A stretch of 56,311 nucleotides of DNA, the filler included, from Sluysia triapertura (Eukaryota), in NCBI GenBank assembly GCA_046118255.1. It is 4 parts of 4 records of this genome, joined end to end, with 100 filler letters (N's around TTAATTAATTAA, not from the genome) between each part and the next. Parts side by side here need not be neighbours in the genome. Positions count along the whole stretch, not along the records: positions 26,388 to 38,337 come from JBJNIA010153604.1; 3 more parts are not named here. One strand, given 5' to 3'. A model generated the notes under the pieces. It was not told the DNA's origin, did no database searches, and saw nothing but the letters and a program-made list of their open reading frames with translations. Positions within the stretch are counted from its first letter, which is position 1. Each line of letters begins with the position of its first letter. Shown here piece after piece: positions 1-56,311 of the stretch. The position numbers were made by a program, and so were the translations under genes.

Positions 1-3000
1 AGCTTTAAAATCCTACGCAGACGTCCATTATAGGTAAATCGTTTAGCGTAGGCGGACCCAAAATATAAATTTAACATATTTCTATAATTGTTCAGGTCGT
101 ATTAAAACCGAACAGAAGTGCTTAATCAAGTAATGTAAGCAATAGCCTTAACTCTTCAGATTGTATCCCCAATTTCTCATATTTACTTTATAAAGTAAAA
201 CTAAGTAAACAAAATTAGTCAAATACTTGTCTCATGTTCAATCTGAAAATATAAAACAAAAAAACACGAAAATTTGGGCAGTAGCTCTACTGCTTATTAA
301 CTGGAAAAAGAATATTAATTATTAGGAATCTTAGAAAATTGCTACGATCAAGAGATATTCGTTTATTTCGGCTGCAAAAGTATTAATTGTAGAAAAAATT
401 TGTGGAACACTGATATCGTTATTATATCATTATCAAGAAATAGTCACTCAACTGTCAAAAGCAATCCATTTTTTCGATACTATTTCTAAGTTAATTGTTT
501 ACAAGTTTTATTTCCGTTACCAGAAATACAAAATTGTACTTAAAATGAAGGTTAAACTAGGTACAAAGAAAACTTCATTATAAACATCAATTATGTGCTA
601 GAGGTTAATCTCCAGAAACAACTCTATTACATATTATTATTTAGAAATTAGCCATTGCGGTTTGTGTAAAAATTTTTAATCCTCTTTATAATATAGATTC
701 GAATGTTGTATTTGTTTTTGTTGTTAGTTAATAGGCAGAGTTTAAGAATTTAAAATATTTTTGAAATAATTGAATTAGCTGTTGGAGAAAAAGACATAAG
801 CTTTATAAAGTTAATTAAAAACTGAATTAGATTTGAATCGCAGAATAATTTTGTGAGCAACAAAATAAAGATAATTTGTGAAGTTACAAAATATAAACTC
901 AGCCAAATTGTAAGACAAAAGAAGTTAATAATTCAATAGTGCAATAAAAAATACTGAAATAATCCCAGGATTGGTAAACTAGTACTATAAATTTTGAAGG
1001 CTAAATATTATAAAGAAATTCTTAAAGACAAATCATAAATTAAGCAATTAAGTGTCAGTTGTACAGACTCCCATAAAAACGTATGTGTCGCATTAGACAT
1101 AAATCGTGGAACATAGACGAACCCTAATTATTCGTAAGTAAAAAAACCAGTGCATACTTTTATTCAAACAAAAAATAAATAAGTGTACAAATAATTATTA
1201 ATAGCAATAAGATAATTTTTTAAAAAATTTACTGAATTTATATTAATTTAAATTTAATATAGGCTGAAATTAAACAATTACCTTTATACTGGTGATAAGC
1301 GGGGTCGATTGCTGCTGTAAACCAGACAAATACAATACTACAAAGGCTCAGAGTTATAAATAACCAAGTATCTCGTAATTAAAGAATTCACTAGTTGACA
1401 AACAATATCTCATTTAATAGAATTATTTGTCGTTATCTATTCTGTGATGATATTGTTTCCCGTAGTATTTATACTCGAAAGTACGTATGATATAATTTTA
1501 AATAATTATTTAAATTCAGCCAATAAAATTGTTTATATTGAATAAAATAAAATTGTTAATGAAACTGTTTAATAAAACGTACTGATATATACATAAAATT
1601 ATTATTGTTCAATTTCAGCCAAAAATTACAAAGATACAAAATTGTTATTATTTATTTTGTTGTTTAATATTGTTATTTAATATTGAACATCTGAATAGTA
1701 ATAATAGTGATGATGATGTCACCGTTAAATGTCTACAAAACGATATTGAAATACATAGAAATTTATATGCGAAATTTTGTTAAAAAACCAACTACAGTGA
1801 TATTACATTTGTTTAAAATATATGCTATAACCAGCCCCACGTATCAATTCAATTTCAGTCTTGAACTCTTCAAAGCTAACTCTCGACTTATATTTGGTCA
1901 AGCACTTGTCACTATACGATTATTACTTCTATACTTAAAAGATACGTTAAAGTTTCGTTTATATAATTTGTATCAACTTTGAAGTCTTAATAAATTTTAC
2001 TCGTCTCAGCTGTTAGAGATGAAAGGGCTTAATCAATATAAACTATGTTCTTTAGATCTTATTTCCCAACTCATGTGACTTAACTTATAATAAATTAAAC
2101 AAACAGACAAATGAGAAATTTTATTTAAATATCGCTAAAAAGAAAATGAACTGATAAACAATTTAAATAAAACGTAATTTTGTTAATTTATGATTAGTTA
2201 ATTTTATCAGATTAAACTACTTAACTTAAAATACACATATGATCAATTATATTTCAATATCTAATGACACAAATTCCCGAATAATGTATCGTAGTCAAAA
2301 TTATCGCAATCTCGTTTATACCTTCTGTTGTGTTTTTCCCCGAGCACGTTGGAATATTTATACTCGTTAGATGATATAATTCCACAAATAATTTTGATAT
2401 AAATCTTTGATCAATAAGGCAAGTAAAATAATTACTACTTAATCTTACAAATAAATTTATTTATTTAATTTCAAAAGCAGTATGAATACACTGTTAAAAA
2501 TTTGTATAGTTAGAAAAATGTATGACGTTATCTTTATAAATACAAATATATTTCGAATTGTGTTTACTAATGCATATTTTTTGTTTTTTTTAAGCAGAGT
2601 TTTGTGTAAACAAAGGATCGAAAAGTAAAACTTAAAATAACAGCAGAAACGAGCATCGAACTTGATCTCTAAATAAAAATTTATAAGAGTTATTAAGTCA
2701 AGTAGACAAGAACTAATTTAAATTACTAAGAGAATTTAATAATAAGAGACTGATCTAAAACCAATTAAAAAACAAATTACATTTCTTATATTGTTAGTAA
2801 TTTATATTTGCATCTAAGACAAAAGTGCGCAAAGTAGGAGGTGTGCTAAAAATTTTAAAATTGTTAGATTTTACAAAGTTTTGTTTTTGCTTTGAATATT
2901 TTTGTTATTTTTTACCAATTCAAGTAATTCCATCATCTAATTCCATAATTTACATTCTTGATGTGGAACAATCATCAAATTTCAAAGCAAATATACTTAC

Positions 3001-3581
3001 GAATTCATAAATATACATGTGCATTAGAGATGTCATGATATTTAGTATTCTGCTATTTTTAGCACTGATATCACAATCGCGAAATAGCAGCTATTAAATA
3101 ACAGCAACATGTTGAAAAAATATTATTCCTTATACATACATGTCCCGCCCCTTTCCGCGTAGATGAGTACAGGCTCATGTTTGTGGCATTCAAATATGCC
3201 ACGGATTTTTTAAATCACAATTAATTTGCGTAACTTGTACGCCTTACAACCGTCAGTATCATTGTAGGGAAATCATATAAAATTCACAACCACACATCAT
3301 CACATAAAAATATTTCTTACATACACAGAACATTAAATAAACTAATTGACTCGTTCAAAACAAACCTAGTCATTGTACATAATGTGGTTTACTTTATTGT
3401 GATCAATTAATAACATTAGATTAAAAACATTGAAATTTTAGTTAATGTTAAGATATGAATTTGAAAAATAATATTATATTTCATTGTTACCTTCATTAAA
3501 TAAAATGTTTTAAATTCATTTAGACAGAATAACAACTCATTCAAAAAACTAAATTTATTTACATTAATTAAACTATGAGTT

Positions 3582-3960
3582 TTAATATTGACAACGATTA
3601 TCTCCCGAACATGCCATTTCACTAAATGAATAAAAAGATAGGATTAATTTATAATCAGTCAAATAATATTTAAAATTTACTTCAATGTTATCTGGTATCA
3701 CTTGATCAGATTGGAGATTTACATGACTGTCATTGGAAATGTTGAGCTCTTTAATACAAGGATATTGCACTGGAGACGAAGTGATTAAAGTTGATAACAG
3801 GTTGTCTATTCTGTTGCGATGTACGATGGCATCTGCTGGATTACTTCCAAAGCTCATGAACTGAATGGTAATACTTGCATCTTCTGTCATACCTTGAACA
3901 TTCTCCTGTTTGTGTGGTTATGTAAGGGCATAGTGCCGTCTTATGTTGTAGTCTGCTAAA
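3582..3960 (-). pseudogene. Frameshifted CCCH zinc-finger coding relic (copy A)
   Basis: HKTALCPYITTQTGECSRYDRRCKYYHSVHEL (Cys-His 3930-3865), then a frameshift into the 3582-3890 ORF frame giving SNPADAIVHRNRIDNLLSTL, which aligns with SNPISNCNSNDHMNRFNKLLLSL in copy C. Confidence 0.75.
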
Positions 3961-4199
3961 ATGGACATCTTTGTATATTGAGATTTGTTACCAAAATACG
4001 GCGACTTGAAATGATTAATTTTTGAATCAGTGTTTAAAGTTTAGATCGTGACATGTATACTTTATTTGTAATGATAAGCAAACCAACATCTACTAACAAG
4101 TATGATATGAATAGGTTGTTGCTATTGATCTCTCGGTACTTTCATGTATTTCATCATTTAAGGTTCATCCAATTTAAGTATAACTTTTACATGAGATAT

Positions 4200-4530
4200 A
4201 AGTCGATGCGGTTAAACTTTTAAATCATGAATAAATGTTTTAAAAGAGTTTTTAGATAAAGATTGATAATTTTGAATGTAATTAAGATTTAGATGTTGAC
4301 AGATTATTAATTTAAATGTTTTGAGGTATGGAAAATGGTTTTAGTGGATCTGAAGAAATAAAATATGAAAAAAGTTTTTGATGGAAAATAGTTAGGATGT
4401 TATGTAATGTGCGATATGTTGAATTAAATTTAAGTTTTAATTGTACGTTTGATGATTTTCAATGTTGGAGAGTGATTTTGTTATGTTACGATAAAATAAA
4501 ATTTGTTAAAGAAATAGGTTGGCCACCAGA
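4200..4530 (-). mobile_element. LTR-like terminal segment of the CCCH element family, copy A
   Basis: Begins TCTGGTGGCCAACC on the minus strand at 4530; same terminus and same G/T-skewed composition as 19740-20301 and 28260-28942. Inner boundary approximate. Confidence 0.5.
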
Positions 4531-5912
4531 ATTGTCTCAAAATTATTTATTGTAAAGAAAGTGCTTCAACATTAAATCTAACCCTAATAAAGAAGGTTGC
4601 GACCTCTTGAAAAGTTACTGCAATCTTGTTTGATCGTACTACTTTAATTTGGTTACTTGATCACGTGACTATTTTTGAAATTCGAAAAGACATTTGATAT
4701 TCAATTTTTTACTCGTGATTATACAAAGAAATATATCGAATATAAATAACTTTTACTTTTTAGCTAGTTAATATGTTAATACGAAAAACTAACAATAAAC
4801 CACATCGAATCGAACTTCACTGCGTTTTTATGAATAATATTTGCTGCTTCAGTTATATTTATCGATGATATTTCTACAAACAACACAGCCAAGTATATCG
4901 ATGATTAACGAATTTTGCCGATGACGGCGAAGATTGATTTTGAAATTATCTACAAACTGCGATTTTGACACAATAGGCTCAGACACTATTTCAACAATGA
5001 ACGCAGAACCACTAAGAAAACTTTTGGTGTTTACTTCATACTTCATACTTCATACTATACTTCATACTTAGGATTGTATGTAAGATTATTTACACAATGA
5101 TATTAAAGACAATAACGATGATTACAATGGTTTCGACATCTTTCCTTACGAGACTGCAAAGTTCTTTATGTTTCAGAAATTTATAATGAATGATTTATTT
5201 TAAGTGCTTTTGAGTATTTTTTGAAGACTAATACAAATCATTTGATTTCATTGTCAAGAAAAATCATTATTCACTTCATCCAATAATTTTCGTCTATTTT
5301 CTCTGTCGTCAGAAAATTAACAAGGCAACATTCTTATACTTAATTTAACGAATATATTTACCGAATAATGATAAATTAAAAAACAAACAAAATATAAAAA
5401 TCACATTTTACCAAATTAAACAGAATCTGAACGAAAGCCTTGTCCGATAGCAAATAATATTTATTTAACTAATATTTATTTATATTGTAATAACTTTTTC
5501 AATGTATGTGTTAATGTAAAATTAATTAATGTGTTAATTAATGTTATATAAATTAATTTGATAATTCAATCCATAGTTAATGATTTAAATTAATTACATA
5601 TAGTTCACATTCATGTATATAAAATATAGTTTACATTAATTCAGTTTTGTTATAACAACAATAATAATGATAATAATAGTAATAATAATAAACAATAATA
5701 ATATTAGAATTAATATTTCTGTTCGAACTTAAATCTTAATAGTTCTTAACATATTAAAAATAAGTTTATAGCTTATTAATTATTTTTAAATGAAAAAATT
5801 ATAATGAGTTTAAATGAAGAATGAGTATTATGTTTAATTTATAACAAAATTATTTATTTTACAAAATGGAAAATTGAATTATAAATTTAAATAAAGTATT
5901 TTAAAATATTTC

Positions 5913-6233
5913 CAATATGTAAATTGGAAAAATAAACAAAACATCAACCATCTCTAAATTAGAAATGTTAAAATAGTCACCTTTAACGTCCAAACACTTT
6001 TAGAATTCCACAGGCTTCGACGTGAATCACTTTTCGAAATCACGGTTAGCCTCTTCAGCGAAATGATGCGTTATCTCGTAGGAGAAAGCAGGTGAGACAA
6101 GGTGGATGCAGCATTTAAAAAAGGATTTAATAATGCAATTAATAACTGAACATTTCTTCATAAAAAACAATGAAATTTTTTAGATTTACAGACGATTGAT
6201 GATGTGTTGTTTATATTTCCAATTTACATATTG
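5913..6233. repeat. Segment bounded by roughly 40-60-bp inverted repeats (MITE-like or inverted duplication)
   Basis: CAATATGTAAATTGGAAAAATAAACAAAACATCA at 5913 and its near reverse complement ending at 6233. Confidence 0.65.
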
Positions 6234-8625
6234 TCTTTATTAGTTAAATAAATATTATTTTCTATAGGACAAGACTTTGGGTCCAAATGCAAATGTATCG
6301 CACTACAATTATATACAATAAAGATTTCTGGTAAGAAAGTTTTCAGTAAAATCGCAAATTATCCACTTCAAATATTCAATGATACATAATGAACGACTCG
6401 ACCCATAATTACAGAAGCGGAAATATGACAAACCACAACAAATTTTCAATTTTTGTTAGATATATTTTCTAATTTGTAAAATTGTGCTTATTTTGTTCTA
6501 AATATGAGATAGATAGATAGAGAGAGAGAGAGAGAATAATAAATTGAAATTAAACGCGATTTTAATTAAAATTAAATGATAGATGAAAAAGATTTAATCT
6601 ATGTACGAAGTACATACATTAACATTTTGTTTTTAATTTTTTATTTTATTTAAAAATTATGTTACTATAATTTATTTTAATTTTTAATTCAAAAAGTAAT
6701 TATTGTAAATATTTATTTCATTATAATTATATATAAATAATTAAATAATTAAATAAATAATAACCCTCTTGAGGAAACACGTCACTATAAGAGTACAACA
6801 ATTTGAAAAAGCATTTACGAAACACAGCACTAAGAATTATATAAAGATGAACCAATTTCATTGGTTAATTCATTTTGAATTAAATAAATTATTAAATTAT
6901 TGTAAGACTTGTTCTAAATTCTGTTTCGATAACAATACGTGAAACATAGTAGTATAATTTGATCATTAAGAATTATATTCATGTCACATGATTAATTTCT
7001 ATTGGTTACTAAAATTTCAGAGCATTTTCAGTCGAAACACTGAACTAGTACAAAAAATAACTAGATAATTTTACTCATATCTTATCTGATCATTGGATTC
7101 AGCTACAATCCACGAATTAAAACGTAGATTAGGCCGAGTCGGCAAACGTACTTGTATGCCGAGGATGTTTAGGTAACACGTTGCCGCAAAGTGCAGCTCT
7201 AGCAGGCAATTTTTGTCACCTTGAAAGCAAATTAATGCAGTCTTCCAATACACAAAAAAATATAACAATCTACTTAAAAGCTAAGAACATTTTTTGTACG
7301 AATATTAATGTCTTGACGGTTACAGCTGTCAAGAGTTTTCTTCAAAATAATTTTAAAATGAGTGATAATTTTAGTTTTAGACATGCATATTATGTTTATT
7401 TAATTAAGTCACCATAAAATCATTTTTGGCAAGATGAGGAAAAAAAGTGTTATCAATGCAATGTAAACTCTAATTTTAAATGAAATAAATCTTAAATAAC
7501 AAGAAATTAATATTTTTAATTAATATTTTTAAATTAATTTTTTAAAATAATATTTTCATTTAATAATTTTAATTAATATTTTCAATTAATATTTTTAATA
7601 TATTAAATTAATATTTTAATATTTATTTTAATATTAATATTTTAAATTAATAAATTAATATTTTAATTAATTTTTAAGTTAATATGTTTAATACAGTCGG
7701 CTACAAATGGATGCATGTATCCATAAACGAATATAACAAACAAAAAAAATAAGTGATTAATCTGGTTTTTGAGGAAAATAAAAAAATTTTAAACTTCATT
7801 TTATTGTAGAAAAGAGTGAAATATAACATAAAATTATTAAAACTGAAGTTTTGTATGGTAATTTTTGAAGCATTCATCATCATCATCGCTACACACACAT
7901 ATCGAGAGAATCCTTTCTTCTACAATATATCTTCTTTGGGTTTCTTTCGCTTGATGATTCCATTTTATTAGAAATTTATTATTTATTCAACAAGGTACAA
8001 TATAATTATTTAACGAATGAAATAGTGAATATGTAGATTTGAAACATGAAATTTTAAGTTGAAAATCGGTTAAAGAAACTATTTTCTACATTTTAAATAA
8101 TAAAAAAGCAACATCTAAATGCAAATAAAATGCATTGTTACGGAAATCCATTGAAAGGTATATTTCAAAGTTTCGAAAATTTTAATTCGAATAAAAATAA
8201 AATAATTCCGATAAAAGAAAAATTAAGTGTTATTTATTAAAATATCATGAAATATATAAATTGTTTCTGACAAACAAATATACTATTTATCGTTTATCGA
8301 AGAAGAGAAAAGTTAGTTTTTAAAATGAGAATTATAAATCGTAAACATTTTAATTTTGTAATGAGTCAGCACGACGAATGTTTCGAATAATTCTTCTTTA
8401 ATAACATATAAGTTGAACCCTTTGACGAGAAAATCGACATATCTTCATGAAACATATCTTCAAGAGCATAAAAATACTGTTACATTTTCATTGGCAAAAC
8501 TCTAAAGAATTCTCAAAATTCGCATTCGAATAAAATCTATTCTAAGAATTTTTCGAAGCAGAAGAAAATTAATATTTGATTTTATAATGCAAAGAAAGTT
8601 AAATTTAAATAAATTATTTATTATA

Positions 8626-8627
<2 letters not shown>

Positions 8628-8702
<75 letters not shown>
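8628..8702. repeat. (ATT)n microsatellite
   Basis: Direct reading. Confidence 0.95.
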
Positions 8703-9385
8703 TAGTAATTAATTAAAAATGTGTATCATAAATACTAATAAAATCGTCATTAGGGATTTATAACACACCATAATTTTGGGTATTGTATAAATCAATTATT
8801 TACATTGATAAAACAACCACAGAAAGTGTTAGAAAAAGAAATTAAAAGAAGTATTTATTAAATTATTCATTTGTTTTAATAGAAACAAATTTAAGAAACG
8901 TAGCATAAATAAAATAATACTCAAAACACAGTACAGAAAATTATTCATTAATTATTTTCATTCTTCTTCACTTTTTGTTCTATTTATGTTTATTTATTTA
9001 TTATTTTCAAAAGTAAATGTTCTCTGTATTTTAGACAAATAACAAAGTTAGGCCAATCATTAAGTTTCTTGTTTAGGTGTGCAATATTCTAGAAATACAC
9101 AATCAAAATAGTTTTCCACTGATTTTATCAGATAAATTTTTAGAATCAATTTGAATAAATGGAACATGAACATAAACAAGTGGTACTGGACAATAGACCA
9201 CAAACAGTTTAAGAGAAATTTAAAATGCATTGAGACAATTAAATTAAATATCGTTTTAAATTTCAGATTTAATTGTTTAATAATATTGATTTATTAATTA
9301 ATAATATTAATTTCTAAAATAAATGCAAAATGAGTAATACATAATATTATATTTAGTAAATTTGTGCAAATATTAAGTAGTAATG

Positions 9386-9444
<59 letters not shown>
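9386..9444. repeat. (AAT)n microsatellite
   Basis: Direct reading. Confidence 0.95.
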
Positions 9445-9446
<2 letters not shown>

Positions 9447-10691
9447 TCAAAATACAAATTAAAGTATTATAATTGTAGTTACTATATTATTAAATTTATT
9501 GTAGTCAATATATCTGTGGAATTATTATTCCTGAATTTTCTGACAATATTATTATTTTGAATTAACATTGATATTATGGTATCATTATTATTATTATTGT
9601 TATTATCATTACTACTTAATATTTTAAAATGATAAATTAAATTGCATAAATTTATTAAATATAATATTATGTATTATACATTTTGCATTTATTTTACAAA
9701 TTTATTAATAACATTAATATTAATTCATTCAGTAACATTGTTATTTTTATCAAAATATCGATAAAAACGGGATATAAGACGATGTAAGATAAAGGTTTCT
9801 TTTAATCGGTATTTTGGAAAAAACACCGGTATTCCAAATGGTAACATTGGTAATGAACATAGATAATTCATTACAAAGATTTTTTCCATTTGAAAAATAA
9901 ATAAATAAGCATTTATTGTAAAATTTTAATTGGAACCACGATTCTATTGGAATTATTTTAAGAATAATCATTTTTTGCGAAAAGGATAAAGGATGGATAA
10001 AATTACGATACTTAGAAGAATTCCATTGTGTTTCATTGTCTTCTATAATTTAATTTATATAAGACAAAAACGTAAAAGAAAAAGAAAAAAATGTTTTCTT
10101 TGTGTTGTTAAACAATATATGAGACACAAAACAGCAAACGGATATACTAGGTAATAACAAAACAAAGTTTAATTAAATTAAATTAAATTTAATCATGGTA
10201 AAATTAAATAAAATACTTTAAAATAAGAAGTCAAGTAAAATACATTAGAACAAGTTAAAAGAAGAAAGTGAGAAATATTTTGGAATGAGTCATACTTAAT
10301 TATCAAAAAAATTCAGTTAAAGATCGAACAAACAAACAAATAAATAAATAATGAATTGAAATGAAAAAATTATATAGCAAATATTATAATGTAGAATGAA
10401 ATTAATTATAGAATAAAATAAGTTAAATAAATTACAAATTAAAAATAATGAAGATGTTATAAAAATAGAAACCAAACTGTTCACGTATTATACAATGGAG
10501 CATTGTTATCATTAGTAAAATGTATAAATAAATAGTTTTAAAACAGTAAATTGTAAATAATAAATTTATTTTATTAAAAAACTTAAAAAATTTTTCATTT
10601 CCACTTCTAACACGAGAAACGAAATGATTGAAATTTAAACGATATTCGACATCATTCGAGTTCGACAAGTAAAATTTATATCTATATTCGT

Positions 10692-10793
10692 TTCTAAGTA
10701 TAACTTCTATAGTTATTTATTTATTAGATATTTAAATTAGATATTCTAAGTATAACTTCTATAGTTATTTATTTATTAGATATTTAAATTAGA
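10692..10793. repeat. Exact tandem duplication, 52-bp period
   Basis: TTCTAAGTATAACTTCTATAGTTATTTATTTATTAGATATTTAAATTAGA occurs at 10692 and 10744. Confidence 0.9.
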
Positions 10794-11196
10794 ATTTATT
10801 TAAATTGAGATATTATTTGATACATCACAAGAACTAAAATTAGGAGTTTAATTTATAAATATAATTTAAAATATTGATTTAAAAATGAACATGAAAGAAA
10901 ATATTAATTTTATTGTTAAACAGTGTCAATTAAATATCAGTTAAATAAAATGTAGTGTTATACTTATTTTAATCTTAACACACAACATTAACATCCATTA
11001 CATTCCACATTAATATATCATTACTTAAATAAACGATAATCTTTTAACTCACATAATATTATATAATAAATTATATTTATCAGTCACACTCAAGTCGTCA
11101 ATATTGTCCCATACAAGTATATTACTTTAGTATAATTCTTATATTCTTTCCTTTGGTTATACTTCCTTTTGGTATAGTCTTATATTATATTAAAAA

Positions 11197-11277
11197 AGGT
11201 CTGAACGAAAAGCTGTCATTAAAAATGCTGATATGTCTAAAGGCATGCAACAAGAAGCAAACGACTGCACTAGTTAA
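11197..11277 (+). pseudogene. Dynein light chain LC8 N-terminal fragment
   Basis: (R)SERKAVIKNADMSKGMQQEANDCTS*; matches LC8 MSDRKAVIKNADMSEEMQQD. The start codon position reads AGG, and the sequence is truncated after about 25 codons. Confidence 0.85.
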
Positions 11278-11339
11278 AAGTCATACTCAGTAACACATAG
11301 AAGTTTACGTATGCCTACTGAAAATTGTCTACTGAAATT

Positions 11340-11439
11340 NNNNNNNNNNNNNNNNNNNNNNNNNNNNNNNNNNNNNNNNNNNNTTAATTAATTAANNNNN
11401 NNNNNNNNNNNNNNNNNNNNNNNNNNNNNNNNNNNNNNN
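11340..11439. other. Artificial scaffold spacer N44-TTAATTAATTAA-N44 (same at 26288-26387 and 38338-38437); plain 145-N gap at 28114-28258
   Basis: Identical 100-bp layout three times; the 12-mer puts stop codons in all six frames. Confidence 0.97.
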
Positions 11440-13680
11440 TATAGTTACAAAAGTAGATCACGATAAAATTATACTTGATATACTAACTATTGAAATTATT
11501 AAGGTTTAAACTGATCGAGATAATAATAGTGAGTTTAATATTTAACAAGTTTTAAAGACGCAACAAAATATCATTTTTAAAAAAGCTCATAACTCAGTTA
11601 CATTAAATTAACCTCCAGAAGTTTGTGCACGTTATTACTTTTCTGAAATCTAACGGCTTAGCCATAATCTGTAAATCTAGATACGTTGCTGAACTCACTT
11701 ATTCACTTTTATTCTGTAAGGTGAATTCATTTAAATCCTCCAACAGAATAAACTGGTGCCTAAAATGAGGACCAGTATATAATAAAATACAAAGTTCTAA
11801 AGTCTCAAGCAAGACTATTAAGCCCAACATTAAGATGTAAATAATTTGAGAATATAAAATAAATTATAAGTTACATTTAAGTAAATTACTATACCCTAAG
11901 TTAATTTTTAATAAAGATTATACATTAAGCTGTAAATGAAAATAGATAAACTTGTATTGCACGACGACTATAGAGCTAAACTAAGAAATTACATGTCACT
12001 GCCTTAAAACTTCAAAGATTACATGGCTCAACTAGCCATATTAACATTACCAGAAATGATAAAATTTAACAGAGGAGAAGACCTCTGTAATTTGTTATTT
12101 GAATACGAAAGTATATCTGGAGAAAACGGCTGGAACGAAATTGAAAAAATTAAAATAATTCAAAATTATCTAGCTGGAGTAACGATCCAACATATACGGA
12201 AATAAGTAATAATGATAATCAATCTTAGAATGTATTTATAAATACCTTCACTGAAGAAGTAGCACGTGATGGCATGGCCAAATATTAAACCAGAAACTAA
12301 ATGTAAAACAAAAGAATCTAATAATTCATTTGTTTCCAGGGCAAAAATCCCTGAAGGCAGAAAAAATTAACATTATTAGACACATTAACATATGTTTAAG
12401 GAAATAATTAAAAAATTAATAAGTATAGAAAATATAGTGATGACAAAGATAATATTAATTATGCAAGCGATGATGATAAATATAAGAGAAAAAGCCCAAA
12501 ATTTATAAAGATAATTTTGATGATAATAGATATACGAATAATTTCCCTAATTATGATGAATAGATTTAATAGTCCACGCAGAGGCATTTCAAATAGTTAT
12601 GTAGGGATAATTCAAATAATCATAGAGGAAATAATCAATATAAATAGAGGATATCAGAATAATAGAATAAGTACGTATAGTGCATATAACCATGAACGAA
12701 GATCAGCAGCAAGATGACCACCTATTTCCTAATTTCTATAATAGGAATAGAAGTAAAAGCCCAATGAGATATGACAATAAGGTGAATATAGGTGGAGAAA
12801 TAATTTGTGACAACTATGGCAAAACTGGATATTACGCAAGAAATTGCAGAAAACTAATAAGTGTTTACTCAAAACTTTACTAAATTAAGGTGTCCACAAC
12901 ATTAAATATATCAAATTCCTACTAGGAAATTAAGATTTAATGATAATAATAAGAGTAATAAGGGACAAATAAATTATAATTACAGAAATCAAAAAGATGG
13001 CAGAAATGAGTATGAAGAGAAAAGAAATAAGAAAATAAAGTACAAAAAACCAAGAGAAATTAGTAGTGATGATGATAAATACCTCAAACTAATAACATAC
13101 GAAAAGAAAGCAATACTTCGAGAATTTTACATTACTGGATTATATTGTGACAAAAACTTATTTAAAAATAAACAGGAATAAGCGTTTATGAATAATATGC
13201 ACGATAGATATTTGGATTTTAAGGATAAACAAATTCAACTATTCAACAATTCAAGTTAGAATTCGATAAAAAAGAATTGAACAAAAGGAATTCAATAAAT
13301 ACTTGATAAATGGGAAGGCAAGTCAAAAAAATGTGAACCAATTAATAAATAGATTCAGAATCAAAAGAAAGCAATGATGAAACAGAAGTAGAATCAAATA
13401 ACGAATCCTAATAATTCAGAGGAATAAATAAATGACCAAGAAAGTATTCATCATGAATGGAATCAAATTTCATAGGAAACTTTGCAGAAAGTATGTCTCA
13501 GTGTTGCCAAATACTAAATATACCTATTAAATTTGTCGTTTTGATATCTAATTTTTAAATTTGCAGTTCAGTTACTTTTGGGATAGCTTATGTATATTCG
13601 CATCCCTGCCAAATTGTAATAAGAACTTGATAATGGGGAAGGAAGGTGTTAAATTCATACTATTTATACTTTTATACTAT
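11440..13680 (+). mobile_element. Decayed Ty3/Gypsy-type LTR element: LTR part, PBS, gag relic with knuckle, PPT; no pol
   Basis: PBS TGGTGCCTAAAATGAGGA at 11754-11771; gag-like LPEMIKFN..LFEYESI..NGW; knuckle relic CDNYGKTGYYARNC at 12806-12847; PPT GGGGAAGGAAGG at 13635-13646 followed by TGTTAAAT; colinear with 41360-44900 (minus). Confidence 0.8.
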
Positions 13681-14776
13681 TTCATTTGCGCTTTATGTTA
13701 CATTAGGTTTTATATTCACTTTAATAAGCATTTTTGAGGTATAATATTGGAAATGGAATATATTTGATCATTGATTGAGTGATACAAGCTAATTAAAAGA
13801 TCGATTATTGATTTTATATTAAATTACATAGAAAAAACACAAATTTTTAAATAATACTATTTTTAAAATTTATTAATTTCTATAATAGCTTTGATTTCCA
13901 TCAAGTAAATAAAAATTGTTTTAATATAATAATAATAATAATAATAATAATGCAGAACACTGCTTTAGATTTGTATAGAATTATGATCATAGTTTGTAAA
14001 AAGTAAACACTGCTTTGTCTTATAATATAAAGGTATAATTTCAAATGAAACATTAATTATTTTATTTAAAATTAATTCACTTTTAATGTACGTAATGCGG
14101 AAAAATTCGCTTTATCATGTTGGAAAATTGTATTCAAGCAATGATTTATTGAAATGAATGTTTCACTAACTTATATGTACTAGATGATATACACTTATAT
14201 CGTTAACTTATACACTTTTTGAATGACGGCACCTGGATTGCGATCAGACTTAATAGTAGATATAGTAGATTTACTATTGTGTGTGTCAAAAGTAATGTGT
14301 CACTTTGTGCGTTTTCATTGAATTGAAACTAATTGCTTTGTTTATAACATTAATTTTTAAAGAAAATGTACTAATAATAATAATAATGATAATAATAATA
14401 ATAATAATGTAACAATTATGAGCAAAATATAGAATACTTAGAAAATTTAATACAATAAGCACAATGAAACACAATTTAAATGCGTAGCAAAAGTTGAAAT
14501 CTCATAAAATAAATGAGAAATTAAAATAGCAATAGTTAGTCAAAAAAGGAACCGAAATTTAAGTAAAATTAAGTATAATTAAATATTAATATTAAAATTG
14601 TTAATTGTTAACTAAAATAAATAATGTGCGCATTGTTCTTATATAATGCTATTAAAAATCAACTAAATTTTGAAAATAATTAAAATGTCAAGGTCGCGCA
14701 TGCGCACACAAAAGAAACAAACTCTGCATGTCTATGAGTGAGCAATTTTTAAGAAAATAATACTAATGTTTGTTAA

Positions 14777-14935
14777 TTACTGGTTAAAATTGACGTGCTT
14801 GTCAAAATCGATCACGATATGTTCGTATGTACTGGCAACAGTGGCAGGAGTGACCCAATGCGGAAGCAAGTGTAACGTAGTCTCTAGTTCTCTTGTGTCC
14901 ACTAACGTGTACACTGCTGCTAATGCTATTTCCAC
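14777..14935 (-). CDS. ERMP1: ERMP1 exon 6 (terminal; not in ORF track)
   Basis: TTACAG|VEIALAAVYTLVDTRELETTLHLLPHWVTPATVASTYEHIVIDFDKHVNFNQ*; typical ERMP1 C-terminal pattern. Confidence 0.88.
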   Translation of the reverse strand: MEIALAAVYTLVDTRELETTLHLLPHWVTPATVASTYEHIVIDFDKHVNFNQ

Positions 14936-17900
14936 CTGTAATAATAAAGATATGTGTTACAAAGTTAATAATTTCATTCAATATTGATCTTTAATTGATA
15001 AAAGTGATTTGTTACGTGTTTGCTCATGTAATTTTTATTTACCACGTTTGATCATGATTACCCTTTAAGGATGAGCGAGTCTAAAAACAAAATGGTGGTG
15101 GATTTCTTCAAAATAGGCTTTGTTTTAGTCTACAAGAAAATTATACTTTATATGTTCTTGTATTCTTGTCTTTTCGAGTCCTTAGATATAATAGTATAAA
15201 TCCAATTTGTTAAGAGTTAATCCATTCGCTGCCAACCACGAATATAATCGTGATACTTTCAATATACTAATTATAACATGCAACTTGTGGAGAGCTTGCA
15301 AAACTTGAAAAAAAGAGCTATAAATACATTGTCTTTTTCTGCTTTATTTATTAATTTGTTATGTTTATTGATAGGTACTACTTCTGACTCTACAAAACTA
15401 CACACTGCTTACACTGATGAGAGAGATGTTGCACAGATAAACTCAGTTAGAGTCAAATTGTTCAATATTACATGATCCCATTATCTCGGAGACTTAAAAG
15501 TAGAATCTAAGTAATCGTCAGCAGTGAATAACAACCAGTACTTGCAAATTTACATAAAATGGTGTTCCGTTTTTTATGTGATTCATGATTTTTTTTGCTT
15601 AAAGGTATATCGAGTCCTGCTGCATTATTATTTATGACAAAATGTGTGTATTTATCTTGAAATAATAAAACTTAGATAAACAATAACACTCAAAACAGAA
15701 ATGGCAAAGTGAATAACTTCATACAATTTAGGATTGGCAGCGAATGGGTTAATGTATTCTCTGATTTACAAAAAGAATAATTAATTGCATTTTAATGGAT
15801 CTATGATTATCTCTATAAATAATAATAGTTTACAAATTAATTTATTGAAATATTTTAAAAGTCGAAGTTTACAGCTTGAATTACTGAAATACTAAACCAA
15901 TAAGAAACTGGCCAATCATTTAAGTGGTCCTCAATTAATTTGGAACTTTTATATTCGGCGCCGGTCCATTTCTGGAAGACTTTCAAAATCAATTTTGATT
16001 GTTTTTATGACAAGATTTTGTACATTTTTAACCTTATTTAAACAAGATAGAAATTAAACTTGACTTGTTATAAGGGTGTCATAAATATAAAGTTCTAATG
16101 CAGCCTTGAGATTCGCTCAAATTGAATATTTGAACAAGACTCAATTTTATAACACAAGCTAAACTTTTACAAAAATAAAAAACCCTATAGTTACGTCTTT
16201 TTAACAACAGGCAAATCTGTATTAAAACAATTTTGCACATCTATAAATTAATTAGTTACGTGATAGTCTGTGCTTACGTTTCTATTTTAATAAAGTCAGA
16301 TCCGTGACCTTCTTTACTCTTGCACTTCGTAATACTTTATGATGTTATTGTGGCATTCTTGTACAAACAATGTCATTTAATTAATTTTCACACACAAACA
16401 TATCTGATATAATAAAAGAGCACTTACTCTCATATCTCGCCTAGTACTTGGAAGATTACTCACTTTACTCGACACAACATCAGGATGTGGCATGAAGATA
16501 ATCCACAACACCAAACTTGACCCACTATTCTTTCTCGATTCCAGATCTTGTCCATACGAGTAATAGATAAAATAGTGATTGTAATTCGCATGCTCGCTAC
16601 CATCCATATGAATTGGTTTTGGTGGGTACGGACCTAAAGACCAAGAAACTACTTTCATCTCTTTAGGAGTCATCAAATAAATATGAGAATGTGGTGGACC
16701 TTGAATTTGAAGAGTCACATTGACCATACCAGAAATATGTGTTACTTGACTCAGTACTAGAATAGAGGGACCTTTTTGATCTGAGATACTAAATTTGAAA
16801 TTATGCGTCACACACTTAGAGTACTGCCCACTATTTTAAATCCTTAATAGTAATAAATTAATATATTTAATTTATATTTTAATACCATGATCAAAATATT
16901 GCAATTATTATCTTCTATCTTATTCTTTCTCTATTTTCTTTGATAAGATTGCCTCTAATTACAACTTCCGTTAGATCTTCCATGATTAATCGATATTTCA
17001 AACCTGTCTACACATGCGTGACATCAACTAACTACTTTCAATCCAGCAACAAATAATTCACAATACATATGGTTGCTCATGTATATGGTTCCATTCAATA
17101 ATAACTTCACATTCCGTACTCCTCCAAGCATAATAACAGAGGATGAAACTAGATCATTTAAGGAATATAGACGTTACCAAAATAAGTTTTAAAGACATGA
17201 TTAACCTATAAAAATGCTTGGGATTATTTTGGCCCAATAGATATGAATATGTAGGAAATTGTGCAAAATTTGTATATATTTCACAACAATGCGTCCTTGC
17301 ACACAAGTTTTATTACTCAGCTTCCACACCTTTCTTATAACCCAGATCTCGTCCATGCGACTGACTTTTTCGCTTTTCATTTAAAGAAAACTGAAAAAAC
17401 AAATCGTCTGAATTTTGGTCAAATATAATCAAAATGTTTTATTTATATTTCTGGCAATGCCACATATTGAGGTATTATGAACTGATGCCTAGAATTCATA
17501 GTATTTTTAGCTTTTATATCATTAACTATTATTAAATTAACTAATTCATGATAATTATAAAAATAAAATTAAAATAAGTCTTAATACATTTATTAATTTT
17601 CTAAAACAATTATATGAAAATTTTGTTCATAATTGCCTGAACATACTATTGCCATATCTTCAATTGTCCTAAGAATGTAAATAAAAAATTGAAATAATCA
17701 GAAATAAAAATTAATAACTTATAAATTAAATTTACTTTGACACGTTTTTTGTGTCATTAAGATAATGATCAGTTATTGAGTTTAATTCAACTTCTTTAAT
17801 TTGTAAACGAGGACTAATTGTATTGACTACCGGCATTGATACCAATTCATGCGCTGTGTGTGCACAATGACAGGCTTTTCCATATTTGACACAGAGACCA

Positions 17901-18915
17901 GAATTTGAAATTTCATAAGGACACAATGCTGATTTGTAGAATAATGAATGGTCATCATCTTGTATTATATCGAACTTTACGTTATTGTCATTTTTAACAC
18001 TAAATGGCAATGAATGTTTAAGAGGAATTGATATAACTTTATTGTTACTAAATGGTAGATTAGTGATATTGGCTGTTGCGATAAGATTCGGAATCGAATG
18101 ACCAGTTCGTACTAAGTTTAGAACGGCATCATGAGTATTGCTGGAATAAGGAAAATACGGCAACACCGATTGCAATGACGAATATTGTTCATGTTTAATC
18201 ATTAAGATATACTTATTTGGCAAAACGAAATCTTTATTTCTATCATTTGAATTGTCAGAATTTTTAATAGCATTTTGTAACATAATTGAAGTTGATACTT
18301 CATTATCTCTTGAAGTTGGGACAAGATCACATGATTTTATCTGACTACTAATGATGTTAGCACGTAGATTGGCATCAAATTGGTTATATAAATTCTTTAT
18401 CGACTTTGTATTATTCGTTAGATCATTATACGCATTAGAATTAGAGTACGTACAACCTGATGATGAACATTATAGTCATGAATTTTTGAATCATGATTAT
18501 CGTTATCATAATCGTCGTCAAAACTGTTATAAACTTTAAGTTTTTGTAAGACATTGAAGATAACAATACCTTTTGTAATATAATTTTGATTTCTAAATCT
18601 AAAATTTTTTGATATTGAAAGACTTTTCTTATTCTAGCTACAAAATTAATAATAGTTGAATAGGCGATCTTTACATAAAATATTCGAATATAATTTAAAT
18701 TTGTCTTTAATGATTATTTTACAATTATTCTATCTTTATTTGTGCTACTATTTTTAACTAAGTCTCCTGAAAGAGGATTGGAAGGCCAATAATATTATTG
18801 ATATTATAATAAGAGTGGCTGTAAGTGATGACAGCAAAAATCTATGCTAATTGAAAAGCAGTCATCACTGAGAACATACATGATGGCAGCAACTAACCAT
18901 AATTTTAGGCTGCAT

Positions 18916-18980
<65 letters not shown>

Positions 18981-21900
18981 AAAATAAAATGGCATAAAAT
19001 AATAACGGAAAACATCAAATAGTAAGTGGATTTTAAAAATTTTTTATATCTACAATTATAATAGTAAGTGGAGTCCGCTATTTGTATTTTGCAATAAATT
19101 GTTTTTGTTTTAATAATATAGGTTCTATTAATACAATTTTGAATTTGTTTCAATGGTTGACTTGTCGAAAACGCTATTAATGGATGAGACGTCTGTATAT
19201 TTTGAAGACAATCGAAAGGTAACAATTGATGTAAAAGGCAGTAAGCACGTTATTATAAAGGCAACAGGATTTTCTTCAATAAGATTTACAGCCGTGATAT
19301 CAACAACATTCAAAGATCAATCAATGCAGCAGGATTTTCTGCAAATTATTCTGAGTGGCATATAAAAAAACACGATATATATGGTGAAGCTTTCGTTGAA
19401 AGGTATCTATCGGAAGTTTGCGAAGACAATAACCACGGCAAAAACGAAGAAATGCTCGATGATGATGAGTTCGTTATCATTGGTGAATAATCGTCTTTGT
19501 ATTTTTTAATCTTCTATACAAAAGCTTTTTATACAAACGATATTTTTCTACCTAAGATTTTTTTTGTTTAAGAATAATTTTAGTTTTTCTAATTTCTATT
19601 GAATACAACTTTATTTTGCAATTTTTTCTGAAAGCATCTAATAATAGTTGTAATCAAATAATAGGTGCATTTTTAAAAATGCACCTATTATTTAACTAGT
19701 AGGACACCTACTATTTGATGTTTTCCGTTAATAAAAACTAACAATTCTTTTAAATTCTTTGAAACAAAATTTTTTACTTTACATTTATCTTCTTTTCTTT
19801 AAAAATATTTAAATAAAATTTCCACATAAATTCCTTTATTATTTATTATATTCTGTTTCTTTAAATTCTTAAAAATTATTTAAATTGTTTCTTTAAAATA
19901 TCGAAACAGAATAAAAATAAAAGCATAAACCTCTTTTATGAAAATAATTCTTTTTCTTATTGTATTTCTATAGAATTGATAAAGTAATAAAAAGGTGATG
20001 TTAAAGAAATTGGTAGAAGAATATAATTGAGGATGTTAAAGAAATTCCATTTTAATTGTAATGTTTAAAATGATTTGAAATGTTAATTTAATGTTTTTGA
20101 ATGAGTGATTTAAGAATTGAACTTGAACTTTTTTGGATTAACTTTAAAATGTACATTTGATAATTTAGATCCTGAGTATGATTTTAATGTTGTGAAATTG
20201 TGAATTCAAAGTCTTTTAAAGTATCGAGAATTTTAATGAATCTGTAGAATTAAATGTGTAATGTTAAATTAAAATTTCAAATGCAAAGGTTGGCCACCAC
20301 ACCATAAATTCTAGAGCAAATCAAATTCACATCAATAATTTGACAACCCTCGTATTCTGAATTATATAAAGATTATTAAAAACTAACAATTTATTGGAAT
20401 GTCGACCGAGAGGAATTGAGTGTGGCTCAGCCGGAAGCCAAATACCTTTTCCAAGAATTTTAGCAAGTGGAAAGATATATGGATAACCACAGTATGGCCT
20501 TAGTTCACAAATTACTGCTTTTGTCTAAATAATAATGATAATAATAATACTCTCATGTTTAAATTTTCTAAAAATAGTAAATTAGTAGTAATAATTTAAC
20601 AAGAATAATTTCAATATCAAAAAAGTATAATAATGCAGATTTTAAATAATAATCACCAACAATAATAATAGTACCATGTCATTGGTCAATGTATTCACTT
20701 ATAAATAGTTGATACTATCAGCAGCATATCAGTCACAAATGCAATTCAATATTATAAACTAACAATTAACAACCACTTTTAATGAATCACAATTTTACAG
20801 GCGAAAACTAGGACATTAAATTTCAAATCATTGCGTGCAAGTGACAAATGCGACATTACTAATTGAAGTTAGTTACTTTCAAGACAAGTTTAGGATCTTG
20901 CCATATTAATTTAAAAATAAACCTCCACTATTATTCTTTTCGATACCTTAAGTGTGTAAGTCTAGGATCGCAGGAGACTCACGCGTTACTGTTGAACATC
21001 CAATTATGAAGACTAGAAACCTTAATAAACAATTATACTATTTCGTTGCCTAATTATTTGATCGGAGTACCTTGTAATCGAGTTCCTTTCCTTTATACCT
21101 CCTGTTCTACAATAATTCATGATAAAATTTTGATAAAAATAGTTTTCTTTTCCGAATAATTAAAATGTAATATTGTACTTACTAAGATCGATATCCAAGA
21201 AAATGTCATTCAAAAGTATTAATCAACTATTTAATTATATGTGAATAACTCCACTTCATTGATATTGTTTTACGGACAATAAATTCTTCAATTTCATTCT
21301 ATAATAACTTTTCTATAGTTAATTTCTATTACCGAACCACTTTCTTTCTACAGTCAATATCACTAAATGATTAATTGTATTAATTGATTTTCTTCTATAA
21401 ATATTATTTCAGCCCTATTATAATTTATTCATTATTTCATACACATTAACTGCACATTAGACTAAAGACCATTTTTGTGATAAAATTCAACATTTTCCAA
21501 GGATACTATGAAACTATTAATCAAAAGTGTATAAATAAAGGCCATTTACTACAGACAGTTGACAAGGAAAATGTAAAACGTTGGAAAATAATTACTTTCT
21601 CCAAAAAATTCTGATGAAAGTAAATAGATAAAAATACTGATTCAAAGCATACAGAAATTTTATACATGTAGAATGTGATAACACAATTTACTACAAATCA
21701 AATATGTACAAACTTTTGCATCACTACTTTGCTTGCCCTCCTTTGTTGTCAAATAATTTCCCGATCCTTAAAGTCTTTGATCTTGTCATCGTGATGCCAT
21801 ACTTTTATCAGTGTTTCAATAAATTTCAATTAGTTTATGTTTGTAATATTCGGTTTTTCATTTCTAATTTAATAAAATGGTATTATTTTCGCTCTTGCGA

Positions 21901-24494
21901 TGCTTCTATTTAATCCGAAACCCTAACTATTTACTAATTACATTTTATTTCGCACTTTTTACATTCCATTTTTGTTTTTTCATAAAGAGTGCTCATTTTT
22001 GAACTCTGTCTTTCTCGATACCGAATTTTTAAGCTACCTCTTTGAGATTATTAAGATATAATTACTTTATTTTATTTAGGATTTATTTTAAAATAATATT
22101 TTTGGTAATTTTCTATGAAATTAAATTATTATAAAAATACTCTCAGACTTTATTGGCATAGTACGATACTAACATCGAAATGAGATATTTTTTGCAGATA
22201 ATTCTTAAGTAGATCAAGTCCATTTGCATCGACCGATGCCATCCAAATTCCATTTTCTGATACATCTATTTGTCCGTTCGAATTTCTAATATTTCTCATT
22301 ACATGATTGATGATTATTCGTTGTTTCCTCGGAATCTGATCCGACGTATTGTACGGAAAACCATACCCAGTTGTATGAACAACTAACCAATACGAAACTG
22401 AGATATTTATAAGAAAAAACAATATCCAACGTATTGAAGAAGGTTTTAAAAGAACAATCCTTTCAGAAAATACTAAAGATACAATTGAAATCGAAAATCC
22501 CGTTATCAATGCAATTACAGCGTCAGCCATTATGAATCCCGATCTACCCATAACAGGAATGAAAAAATCAAACAAGATAAAAATCATATAAAACGAATAA
22601 AGCATGGGCACAGAATAAACTAAAGTGTCAATTACAAAACAAATCAATGCTGATTGGCCGAATATTTTTTGAATATTATTCATAATTACGTGGATAAGTA
22701 AAAAGATTAACCACATTGTCAGTAAAAAGGAACTCAATAAACCTGCCAATGTTAAAATAAAGGTAACAACAGCAAAAAGTAAAATACAGCTATATTTAAG
22801 TGCTCTTGATTTGGATTGGTTGTTATATTGGTCCAATGGAATCCAATGTATTATTTTGGAATAAAATAAAACATAAAAACACAATAAAGGTAGCAAATAC
22901 AATCCAACAATATGATACCTATTAGAATACCACGTCATGCGTACACCAAAAATGTGTATTACTGCACCCAGTCCAAAGCACAGTAGTAAAGAAGATAGTA
23001 GCCAAGCAATGTGAAAAAAGAAATAAATAGTGAAAATTCGTTTGTGGGACATGTAATTGTATGTAACAATTGAAAATATAACTAAACAAAAGAAAAGATT
23101 GATAAAGTAACCGAGACGTTCCGAGTAATTAATAAGAAATAAACCTAGGAAATCAAAATAAATTATTCTATCAGAACTGCTCGTTTCTTTTGAAGAAGTT
23201 GTCGCACTGCAATCATCGCTTTTCAATTCTGGTTGTAATAAATTAACTTCCTTCAAATTTGCCAATAACAAAGCGAGTCGAAGAATATTTTCACCAGTGT
23301 GAATCAAGCATTTTTGTGGAATACGATCTTCAGTGTCGTATCGAGTGTGGTAGACATAACCGTTTGTAATAAAGGCTAAATCGATGCCGGGTAATGAGGC
23401 AAAATCGCGAAAAATTCGATAATCTGTGTCTGATGGGACAAGATTAGCCGAAAATACTTCTTGTGCAATCACATTCGCTAACGGTTGCCGTAATACCGAA
23501 CCGATGCTTTTAATTAACCAAGGATTACTGTAATAGAAAGTAACATACATATATACATTTAACGTACCTCTTACTTGTTTGAAAAATCATTTGACGACCA
23601 CCACTTCCAGCAGCTTCTAAATTCACAAACAAGCTCACATCTTTAATCCATTTGTGTTGAGAAACGAAAGCATGACTGCCCTGTAAAACATTTTCTTCAG
23701 CTCCGTTAAAAAGAAATATTAAGTCGTGTTCCAAATTAATCGGTTGAGAGGATAAAATAGTCTGGATAACCTCCATCAAAACTGTACAACTTACTAAATC
23801 ATCACTAGCTCCAGGTCCATCGAAGAAACTGTCGTAATGACAATTAAACAAAATTGCTTTCGACTTCCTAAATTATTATTTTCTTAATATTGTTTTATTA
23901 ATCAATTAAAAATCAAACATTTAATAAAAAATAATCAATTAAATTTATCGAATCACTCGCTTACCGATGAGACTTATCAAAATTAGTATCGTGCAAACGA
24001 ACAACAATATTCCGTATGTTAGCATAAACGGAACTCATAAAATATTTTCCGAATAAGACAATTGGAAATGAATTTAATTCAGCTAATTGATCATCAACTT
24101 TCATAACTATATTTGACAAATTGGATTTTAGGTAAGAATTTTCTAATTCCATAAAAAAGCGTAGCAAATAAGCTGGTGTATAAATTTCATTTGCAATAGA
24201 ACCTACTGGACGTCTACCTAACTTAGATATAGATTTTAAATGATTTCTGGCGCGGGAATCATTAAAATGCGGTTCAATGTTATCTATGTCCTTATCTAAT
24301 GAAATCTGAAAAATGTCTTCATTTATATCACAAGTTTGTTGAATATTTTGAGCAAAATTAAATAAGACAAAAGAAAAGGCAAGAATGCAGCACATGTACG
24401 TAACTCCGATTTCATCCCTCGATGGCTTTTCACTGCATACATTATTATTATCAACTACATTCGACATCTTTTCCGCCTTTTCATTTAATTTCAT
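14777..24494 (-). CDS. ERMP1: Endoplasmic reticulum metallopeptidase 1-like (peptidase M28, multi-pass membrane), six exons, 948 aa
   Basis: Manually spliced: 24494-23965, 23867-23568, 23527-22174, 20524-20388, 16830-16464, 14935-14777. All introns are GT..AG and phases are compatible (2847 nt = 949 codons including stop). M28 motifs are intact: NCHYD, GASDD, NGAEE, NLEAAG, YHT. A long hydrophobic multi-TM block and an ERMP1-type C-terminus (CGYPY..WLPA, GPPH, FIYYSYG, LPHW..STY) follow. The exon 4/5 junction is the least certain. Confidence 0.93.
15221..15748. mobile_element. Non-autonomous piggyBac-type element in ERMP1 intron 5
   Basis: TTAA|TCCATTCGCTGCCAA ... TTGGCAGCGAATGGG|TTAA: terminal inverted repeats with TTAA duplication. 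Confidence 0.88.
16464..16830 (-). CDS. ERMP1: ERMP1 exon 5
   Basis: GPPHSHIYL..VVSWSL..YFIYYSYG; acceptor ATAG at 16831; donor GTGAGT at 16463. Confidence 0.85.
17130..17390 (+). mobile_element. mariner transposase relic (internally deleted)
   Basis: IITEDET (ITGDETW), WDYFGPI, HNNASLHT (HDNARPH) and LPHLSYNPDL (HPPYSPDL) occur in the expected order. Confidence 0.72.
17732..18469 (-). CDS. CCCH zinc-finger ORF nested in ERMP1 intron 4 (element-borne, copy B)
   Basis: 245 stop-free codons (first Met at 18283). FYKSALCPYEISNSGLCVKYGKACHCAHTAHEL at 17858-17923 = C-x9-C-x6-C-x3-H with a TIS11-like YK..L lead-in and HEL tail. Confidence 0.65.
   Translation of the reverse strand, partial: CSSSGCTYSNSNAYNDLTNNTKSIKNLYNQFDANLRANIISSQIKSCDLVPTSRDNEVSTSIMLQNAIKNSDNSNDRNKDFVLPNKYILMIKHEQYSSLQSVLPYFPYSSNTHDAVLNLVRTGHSIPNLIATANITNLPFSNNKVISIPLKHSLPFSVKNDNNVKFDIIQDDDHSLFYKSALCPYEISNSGLCVKYGKACHCAHTAHELVSMPVVNTISPRLQIKEVELNSITDHYLNDTKNVSK
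18917..18979. repeat. (AAT)n microsatellite
   Basis: Direct reading. Confidence 0.95.
19150..19700 (+). mobile_element. pogo/Tigger-family transposase relic
   Basis: LMDETSVYFEDNRKVTIDVKGSKHVIIKATGFSSIRFTAVIS matches the pogo NMDET..F....TI..KG.K.V....TG..K.RFT motif; acidic C-terminal relic near 19440-19490. Confidence 0.75.
19740..20301 (-). mobile_element. LTR-like terminal segment of the CCCH element family, copy B
   Basis: Begins TGTGGTGGCCAACC; aligns by eye with 28600-28942 (e.g. TTTTAATGTT.TGA.ATTGTGAATT and TTTTAATGAATCTG). Confidence 0.7.
20388..20524 (-). CDS. ERMP1: ERMP1 exon 4 (not in ORF track)
   Basis: TTTAG|TKAVICELRPYCGYPYIFPLAKILGKGIWLPAEPH...|GTTAGT; matches the C..CG.P..P......WLPA motif of ERMP1 proteins. 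Confidence 0.85.
21720..22050 (-). mobile_element. Possible pogo/CENP-B-type HTH relic in ERMP1 intron 3
   Basis: LKEVA*KFGIEKDRVQK resembles a transposase helix-turn-helix; the rest is stop-ridden. Confidence 0.3.
22174..23527 (-). CDS. ERMP1: ERMP1 exon 3 (end of M28 domain and transmembrane region)
   Basis: PSDTDYRIFRDF, GYVYHT, multiple hydrophobic helices, PVMGRSG; donor GTTAGT at 22173. Confidence 0.92.
23568..23867 (-). CDS. ERMP1: ERMP1 exon 2 (zinc-ligand motifs)
   Basis: Acceptor TTTAG at 23868; NCHYD, GASDD, GAEE, NLE; donor GTACGT at 23567. Removing a 40-bp intron yields FQTSKSNPWL. Confidence 0.92.
23965..24494 (-). CDS. ERMP1: ERMP1 exon 1 (N-terminal TM and start of the M28 domain)
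   Basis: ORF with FNDSRARNHL..LGRRPVGSIANE..NIVVRL; donor GTAAGC at 23964; a 97-bp intron follows. Confidence 0.9.
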
Positions 24495-25299
24495 ATTTAA
24501 ATATTATAAATAAAATAAAAAGTTTACTATATTTACAAATAATAACTCAATAAAAGTTTGTCAGAGATTTAATAATTTATTTCTATTATTGAAAAAATTC
24601 AAGTAAAAAAACGAAAACAAGTATAAAACACTATATAGTAAATTCAAAAAGTACTTCAATATATAAAAACAAAAAAACGATATTCATTTCTTATTATAAT
24701 TGCAGCTTTGGGAAACAAAAAGAATGATATATTTTTATTTGTACAATAGTGTTAAATGATAAATTGTATTAGATATAGTTTATGAACTTAAAAATACTTA
24801 TTTTTTACAAAGCTTTTAATAATTATTATTATAATTATAATAATAGATCCACTGTAAAATAAGTGCCCAGAAACGCTTAAAATAAATCATTCACTACAAT
24901 ATTTCTGAAATAGAATAAACTTTGCTTTTTTAATATTCCTTAATTTTCCAGTAATTTAATATTCTTTATTTGCTGATTGTATATTTTTGAAATATAAACA
25001 ACACATAACATATCACCTATTTTATTATTGTTGTGGATTCTGTATAAGTTATTGTATCTTTTCGTTTCCTTGTTTTATTATTTCCAAGAGATATCCAATA
25101 CCTCCAGGTGCAAGCATTTATAAATTTGCAAGAATTTTACGACGAAAAGGTTAAGTTTGTTCTTACAAAAATATCTGGAACAAACTTTATACCTATGCTT
25201 AGAGACGGCTTGTTAGGATTTTTTATTATTAACGAAATTATTTTAACAATACTAATATTACCTATAAGATTGCGTAAAATCGTTAATTTTACTTTTACA

Positions 25300-26287
25300 A
25301 ATTCGATTATTATAAATTAAACTAATCCTTAAGATCTAGTTTATGAAAATTAAGCTAGCCCTTAAGGTCTAGGGCACAACTCGAATTAAATTTTATAATA
25401 TATTAACAGTTATAATATATTAATAATATATTTTATAATAGTAACAGTAATAGAAGATTTTAAAATATGTTACAAGAGTTAAATAACAACTAAAATCTAA
25501 TAATTAAAGTCCTTTTAAAAAACTAAATGAGTACAACTTCTTAATAACGTAAAAATAAAATAACAATACTGCAAAGATGGTTTTCACCTAACCTACGATG
25601 CAAATGTAACCTGGAGAGAGTTCGCCTAGCAGAAAACGACTTAAGTCAGAGCGACGGCGGCCTATTACGATTTACAGAGAAAATTAAATAAATAAACGTC
25701 ACAATAAGGATTACCTAAGAAGATTTTTTCAGCTTATTTAAATGTTATGATTATAATAAATTTAACTGATTTTGAGTTAGCCTTTTTACGGTCTAACTTG
25801 TAAATGAAATATTACATTCGCCGTTTACGGTCTAATTATTGAAAACTCTAAATGAGATTTTATAATATTAAGCTAGCCTTATTGCGGTCTAGTGTTTGAC
25901 AGTGATTCAAAACAAATTTTAATAAAAGAAGTTTTATTCACCACAAGAATAAAAAGAATTTACAAAATACTTAAAATATAATACAGACAACAAGTTTATT
26001 TAACTTGAATTCCGAAGAATTTAGTTTTAATATGTTATATTGATTTTTACTTATCCGATTTTTACTTACGGTATAAGCAAGGTTTAAAAAGAGTTTAAGT
26101 AGAAGTTTACTTCTCCCTTTTTACGGTGAGAAGGTGTTAAATCCTAATAAATACAAACTTACTTTCATAGATTTGTTTTGTTGGAACTGATGATTAAAAA
26201 GCTTGTTAGAATTTTCCTTATTCCTAACAAATTATCTGTAGGGTCAGTTCGCTTAGTATATACGCTTTATACCAAACTTGGAGACGT
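25300..26287 (+). mobile_element. Putative 3' region of an LTR element: Cys-containing relic, hairpin array, PPT-like tract and TGTTAAAT start
   Basis: 25570-25680 is homologous to 40840-40945; six CC-loop-GG-T hairpins; GGTGAGAAGG|TGTTAAAT at 26135, the same junction as at 13647. Confidence 0.55.
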
Positions 26288-26920
26288 NNNNNNNNNNNNN
26301 NNNNNNNNNNNNNNNNNNNNNNNNNNNNNNNTTAATTAATTAANNNNNNNNNNNNNNNNNNNNNNNNNNNNNNNNNNNNNNNNNNNNAAAGTTAATAGTT
26401 TTTTAATGGTTATAAAGTTAAAATGTTCTCATTTAGCTAAAGTTTTAAACTTATTAAATAAAAAAATAAAATAAAATGCTAGTAATTTTTGTGTAATTAA
26501 AAAATTAACTAAAAATAATTTTAATTTAATATCCACAAGCTATAAAAAGTCCTCCCAACATCTAAACTTTCTGGATACTCATATTCTTAGTGGTTGTTGC
26601 GTCACTCCTGGTTTGTTTTGTCTTAGTTAGATTGTAGTGTCTTTGACTTTATCATAAACATTATTGTTATTTTTGTCATTTTAGTGATTCTTAGCATTTA
26701 GTAAAGATTTTCAATGACAATAAATTATATTATTTAATTTTTGTTTAATACTACATTATTGACTTAGTTTTGATTTAATTTTCAAGAATTAAATTTGGGG
26801 TATTCGTTATTAATATTAAGAGAGAATATTACCATAAAATTATATCTGATATACTGAATATTGAAATTATTAAGATTCTTTTAAGCTGATCAAAATAATA
26901 ATAATATTGAGTTGTAATAA

Positions 26921-27184
26921 CTAACAAATTTTAAAGACGCAACATTTATGTTTATTGCTTAACTTATAATTGTTATATATAGATAGCGAATTTGTGGGAT
27001 TCATTCGTAAAGAAAGTAATAATTTGTTGAATCTATTCATATGATCATTTGAATTGCAATTACTGATAGGATTAGAAATTGTTTCGAAAATATTATGGCC
27101 GTATTGGCATGAGTGGCCAAATCTACGACATATACCAAAATCGTCTGTAATGGATTGACATATCCCGACTTTGTTGTTACTCAT
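26921..27184 (-). pseudogene. CCCH zinc-finger coding relic (copy C)
   Basis: KVGICQSITDDFGICRRFGHSCQYGHNIFE (27160-27095), C-x9-C-x6-C-x3-H; about 300 bp downstream of the RRM relic on the same strand. Confidence 0.75.
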
Positions 27185-27459
27185 ATAATTTTCATTTTTT
27201 GACTGTACATCAAATGTTGTATTTGGTGAGATAACTATATCTGAATGGAAGCTAGCTTATCCATATCACTTGTATTAAATGCTTTACAATGCTTTCACAA
27301 TTTGGAAAATCTTACATTTCTAAAAGTATTATCAAAATGAAAATGACAACAAATTTCTCTGAATGGGTGAAATTGGAATTTATATGACACTTCGGTATTT
27401 GCTAAATTGAAAACATTAGTTTAATCTAAAACATATTTTTGTTGAAGATGGATCTGGGA

Positions 27460-27682
27460 GTAACAACATTAATTTCCTTCTAATTCTTTTCCATTTAAAT
27501 CAATTTTTTGCTTTATCTGCATCAAATGCGTTTTCGAAAGTAACAAAGCCGAATCCTTTTTATCCTTTTTTATTAAAAATAATTTCCAAATCAAGAATTA
27601 CATCATGGTCTTTCAAGTGTTGTTTTAAATCCATTTAACGGTAGCTGAATGGAATATTTGATATATGCATTCTTTTAGGGTC
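27460..27682 (-). pseudogene. RBFOX/Fox-1-type RRM pseudogene, intronless
   Basis: [57 protein letters not shown](fs)DLNGKELEG versus RBFOX [45 protein letters not shown]; two stops and a frameshift. Confidence 0.88.
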
Positions 27683-28259
27683 ACTTATTCGACTTACATA
27701 ATTCAAGTGATAGTTTTCGTTTAATAAATTCATTAAGTATAAGAATAAAATTGTTGTTTTCTAATTGATAATTATTTTTTATTTTTTTTTAAATTGATTT
27801 ATAGCACCATTTAACTAATAGTTGTCCATCTAAGTGTCTCTAATTTCTATTTTAAGTAATCTGTATCGCTTTTTAAAATTTTTACTCACTGTCTGGTTTT
27901 AATTCTATCGCTAAAATTGTGACTAATGATAAAATTAAATTAACTTTTGTAATTTTCAACTTTGTTTTTCACTCTCATTGGATGACGAGTCAAATCAGTT
28001 GTTCAATAATCGATTGAGATTTTTAATTAACAGCAGCTGTCATTAGTCGACAGTTAACATGATAATTTGAATTGTATTTAATTAAAACTGTCGGCTAATG
28101 ACAGGTTGTCTGAANNNNNNNNNNNNNNNNNNNNNNNNNNNNNNNNNNNNNNNNNNNNNNNNNNNNNNNNNNNNNNNNNNNNNNNNNNNNNNNNNNNNNN
28201 NNNNNNNNNNNNNNNNNNNNNNNNNNNNNNNNNNNNNNNNNNNNNNNNNNNNNNNNNNA

Positions 28260-28942
28260 AACTGCATGAACTTTATATATGTTTCTCTTCTTTACATAAA
28301 ATTCTTTCTTTACATGACAAAATCTTTCAATAATATTAGTAAAATGTAACAAATAATGATAAAATAATTGAACTGAAAACGCATAAAGGAAACATAACAT
28401 TCTCTTTCTTTGTATCTTTTATTTCGTAAAATTTAAAATACATAAGCAAACAATACAAACATAAATTTCTTTTGTGGAAACAGCTCTCTTTCTTAAAAAT
28501 AAAGATCTTTATTACTTTTTTTCTTAAACTAAAAGTTGTGTGTAACTATTTCTTGAAATTAATATTCTTTTATGAAATGGTGAAAATGTAGAGAATGTTA
28601 TGGAAAGAATAAAATTTGTAAAATTAATAAAATTGGAAATATAAGAAGAAGTTCCTTTTTGATTATAATGTTTAAAATGTTTTGAAATGTGAATTTAATG
28701 TTTTTTAATGATGTTAAAGAATGAATGTTTAACAATTGTGAACTAAAAATGTTTTAGATTAAATTTGAAATTTATGTTTAATGGTTTTAGATGTAATTAT
28801 AATTTTAATGTTATGAGATTGTGAATTTAAAATGTTTAAAATGTAAAAGGATTTTAATGAATCTGAAAACTGAAATATGAAATGTTAAGAAAAGTATGTA
28901 TAAAAAAGATTTAAATTTTGAATAAAAAGTTTTGTCACCACA
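28260..28942 (-). mobile_element. LTR-like terminal segment of the CCCH element family, copy C
   Basis: Begins TGTGGTGACAAAAC; homologous to 19740-20301. Confidence 0.7.
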
Positions 28943-29559
28943 GTTATGCTAAATGAAATCATAAAGTAAGTAAAATATATAATTCTATATCGAGTAAACT
29001 ACTAAATTTTAAAAAAATGAATGTTTCTTAAAAGTTTTTACATAAACTTTATTTCTACAATCGTAATTGTATTAATTTTGCTATAGTTTAAATAAAGTTT
29101 TTTCTTCTTATTTGAGTTCATTATTGGGGATTGAAAGATAAGATCGTAAGCAATCGAAATTTGCACTTCCATCCTGTCATCAAAATGAGTATTAACTTAA
29201 GAATCTAGAATAAATTTAGAGTAACAGAAGAAAGTTGAACAATAGTTTTTAATTGAATTATAGAAAGGAAATAATAAAAATATAAGAACACAATTTAAAC
29301 CAAGATAAAATAAAGATTAAATTTACTTAAAATATTTTTACACTGGTGAGGATACAGACGGATTGAAGTTTTTAAAATATTAAATAAGTATATAAATATT
29401 ATAAGTTTCAACAAAAGAGGCTTAAAATAATATATAGGTATTAATGTAAAGTTTTCTATTTGTACACAAATTTTATATTTATACACAGGTTTATATTTTT
29501 TGTACACAAGTGTGTATCAGGATTGGTACTAGTCATCATATTGATTCTGATAAAGATAA

Positions 29560-30900
29560 AAAGGATAGGTGAATAAATAAAAATAAATGAATGAACGTGC
29601 AATAAGCTGAGCCCAAATGACGGAACTTATATCGGCCATGAATCGTTCTTTGCTTAATTAAAATTTAAAGATAAAAAAATCCTCAAATGAAAATAAGCTT
29701 TTAGATTTTATTGCCGAATATAATGAAGAAACAGAATCCTTAAGATGGATTACAAAGGAAAAATGTTTAAAATTTGCTTCAAGACGCCCATCAAATGTAT
29801 TCAAATTCATCCCAGCGTAAGAAAAAAATGACTTAAATTTTAAAATTGATTTTAGTGCTTTTGTTGGGATTGCCCAATTCTGGATCAAGAGATAAGAGAG
29901 AAACATAGAGTACCATAAAATGAAGGAAGAACTAATACAAAGTGATGGATTGAACATTATAAACATTGACGAAGATGAACACACGTATGGTAATGTTAAC
30001 AGCTGAAGAATACCTTGGAGTTTCAAAGAGTGCTGAAACCCCTGGAAGAGTGAGATAGGTTTGGAAAAATTTAGAAGTATTAGGGTATCTATAAACTTCT
30101 GAACCTTGAGGTCATTTAAGGCCTTATTGACCTTTAAGTAATTTTTAAACCTTGATAAGCATTTTCGTAACCTTATAGAGTAGTTTAAATCCTTAAAATA
30201 CTTGAGAATAAAAATCATTGTAACTAATAATTAAGATAAATTTGATAAAAGAACGTTTTTATGAATAACGTTTTAATGCGGAATGCTATGCTAAAGTTGA
30301 AACTGTCTATGTATTTGTCTTAAAAAGACCTTTCGGTGAAAATATTGTTTGACCGAGTTCATGCAATGAAAGCCTTAATTTTTAATTATGGAATGTTGAA
30401 TATGATATGATTGCTATGAAAGAGGGGAATCTAGAAGTGAATGGTTTGTTTGAGAATACGAACTTTAAACATTTTCCATAAGAAAATTGGGTGTGAAATA
30501 TCAAAAATCAATTGAATTCAAAAAGCTAAAATAAAATTCATTATTTTTCTGCATGTTAACAATACTGGTGACTATTATTTTAATGTGAAAATTAAGTGAA
30601 ATAAAAGTAGGTTGAATAGAGTAAAGAAAAATAATAGATGATCATAAATCAATTTTTGTATTCTCTATCTCGTAAAGTTTGATAAACCGTGCCAAGTAAC
30701 TGTCATTGTTATTATTCTCAAAGAATGTTGTAACGATTTGTGTGAGAGAATGTGTGATTGTAAACCTTAAAAGTGATTGGATAGTGAAAAAGTGTGAAAT
30801 TAGTATTGGAAATTTTACACTCATTAAGAATATCAATCGTATTACCAAATAGAGGTCAGTGTTGATTCCATAATATAGTAAAATTTTTGATTTTTTAATG
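29560..30900 (+). repeat. Dispersed repeat (possible gag-like 5' relic); inverted copies at about 35240-35700, 36270-36830 and 38580-38750
   Basis: Shared blocks AAGAATACCTTGGAGTT, AACTTCTGAACCTT, TTCTCAAACAAACCA and CATGAACTCG; decayed frame LLDFIAEYNEETESLRWITKEKCLKF. Confidence 0.6.
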
Positions 30901-31559
30901 TACAATATAATTTCATTTATGATAATAAATTAAAATTACAAATAAATATAAATTAAATATCGTTTTCATTTAATATTATATTAAAATATTTATTTATTTA
31001 TCATTGCAAAAGGAATTCCCACATTTTTTCAAATAAATACTTCTAAGAAATCCCTAATTTTTTTATTTTTGGGCGACTCCCTGTTCAATTTTTTCCAAGA
31101 AATATTAGATTTTGATAAATTATTAATTATTATTATTTAGGTAAATTTAAATTAGAATCATTTTTTGAATTTTGGAATAATCCCTGCTCAAATTGTTTCT
31201 AAGGAGATATTAGAATTTCTTTTAGAGTGTAAAATTTTCTTTGGGAAATTATTACTAGTTTCGTCACCACTGCTTTTAGTGTATCGATAAGGTAGTAGCA
31301 TTCCATTCATTTGATTCTCATAATTTACAAATACAGATTTAATCTAAACTTGTAATTTGATATAATAATTTATTGTGAATACCGAATTTCATCTTTTTAT
31401 GATTCCTTAGTAATTGTTTTATTGGAATATATATTTTTTCTTGTTTTGATTTGTAATATATACACATTTTGGAATTAATACTGCACGAATTTTAGATTTA
31501 ATCTAACAAAAAGCGCAAGACTTTAAGCTTTAAATTTGGTGCCATTAAGATTTCCTGAA

Positions 31560-32620
31560 GGAATTTAATTATATCTTCATTATACTTAATAATAATTATT
31601 TTATTGTTATTCTTAATGTTAATTACTTCATCTTTACCATAGTGATTTAAGGCACTTTAAGTCATACTTAATATTACTAGTACAAAAAATAAATTGTAAT
31701 AAAATACATTCATATTAATGTCCTAATATCATATTTAGGTTGTTGAGTGTAAATAAATGTTCACATCTAATCACACCTTTCTCTATTGTATTTGCAGAAG
31801 GAACTAATGTTCGTTATTACGCAAATGGTTGAGTGCAATACAGAGTGTGTGAACAATATATACCGTAAGACATTCTCCAAACCTAGCTTCAACATTTACT
31901 TAAGTATCATCACCAAAGTGACACCTTAATTTGATTTTTTTATAAAATGTATTTTGTGAAAGAGTGTTACATGAATATTAAATGTAATCACTGATAAAAG
32001 TGTTTCACACTTTCTATATTTAAAGCAGTTTTTAAATCACAGTATTTTGATTTATAAATTTCGTTAAATAAACTCTTGTATTCCATATTTAAATCAGTCA
32101 ACAAAATATTATTTACTATACTTAATTTTAAAGTTTTAGAAGTTTTTATACTTATTAATAACAATATTTGACATACGAACAAACGTAGGTGATAACGGAT
32201 TACATAAAGTAGATTCTGTTGTACTAGAAGGTACCTTTTTGATTAAGCACGTGTCAAAGCATTCTTTAATTCGTCTACATAACATTAAGCAGCAACACGG
32301 CTATCTTTCACAAGTGTAGCAGTAACTTTAGACCTATCAGCACCATTTCGAAGAGATTGGAGCCTATCAAGCAACATACTATGCAGATCTTTCCAACTGG
32401 GTTTCTCACGAGTTCCTACATAATTTAAATTAACATACTTTCTACGAAATTTATAATAAATTCTTTTTTAAATTTTCTCAGTTAAATTTAAATAAATGCT
32501 TCGCAATATGTTCTCGACAAAGTTATATCATTTTCTAAGTAATAAACAAAACTGTCTTTAAACATATTCCGATGCATCAGGAACCTGTAATACTTTCGGC
32601 TGATTTATATTTTCGTTATT
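31560..32620 (-). pseudogene. Heavily decayed coding relic, possible fourth CCCH-family copy with a gag-like upstream part
   Basis: Fragments FGEC(fs)YGIYCSHT near 31840-31885; FFVLVILSMT*SALNHYGKDEV resembling FFE*VVILSK*I*NILFNEGNNEI of copy A; and EKPSWKDLHSMLLDRLQ near 32355-32410. Confidence 0.35.
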
Positions 32621-34169
32621 AATTTAGGAATTTTTACTAAAATATAGATTACAATATTATAATAAAAATATATACTTAAAACTTTTTAAATTAAAACTAA
32701 ATTAATAAAAATTACATTAAAATACACCATATTCTAATTTATTATTGTTTATTATCTCTTCCTATGTGACATAAATCTGCGGCATCACCACTTTTCATAA
32801 TTTTCAAAACAGATACAATTTACATAAATCGAGACAAAACAATTATAATAAATAAAAATAGAAGGATAGAAAGACTGCAAAAATAATATGATGACAATGA
32901 TGTTTTATATAATAGAAACATTAAATTTTAGATTATAGTTGCGTACATGTTGATGTAAGTATTATTATTAGTGTTAGAGTGTAAATATGTATAAATCTGT
33001 AAAATTTTTTTGTTTTATGATTAATTATTATTATATATTAATACTTATTATAAAAAATTACATTTAAATTAAATTAAAATGGAATTTAAATAAGTTAAAT
33101 AATTGACAAATTGATTAAATTATTTTAGAAAATTAATAAAGTAACTATTTTGTTTAAATTAATAAAGTAATTTTTGTTTTAATAAATTATTTTTTAGAAT
33201 ATTAATAAAGAAGATATTAATAAAAAATATTTTTGTTTTAAATAAATTATTTTTAGAGAAACCGTATTGAAGATAAATTTAATATAAATAGAAGATAAAA
33301 TCATAGATAAATTTAGAATTTTTTAAAGTTAAAACTTGAAGAAAACGGCAGAAATTTTGAAGCGAGATTTTGTTTTTAGAAGAATAAATTTAAAGAAGAG
33401 TTCCTGACTAAAATTTTGAATTCAAATTCCATGTCAAAGTAATTAAATTTTTCATAAGTGTTAACCGTTTCACTCTATAAGGAAACGTAAAAACTACTCA
33501 AAATCATTTTTATTTTAATGTAACACTTTAATATGGGTTGCGAAAATTCATTTCTAAAATCTTGTAAAACGGCCACCGAGGTTGAATTCGTTAGCTAAAT
33601 TATTATTTATATTACAATTTTTTATAAGAATTCTTAGAATTAATTTTTATTTCTGTCGATTAATATACCTTAAGAGTGTTTTTAATCAATAGTTTAATGT
33701 AAAGTACAATTGACATGATTATCGTGATTAACTTACAATTGATATGACGTGATTAAATTATTATTTGTGCATACAATTGATGTGATTAACATAAACATTT
33801 GTGTAAGCATTGATTAATTTTATTGTAATTATTGATTTTTATTTTATTTTAAATTTTGAAGTGAACAATTTTGGAATTAATTTAATTGATTTAATTTTTG
33901 AATTGGAATTAATTTAATTTTTAAAGGTAAGCATTATTCAAATATTTAATTCAATATTTATTTAATATTTAATTGTTTAAATTTAAAAGCCAAGGTCGTA
34001 AATTTTATACATTATCACAAATTTTTACACAATAGAATTTATACGGATTTCACAAGTTTTAACAAGTGTTTGGGATACAGTTGCACACCGCTGTATATTA
34101 TTTCAGATCAACTTTAATCAGTCTTGGCTTTTAATAAATTATTTTGTAACATTAGTTTATTTCATTTTA

Positions 34170-34835
34170 AGGTTCGATATTAAAACAGTATCTTCGTAAA
34201 ATATACTTAAAATACATTTAGTAAAATACTTTGAGACTTTTAACAGTTTCATGCAAAATCCATTTTTAAACTGAATTGCCTAAAAATTTAATTAACTAAT
34301 AGTTAATTAACGAAAAATTTTATAAATTTATTATCGATTATATTTTATTTAATAAATATACCTTCACGAAAAAGGTCTTTATTATTATTGAATAGATATT
34401 AATTTTCATAGTTTTAAAATACGTAAATTTATCACTATAAGTAAAGTTTTAGTCAAATTATAATTTTGACCACGTAAAAGCATTTATCTCAAACACAAAT
34501 CCTTTTAATAGAATTTCAGTAAAATCATTTATAAACGACTTTTATTGTTATAATTAAAATTACAAACGGGTTTCAGTGCTATAACTAAAATACCTCCAGA
34601 TTCTAGATTTAATTACTGTGAAATGTCCTTATAAATTTGAAAATGAATTAAATATACACAGACCTTGACTTTAGAGCATTTGTAAACTTAAGAAAATATT
34701 AAGATATTTTCCTTAGTGAAAATCCTTTCAATTATATCTATAAATCCAACAGCTAGCCCTAACTGGTAGGCCTAGTACGTTGGTGGACTCACGTTAAAAT
34801 CCTACTTTATTCTATCTTCTTTTTCATTCCCACAG
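34170..34835 (+). mobile_element. LTR fragment of the same family, no recognisable PBS
   Basis: CTAGCCCTAACTGGTAGGCCTAGTACGTTGGTGGACTCAC near 34755-34792 is a diverged reverse complement of the conserved LTR block at about 44190 and 46172. Confidence 0.65.
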
Positions 34836-35355
34836 TATTATTTGTTAGATATTACTTTTTCTTTTAGCACGGATTATTGTGTATTTAACATTATTATAAA
34901 AGTTATTATTAATTTTTTTTAATTGTTATCATTTTTAGTTGTCTCATTTATATTATTGTTAAAGCGGAGATTTAACAGAATTTGTATTTGAATTTTTTGT
35001 AATTAGTATAACATTGAGTTTTGTTAATTTGAATTAAAGAATCTAACCTCTGTTGGGGTTGAATAGTTATTGTTACTATTTAAATTTAAATTTAAATTTA
35101 TTTTGATAAGTACTGAAAATATTAGGATTCCGTTTAAGTAAATTAAACTATTACTGACTTATTGTAACAGTTTAATTCAAAGGAGCAACAAAATAACAAT
35201 CATTATTATTGTTAAGATACATAAAAATAATGAATTTAATTGATTTTCGGTTTTTCACACCAAATTTTCTTATAGAATATATTTAAGGTTTTTATTCTCA
35301 AACAAACCACTCTAAAGACACTTCAAACTTATTGATAGATTTTCCTCTTTCAAAG

Positions 35356-35509
35356 TGTTAGACGTCAAAATGAAATGACCGGTAATCGAACCCGGACTCT
35401 CGCTGCGCAATTCGATTCACTATCCATGAGCCATCAGCCATGTCTAACAATTTTATTATGTTATAGTCACTATTACTGTCATAATTCTACATGGCACTTT
35501 ACCTCAACA
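35356..35509 (-). mobile_element. 154-bp solo LTR containing a tRNA-like sequence, degenerate 4-bp TSD
   Basis: TGTTAGAC...CCTCAACA termini; flanks AAAG/GTAG versus a single ATAG at the paralogous empty site (30414-30417, minus); A-box-like TGGCTCATGG and B-box GGTTCGATTACC on the minus strand. Confidence 0.75.
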
Positions 35510-36053
35510 GTAGCAATCATATGATATTCAATTCATTATATTTTCATCATTCTGAGTATTAAAAATTCAACATTCCATAATTAAATTTTGACTGCTCAAT
35601 ATTAAGGCTTTCATACATGAACTCGTCAAACCATAACTTCATCGAGAAGTTTTTGATTAAAATGATTTTAAAACATTTCAAACATCTTATCATTTAAAGC
35701 CTCAACATTTTTATATTAGTACAACATGCACCGAATTAAATTAACTTTTACAAAAACAAATTTGTCAAATTAAATGAATCAGATGACTATGCAAGTGTTT
35801 CGTTTAAAAACTTTGAAATAAATTTCAATTTATTCTCTTAGTTTGACTGACACACTTTTATTTTTGCACACTTAGCAAAATGGCTTATCTTATTGTGAAT
35901 TCACCTAACGAGTCCGATCTATATTTATTGATGGGATTGATAGGATTGTGCTAAAAAGTAAATTATACTTAGTTAAACCATGGATAAGGAACCAACTACA
36001 GACTAAATCAGTCTCAAGGGTTACACAACGTTTAAAATCGCCACTTTTTATGC

Positions 36054-36202
36054 TGTTAGACTTCATTAAATGGACTGACCAAGATTCTAACCCGGGACCT
36101 CTCGCTTCACATCTGTGCTCTGACCACTGATCTACCAGCGCTGTCTAACAACTTTAGAATATCATAGTCAATTATACTATCATTATTTTAAATGGCACTT
36201 TA
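36054..36202 (-). mobile_element. Second, truncated copy of the tRNA-containing LTR
   Basis: Same TGTTAGAC..GTCTAACA..ATGGCACTTT layout. The minus strand reads CTGGTAGATCAGTGGTCAGAGC...GGTCCCGGGTTAGAATCTTGGTCAG and is followed by GCATAAAAAGTGGCGA (possible PBS relic). Confidence 0.7.
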
Positions 36203-38010
36203 GGCGCTTATTTCAAGATTTTGCTCAAAATTCTTTGTAAATTTCTTTTTACAAAATTATTTGTAAAATATTCATCGCATGAACTCGGTTAAACCTTATC
36301 TTTATCAAAGGATCTTTTTAAAACTCATACATACTCAGTTGAAATTTTAACACAGAATTCCCTATTTAAAGTCATTCACACAAACGTTATTTTTCGTAAT
36401 TGAGTTAATTAAGCTTTTAATTAATTTATTAATTACTTTGACTTAATTTTTTTTGTGTTTAAAGGTTTTATTGTGTTTGTAAAGTTGTTAGATACTTTGG
36501 AAAATTTTCAGGATGTTCTATATGTTTTCATCTTCACCATTCTGATTCCTTTTTCTACTTTTTATGTTACTATTAACGTCTCAAATTTTAGTTCCTGGAA
36601 ATATTTTTAAATGGTTCCTCGAGGATTCAAAAAGGTTATCAAGGTCTCAAATGAATCTAAGGTTCAGAAGTTCAAAGGTACCTTTACACTTTAAAAAATC
36701 TTTCTAAACCCTTCGTAAGCCTTCATAGATGTCATAATACCCTATAAAGTCTTTGGAACTCCAAGGTATTCTTTGGTTTCAAAATGATTATAAACATTTT
36801 CTTCATCATTCTTGCTCTTGAAATATTTAATTATTATGTTACATCTTTATTTAAAATTATTAACAATAACTCAATAATTAAATTAGCTAAAAAATTTCGA
36901 TATATTTTCAGAAATCGTAAAATAGGTACAAATTATTTATTATTCTTTAATTGCAACAAACTCTCAATGTTCACAGAATGAATATAAATTCTAATTATAA
37001 ATTAGAGTCTTTACAAATTCAATAAACAAGGTCTACACTGTTCCGACTTAAATAAATAATAAGAATAATACAATATTAATTTACTTTATTTAAACAAAGT
37101 CTTACATGATTTCTATATTCACAAGATTAAGTATAACTAATCACAAATTTTCTTATTTTTATAATGACATTTATTCAACCAAAAAATTACTTCCTTAATT
37201 TAAAATAATAACAAGGTGTCAATAATATAATAATTAAAAAATCAAATCCAAGCATTATTAAAAGTCTCCGCTTAAACTAATATAAGAAAATAACTAAAAT
37301 GAAAAATGACTAAATTTCGAAGTTAACAATAAAATTTATACAATATTACGACCACAAAAATCTATTGAAAGTGTAGGGAATTCATCACACAAAACTCATC
37401 AAAGTTCATCATATGAAAACACTTCACATGTACACAGACTATTAAACAAATTACTAAACTCATTCAAAAAACAAACATGATCATCACACCTAATTATCAT
37501 AAACTACAGTTATTATTATTATTATTATTACAATTCAACTCGTATTAAAATATATTAAAAAAATTATTGTTATATAATATGATTATCAAGTAATAACTTT
37601 TATAATAACTTTCATAATAAATTTCGACATCAACAATTCAGTATTAATAAATATGTTAACCACATAATTGTTATCATTGTTGTTGTTCCTTTTATCCCTA
37701 TTGTTGTCAGTGCTTTATTATTATTTAACTTTGGATTTATTTCTTTGTTTCCTGACATTGAGATCGCCTTTGTTATTCTACCATTTCTTCTCTTATTTGA
37801 AAAATATTTTTATACAGAAATGGAATATTTTGCGCTATTCGTCGTTTTTCGTATTCAATTTTAAACTAGATGTAAATGAAACTTGAATACACTAATGAAA
37901 AGTTTATTGTTGGTATTTATCACGCAAAGGAGTCAGAATTTCAAATAATATTTCGGTTTATGTGCAGCAGAAGACTATTACAGGGTTGAAGATTACAAAG
38001 GATTAGTAGA

Positions 38011-38337
38011 GCTTACTACAAAATTTCCCTAGAAATCGAAGATTTTGAATCAGCGTATTTAGCCTGTGAAGCCTTAGGTCGTTTATATCGACACTTGAAA
38101 GAGTACGACGATATTTAGAAATATTTGCCAATACTGCTGAACAACACTTATACAAAGAATACCATAGTAGAGCTTGCCGTGCACTTGGTGATGTTTATAA
38201 TGAAATGGGTGAATTTAACAAAGCTTCGGCATTTTTTGCACAATCTTTCGGTATGTCACGTGACGGAGTTAATAAGAATACTAATCATATTGATGAAGCT
38301 AGAATACTGTTTGGTGTTTCACGTGGTAATAATTTAG
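38011..38337 (+). pseudogene. TPR-repeat gene fragment resembling TTC29, frameshifted, running into an assembly spacer
   Basis: AYYKISLEIEDFESAYLACEALGRLYRHLKEYDD(fs)YLEIFANTAEQHLYKEYHSRACRALGDVYNEMGEFNKASAFFAQSF..IDEARILFGVSRG; recalls TTC29 ACEA..LGDIYNEKG.YNKAS..F.Q.F..DE....G. Confidence 0.7.
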
Positions 38338-39185
38338 NNNNNNNNNNNNNNNNNNNNNNNNNNNNNNNNNNNNNNNNNNNNTTAATTAATTAANNNNNNN
38401 NNNNNNNNNNNNNNNNNNNNNNNNNNNNNNNNNNNNNTAATAAAAATAACGTTAATAAAAATTATTTTAATAAAATAATAAATCAATAAATAAATGAAAA
38501 CTCAAAAATGTTACTCTGTGCATGGATCTTCATTGATGCTACATTACTATTGTTCTTGTGTGTAAAAAAATTTAACATCTTTATTTTATACTCTCTCATC
38601 ATCCAATCACTCCACAATCTCACAACAAAACACTCTCTCAAACAAATCATTCAAACCTCTTTGAGAATCATACCGACAATAACAACTTTTACAACTACAT
38701 GGTACGGTCTGTCAAATTCCATTAGATACAAAACATAGAAATCTGATTTATTATCTGTAAATATTAAAAGATTTAAAAGATTTAGACAACATTAATAAAT
38801 CTGGAAAATAAAATTTTAATTAATTATTTGAGTTAATTAAAAAGTACAAAATTTCAATTAATTATAAGTTAATTAAAAAGTACAAAGTGTATATTATTAT
38901 AAGAAAATCAAAACATTAGATAAAAAATTTTTTCACTTGTTTAATGACTACATTAGATAAAAAATTAATAGATAAAAAATTCAACCTTTAATTAACAAAG
39001 ATAAAATTAAATAAACTAAATCTTTTAAATTAAAATTTAATTAAAAATTTTTCTTTAACTATTTTACTAATTTAATCTAAATCTTTTAATTTAATCAAAA
39101 GTGAACGTATACATAAATAGCTGAAAATTGATTAACTACACACAACGAAAATATTTATAAATCTTAAATAACTTTTGGCGAGAAC

Positions 39186-39345
39186 GCTCGTGAAATATTT
39201 TTGGAATCGAAATTTTTTAACGGAGAATTGCTCGTGAAATATTTTTGGAATCGAGGTTTTTAAACGGAGATTTGCTCGTGAAATATTTTTGGACTCGAGA
39301 TTTTTAAACGAAGATTTGCTCACAGAATATTGTTGGAATCGAGAT
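39186..39345. repeat. Minisatellite, 44-bp unit, about 3.6 copies
   Basis: Units start at 39186, 39230, 39274 and 39318; consensus GCTCGTGAAATATTTTTGGAATCGAGATTTTTAAACGGAGATTT. Confidence 0.9.
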
Positions 39346-40139
39346 TTGCTTTTAGACTAAGAATCGTAAATTGGGATAAACAATATTAAAAGAAGAAATA
39401 TATCTTTTGATTTGAATTGAATATTTCGTGGAGTGCTAATTACAGAAGGCAGGAATCAGTGAATCATTACTAAAGAAGAATTGTTTTTTTACAAAAAATT
39501 ATAGAGTAAGCTATTTATATTAAGTTCAAACAATTATCCAATTGTTTCAAACTCTTACTAAAAATCATTTTATTTTCACACTCAAGTATTAAACTTGAGT
39601 TAAACTCTATCTAAAATCTGTTCGAATTAAACATTAGAAAGGTATTCTAATTGTCAAGTTATTATTATCATATTATTTGAACTGTTATTTATATTTTGTA
39701 CATCTATATTTTGAGTGTCCACTTTTGTATTATTTTGAAAAAATAAAAATTCATAGGATACGATAAGTATCAAATATTTGTTGTTTATTTTATAGGAACC
39801 GTTTGAAAATAATAATAAAAAATATTATTAGCAGTTTATAACAATTAAAAGAAGACCCTCCATCTAAAGTTTAAGGATATCTTTTCGTAGTCTCATTCAT
39901 CAACCAATAATCAAGTCTTCTTTACGAAATAAACCTTGAATTATTGGCGAACCCGATAAGGATTAAAATCATAATTGTTAAAATTAAGGAAAATTTGAAC
40001 TATTTACATAATTTTTTTATATATACATAATTTAATACAAAAATTAAAAATTATTAAAAATTAAATTTACATAAAATTTACATATTTAAATATTTACATA
40101 AGCCAATGAATTAAAGAAAAGAAAAGTTAAAGAATTAAG

Positions 40140-41340
40140 AAAATGAATAAATTATTTTAATAAATTAAAAGCTACATCGAAAATTCGACCTCGTACTATA
40201 TTTAGAATTTTATAAAATTGTAAAGTTATTCAAAGTTACATTTCAAAAAATTGATAAACATGTTGCAATGTACGATTCGGAATCAATCTAGATTGATTCA
40301 ATACATTTAGATTTCAAATCAGGATTTGCATACGTAAATACGTCAGTTCGACATGTAGAACCATTGTTATTTAGTAATTCGATCGCCTACCACGTTGCTC
40401 TGAATGTTTTACACTGTTGGCACGACGAGTCACGCGCAGACTATTTGAAATGTAATAAACCAGATGCCAGAGACACAGATTTTTCACATGGCGATTTAAA
40501 ATGCAAAAGATGTATGATACCAAATATAATTTAATATTATATTTATGTCAGATCTAGATATTATGTTAGTACAGTTCGATGCGACCACTATTTGCAATTT
40601 CGTACTTGACGATCCTATTATTAGTTTAGTCAGATGTATTATGAAGTTTCGTTTATTTTTTAGTGCAATTGTCGGACGTGCTATAAAATTACCCTTTATA
40701 CGAATATACATATTTGCTTATCATCGAACATGACGATTTAAAAAGGAGGAAATGCATGAAAGGAATTATTAATCATACGATTTAATTTGGATAACATATC
40801 GGTTTAAGGAATTATTTATCATACGATTTAATTTGGAGCTATTGCAAGGTAGTTTTCTCTTAATGCAAAATGTGTCTGGAAGTCTCGTTCGACTAATTAG
40901 GCACGGTTTGTATCTTGAAAGAAGACGCCCTAATTAGATTTGAGTTTCAAAAAAAAGATTAACTCGAGTGATAAGACGATGGCGTTATTAGACAGTATTG
41001 CAATAATTTATTCTTAATGTAGGACAATTAATATTTTGTAATAAATGCTCGTTAAATCAGCCTTTTTACGGTCTGGTCAAGTGTTAGTTATTTTTAGCTT
41101 TAAACCAACCTTTTTACGGTCTGGTCAATTGTAATTTATTTTGAACATCAAAAAATGAAAATTTAATTAAAGAATTCATTATTCAGAATAAAAAACATTC
41201 ATAAAACGATTATAACAATAACTAATATTAAAATAATTATAATCAGTTTATCAACTTAAGCTTACTGCTTAGTTGAAATAAAAATTATGATTTTAAAAAA
41301 AATTGACCTAGCCAGTTACGGTCTAGGTATAAATCTTATG
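40140..41340 (+). mobile_element. Second copy of the hairpin-array element region, with a decayed Cys/His-rich ORF
   Basis: Homology to 25570-26135; three hairpins; decayed frame ...LHCWHDESRADYLKCNKPDARDTDFSHGDLKCKRC...CNCRTC. Confidence 0.5.
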
Positions 41341-41359
41341 TTGAATTTGAGTTACTATT

Positions 41360-44300
41360 TTAAATCCCCATTAATTAAATTAGCGATATCATAAAACTTA
41401 TATGTAAAGAAATTACTTCTGCATGGAACGAATAATTTTTTTGAGGAGTTCTTTTAAATCTTCATGTGATATCTTTTGGAACGAATGACCTTTTGCAGAA
41501 TGTTTCTTTCAAATCTTCGTGTGTTATATTGCTAAAGATTGCAATCTTTATACTGTTTTTTTTGTTAAGTCCTCCATGTTGGAATTCATTGATTAGTTTA
41601 AGCAAATATTTTAAAGAGTAAATTAATTTATTTTATTTTATTTTTCGTTAATTTTAAAATTTTAACTATAATAATAATAATATTTAGAATAAAATAAAAA
41701 ATTAAACATTGTTAATAGTCAAATTGTTTATAATAAAAATAAGAATAAAATAAATAAAATTAGTCAAATTGTTTATAATAAAGTTAATTATTAAATAATC
41801 AAATTGTTTGAGAAATAATTACCAATGCCAATAAAACAATTGTCACAATCAAATAAAATAATTGTCAATGTTAAATTCTGCACCATAAACCATTAAATTG
41901 TCAATGTTAAATTCTACCTTTCTGCCTTTACACTTCTACTTTTTTCTATAATTCATTGTTAAAAATTTTTATAACTACTTTAGTAATAAATACTTATTAA
42001 ACCAAAGATGCTTCACCTATTACTAGGAAATTTCCCCAAATTTGTTTCAACGTATTATGTGCTGCTTTCTTAAAATGATCAGATCCGAACAATAATTCAA
42101 AATTTATTTTATCATTTTTTCCCACTATTGCTTTGTCAACTATGTCTGTAAGCCATTATTTATTTCTTGATTTATTTTTCTTCTGTTGAACTTGATTCAG
42201 TATTTGATTCCTCTTCTATTTCGTCATTATTTTCTTTTGATTCAGAATCTATTTTGTCAATTTTCTTTGCCTTAACTTCCCATTTTCAATTATTTCTTTA
42301 ATTCTTTTTTTTTATCTTCATTTGTAATTACTTCTTTTAATTTTTGATTTGTTCGATTCTTTCCTCCATTGGGTGATTTAATATTTTTCGAATTCTAACT
42401 TGAATTGGTTGGATTGTTAATATATTTTCTTCATTTTCTCGTTTTCTTTATCTTTTTGAAATTCTAGATATCTATCATGCATGTAACTCATAAATATTTC
42501 CTTTTGTTTATTATTTATTTTTATCACAATCTAATCCAGTAATATAAAATTAACGAAGCATTGTATTCTTTTCTTCGTCGGTAATTAACTTAAGATATTT
42601 CTTATCTTTATCGCTACGTGTTTCTCCTCTATTCTTATTTCTTTCTCTTTCATATTGATACTCGTCTTCGTCTTCATATTCTTTTCTGTTATTTTTATAA
42701 TCTTTTTGACTTTTATAATTACAATTTACTTGTCCCTTATCATCATTAAACCTTACTTTCCTATTAGGACTTTGAAATTTGGTTATTGCTGGCCCCTTAC
42801 TCTAGTAAAATTTTGAGTAAACACATTTTGTCTTAGTTTTTTGCAATCTCTTGCATAATATCCTTTTTTATTATAGTTGTCACAAATTATTTCTCCATTA
42901 GTTTTAGTCTTATTATTGTTTTCGTATCTCATTTGACTCTTACTTCTGTTCCTATTAAAGTTAGAACTGAATGGCCATATCGGTGCTGGTCATTGCTCAT
43001 AATTATATGCACCATAATTGCTTGTTCTATTATTTTGAAATCCTCTACTTCTATTATTATTATTTCCTCTGTAATTGTTTGAATTATAATTATTTGAGTT
43101 TTTGGGTTATAATTATTATTAAATCTCTTGTAATTACAATTTCGATTATCATAAGAATTATTTTGATTATTGTTATTATTATTGCCATAGTTTAAGGAAT
43201 TATTCATATACCGATTATCATTATCTTTATTCCTTGTAAGTTTTGGTCTTTTGTCTTGTTTATATCTATCACTTATATAATCAGTATTATATCTATCAAC
43301 CTTATAGGACCTTTCTTATTTTCTTAATTATTTCTTTAAAAGATTTACCTATTAATGTAATATATGTCCCTAATTCCGGACTAAAACCCGTTTTCAATTT
43401 GTCTAATAATGTAGCTTCTTTTTTATCTTCAGGGGCTTTTGCTCTGGAAACCAGACTTTTAAGAGAGCAAATTCGTATATTTTCATTTGGCTTTTGCTGC
43501 CTTAAATTCAATTTCTTTGTATAATATTTTGCCATATCATCGAGGGCTATCTCCTCGGTAAAAGCATTTACAAATTCATTTCAAGATTTTTTTCGGCATG
43601 ACTTATTTCCTTGTTTGAATTGATACACCCGTTAAATAATTTTGTATTCGCTGTACTTTCAATATCATTACAGCCGTTGGCTTCAGCTATACTTTCGTAT
43701 TCAAAAAGAAGTCACAGAGGTCTTCCTCTGCTCCATTAAATTTTCTCATTTCTGGTAATAATAATATGGGATGTATTTCTTTTGCAACTTGAGCCTAGTA
43801 TTCCTTGAAATCGTTAGGTAATGCCATGTAGTTTCTTAATTTTCCTCGGTAATCGTCGTATAATACTATTTGTTTATCTATTTTTCTTAAAACTTACATA
43901 CTTAAGGTCTAATCTTTATAAAACTGTTAATAATCAACTTAGGGTAAAATAATTTTGCTCAAACTTATTTTTAATGAAATCGTAATCAAATTATTCTACA
44001 ATTATTCTGAAGCTTTTCAATTATTAATTCTTAATACTAATTTCTCCTTAGATGCTTAAATCTGTTAATTATTCTTCACTATTTATATTTATTCTTGTAT
44101 ATTGCTTTGGATGCTGGTCCTCACTCCGGGTACCAGTTTTTTCTGCTAGTTTTTCTTAACTTAGTCTTATGAATAAAAAATGTTTATAGTGAGTCCACCA
44201 ACGTATCTAGTCTTACCTGTTAGGACTAGGAGGTGGATTTCGTAGGATAATTTATAACTGGAGGTTTTCTTATTATATTATCTTCATTACTTAATTTCGT

Positions 44301-44900
44301 TTAATTGCTTAAGATTTTAGATTTATGTATACTATATTTTACAGCGTTCCAAAAAAATTTATAATTTTCTCAGGTTCAGAATTAAATAGAACCGTATCAA
44401 TCTAACAAAATTTACAATCAAGAACAGCGTTTAAACTCAAAGAAAAGTTTATTAAATAAGTGTTAGTAGATATAGTCAATTAGTTAAGTACAATCGATAA
44501 TAATAAAACAATAAATATAAAATGATACAGAAGTTATAAGATATTCTATCAACGAAAATCTATAATAATAAAATGTTAAAATGGATTTTACTTTGATATC
44601 GTTTTATCTGATAGGAAAAATGCATGAAAAATGATTTTGCGTGTAGTTTACTTGGTAAAATAAATGTTCGCCTAAAAGCTTACTAAAAAATAACTAACGA
44701 TATTTTTAATAAAATTGTTCTGCAAAATTAGATTCTTGTCAAAATTAAGCAAAATATTCTTGATTCTACAGGATCAAATAAAATTACTTTCATTTCAAAA
44801 GTTTTTAGAGAAAATTTATGATCAAAAATTGCCTGAAAGTTCGAAACTCAAACAAAATAAAAAGTAAAAATACGTTTTACATATCTTTAAATTATATTAT
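41360..44900 (-). mobile_element. Second decayed copy of the same gag-bearing Gypsy family
   Basis: PBS TGGTACCCGGAGTGAGGA at 44135-44118; gag relic (LPEMRKFNG..FEYESIAEANG); knuckle relic CDNYNKKGYYARDC at 42884-42843; no RT or integrase motifs seen. Boundaries approximate. Confidence 0.8.
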
Positions 44901-46037
44901 AATTATTAAATTATACTCACTTTTAAGGTTAGATAATAATTCCTCAAATAATAATTTCTTTGAAAATCAAAATTAATTTTTGTTAATCAATAATTATTAA
45001 TAGATTTGTGCATAGTAAATAATAAATAATAATATTTGCAATATATTTTTAGGTACTAACATTACTATTTCTGTGTACAATGATTTTCCATGTGTGCGTT
45101 ATTCGACACTATATTTTTAGGTACATTAATATATACTAATTTAATTTCGGCAGTGTTTGATAATATTATATTAAAAATAATTAGAAATGAAGTATTCGAA
45201 ATATTAAATATTTTAGTATCAGAATTTATAGTATTTTTTTATACATCGTTCGAATGTAAAGGTAACACAAGCTTAATATATGCAAAATTACGTTTATAAT
45301 GCTTGTGTAAACAATATCGTATACAAATGTCACAATCGACGATAATGAGTAAGATATATAGAAAACTAAAATTCATTTCTTAGACTTGTTCTAAGAACTC
45401 CGTTGTTCTCCGAAACTCAGCGCTAGTTGTAAGCATCATTTGAAGACTAAGTATCACAGAAATTAAAAAATGAGTTTTATGTGATAATAGCAAATAATAA
45501 GAGATAATAAATACAGTATAAATTCGAATGGAATCCAAAATTTCATGATCTCCGAAAAATTATTATATTTTTAATAATTTGAATAACGCATTAAGATGTT
45601 TACCAAAATATGACATTTACACTATATTTTACATAGAACGCACAGAAAAATTAACTAAATTTGTAGCGTGAAAAATAAAGACAATGACTGCTCAATGACA
45701 ATAACATTATTATAATATTAATAAATATAGAGAAAGTAAGCAATGATAACAACATCAACAACAAAATTAATTTATATGAATGATATTCTTTGTTTAAATT
45801 TTCGTTTATGTTTATTAATTTAAAGGATACAATTTCTTTTTTATTTTCAGATAGCCATGATAGTGACAGAAAACAAAAAAGGATAAAAATGAGTATTAAG
45901 GCGAATGAAAGTGGAAAAAATAGAATAAAAAGATAATAAAAATGACAATAATGTAGTGATAATATCAAATAATAGTAAGAGATAGTAAAAGAATAGCAAC
46001 AATACAATAACGACAATTGTAACAATAATGTAAATAA

Positions 46038-46770
46038 TGCTTAAATCTCTTAATTAGTCTTCACTATTTATATTTATTCTTGTGTTTTACTCCAAATGCT
46101 GGTCCTCATTCTGGGCATCAGTTTATTCTGCTAAGGTTTTTCCTTAACATGTGAATAAAAGAATGTTTATAGTGAGTCCACCAACGTATCTAGTCTTACC
46201 TGTTAGGGCTAGCCGTTGGATTTCGTAGAAGGATAATTTATAACTAATGGAGGTTTTTCTTATAGTCTTGATTTCTTGGAAGTTTATCTTAATAACTTAA
46301 TTTCGTTTATTTTCTTACGACTTCAGATTTATATGCGCTTACTATATTTTGCTGCGGTTCTTTTATTAAATATAACCAGAATTCTTATTTTAATTTATAA
46401 TTTTCTTAGATTCCAAATTAAATAGAAGCGTTAATTAACCTATTATCAATTTATTTTTATTCCTTTTTAAATGCAACCGTATCATTCTGACAAAAGTAAT
46501 TAGAACGCTTTTTTAACTAAATGGAATATTTATTAAATAAACGTTAGAAAGTTCCAACTAATTAATAGAAAATAAAATGATAAATACATTATAATTACAA
46601 ATTTTGTAACCGAAAATCTGTGATAATATAAAGTTTAAAAATGAATTTTACTCAGCTGCCGTTTTATTGGATAGCAAAAAATATATTAAAAATTATTTTG
46701 AGTATAATTTACTTGGCAAGATAAATGCTTGCCTAAAAACTTATTAAGAAATAACTAACGATATTTTTAG
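46038..46770 (-). mobile_element. LTR plus PBS fragment of the same family
   Basis: Direct repeat of 44052-44710 (shared GTGAGTCCACCAACGTATCTAGTCTTACCTGTTAGG); PBS TGATGCCCAGAATGAGGA at 46120-46103. Confidence 0.8.
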
Positions 46771-47168
46771 TTTTAATTAAGTGTCCTTTTTTAAAGAAGT
46801 GAAATTGTCTTGTGGAGTCCTCGTCCATTAAAATTTATAAAAATTTGTAATAACAATTTTTGTTATGAAAAAGTTTTGTATTTTATATTTATACTATGAG
46901 TTTGACCTTAAAGCTTGTTATAAAAATGTCTTCACGTCTAATTTTATTTTCCTTAAATTAATGCATCTCCAATTTCGTTTTCATTTAAATAAGCCCAGGC
47001 ATAATTAATATGACGGTATCCACAATTTACAGCATGTTTAAGTGCTTCACAAACTTCATCAGGCTGAAACTAATTTTTTGAAATCATAATAATACCATCC
47101 ACGTTACTAAACCACTATTAGGTATTTTAGGCTTGTTGCTTAATGTTAATTGCTTTAACATCATTTAA

Positions 47169-47439
47169 CCGTTTGAGTCCGTGGAAGCGCTATCGCGCTT
47201 CATTTGTATGCTAATGCGAAGATGCTGCTGTTGGTGAAAAGGAGTTCATGGAATTTGTTCAGCAAAACATTTTTGTATTAAGTGAAAATAAGTAAAATAT
47301 TTTTTTGATCAAAATTACTTGTTACATAACAATTAGTGTTAATTACAACCATTTTCATTGTTTCCCCCACTCAAAATACTACGCATTTCATCCCGGACTT
47401 TTAGCATATGCATACGAAAAGTCTCCCGTACTCATACGG
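47169..47439. mobile_element. piggyBac-type MITE
   Basis: TTAA|CCGTTTGAGTCCG ... CGTACTCATACGG|TTAA. Confidence 0.85.
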
Positions 47440-48104
47440 TTAAAAATATCTAGAAATTATTAAGAGAAATATAAATAATACTTTTTTTGTTATTTGTCGA
47501 TTTTATCTTATTATTTATGGAAAGTAAATTAAAATGAAAAATATTTTTATTGATTCGTACGTGTGCACTAATCGATGCATAGAAAAATTTTTCTGTGCTG
47601 TTAACAGTTCGTGCAGCAATTTTGTTTGTGACCTTTTATGTCGGTGCACAAAAAGTTTTAATTTCAAAATTGTTCAGTTTAAATTTTTTATTTATTACAT
47701 TTAAACAAGTAAACTTCTGAGTTAAAATTTAAGAATAAATTTTAAAATAACTTTTTATAATTTTGAATTATTTTTAATTATAAATTTCTTAGTTTGATTT
47801 TCTTAAATTCATATTAAATTTCTTAATTTCTTAAATTTCTTAGCCCATTTAATTTGTAATTTGTCTTTATATTTTTTGTAATTATTTAATAATGTATTAA
47901 TTTATATTGCGATCATATTTATTACAAATTAAGTACTCAAATCATTTATTTTTGAGGCAGAAAAAGTTTTCATTTTTTTTTCTTGACTTTTTACAGTAAT
48001 TTGACTTTCATTGGTAAATGTTGTATATGTTTGACACAAAAGGTACTTATTGCTTAGTTATTATTATGGATTTTGTATAAAGTATTATATATTAAGGATA
48101 AATT

Positions 48105-48567
48105 CAGTTTATTACATGAATTTTTATTGTTTCCAAAGGATGAAAACTTCCGTAATGCATTTATAAATTATTGTTGCCCCTTTCTATTATATTCTTGCCT
48201 CTATGTTATTTTTCTATTTACAGAAAAGGGTGATGCGTGGGCTTTTCTTCCTTGGACAGCTAATCTTAAGTAATTCATAATTGTTTTAAGTTTTGCAATT
48301 TTCTATATGTAAGTGGGTGAAATACATCACTCTTAAAATCTATACTGTTGCTCTAGCTGTTTCTCTGTTGATGAATATTTTAATATTTGATACCCACTTG
48401 TTTTGAAAGTATAGTTATTACTTTCTTCCACGCAACACCCTTTTCTGTAAATAGAAAAATAACATAGAGGGAAGAATATAATAGAAAGGGGCAACAATAA
48501 TTTATAAATGCCTGCATTATGGAAGTTTTCATCCTTTGGAAACAATAAAAATTCATGTAATAAACTG
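48105..48567. mobile_element. Tc1/mariner-type MITE with about 135-bp inverted repeats
   Basis: 48105-48240 is a near-perfect reverse complement of 48428-48567; CAGT..ACTG ends, TA on the right flank and TT on the left. Confidence 0.88.
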
Positions 48568-48869
48568 TAATATTCTTGAATTGTATTTGCTCTTATAATA
48601 TCTCAAATATTTTCTGTAATGGGAATTTATAAAATATCAGGTGTCACTTGGAAATTAATAATTGGCTGTTTTCCATTTTTAGCTAAATTCCTATTACATC
48701 ATCATGCTCACGCTCAATTAAATGCTTTAAAAAAGGAGAAAAACAAACTGAAGAAATAGCGTTACAAACAATTGATATTGAACAAACCAACGAAGAAAAA
48801 CAAGTACTATACCAGCGACCTCAAAGAAATTTAGTTTATATGATATGAGCAAATAATAATTATAACAGT

Positions 48870-51720
48870 GGAAAAAGGCCCATGGTAGATATGAGGGTCA
48901 ACGGAACAATGTTGTCTGCACTAGTAGACACAGGAGCAGTATCCTCCTTAATAAGTGAAGCATTATTGACTACTAAGGAACTTGATAATTTAGCTAAAAA
49001 GCATTCATACCTTACAGGAGTAAGTGGAGATGAAATCGAAATATTAGGAGTATTAAAAATACTATGTGAAATTGACCAAAATAAAATGCAGAATTAGAGA
49101 ATGTCCAGAAGACATGATATTAGGCATGGATGTATTTTCACAACTAAAAGGAGTTTCACTTGATTTTAGTAAAGCAAAATTAATGGATACCTATACTGAT
49201 AGACCAATAGATGATGATGTTATACTAAAAGAACCACGACGGCTACTTAGTCGAACTGCATGTATAATAACAGGCACAACAAATAGCCTAAGAAATGGTC
49301 CAATAATGTTTATTGCCTCAAAAAATAATCAAGGAAAATTAAATATAGGAATTGTTGATTCAATTTGTAGAATTTGTGATAAAAACATCAATAAGAATAA
49401 CTATACAGATGAAAACATGCAGGTACAAAATTAGGGGAATTAGTCAACTACAAATTACAATCACAAATTAATTTAATATCTAACGATAAACCAAGAAATA
49501 AGAATATTAAATTACAAAGAAATGTAGAAGACGAGGAAGATTACGAAGAGATACAAATAAAAAATAAGAATTTAACAAAAAAGCAAAAAGAAACGTTATA
49601 CAAAGTTATCTATAGACCTCCTTGGGCGATTGCAAGAAATAAATGCGACATCGGAGATTCAGTAATAATAAAACACGAAATCCCATTGATATAAGACAAA
49701 GTAATTAGAAAGAAACCGTATCTAATGCAATTACGTAATCGACAAGAAATGAAAGATCAAATAAATACTATGAAAAAAATTGGAGCTATTATACCGAGTT
49801 TTTCTCCATTTTAATCACCAGTATTGCTAGTAAAGAAAAAAGATGGAACCATGAGATTTTGTATAGATTTTAGGGAACTAAATAAAATAACGAGAATCGA
49901 TGAAATGTTACATAAATTAGGTAACGCCAAATATTTTACAACTTTAGATCTTCAAAGTGGTTATTGGCAAATAGATATCGCAGAAAAAGACAAACACAAA
50001 ATAGCTTTCTCATGTGGAGTTGAATTATATGAATGCGAAAAAATGGCATTTGGATTAACAGGCGCACCGGTTTCATTTTAAAGATGTATGAATTTTGTAT
50101 TATCTGAATGTAAAAATGTTATGACATAATAATACTTTCAAAAGATTTAGAAGAATACATAGATATTGATAATCTATTAAAAAGATTAGAAGTAACAAGA
50201 TTGAAAATTAAACCTACTACATGCGTATGGGCTGAAGAACAAGTAGAATTTTTAGGTCATATAGTCTCACAGAAAGGCATAAAGCAAAATCCCAAATATA
50301 TAGAAAGAGTCGTAAAGTTTCCACCACCAGATAATGTAAAGGTTCAAAGTTTCCTAGTACTGGCAAACTATTATAGAAGATTTGTAAAAGATTTTGATAA
50401 AATAGCTCGACCTTCAAGAATACTAATACATAAAAGCGTAACATTTAAAACAAACAAAGGCTTTTATCGAATTAAAGAAAACAAATTAACAACTGCTCCA
50501 ATGTTAATGTTTCCAGATCTGAGTAAACCGTTCATATTAACTAGTAATTTCGTCTAAGGAACAAAGAAATCTAGAAGTAATAGCATATGCAAGCAGAAGA
50601 TTGAATAAAGCCGAAATGAATTATTCTACAATCGAAAGAGTGTTTAGCAATAGTATATGCATGTAAATTATTCAGACATTATCTTTTAGGACAAAAAGTA
50701 TACGGATCATAAACCATTAACATATTTATATAACCATAGAGATGAAGTAAGTCGATTAAACATATGGTTTACAAAGTTAGTAGTATATACAAACCAGGAT
50801 CAATGAAAAATGATGCCGATTGTATGTCTCGACTAAAAACACTGATGAACAAGGAAACATGAATTTCATACAAATAATGCCAATCTCAGGAAAAGTGGAA
50901 GAACCAAAGGAAATAATAAAACACCAAAGAGAAGACGAAAAAAATGTTATACGCATTCGAAGCAATCGCTAAAGGATTATTAAATGAAGATCAATCTAAA
51001 AAATTATCAATAACAGATGATATATTGAGTTTTAGAGATTCAGGGGATGAATGGAAAACGATAGTACCAAAATCTTTAATAAAACCATTATTAATACAAT
51101 ATATCGATGGCCAATTAGGTGACACTTATCAACAAGAAAAACACTAACTAGAATTAAAAATATTACTGGGATAATATGGAAACATAAAAAAGTGGTGTAA
51201 AGATTGTGCTATTTGTTGGCATGAATACGGGAGCTAAAACAAAAGTACCACTAAAACCTATGCCTATACCACTTTCACCAATGGAATTCATTGGAATGGA
51301 TAAAATGGGACCATTACCTGAAACAATAAATGGAAAGAAATACATAATAGTATTTGCTAATTACTTTAAAAATGGTCAGAAGCTTATCCAATACCAAAAC
51401 AGAAAGCGGAAACTGTGGCGCAAATTCTAGTAGAAAAAATATATAGATACGGAACTCCAAGGAAATTATTAACAGATCAAGGGACTAATTTTACTAGCGA
51501 TGTAATAAAATCAGTTACAAAAATATGTAACATTTTAGTGGAAAGATTTAACAGTACATTAATAAATATGCTTCAATCGTATGTAAATGAAAGCCAAAAG
51601 GACTGGGATTTATATAGAGCACCATGCTTATTTGAATGTAGGAGTTCAGTGCATCCTGCTACGAATTTTACTCAATGCATGGAAGACATTCAAATATGAC
51701 AGTGGATTCCACCTTCACCT
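48870..51720 (+). mobile_element. Decayed Ty3/Gypsy pol (protease, RT, RNase H, integrase)
   Basis: ALVDTGA; LVKKKDGTMRFCIDFRELN, YFTTLDLQSGYWQI, FGLTGAP, VEFLGHIVS; YASRRLNKAEMNYSTIERE; DKMGPLP, YGTPRKLLTDQGTNFTS, VERFNSTL. Gypsy domain order with many stops and frameshifts. Confidence 0.95.
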
Positions 51721-54700
51721 CAATATTTATAAACTCCAGAATGTGTTTCTGAACTTATAGTCGTTTTGATTATTGGATCTGTTAGGTTTACTCTTAGATT
51801 ACTTTATTGCAAAATATAATTTTAACACAATGGATTCACCTACAAGAAACGATTTACGTTTATTTACGAGAGCCTTGTAGGATTTAATAATTTAATTTGA
51901 TGTGAGGGCCTACATAACCAAATACTAAAATTAAAACAAAAATCAATATGGTTTATTATGATACAAATGCAATAAGTTTTTTAGAATGGCAGTTTATATA
52001 CTAAATCGAAATATAAATATGCATATATATTTTAGCTGTTTAATATAGAAGGATTTTAACAAGAGAGGGAACTTAAGAATATATATTTTAAAATTAAGGT
52101 TATCTTAGTTCGGAAAATACAAAGATATTCCGAACCACAGATTTTCAGTCAATAGAACAATCAACTAAACAAGTACTTTTGAATATTTTACTATCCATAC
52201 ACTATTATCATTTAAAATATTAGGTAATAATCCCTAATATTGATTTATATTTTGATGGATTTTAATGCTAGCTTTAAATTAGCTCAAATGAAAATGATTG
52301 CAAATTGAGAAAAATATTAAATCTGTATAATTAAAAGTTAATACTTATCATGGAAGTTGATAAAAATTGATAGGTTATTTCTCATGTCCTTCGTAACGAT
52401 TAAATTAAATCCAAAATAGAATTTTCGCGATAATTCACTAATAATCCAATGTTTATGTCCTGAAAACTTTTAATTGTATCGTAAATCTTTTGTGCAAGAA
52501 TTTGATTTTCTTCTGAGCTTTAAATATTGTTGTCAGTTGTGAAGATAGTTTAAAATTTAAATAAAATTATTAAATTCACATCAATAAAGTTTGCATAACA
52601 ATAATCATTAATTTTTAATTATCTAAAACAAAATAATTATTGGTTTATTATTATTAATAAAATTTTATAACTACTAATCATAAAATTTTATGCATCTAAT
52701 GCAACTCTTAATATGCGGAAAACACTACTTTGCATCATATTTTCTACCAATATTATATTATAGACAATAAATTTCTTAATTCCATTGTAAATTATTCTAT
52801 TGTTAATTTCTCACTATAGTTAAAATCATATTGTAGTGTTCAGCTCATTCACAAACTCCTAACACATATAACACAAACATCCACTACACTTTATACCAAC
52901 ACATAATAACTTAAATAAAATATGATATTTTTAATTTGAATAATATATAATATACTGTAATTTAAACAGATTATAATATACTTAAATTACAATAACTTAT
53001 TATATAAAGTTACCTTTAATCCGTCGTGATCACCGTCTCCAACTTCATCAACATTATCGTATTCCTTTTTTTTATTATTGATATTATTGTTATTATTAGT
53101 ACATTTTATTAATAGTAAAACCGGTCATGGTGCACGTAGCTATATAATTACAGTGAAATTTAATAATTATATTCGTTATTCTGTTTCTAAGTCTATTTTT
53201 AGTCCTTAAAACTTATTTTAAACGAAACTGATGTAAATAATAAAGCAAAATAGTCATCATAATTGTAATATCAATTTTTATAATAAACCCCGGCCATACT
53301 TACATCCACTATATTCTCTATATCACAATCAATACAATTTATCAATTTTTATGTATAAAAGTTAAATATCCCAAATGAATGTTATAATTAAGAAACACTA
53401 GATTGTAAATATTAAATAAAAGTAAATCATTAATTAAGTTTATATAGCAGCCAAAACTGTCATACTCTCAATAAATTAAATCAAAATAATCAATGTTAAA
53501 ATAAGTAATAATAAACCGTTATCCTCAAATAATATAAATTATATAAATTTCATTGACGTTATACAAAATATAATTCATGTTTCCAATAATTTTGTTGTGA
53601 AATTAGAAGCTAAATCGGCTTGCCTACATACATTAAAATTTTTAATCACAATTAACAAATAACGCACTCTTTAAGTACATTTATTTCCTTTGATAGCGTG
53701 AAACTCACACTCGTTAGTCAAATCAAATATGATTAGCTCTCCAATCAGAATACTTCAATTTTAATATGCTGTAGTAACACTTTCCGAAAAATATCACTTC
53801 AATCCAAAGTTATTTTACAAAATGCATTTTAATTAATCTAAGTTAATAAACAAATATACTTTCAATTTTTTTATCTGAAATATATTTTAAGGTTTATATT
53901 GTACTATCTAAATATATTATACTTAACAATTTCTCATTACCATATTTTTTTATTACCTTTATTGATTTCTATAATTTCTTTTATTTTTATTATTATTATT
54001 ATTATTAAAATATTTATTTATTAATAATTTATTATTAATTTCATAATTTCCACAAATTTTGATAATACTTTTAATAAATAAATTTTCAATATTAATTTAA
54101 TTTTCATTATTGAATTAATTTTTGTTTTTAATTTAACTTTAGATTTAGATTTGACATACACGTTCATTAGATTCAACATTTTTATACCCTATCTCTTAAG
54201 AATCAAAACAACGATCTACTTCTTGTGGTGATTCAAAATCCTAATTTATCACCTAAAATACAATAATATATCTTTCCAAAATTTGTACAAAACCTTTAAT
54301 TCCTATTTAATCATTTATTGTCACGTCTTCACATTTATTTCCACTGTCATACCTCTAAACATTGTTTATATTTTGTAATGATTCATTGTTTAAATCGAAT
54401 ATTTTATAAATAATTTTTATTATTATAAATTTTATTATCATTAATTGTTATTTTTGTCATTTTAAAAGCCATTAATTTTTATTAACTAAATTTGTCAATA
54501 AAATGTCTGCTCCAATCACTTGTTGCCGTACTTTTTAATAAGATGACATAAAAATTAATAAAAACAATTATTAATTATGTTTGCACTTTTATTTGATAAA
54601 TTTTACGACTTAGTTTTCTTTTTTTTTGTATAAAGTTTTTGGTACTCTAACAGAATCCCAAGTGGATTTCATAATTATTAAATATTATATAGGTTTTAAG

Positions 54701-54808
54701 ACTTTTATAATAAGTTTTAATCTTTTTATAGATTTTGATTTTTGTTTTAAATTATTTGTAAAAATTTAAAACGACCATTTATAATACAATTGAACAAAAG
54801 CTCAGTTT

Positions 54809-54810
<2 letters not shown>

Positions 54811-54870
<60 letters not shown>
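54811..54870. repeat. (AAT)n microsatellite at the start of a cyclase intron
   Basis: Direct reading; it produces the spurious poly-Tyr tail in the ORF track. Confidence 0.95.
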
Positions 54871-54872
<2 letters not shown>

Positions 54873-54882
54873 TAAAACTCAC

Positions 54883-55582
54883 TGCTACAAGTACTTAATT
54901 CGCCAGGGTACTTAACATTTGGAACAATGTATTCTTGTTCATCAAATAAAACAATACCTTTTTTACATTTTTTACTATCTTTTGACTTCATTATCGATTG
55001 TGGTGTTTTGTTTTTTGCGAAACAATTTCCGTTTCCCATAAATTCATCATTGTGATCTTCATTTTCGTCTTCATCTTGATTTTCATATCCATCTTCTTCT
55101 TCTTCTCCTTCTTCTTCTTCTTCGTTATCATCTTTTTCCAATAATTTCATTGCTTCTTGAAATAGTAAATCTTTACTTTCTTGACTTGTTACGTCTCGAC
55201 AAGCGTTGGTATTTGAATAACAATACGGCAGTTTTATACCGTTTGGAATTCCAGTTGTATTCGATGTTACTAAATCTAGGCCCACAGCAAATACTTCTTC
55301 AGAAGGAGGTGGAGAAGTTCCGGATATTTCTTCATTTTTGTTGGAATCTAATACACTTGCCTTATTGACCGGGTCTTCTGCAACAGCCGTCGTCGGAAGA
55401 TTGCTGACATCATTTCCTGGAAAGCACGCCGCTGAACTAATACGTGAACACAAAGATATTGAATCATCAGGACTGAAATTATTTTGTAAAAGATCTTCCT
55501 CTAGCATTTCCTTGAATCTCTGATATTCGATTGTATCTGATTTACGAGATTCAATAAAATATGTGTCCATTTCACCTTTCCC
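54883..55582 (-). CDS. Internal/late exon of a class III adenylate/guanylate cyclase gene (end of catalytic domain plus acidic low-complexity tail); upstream exons lie beyond the window
   Basis: Acceptor TTAACAG followed by GKGEMDTYFI, the (VK)GKG.M.TY(F/W)L motif that ends class III cyclase domains. 700-nt open exon; donor GTGAGT at 54882 just before an (ATT)n tract. The next exon could not be fixed. Confidence 0.75.
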
Positions 55583-56311
55583 CTGTTAATAATAAATAAA
55601 TAAATAAATAAATAAATATTTAATTAACACTAAATGTTGCATTATTAAAACAAAGATTCGATAATTCACTTTAAGCTTGAATAATTAATTTAAAACAAAA
55701 AATAAACAGATTTTTGATAAAGTATGGACATAAAAATGAATAAATATTACAAATAATCTTGGCTTTGTGAAATTATGTTTATGTGGATCAATGAAATCTT
55801 AAGAAACTTAAATATTAGGGTAAAATTCACTAAAATAAGTTCAGTAAAGATGAAAACCAATGAAGAGAGGTTTACTCTATTACTATACTTTGTATACTAT
55901 GTACATATTAGAATTAAAAACTGTCATGAATGCAGAGATAATATCACAATATGATGTACCATTAAAATCATTAACACTAAATCATTATCATGACCTAACA
56001 AATGACGTTTTAGTTTTTACTTAAAAAAATACTATGAAATTGTTCTGTTTTTATCATTGTATAATATGACTCTTAATTTTGCATACAATTTTATATATAG
56101 GTACCGGCCAAATGACCGGTGATGATATGAATAGGTATACATCAAATCTTGGTAGATATAATGTTGAGGAACGTGCAATAAATTTCGACAAAGAAATATC
56201 AAAATCAGAAAAATCAGATTTACATGGTATTGTAAGAAGTTAAAACCTTGGCGATAAGATTATGTCTTATCAAAACAGGAAAATCCAACAGATATTTGAA
56301 TGAAATTGCAA

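What the first reader, a model, noticed from the sequence alone, without database searches (positions are those of the whole stretch)
26921..27682. Intronless RBFOX-like RRM directly upstream of a CCCH finger
Seen: a clear Fox-1-type RRM with two stops and a frameshift, about 300 bp upstream of and co-oriented with the CCCH finger. Known: RBFOX proteins bind (U)GCAUG, regulate splicing and have a single RRM without zinc fingers. Inference: a chimeric RRM-CCCH protein assembled inside a mobile element by capture of a processed rbfox mRNA.
Basis: partly seen in the sequence, partly recalled or inferred. Interest (0 to 1): 0.75.

Follow-up and report, generated by a model that had tools for sequence, protein, structure and literature searches.

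The report
Dead repeat copy with Fox-1 RRM
This is one decayed copy of a many-copy repeat in an AT-rich animal genome that carries an intronless RNA-binding domain of the RBFOX (Fox-1) type followed by a CCCH zinc finger; whether the repeat ever encoded a working fused protein, and what moves it, could not be settled.

Summary
On the minus strand, 27682-27470 encodes a Fox-1/RBFOX-type RRM. It is broken by two in-frame TAA stops and at least one frameshift. A C-x9-C-x6-C-x3-H finger lies 310 bp downstream at 27160-27095, co-oriented. PDB searches with the RRM pieces return only RBFOX1, RBFOX2 and ASD-1, in colinear order. The finger is only weakly Unkempt-like.

The new result comes from laying contigs of a public run of the same organism. 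The stretch is multi-copy: 20-36 distinct contigs per site, 85-99% alike. In 88-98% of the depth both TAA stops read as sense codons (Glu, Ser). About half the depth lacks the base that causes the frameshift. So the founder had an open, more canonical Fox-1 RRM, and this copy is decaying neutrally.

A single independent processed pseudogene is therefore ruled out. I found no contig bridging the two domains, no intact ORF and no element termini. No reverse transcriptase or transposase, poly(A) tail or firm target-site duplication was found either. The finger-bearing part has no relative among 1.84 billion proteins. Interest is moderate.

The parts
27731..27733 (-). Candidate start codon (ATG), 17 codons before the D-P-K-R at the start of the RRM. 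The frame is closed upstream by stops at 27763-27761 and 27781-27779.
   Evidence: Translation. One contig joint lands at 27734. Its use as a start codon is inferred.
27470..27682 (-). Fox-1/RBFOX-type RRM, contiguous (no intron) and broken. RNP2 lies around 27670-27650 and RNP1 at 27559-27536.
   Evidence: translation; only RBFOX1, RBFOX2 and ASD-1 are hit, colinearly. Residues equivalent to S122 and F126 of Fox-1 are present (numbering from PMC5737849).
27635..27637 (-). In-frame TAA, private to this copy. 88% of the laid depth (21 contigs) reads GAA, Glu.
   Evidence: 27637 A>C; codon reading.
27560..27562 (-). In-frame TAA at the codon equivalent to Fox-1 Ser155, private to this copy. 98% of the depth (36 contigs) reads TCA, Ser.
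   Evidence: 27561 T>G; S155 numbering from PMC5737849.
27500..27502 (-). Frameshift site, with TGA in the old frame. One base at 27502 is absent in about 45% of the depth (2 contigs). Without it the reading is colinear with Fox-1 (L-x-G-x-x-x-E-G).
   Evidence: table 4; translation. The colinearity with Fox-1 rests on my own knowledge of its sequence.
27185..27469 (-). Linker of about 95 codons with stops in all frames. The TGA at 27297-27295 reads TGC (Cys) in 97% of the depth. The Cys/His-rich traces here have no database support.
   Evidence: no Pfam or PDB hit.
27095..27160 (-). CCCH zinc finger, C-x9-C-x6-C-x3-H, weakly Unkempt-like.
26924..27256 (-). 111-codon stop-free piece holding the finger, with an ATG at 27184. 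Its last 8 codons run into the abundant repeat, so the native C-terminus is unknown.
26563..26944 (.). Very abundant repeat of about 380 bp that abuts or interrupts the unit. Contig boundaries lie at 26563 and 26944. A CAACAT direct repeat at 26556-26561 and 26940-26945 is a possible, unproven target-site duplication.
   Evidence: summed depth 13,000-222,000; 40-87 contigs per site; 74 loose ends at 26944..
26446..26562 (-). Possible continuation (3' part) of the unit beyond the abundant repeat. Summed depth returns to 635-2269. If the repeat is removed, the ORF ends 6 codons later.
   Evidence: Inferred.
27781..28011 (-). Low-copy segment upstream of the unit. It is skipped or replaced in other copies.
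   Evidence: summed depth 34-183; joints 27734>28032, 27683>28037 and 27781>27906.
28012..28114 (-). Multi-copy segment with a 17-nt inverted repeat (28036-28108). Two contigs join it directly to the RRM start. It is cut by the N run at 28115.
   Evidence: summed depth 1127-1366; the joints above. (DNA hairpin, -17.1 kcal/mol, z -5.4).

Best explanation
The stretch 26946-27780, and probably 28012-28114 and 26446-26562 as well, is one dead member of a dispersed, middle-repetitive family.

The founder of that family carried an intronless coding unit derived from host genes. It had a short N-terminus and a Fox-1/RBFOX-type RRM with the RNA-contacting residues intact. About 95 codons further on it had a CCCH finger with Unkempt-like spacing.

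The unit was copied dozens of times. The likely carrier is a non-autonomous mobile or retroposed element, whose class cannot be seen in this piece. Each copy has since decayed on its own. This copy gained two TAA stops, one or two frameshifts and several replacements that move the RRM away from the Fox-1 consensus. It now abuts or is interrupted by a 380-bp high-copy repeat.

Shown: Fox-1 affinity, multi-copy status, private stops, neutral decay of this copy.

Inferred: that RRM and finger formed one protein of about 270 aa; that it bound GCAUG-like RNA; that the origin was a spliced rbfox transcript.
For: RRM identity:
- The RRM pieces hit only the Fox-1 family, colinearly.
- RNP1 and RNP2 are read directly from the sequence.

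Multi-copy status:
- 2908 contigs of run X1 lie on 26388-28114 at 85-99% identity.
- 20-36 distinct contigs cover single sites in the RRM and finger regions.
- All bins from 26968 to 27779 are covered.
- A 313-nt contig matches 27754-28066 without a difference, so the run is of the same organism.

This copy against the majority:
- Both TAA stops, four replacements in the RRM (to L, Y, G, V) and the linker TGA are private to the window.
- Two of those replacements (to G and V) restore Fox-1 residues and two (to L and Y) are conservative matches to them.
- Among the listed RRM differences the ratio is 1 synonymous to 8 non-synonymous or nonsense, which is neutral decay.

Frame and finger:
- The RRM N-part and the finger lie in the same frame (27799-3n), as expected if two indels between them cancel out.
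- No A-run or duplication sets the RRM apart from the finger.
Against: - Among the few pieces the tool printed, no contig bridges RRM and finger. Joints show many internal deletions among the copies.
- Apart from 27502, no common indel is reported between 27184 and 27500 (table 4). The frame changes in the linker may therefore be shared by most copies, which would mean the founder was already a pseudogene there.
- Two linker TAA stops (27471-27469 and 27423-27421) are not shown to be private.
- The 111-codon open frame is not significant on its own.
- No reverse transcriptase, transposase or other element protein was found in the piece.
- No terminal repeats, poly(A) tail or firm target-site duplication were found.
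- The finger piece has no relative in protein, metagenome or viral collections.
- No RNA run holds the stretch.
- An open consensus proves only an intact ancestor, not selection.
Confidence: 0.55

Rival explanations
1. The copies are processed pseudogenes of a lineage-specific host gene. A functional, germline-expressed host gene encodes an RRM-CCCH protein, its mRNA was retroposed many times by LINE machinery, and the window holds one dead retrocopy. No gene-carrying mobile element is involved.
For: - The unit is intronless and compact, with a short leader before the ATG.
- The pattern is star-like: most differences from the majority are private to the window at 90% of depth or more.
- No element-type proteins or termini were found.
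Against: - No such protein, nor any relative of the finger part, exists among 1.84 billion representatives or in the word search.
- There is no poly(A) tail in the visible 3' part (26388-26562).
- Coverage shows no 3' bias of the kind 5' truncation would give.
- Multi-copy sequence upstream (28012-28114) is joined to the RRM start in two contigs.
Confidence: 0.2
2. There was never a fused protein. An rbfox retro-fragment and an unrelated Cys/His-rich stretch merely lie side by side as passengers in a larger repeat, such as a gene-fragment-capturing transposon or a segmental duplication, that was non-coding when it was amplified.
For: - The finger scores below every curated threshold.
- The open frame is not significant.
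- Frame changes in the linker are not reported as variable among copies (table 4).
- The linker has no database match.
- The fold prediction gave nothing.
Against: - The RRM N-part and the finger share a frame.
- The linker TGA is Cys in 97% of the depth.
- Three independent methods point to CCCH.
- The founder RRM kept the Fox-1 RNA-contact residues.
Confidence: 0.2
3. It is a single, independent processed pseudogene of rbfox that landed by chance near a CCCH-like ORF.
For: The RRM is intronless and broken.
Against: The RRM region is covered by 15-36 distinct contigs per site at 85-95% identity, so it is not a lone copy. No A-run or direct repeat flanks the RRM.
Confidence: 0.03

Closest known systems
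RBFOX/Fox-1 family splicing regulators (RBFOX1-3, C. elegans FOX-1/ASD-1)
   Same: The RRM has the family's RNP2 and RNP1 and the residues equivalent to S122 and F126. In most copies the residue equivalent to S155 is also present. Only Fox-1 family chains are hit in the PDB.
   Different: It is multi-copy, broken and intronless. It has a very short N-terminus and no Fox-1 C-terminal region, and a CCCH finger follows instead. The window RRM is about 59% identical to human RBFOX1 over the two searched pieces, well below the conservation usual for true orthologues (the latter from my own knowledge).
Unkempt CCCH fingers (Pfam zf-CCCH_UNK; PDB 5elh)
   Same: Identical C-x9-C-x6-C-x3-H spacing and the G-I-C..T-D..G-x-C..G..C...H pattern of finger 3.
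   Different: Scores are below the thresholds (17.1 bits against 31.1; E 0.65). Only one finger is supported, there is no RING, and no tandem three-finger cluster is shown.
ORF1 proteins of non-LTR retrotransposons (RRM plus zinc knuckle types; modular ORF1 evolution, PMC4120745)
   Same: A repeat-borne small protein that combines an RRM with a zinc-binding nucleic-acid module. Domain shuffling in ORF1 is documented.
   Different: ORF1 RRMs are non-canonical and their knuckles are CCHC (my own knowledge). Here the RRM is a canonical, host-like Fox-1 RRM and the finger is CCCH. No ORF2 or reverse transcriptase is seen downstream within the piece.
Host gene or retrogene fragments captured and amplified by transposons (e.g. 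Helitrons, PMC4224331), and chimeric retrogenes made by LINE template switching (PMC2104539)
   Same: Intronless host-derived coding fragments from apparently two different genes, joined and present in many copies.
   Different: No Helitron, terminal-repeat or LINE hallmarks could be located. The only structured candidate is the 17-nt inverted repeat at 28036-28108, next to an N run.

Membership tests
Fox-1/RBFOX RRM | RNP2 (L/M-H-V/I-S-N-I-P-F) and RNP1 (K-G-F-G-F-V-T-F), with best similarity to Fox-1 proteins rather than to other RRMs | tested here: met
   (motifs read directly); all RRM-bearing PDB hits are RBFOX1, RBFOX2 or ASD-1.
Fox-1/RBFOX RRM | A complete, uninterrupted RRM (beta1 to beta4) in one reading frame | tested here: not met
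   This copy has two TAA stops, a frameshift at 27502 and a probable second one near 27480. Most other copies lack the two stops.
Fox-1/RBFOX RRM | Fox-1 C-terminal domain after the RRM; orthology with the host rbfox locus | tested here: not met
   No Pfam family on any downstream piece. The host locus was not available.
Fox-1/RBFOX RRM | Binding of (U)GCAUG | not testable with these tools
   The contact residues are conserved. The unit's own sense strand holds no GCAUG.
CCCH zinc finger (Unkempt-like) | C-x(4-15)-C-x(4-6)-C-x3-H spacing | tested here: met
   C-x9-C-x6-C-x3-H at 27160-27095, the same spacing as Unkempt finger 3 in the 5elh alignment.
CCCH zinc finger (Unkempt-like) | Score above the Pfam gathering threshold | tested here: not met
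   zf-CCCH_UNK scores 17.1 bits against a cut-off of 31.1, E 0.005.
CCCH zinc finger (Unkempt-like) | Tandem finger clusters and a C-terminal RING | tested here: not met
   The linker and tail pieces give no hit.
Non-LTR retrotransposon ORF1 | Followed by an ORF2 with endonuclease and reverse transcriptase | tested here: inconclusive
   Nothing coding lies in 26388-26920, and the ORFs of the piece that were scanned give no reverse transcriptase hit. The piece ends 530 bp downstream of the ORF.
Non-LTR retrotransposon ORF1 | Dispersed multi-copy family | tested here: inconclusive
   Multi-copy status is shown. Dispersal is suggested only by contigs that run on into unlike sequence.
Processed pseudogene / retrocopy | No introns relative to the parent gene | tested here: inconclusive
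   The RRM is contiguous over 27682-27503. The parent gene was not available. That vertebrate RBFOX RRMs are split by introns is my own knowledge.
Processed pseudogene / retrocopy | 3' poly(A) tract and flanking target-site duplication | tested here: not met
   No A-run after the RRM, after the finger ORF or in 26388-26562. The true 3' end may lie beyond the piece.
Gene-capturing DNA transposon (Helitron, Pack-type) | Diagnostic termini (terminal inverted repeats with a duplication, or 5'-TC...hairpin-CTRR-3') | tested here: inconclusive
   Only the inverted repeat at 28036-28108 was found. One side is hidden by N and the other by the piece edge.

The most novel reading that the evidence does not exclude
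A so far undescribed non-autonomous mobile element family encodes its own sequence-specific RNA-binding protein. That protein would be built from a host Fox-1 RRM and an Unkempt-type CCCH finger. It would be a host-derived counterpart of ORF1p, able either to package the element's RNA or to interfere with host GCAUG-dependent splicing.
Probability: 0.15. Interest if true: 0.75.

Novelty: new member of a known kind. Interest (0 to 1): 0.4.

Why it matters
Repeats that pick up and multiply host gene fragments are well known, and one more dead copy is ordinary.

What is unusual is the cargo. The Fox-1 RRM is among the most sequence-specific RRMs known. Here its contact residues were intact in the founder, and it sits next to a second RNA-binding module.

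If intact, expressed copies exist, a repeat family would be producing dozens of potential competitors or mimics of a master splicing regulator. It would also be a clear case of an element-borne RNA-binding protein assembled from host parts. If none exist, this is simply an amplified pseudogene.

Tried and rejected
- Ciliate genetic code. Both RRM stops are TAA in a piece of 24.7% G+C, but TGA-only ORFs across the piece are junk, so this was rejected.
- tRNA and Rfam scans found nothing.
- Word search with the 111-aa finger piece found no candidate.
- Exhaustive HMMER search against 1.84 billion representatives gave two spurious repeat-protein hits only.
- The metagenome scan gave one chance hit in an AT-rich bacterial contig that shares an 8-residue word.
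- The viral contig scan found nothing.
- AlphaFold of the finger piece without an alignment gave pLDDT 30, which is unusable, so no fold search was run.
- Extra CCCH fingers in the linker. By eye there are Cys/His traces across two frames, and majority letters add two Cys. No Pfam or PDB support was found, so this is kept only as a lead.
- A search for further copies inside the piece found none.
- A search for GCAUG in the unit's sense strand found none.
- The 19-aa RNP1 piece is too short for the search tools and could not be given read-through, so its match to Fox-1 rests on direct reading and my own knowledge.
Only per-site differences are reported.
- The N run at 28115-28258 was left untouched.
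- No stretch was taken for human.

Full report
SCOPE. I used only 26388-38337. The piece has 24.7% G+C, no tRNA genes and no Rfam family. The N run at 28115-28258 was left as it is. Nothing was taken for human.

1. Everything described here is on the minus strand.

The RRM. In the frame 27799-3n the translation reads from a possible ATG at 27733 into [12 protein letters not shown] (RNP2). It then meets a TAA at 27637-27635. It continues through D-L-K-Q...[12 protein letters not shown] and meets a second TAA at 27562-27560. Then comes [10 protein letters not shown]...D-A-D-K-A-K (RNP1 and helix 2), and the frame ends in TGA at 27502-27500. The domain continues one frame over as ..D-L-N-G-K-E-L-E-G-N up to TAA at 27471-27469. 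A beta4-like I-N-V-V-T-P-R lies in the third frame, so a second frameshift near 27475-27482 is likely.

PDB support. The two RRM pieces long enough to search return only RBFOX1, RBFOX2 and C. elegans ASD-1. They match at consecutive positions of the same chains: 2err 14-42, E 0.005, and 45-67, E about 1. No other kind of RRM appears even at E up to 10. Identity to RBFOX1 over these two pieces is 23 of 39. The RNP1 piece is 19 aa, below the tools' minimum. Its match to Fox-1 is read directly and rests on my own knowledge.

The finger. Its Cys and His codons start at 27160, 27130, 27109 and 27097, giving C-x9-C-x6-C-x3-H. It lies 310 bp after the RRM and in the same frame as the RRM's first part. 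It sits inside a 111-codon stop-free piece, 27256-26924, with an ATG at 27184. The evidence that it is a CCCH finger is weak but points one way:
- Pfam zf-CCCH_UNK, E 0.005, 17.1 bits against a cut-off of 31.1.
- The best PDB match is Unkempt finger 3, with the same spacing and the pattern G-I-C...T-D..G-x-C...G..C...H, at E 0.65.
- The nearest ESM Atlas clusters are all zf-CCCH, scores 0.81-0.88.

The open frame is not significant by itself: 10.7% of simulated pieces of this composition have one of 111 codons or more.

2. WHAT LAYING CONTIGS ADDED. One public run (X1, organism coded, Logan contigs) holds a third of the stretch's sampled words. Laid on 26388-28114 it gave 2908 contigs at 85-99% identity. 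A 313-nt contig matches 27754-28066 without a difference, so the run is of the same organism.

Copy number. Every bin from 26968 to 27779 is covered. Single sites there are covered by 9-36 distinct contigs, 20-36 at the best-covered sites. The tool warns that summed depth is not a copy number. I therefore take the contig counts as a lower bound of a few dozen distinct copies. The listed pieces differ from the window by about 6-12%.

Differences between this copy and the majority, read codon by codon:
- 27637 A>C in 88% of the depth turns the first TAA into GAA (Glu).
- 27561 T>G in 98% turns the second TAA into TCA (Ser). This is the codon equivalent to Fox-1 Ser155, a residue at a hydration site of the RNA interface (PMC5737849).
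- One base at 27502 is absent in about 45% of the depth. Without it the reading becomes colinear with Fox-1.
- Four further replacements are private to the window. The majority reads L, Y, G and V there. G and V restore Fox-1 residues, and L and Y are conservative matches to them.
- Among the listed RRM differences, one is synonymous and eight are non-synonymous or nonsense.

So the founder of the family had an open and more canonical Fox-1 RRM, and the window's copy has drifted without constraint. In the linker, the TGA at 27297-27295 reads TGC (Cys) in 97% of the depth.

3. SURROUNDINGS.

Downstream. The unit meets a very abundant repeat at 26563-26944. Summed depth there reaches 222,000, and 40-87 contigs cover each site. 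74 contigs run on into unlike sequence at 26944. A contig of the RRM-finger family stops aligning at 26946. A CAACAT direct repeat at 26556-26561 and 26940-26945 could be a target-site duplication of a nested insertion. If that segment is removed, the ORF ends six codons later. However, the repeat does not coincide exactly with the contig boundaries, and no contig joining 26562 to 26945 was listed. The abundant repeat could therefore also be the unit's own tail, or merely a neighbour.

Upstream. Coverage drops at about 27780. The segment 27781-28011 is low-copy and is skipped or replaced in other copies. The segment 28012-28114 is again multi-copy and is joined directly to 27734 or 27683 in two contigs. 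It holds a 17-nt inverted repeat that folds far better than shuffles (z -5.4) and is then cut by the N run.

Element hallmarks. No reverse transcriptase, transposase or other element protein was found on the longest stop-free pieces of the piece. There is no further copy of the unit within 28259-38337. No A-run follows the RRM, the finger ORF or the visible 3' part.

4. RELATIVES ELSEWHERE. The finger piece has no relative in any collection searched:
- The word search found no candidate.
- Among 1.84 billion representatives there were only two spurious repeat proteins.
- The viral contig scan found nothing.
- The one metagenome locus is a bacterial gene sharing an 8-residue word by chance.

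The fold prediction was useless at pLDDT 30. The linker pieces have no Pfam or PDB match. My by-eye reading of further fingers there stays an untested lead. A paper search found no report of a Fox-1 RRM in a repeat or transposon.

5. READING. The best-supported account is a dead member of a middle-repetitive family whose founder carried an intronless, host-derived Fox-1 RRM with a CCCH finger behind it.

For one fused ORF in the founder:
- The RRM N-part and the finger share a frame.
- One linker stop and both RRM stops are private to this copy.
- Three methods agree on CCCH.

Against it:
- No bridging contig was listed.
- Two linker TAA stops are unexplained.
- No variable indel is reported in the linker. 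The frame changes there may be common to the family, which would make the founder already a pseudogene in that part.
- An open consensus shows an intact ancestor, not selection.

The rivals are a family of processed pseudogenes from an unannotated host RRM-CCCH gene, and mere passenger fragments in a non-coding repeat. The data at hand exclude neither. The lone processed pseudogene is excluded.

If the protein existed, the conserved Fox-1 contact residues predict GCAUG-type binding. The unit's own sense strand has no GCAUG, which does not favour a self-packaging role.

6. COMPARISON AND NOVELTY. The RRM is Fox-1-like in sequence but not a member of the host RBFOX gene set. It is multi-copy and has no Fox-1 C-terminal region.

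The arrangement recalls retrotransposon ORF1 proteins, whose modules are known to be shuffled (PMC4120745). Those have non-canonical RRMs and CCHC knuckles (my own knowledge), and no ORF2 is seen here.

It also recalls host fragments captured and amplified by Helitrons (PMC4224331) and chimeric retrogenes made by LINE template switching (PMC2104539). No hallmark of either was found.

I file it as a new member of a known kind: a repeat-amplified, host-derived coding fragment. There is a 15% chance that it is an element-borne RNA-binding protein of a new type.

Noticed in passing
window 26563-26944: Very abundant repeat of about 380 bp with no obvious poly(A) tail or terminal inverted repeats. 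Summed contig depth reaches about 222,000, against about 18 for a contig that matches the window without a difference. 40-87 distinct contigs cover each site. A possible 6-bp duplication (CAACAT) flanks it.
   Followed up: partly
window 28036-28108: 17-nt inverted repeat with one mismatch and a 45-nt spacer, in a multi-copy segment. As single-stranded DNA it folds at -17.1 kcal/mol, z -5.4 against shuffles. It lies directly beside the N run.
   Followed up: partly
window 30006-30581 and 35190-36773: Two copies of another repeat in inverted orientation, 74-100% complementary in blocks. The second copy is three times longer, apparently through insertions.
   Followed up: no
window 35427-35501 and 36128-36202: 75-nt direct repeat (77% identity) inside the longer inverted arm. 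The neighbouring sequence translates like a tRNA-derived SINE head, but ARAGORN calls no tRNA.
   Followed up: no
window 29661-30230 (-): 190-codon stop-free frame, longer than in any of 300 simulated pieces of this composition. It has no Pfam family and partly overlaps an inverted-repeat arm. It may be the antisense of something coding, or a repeat ORF.
   Followed up: partly
window 38070-38336 (+): 89-codon frame running off the piece's edge that looks like a TPR-repeat exon of a host gene. Pfam TPR_12 and TPR_8 are weak; ESM Atlas TPR clusters, including TTC29-like, score 0.94-0.97.
   Followed up: partly
window 32288-32467 (-): 60-codon piece with protein-like composition (..GTREKPSWKDLHSMLLDRLQSLRNGADRSK..) and no Pfam hit.
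   Followed up: no
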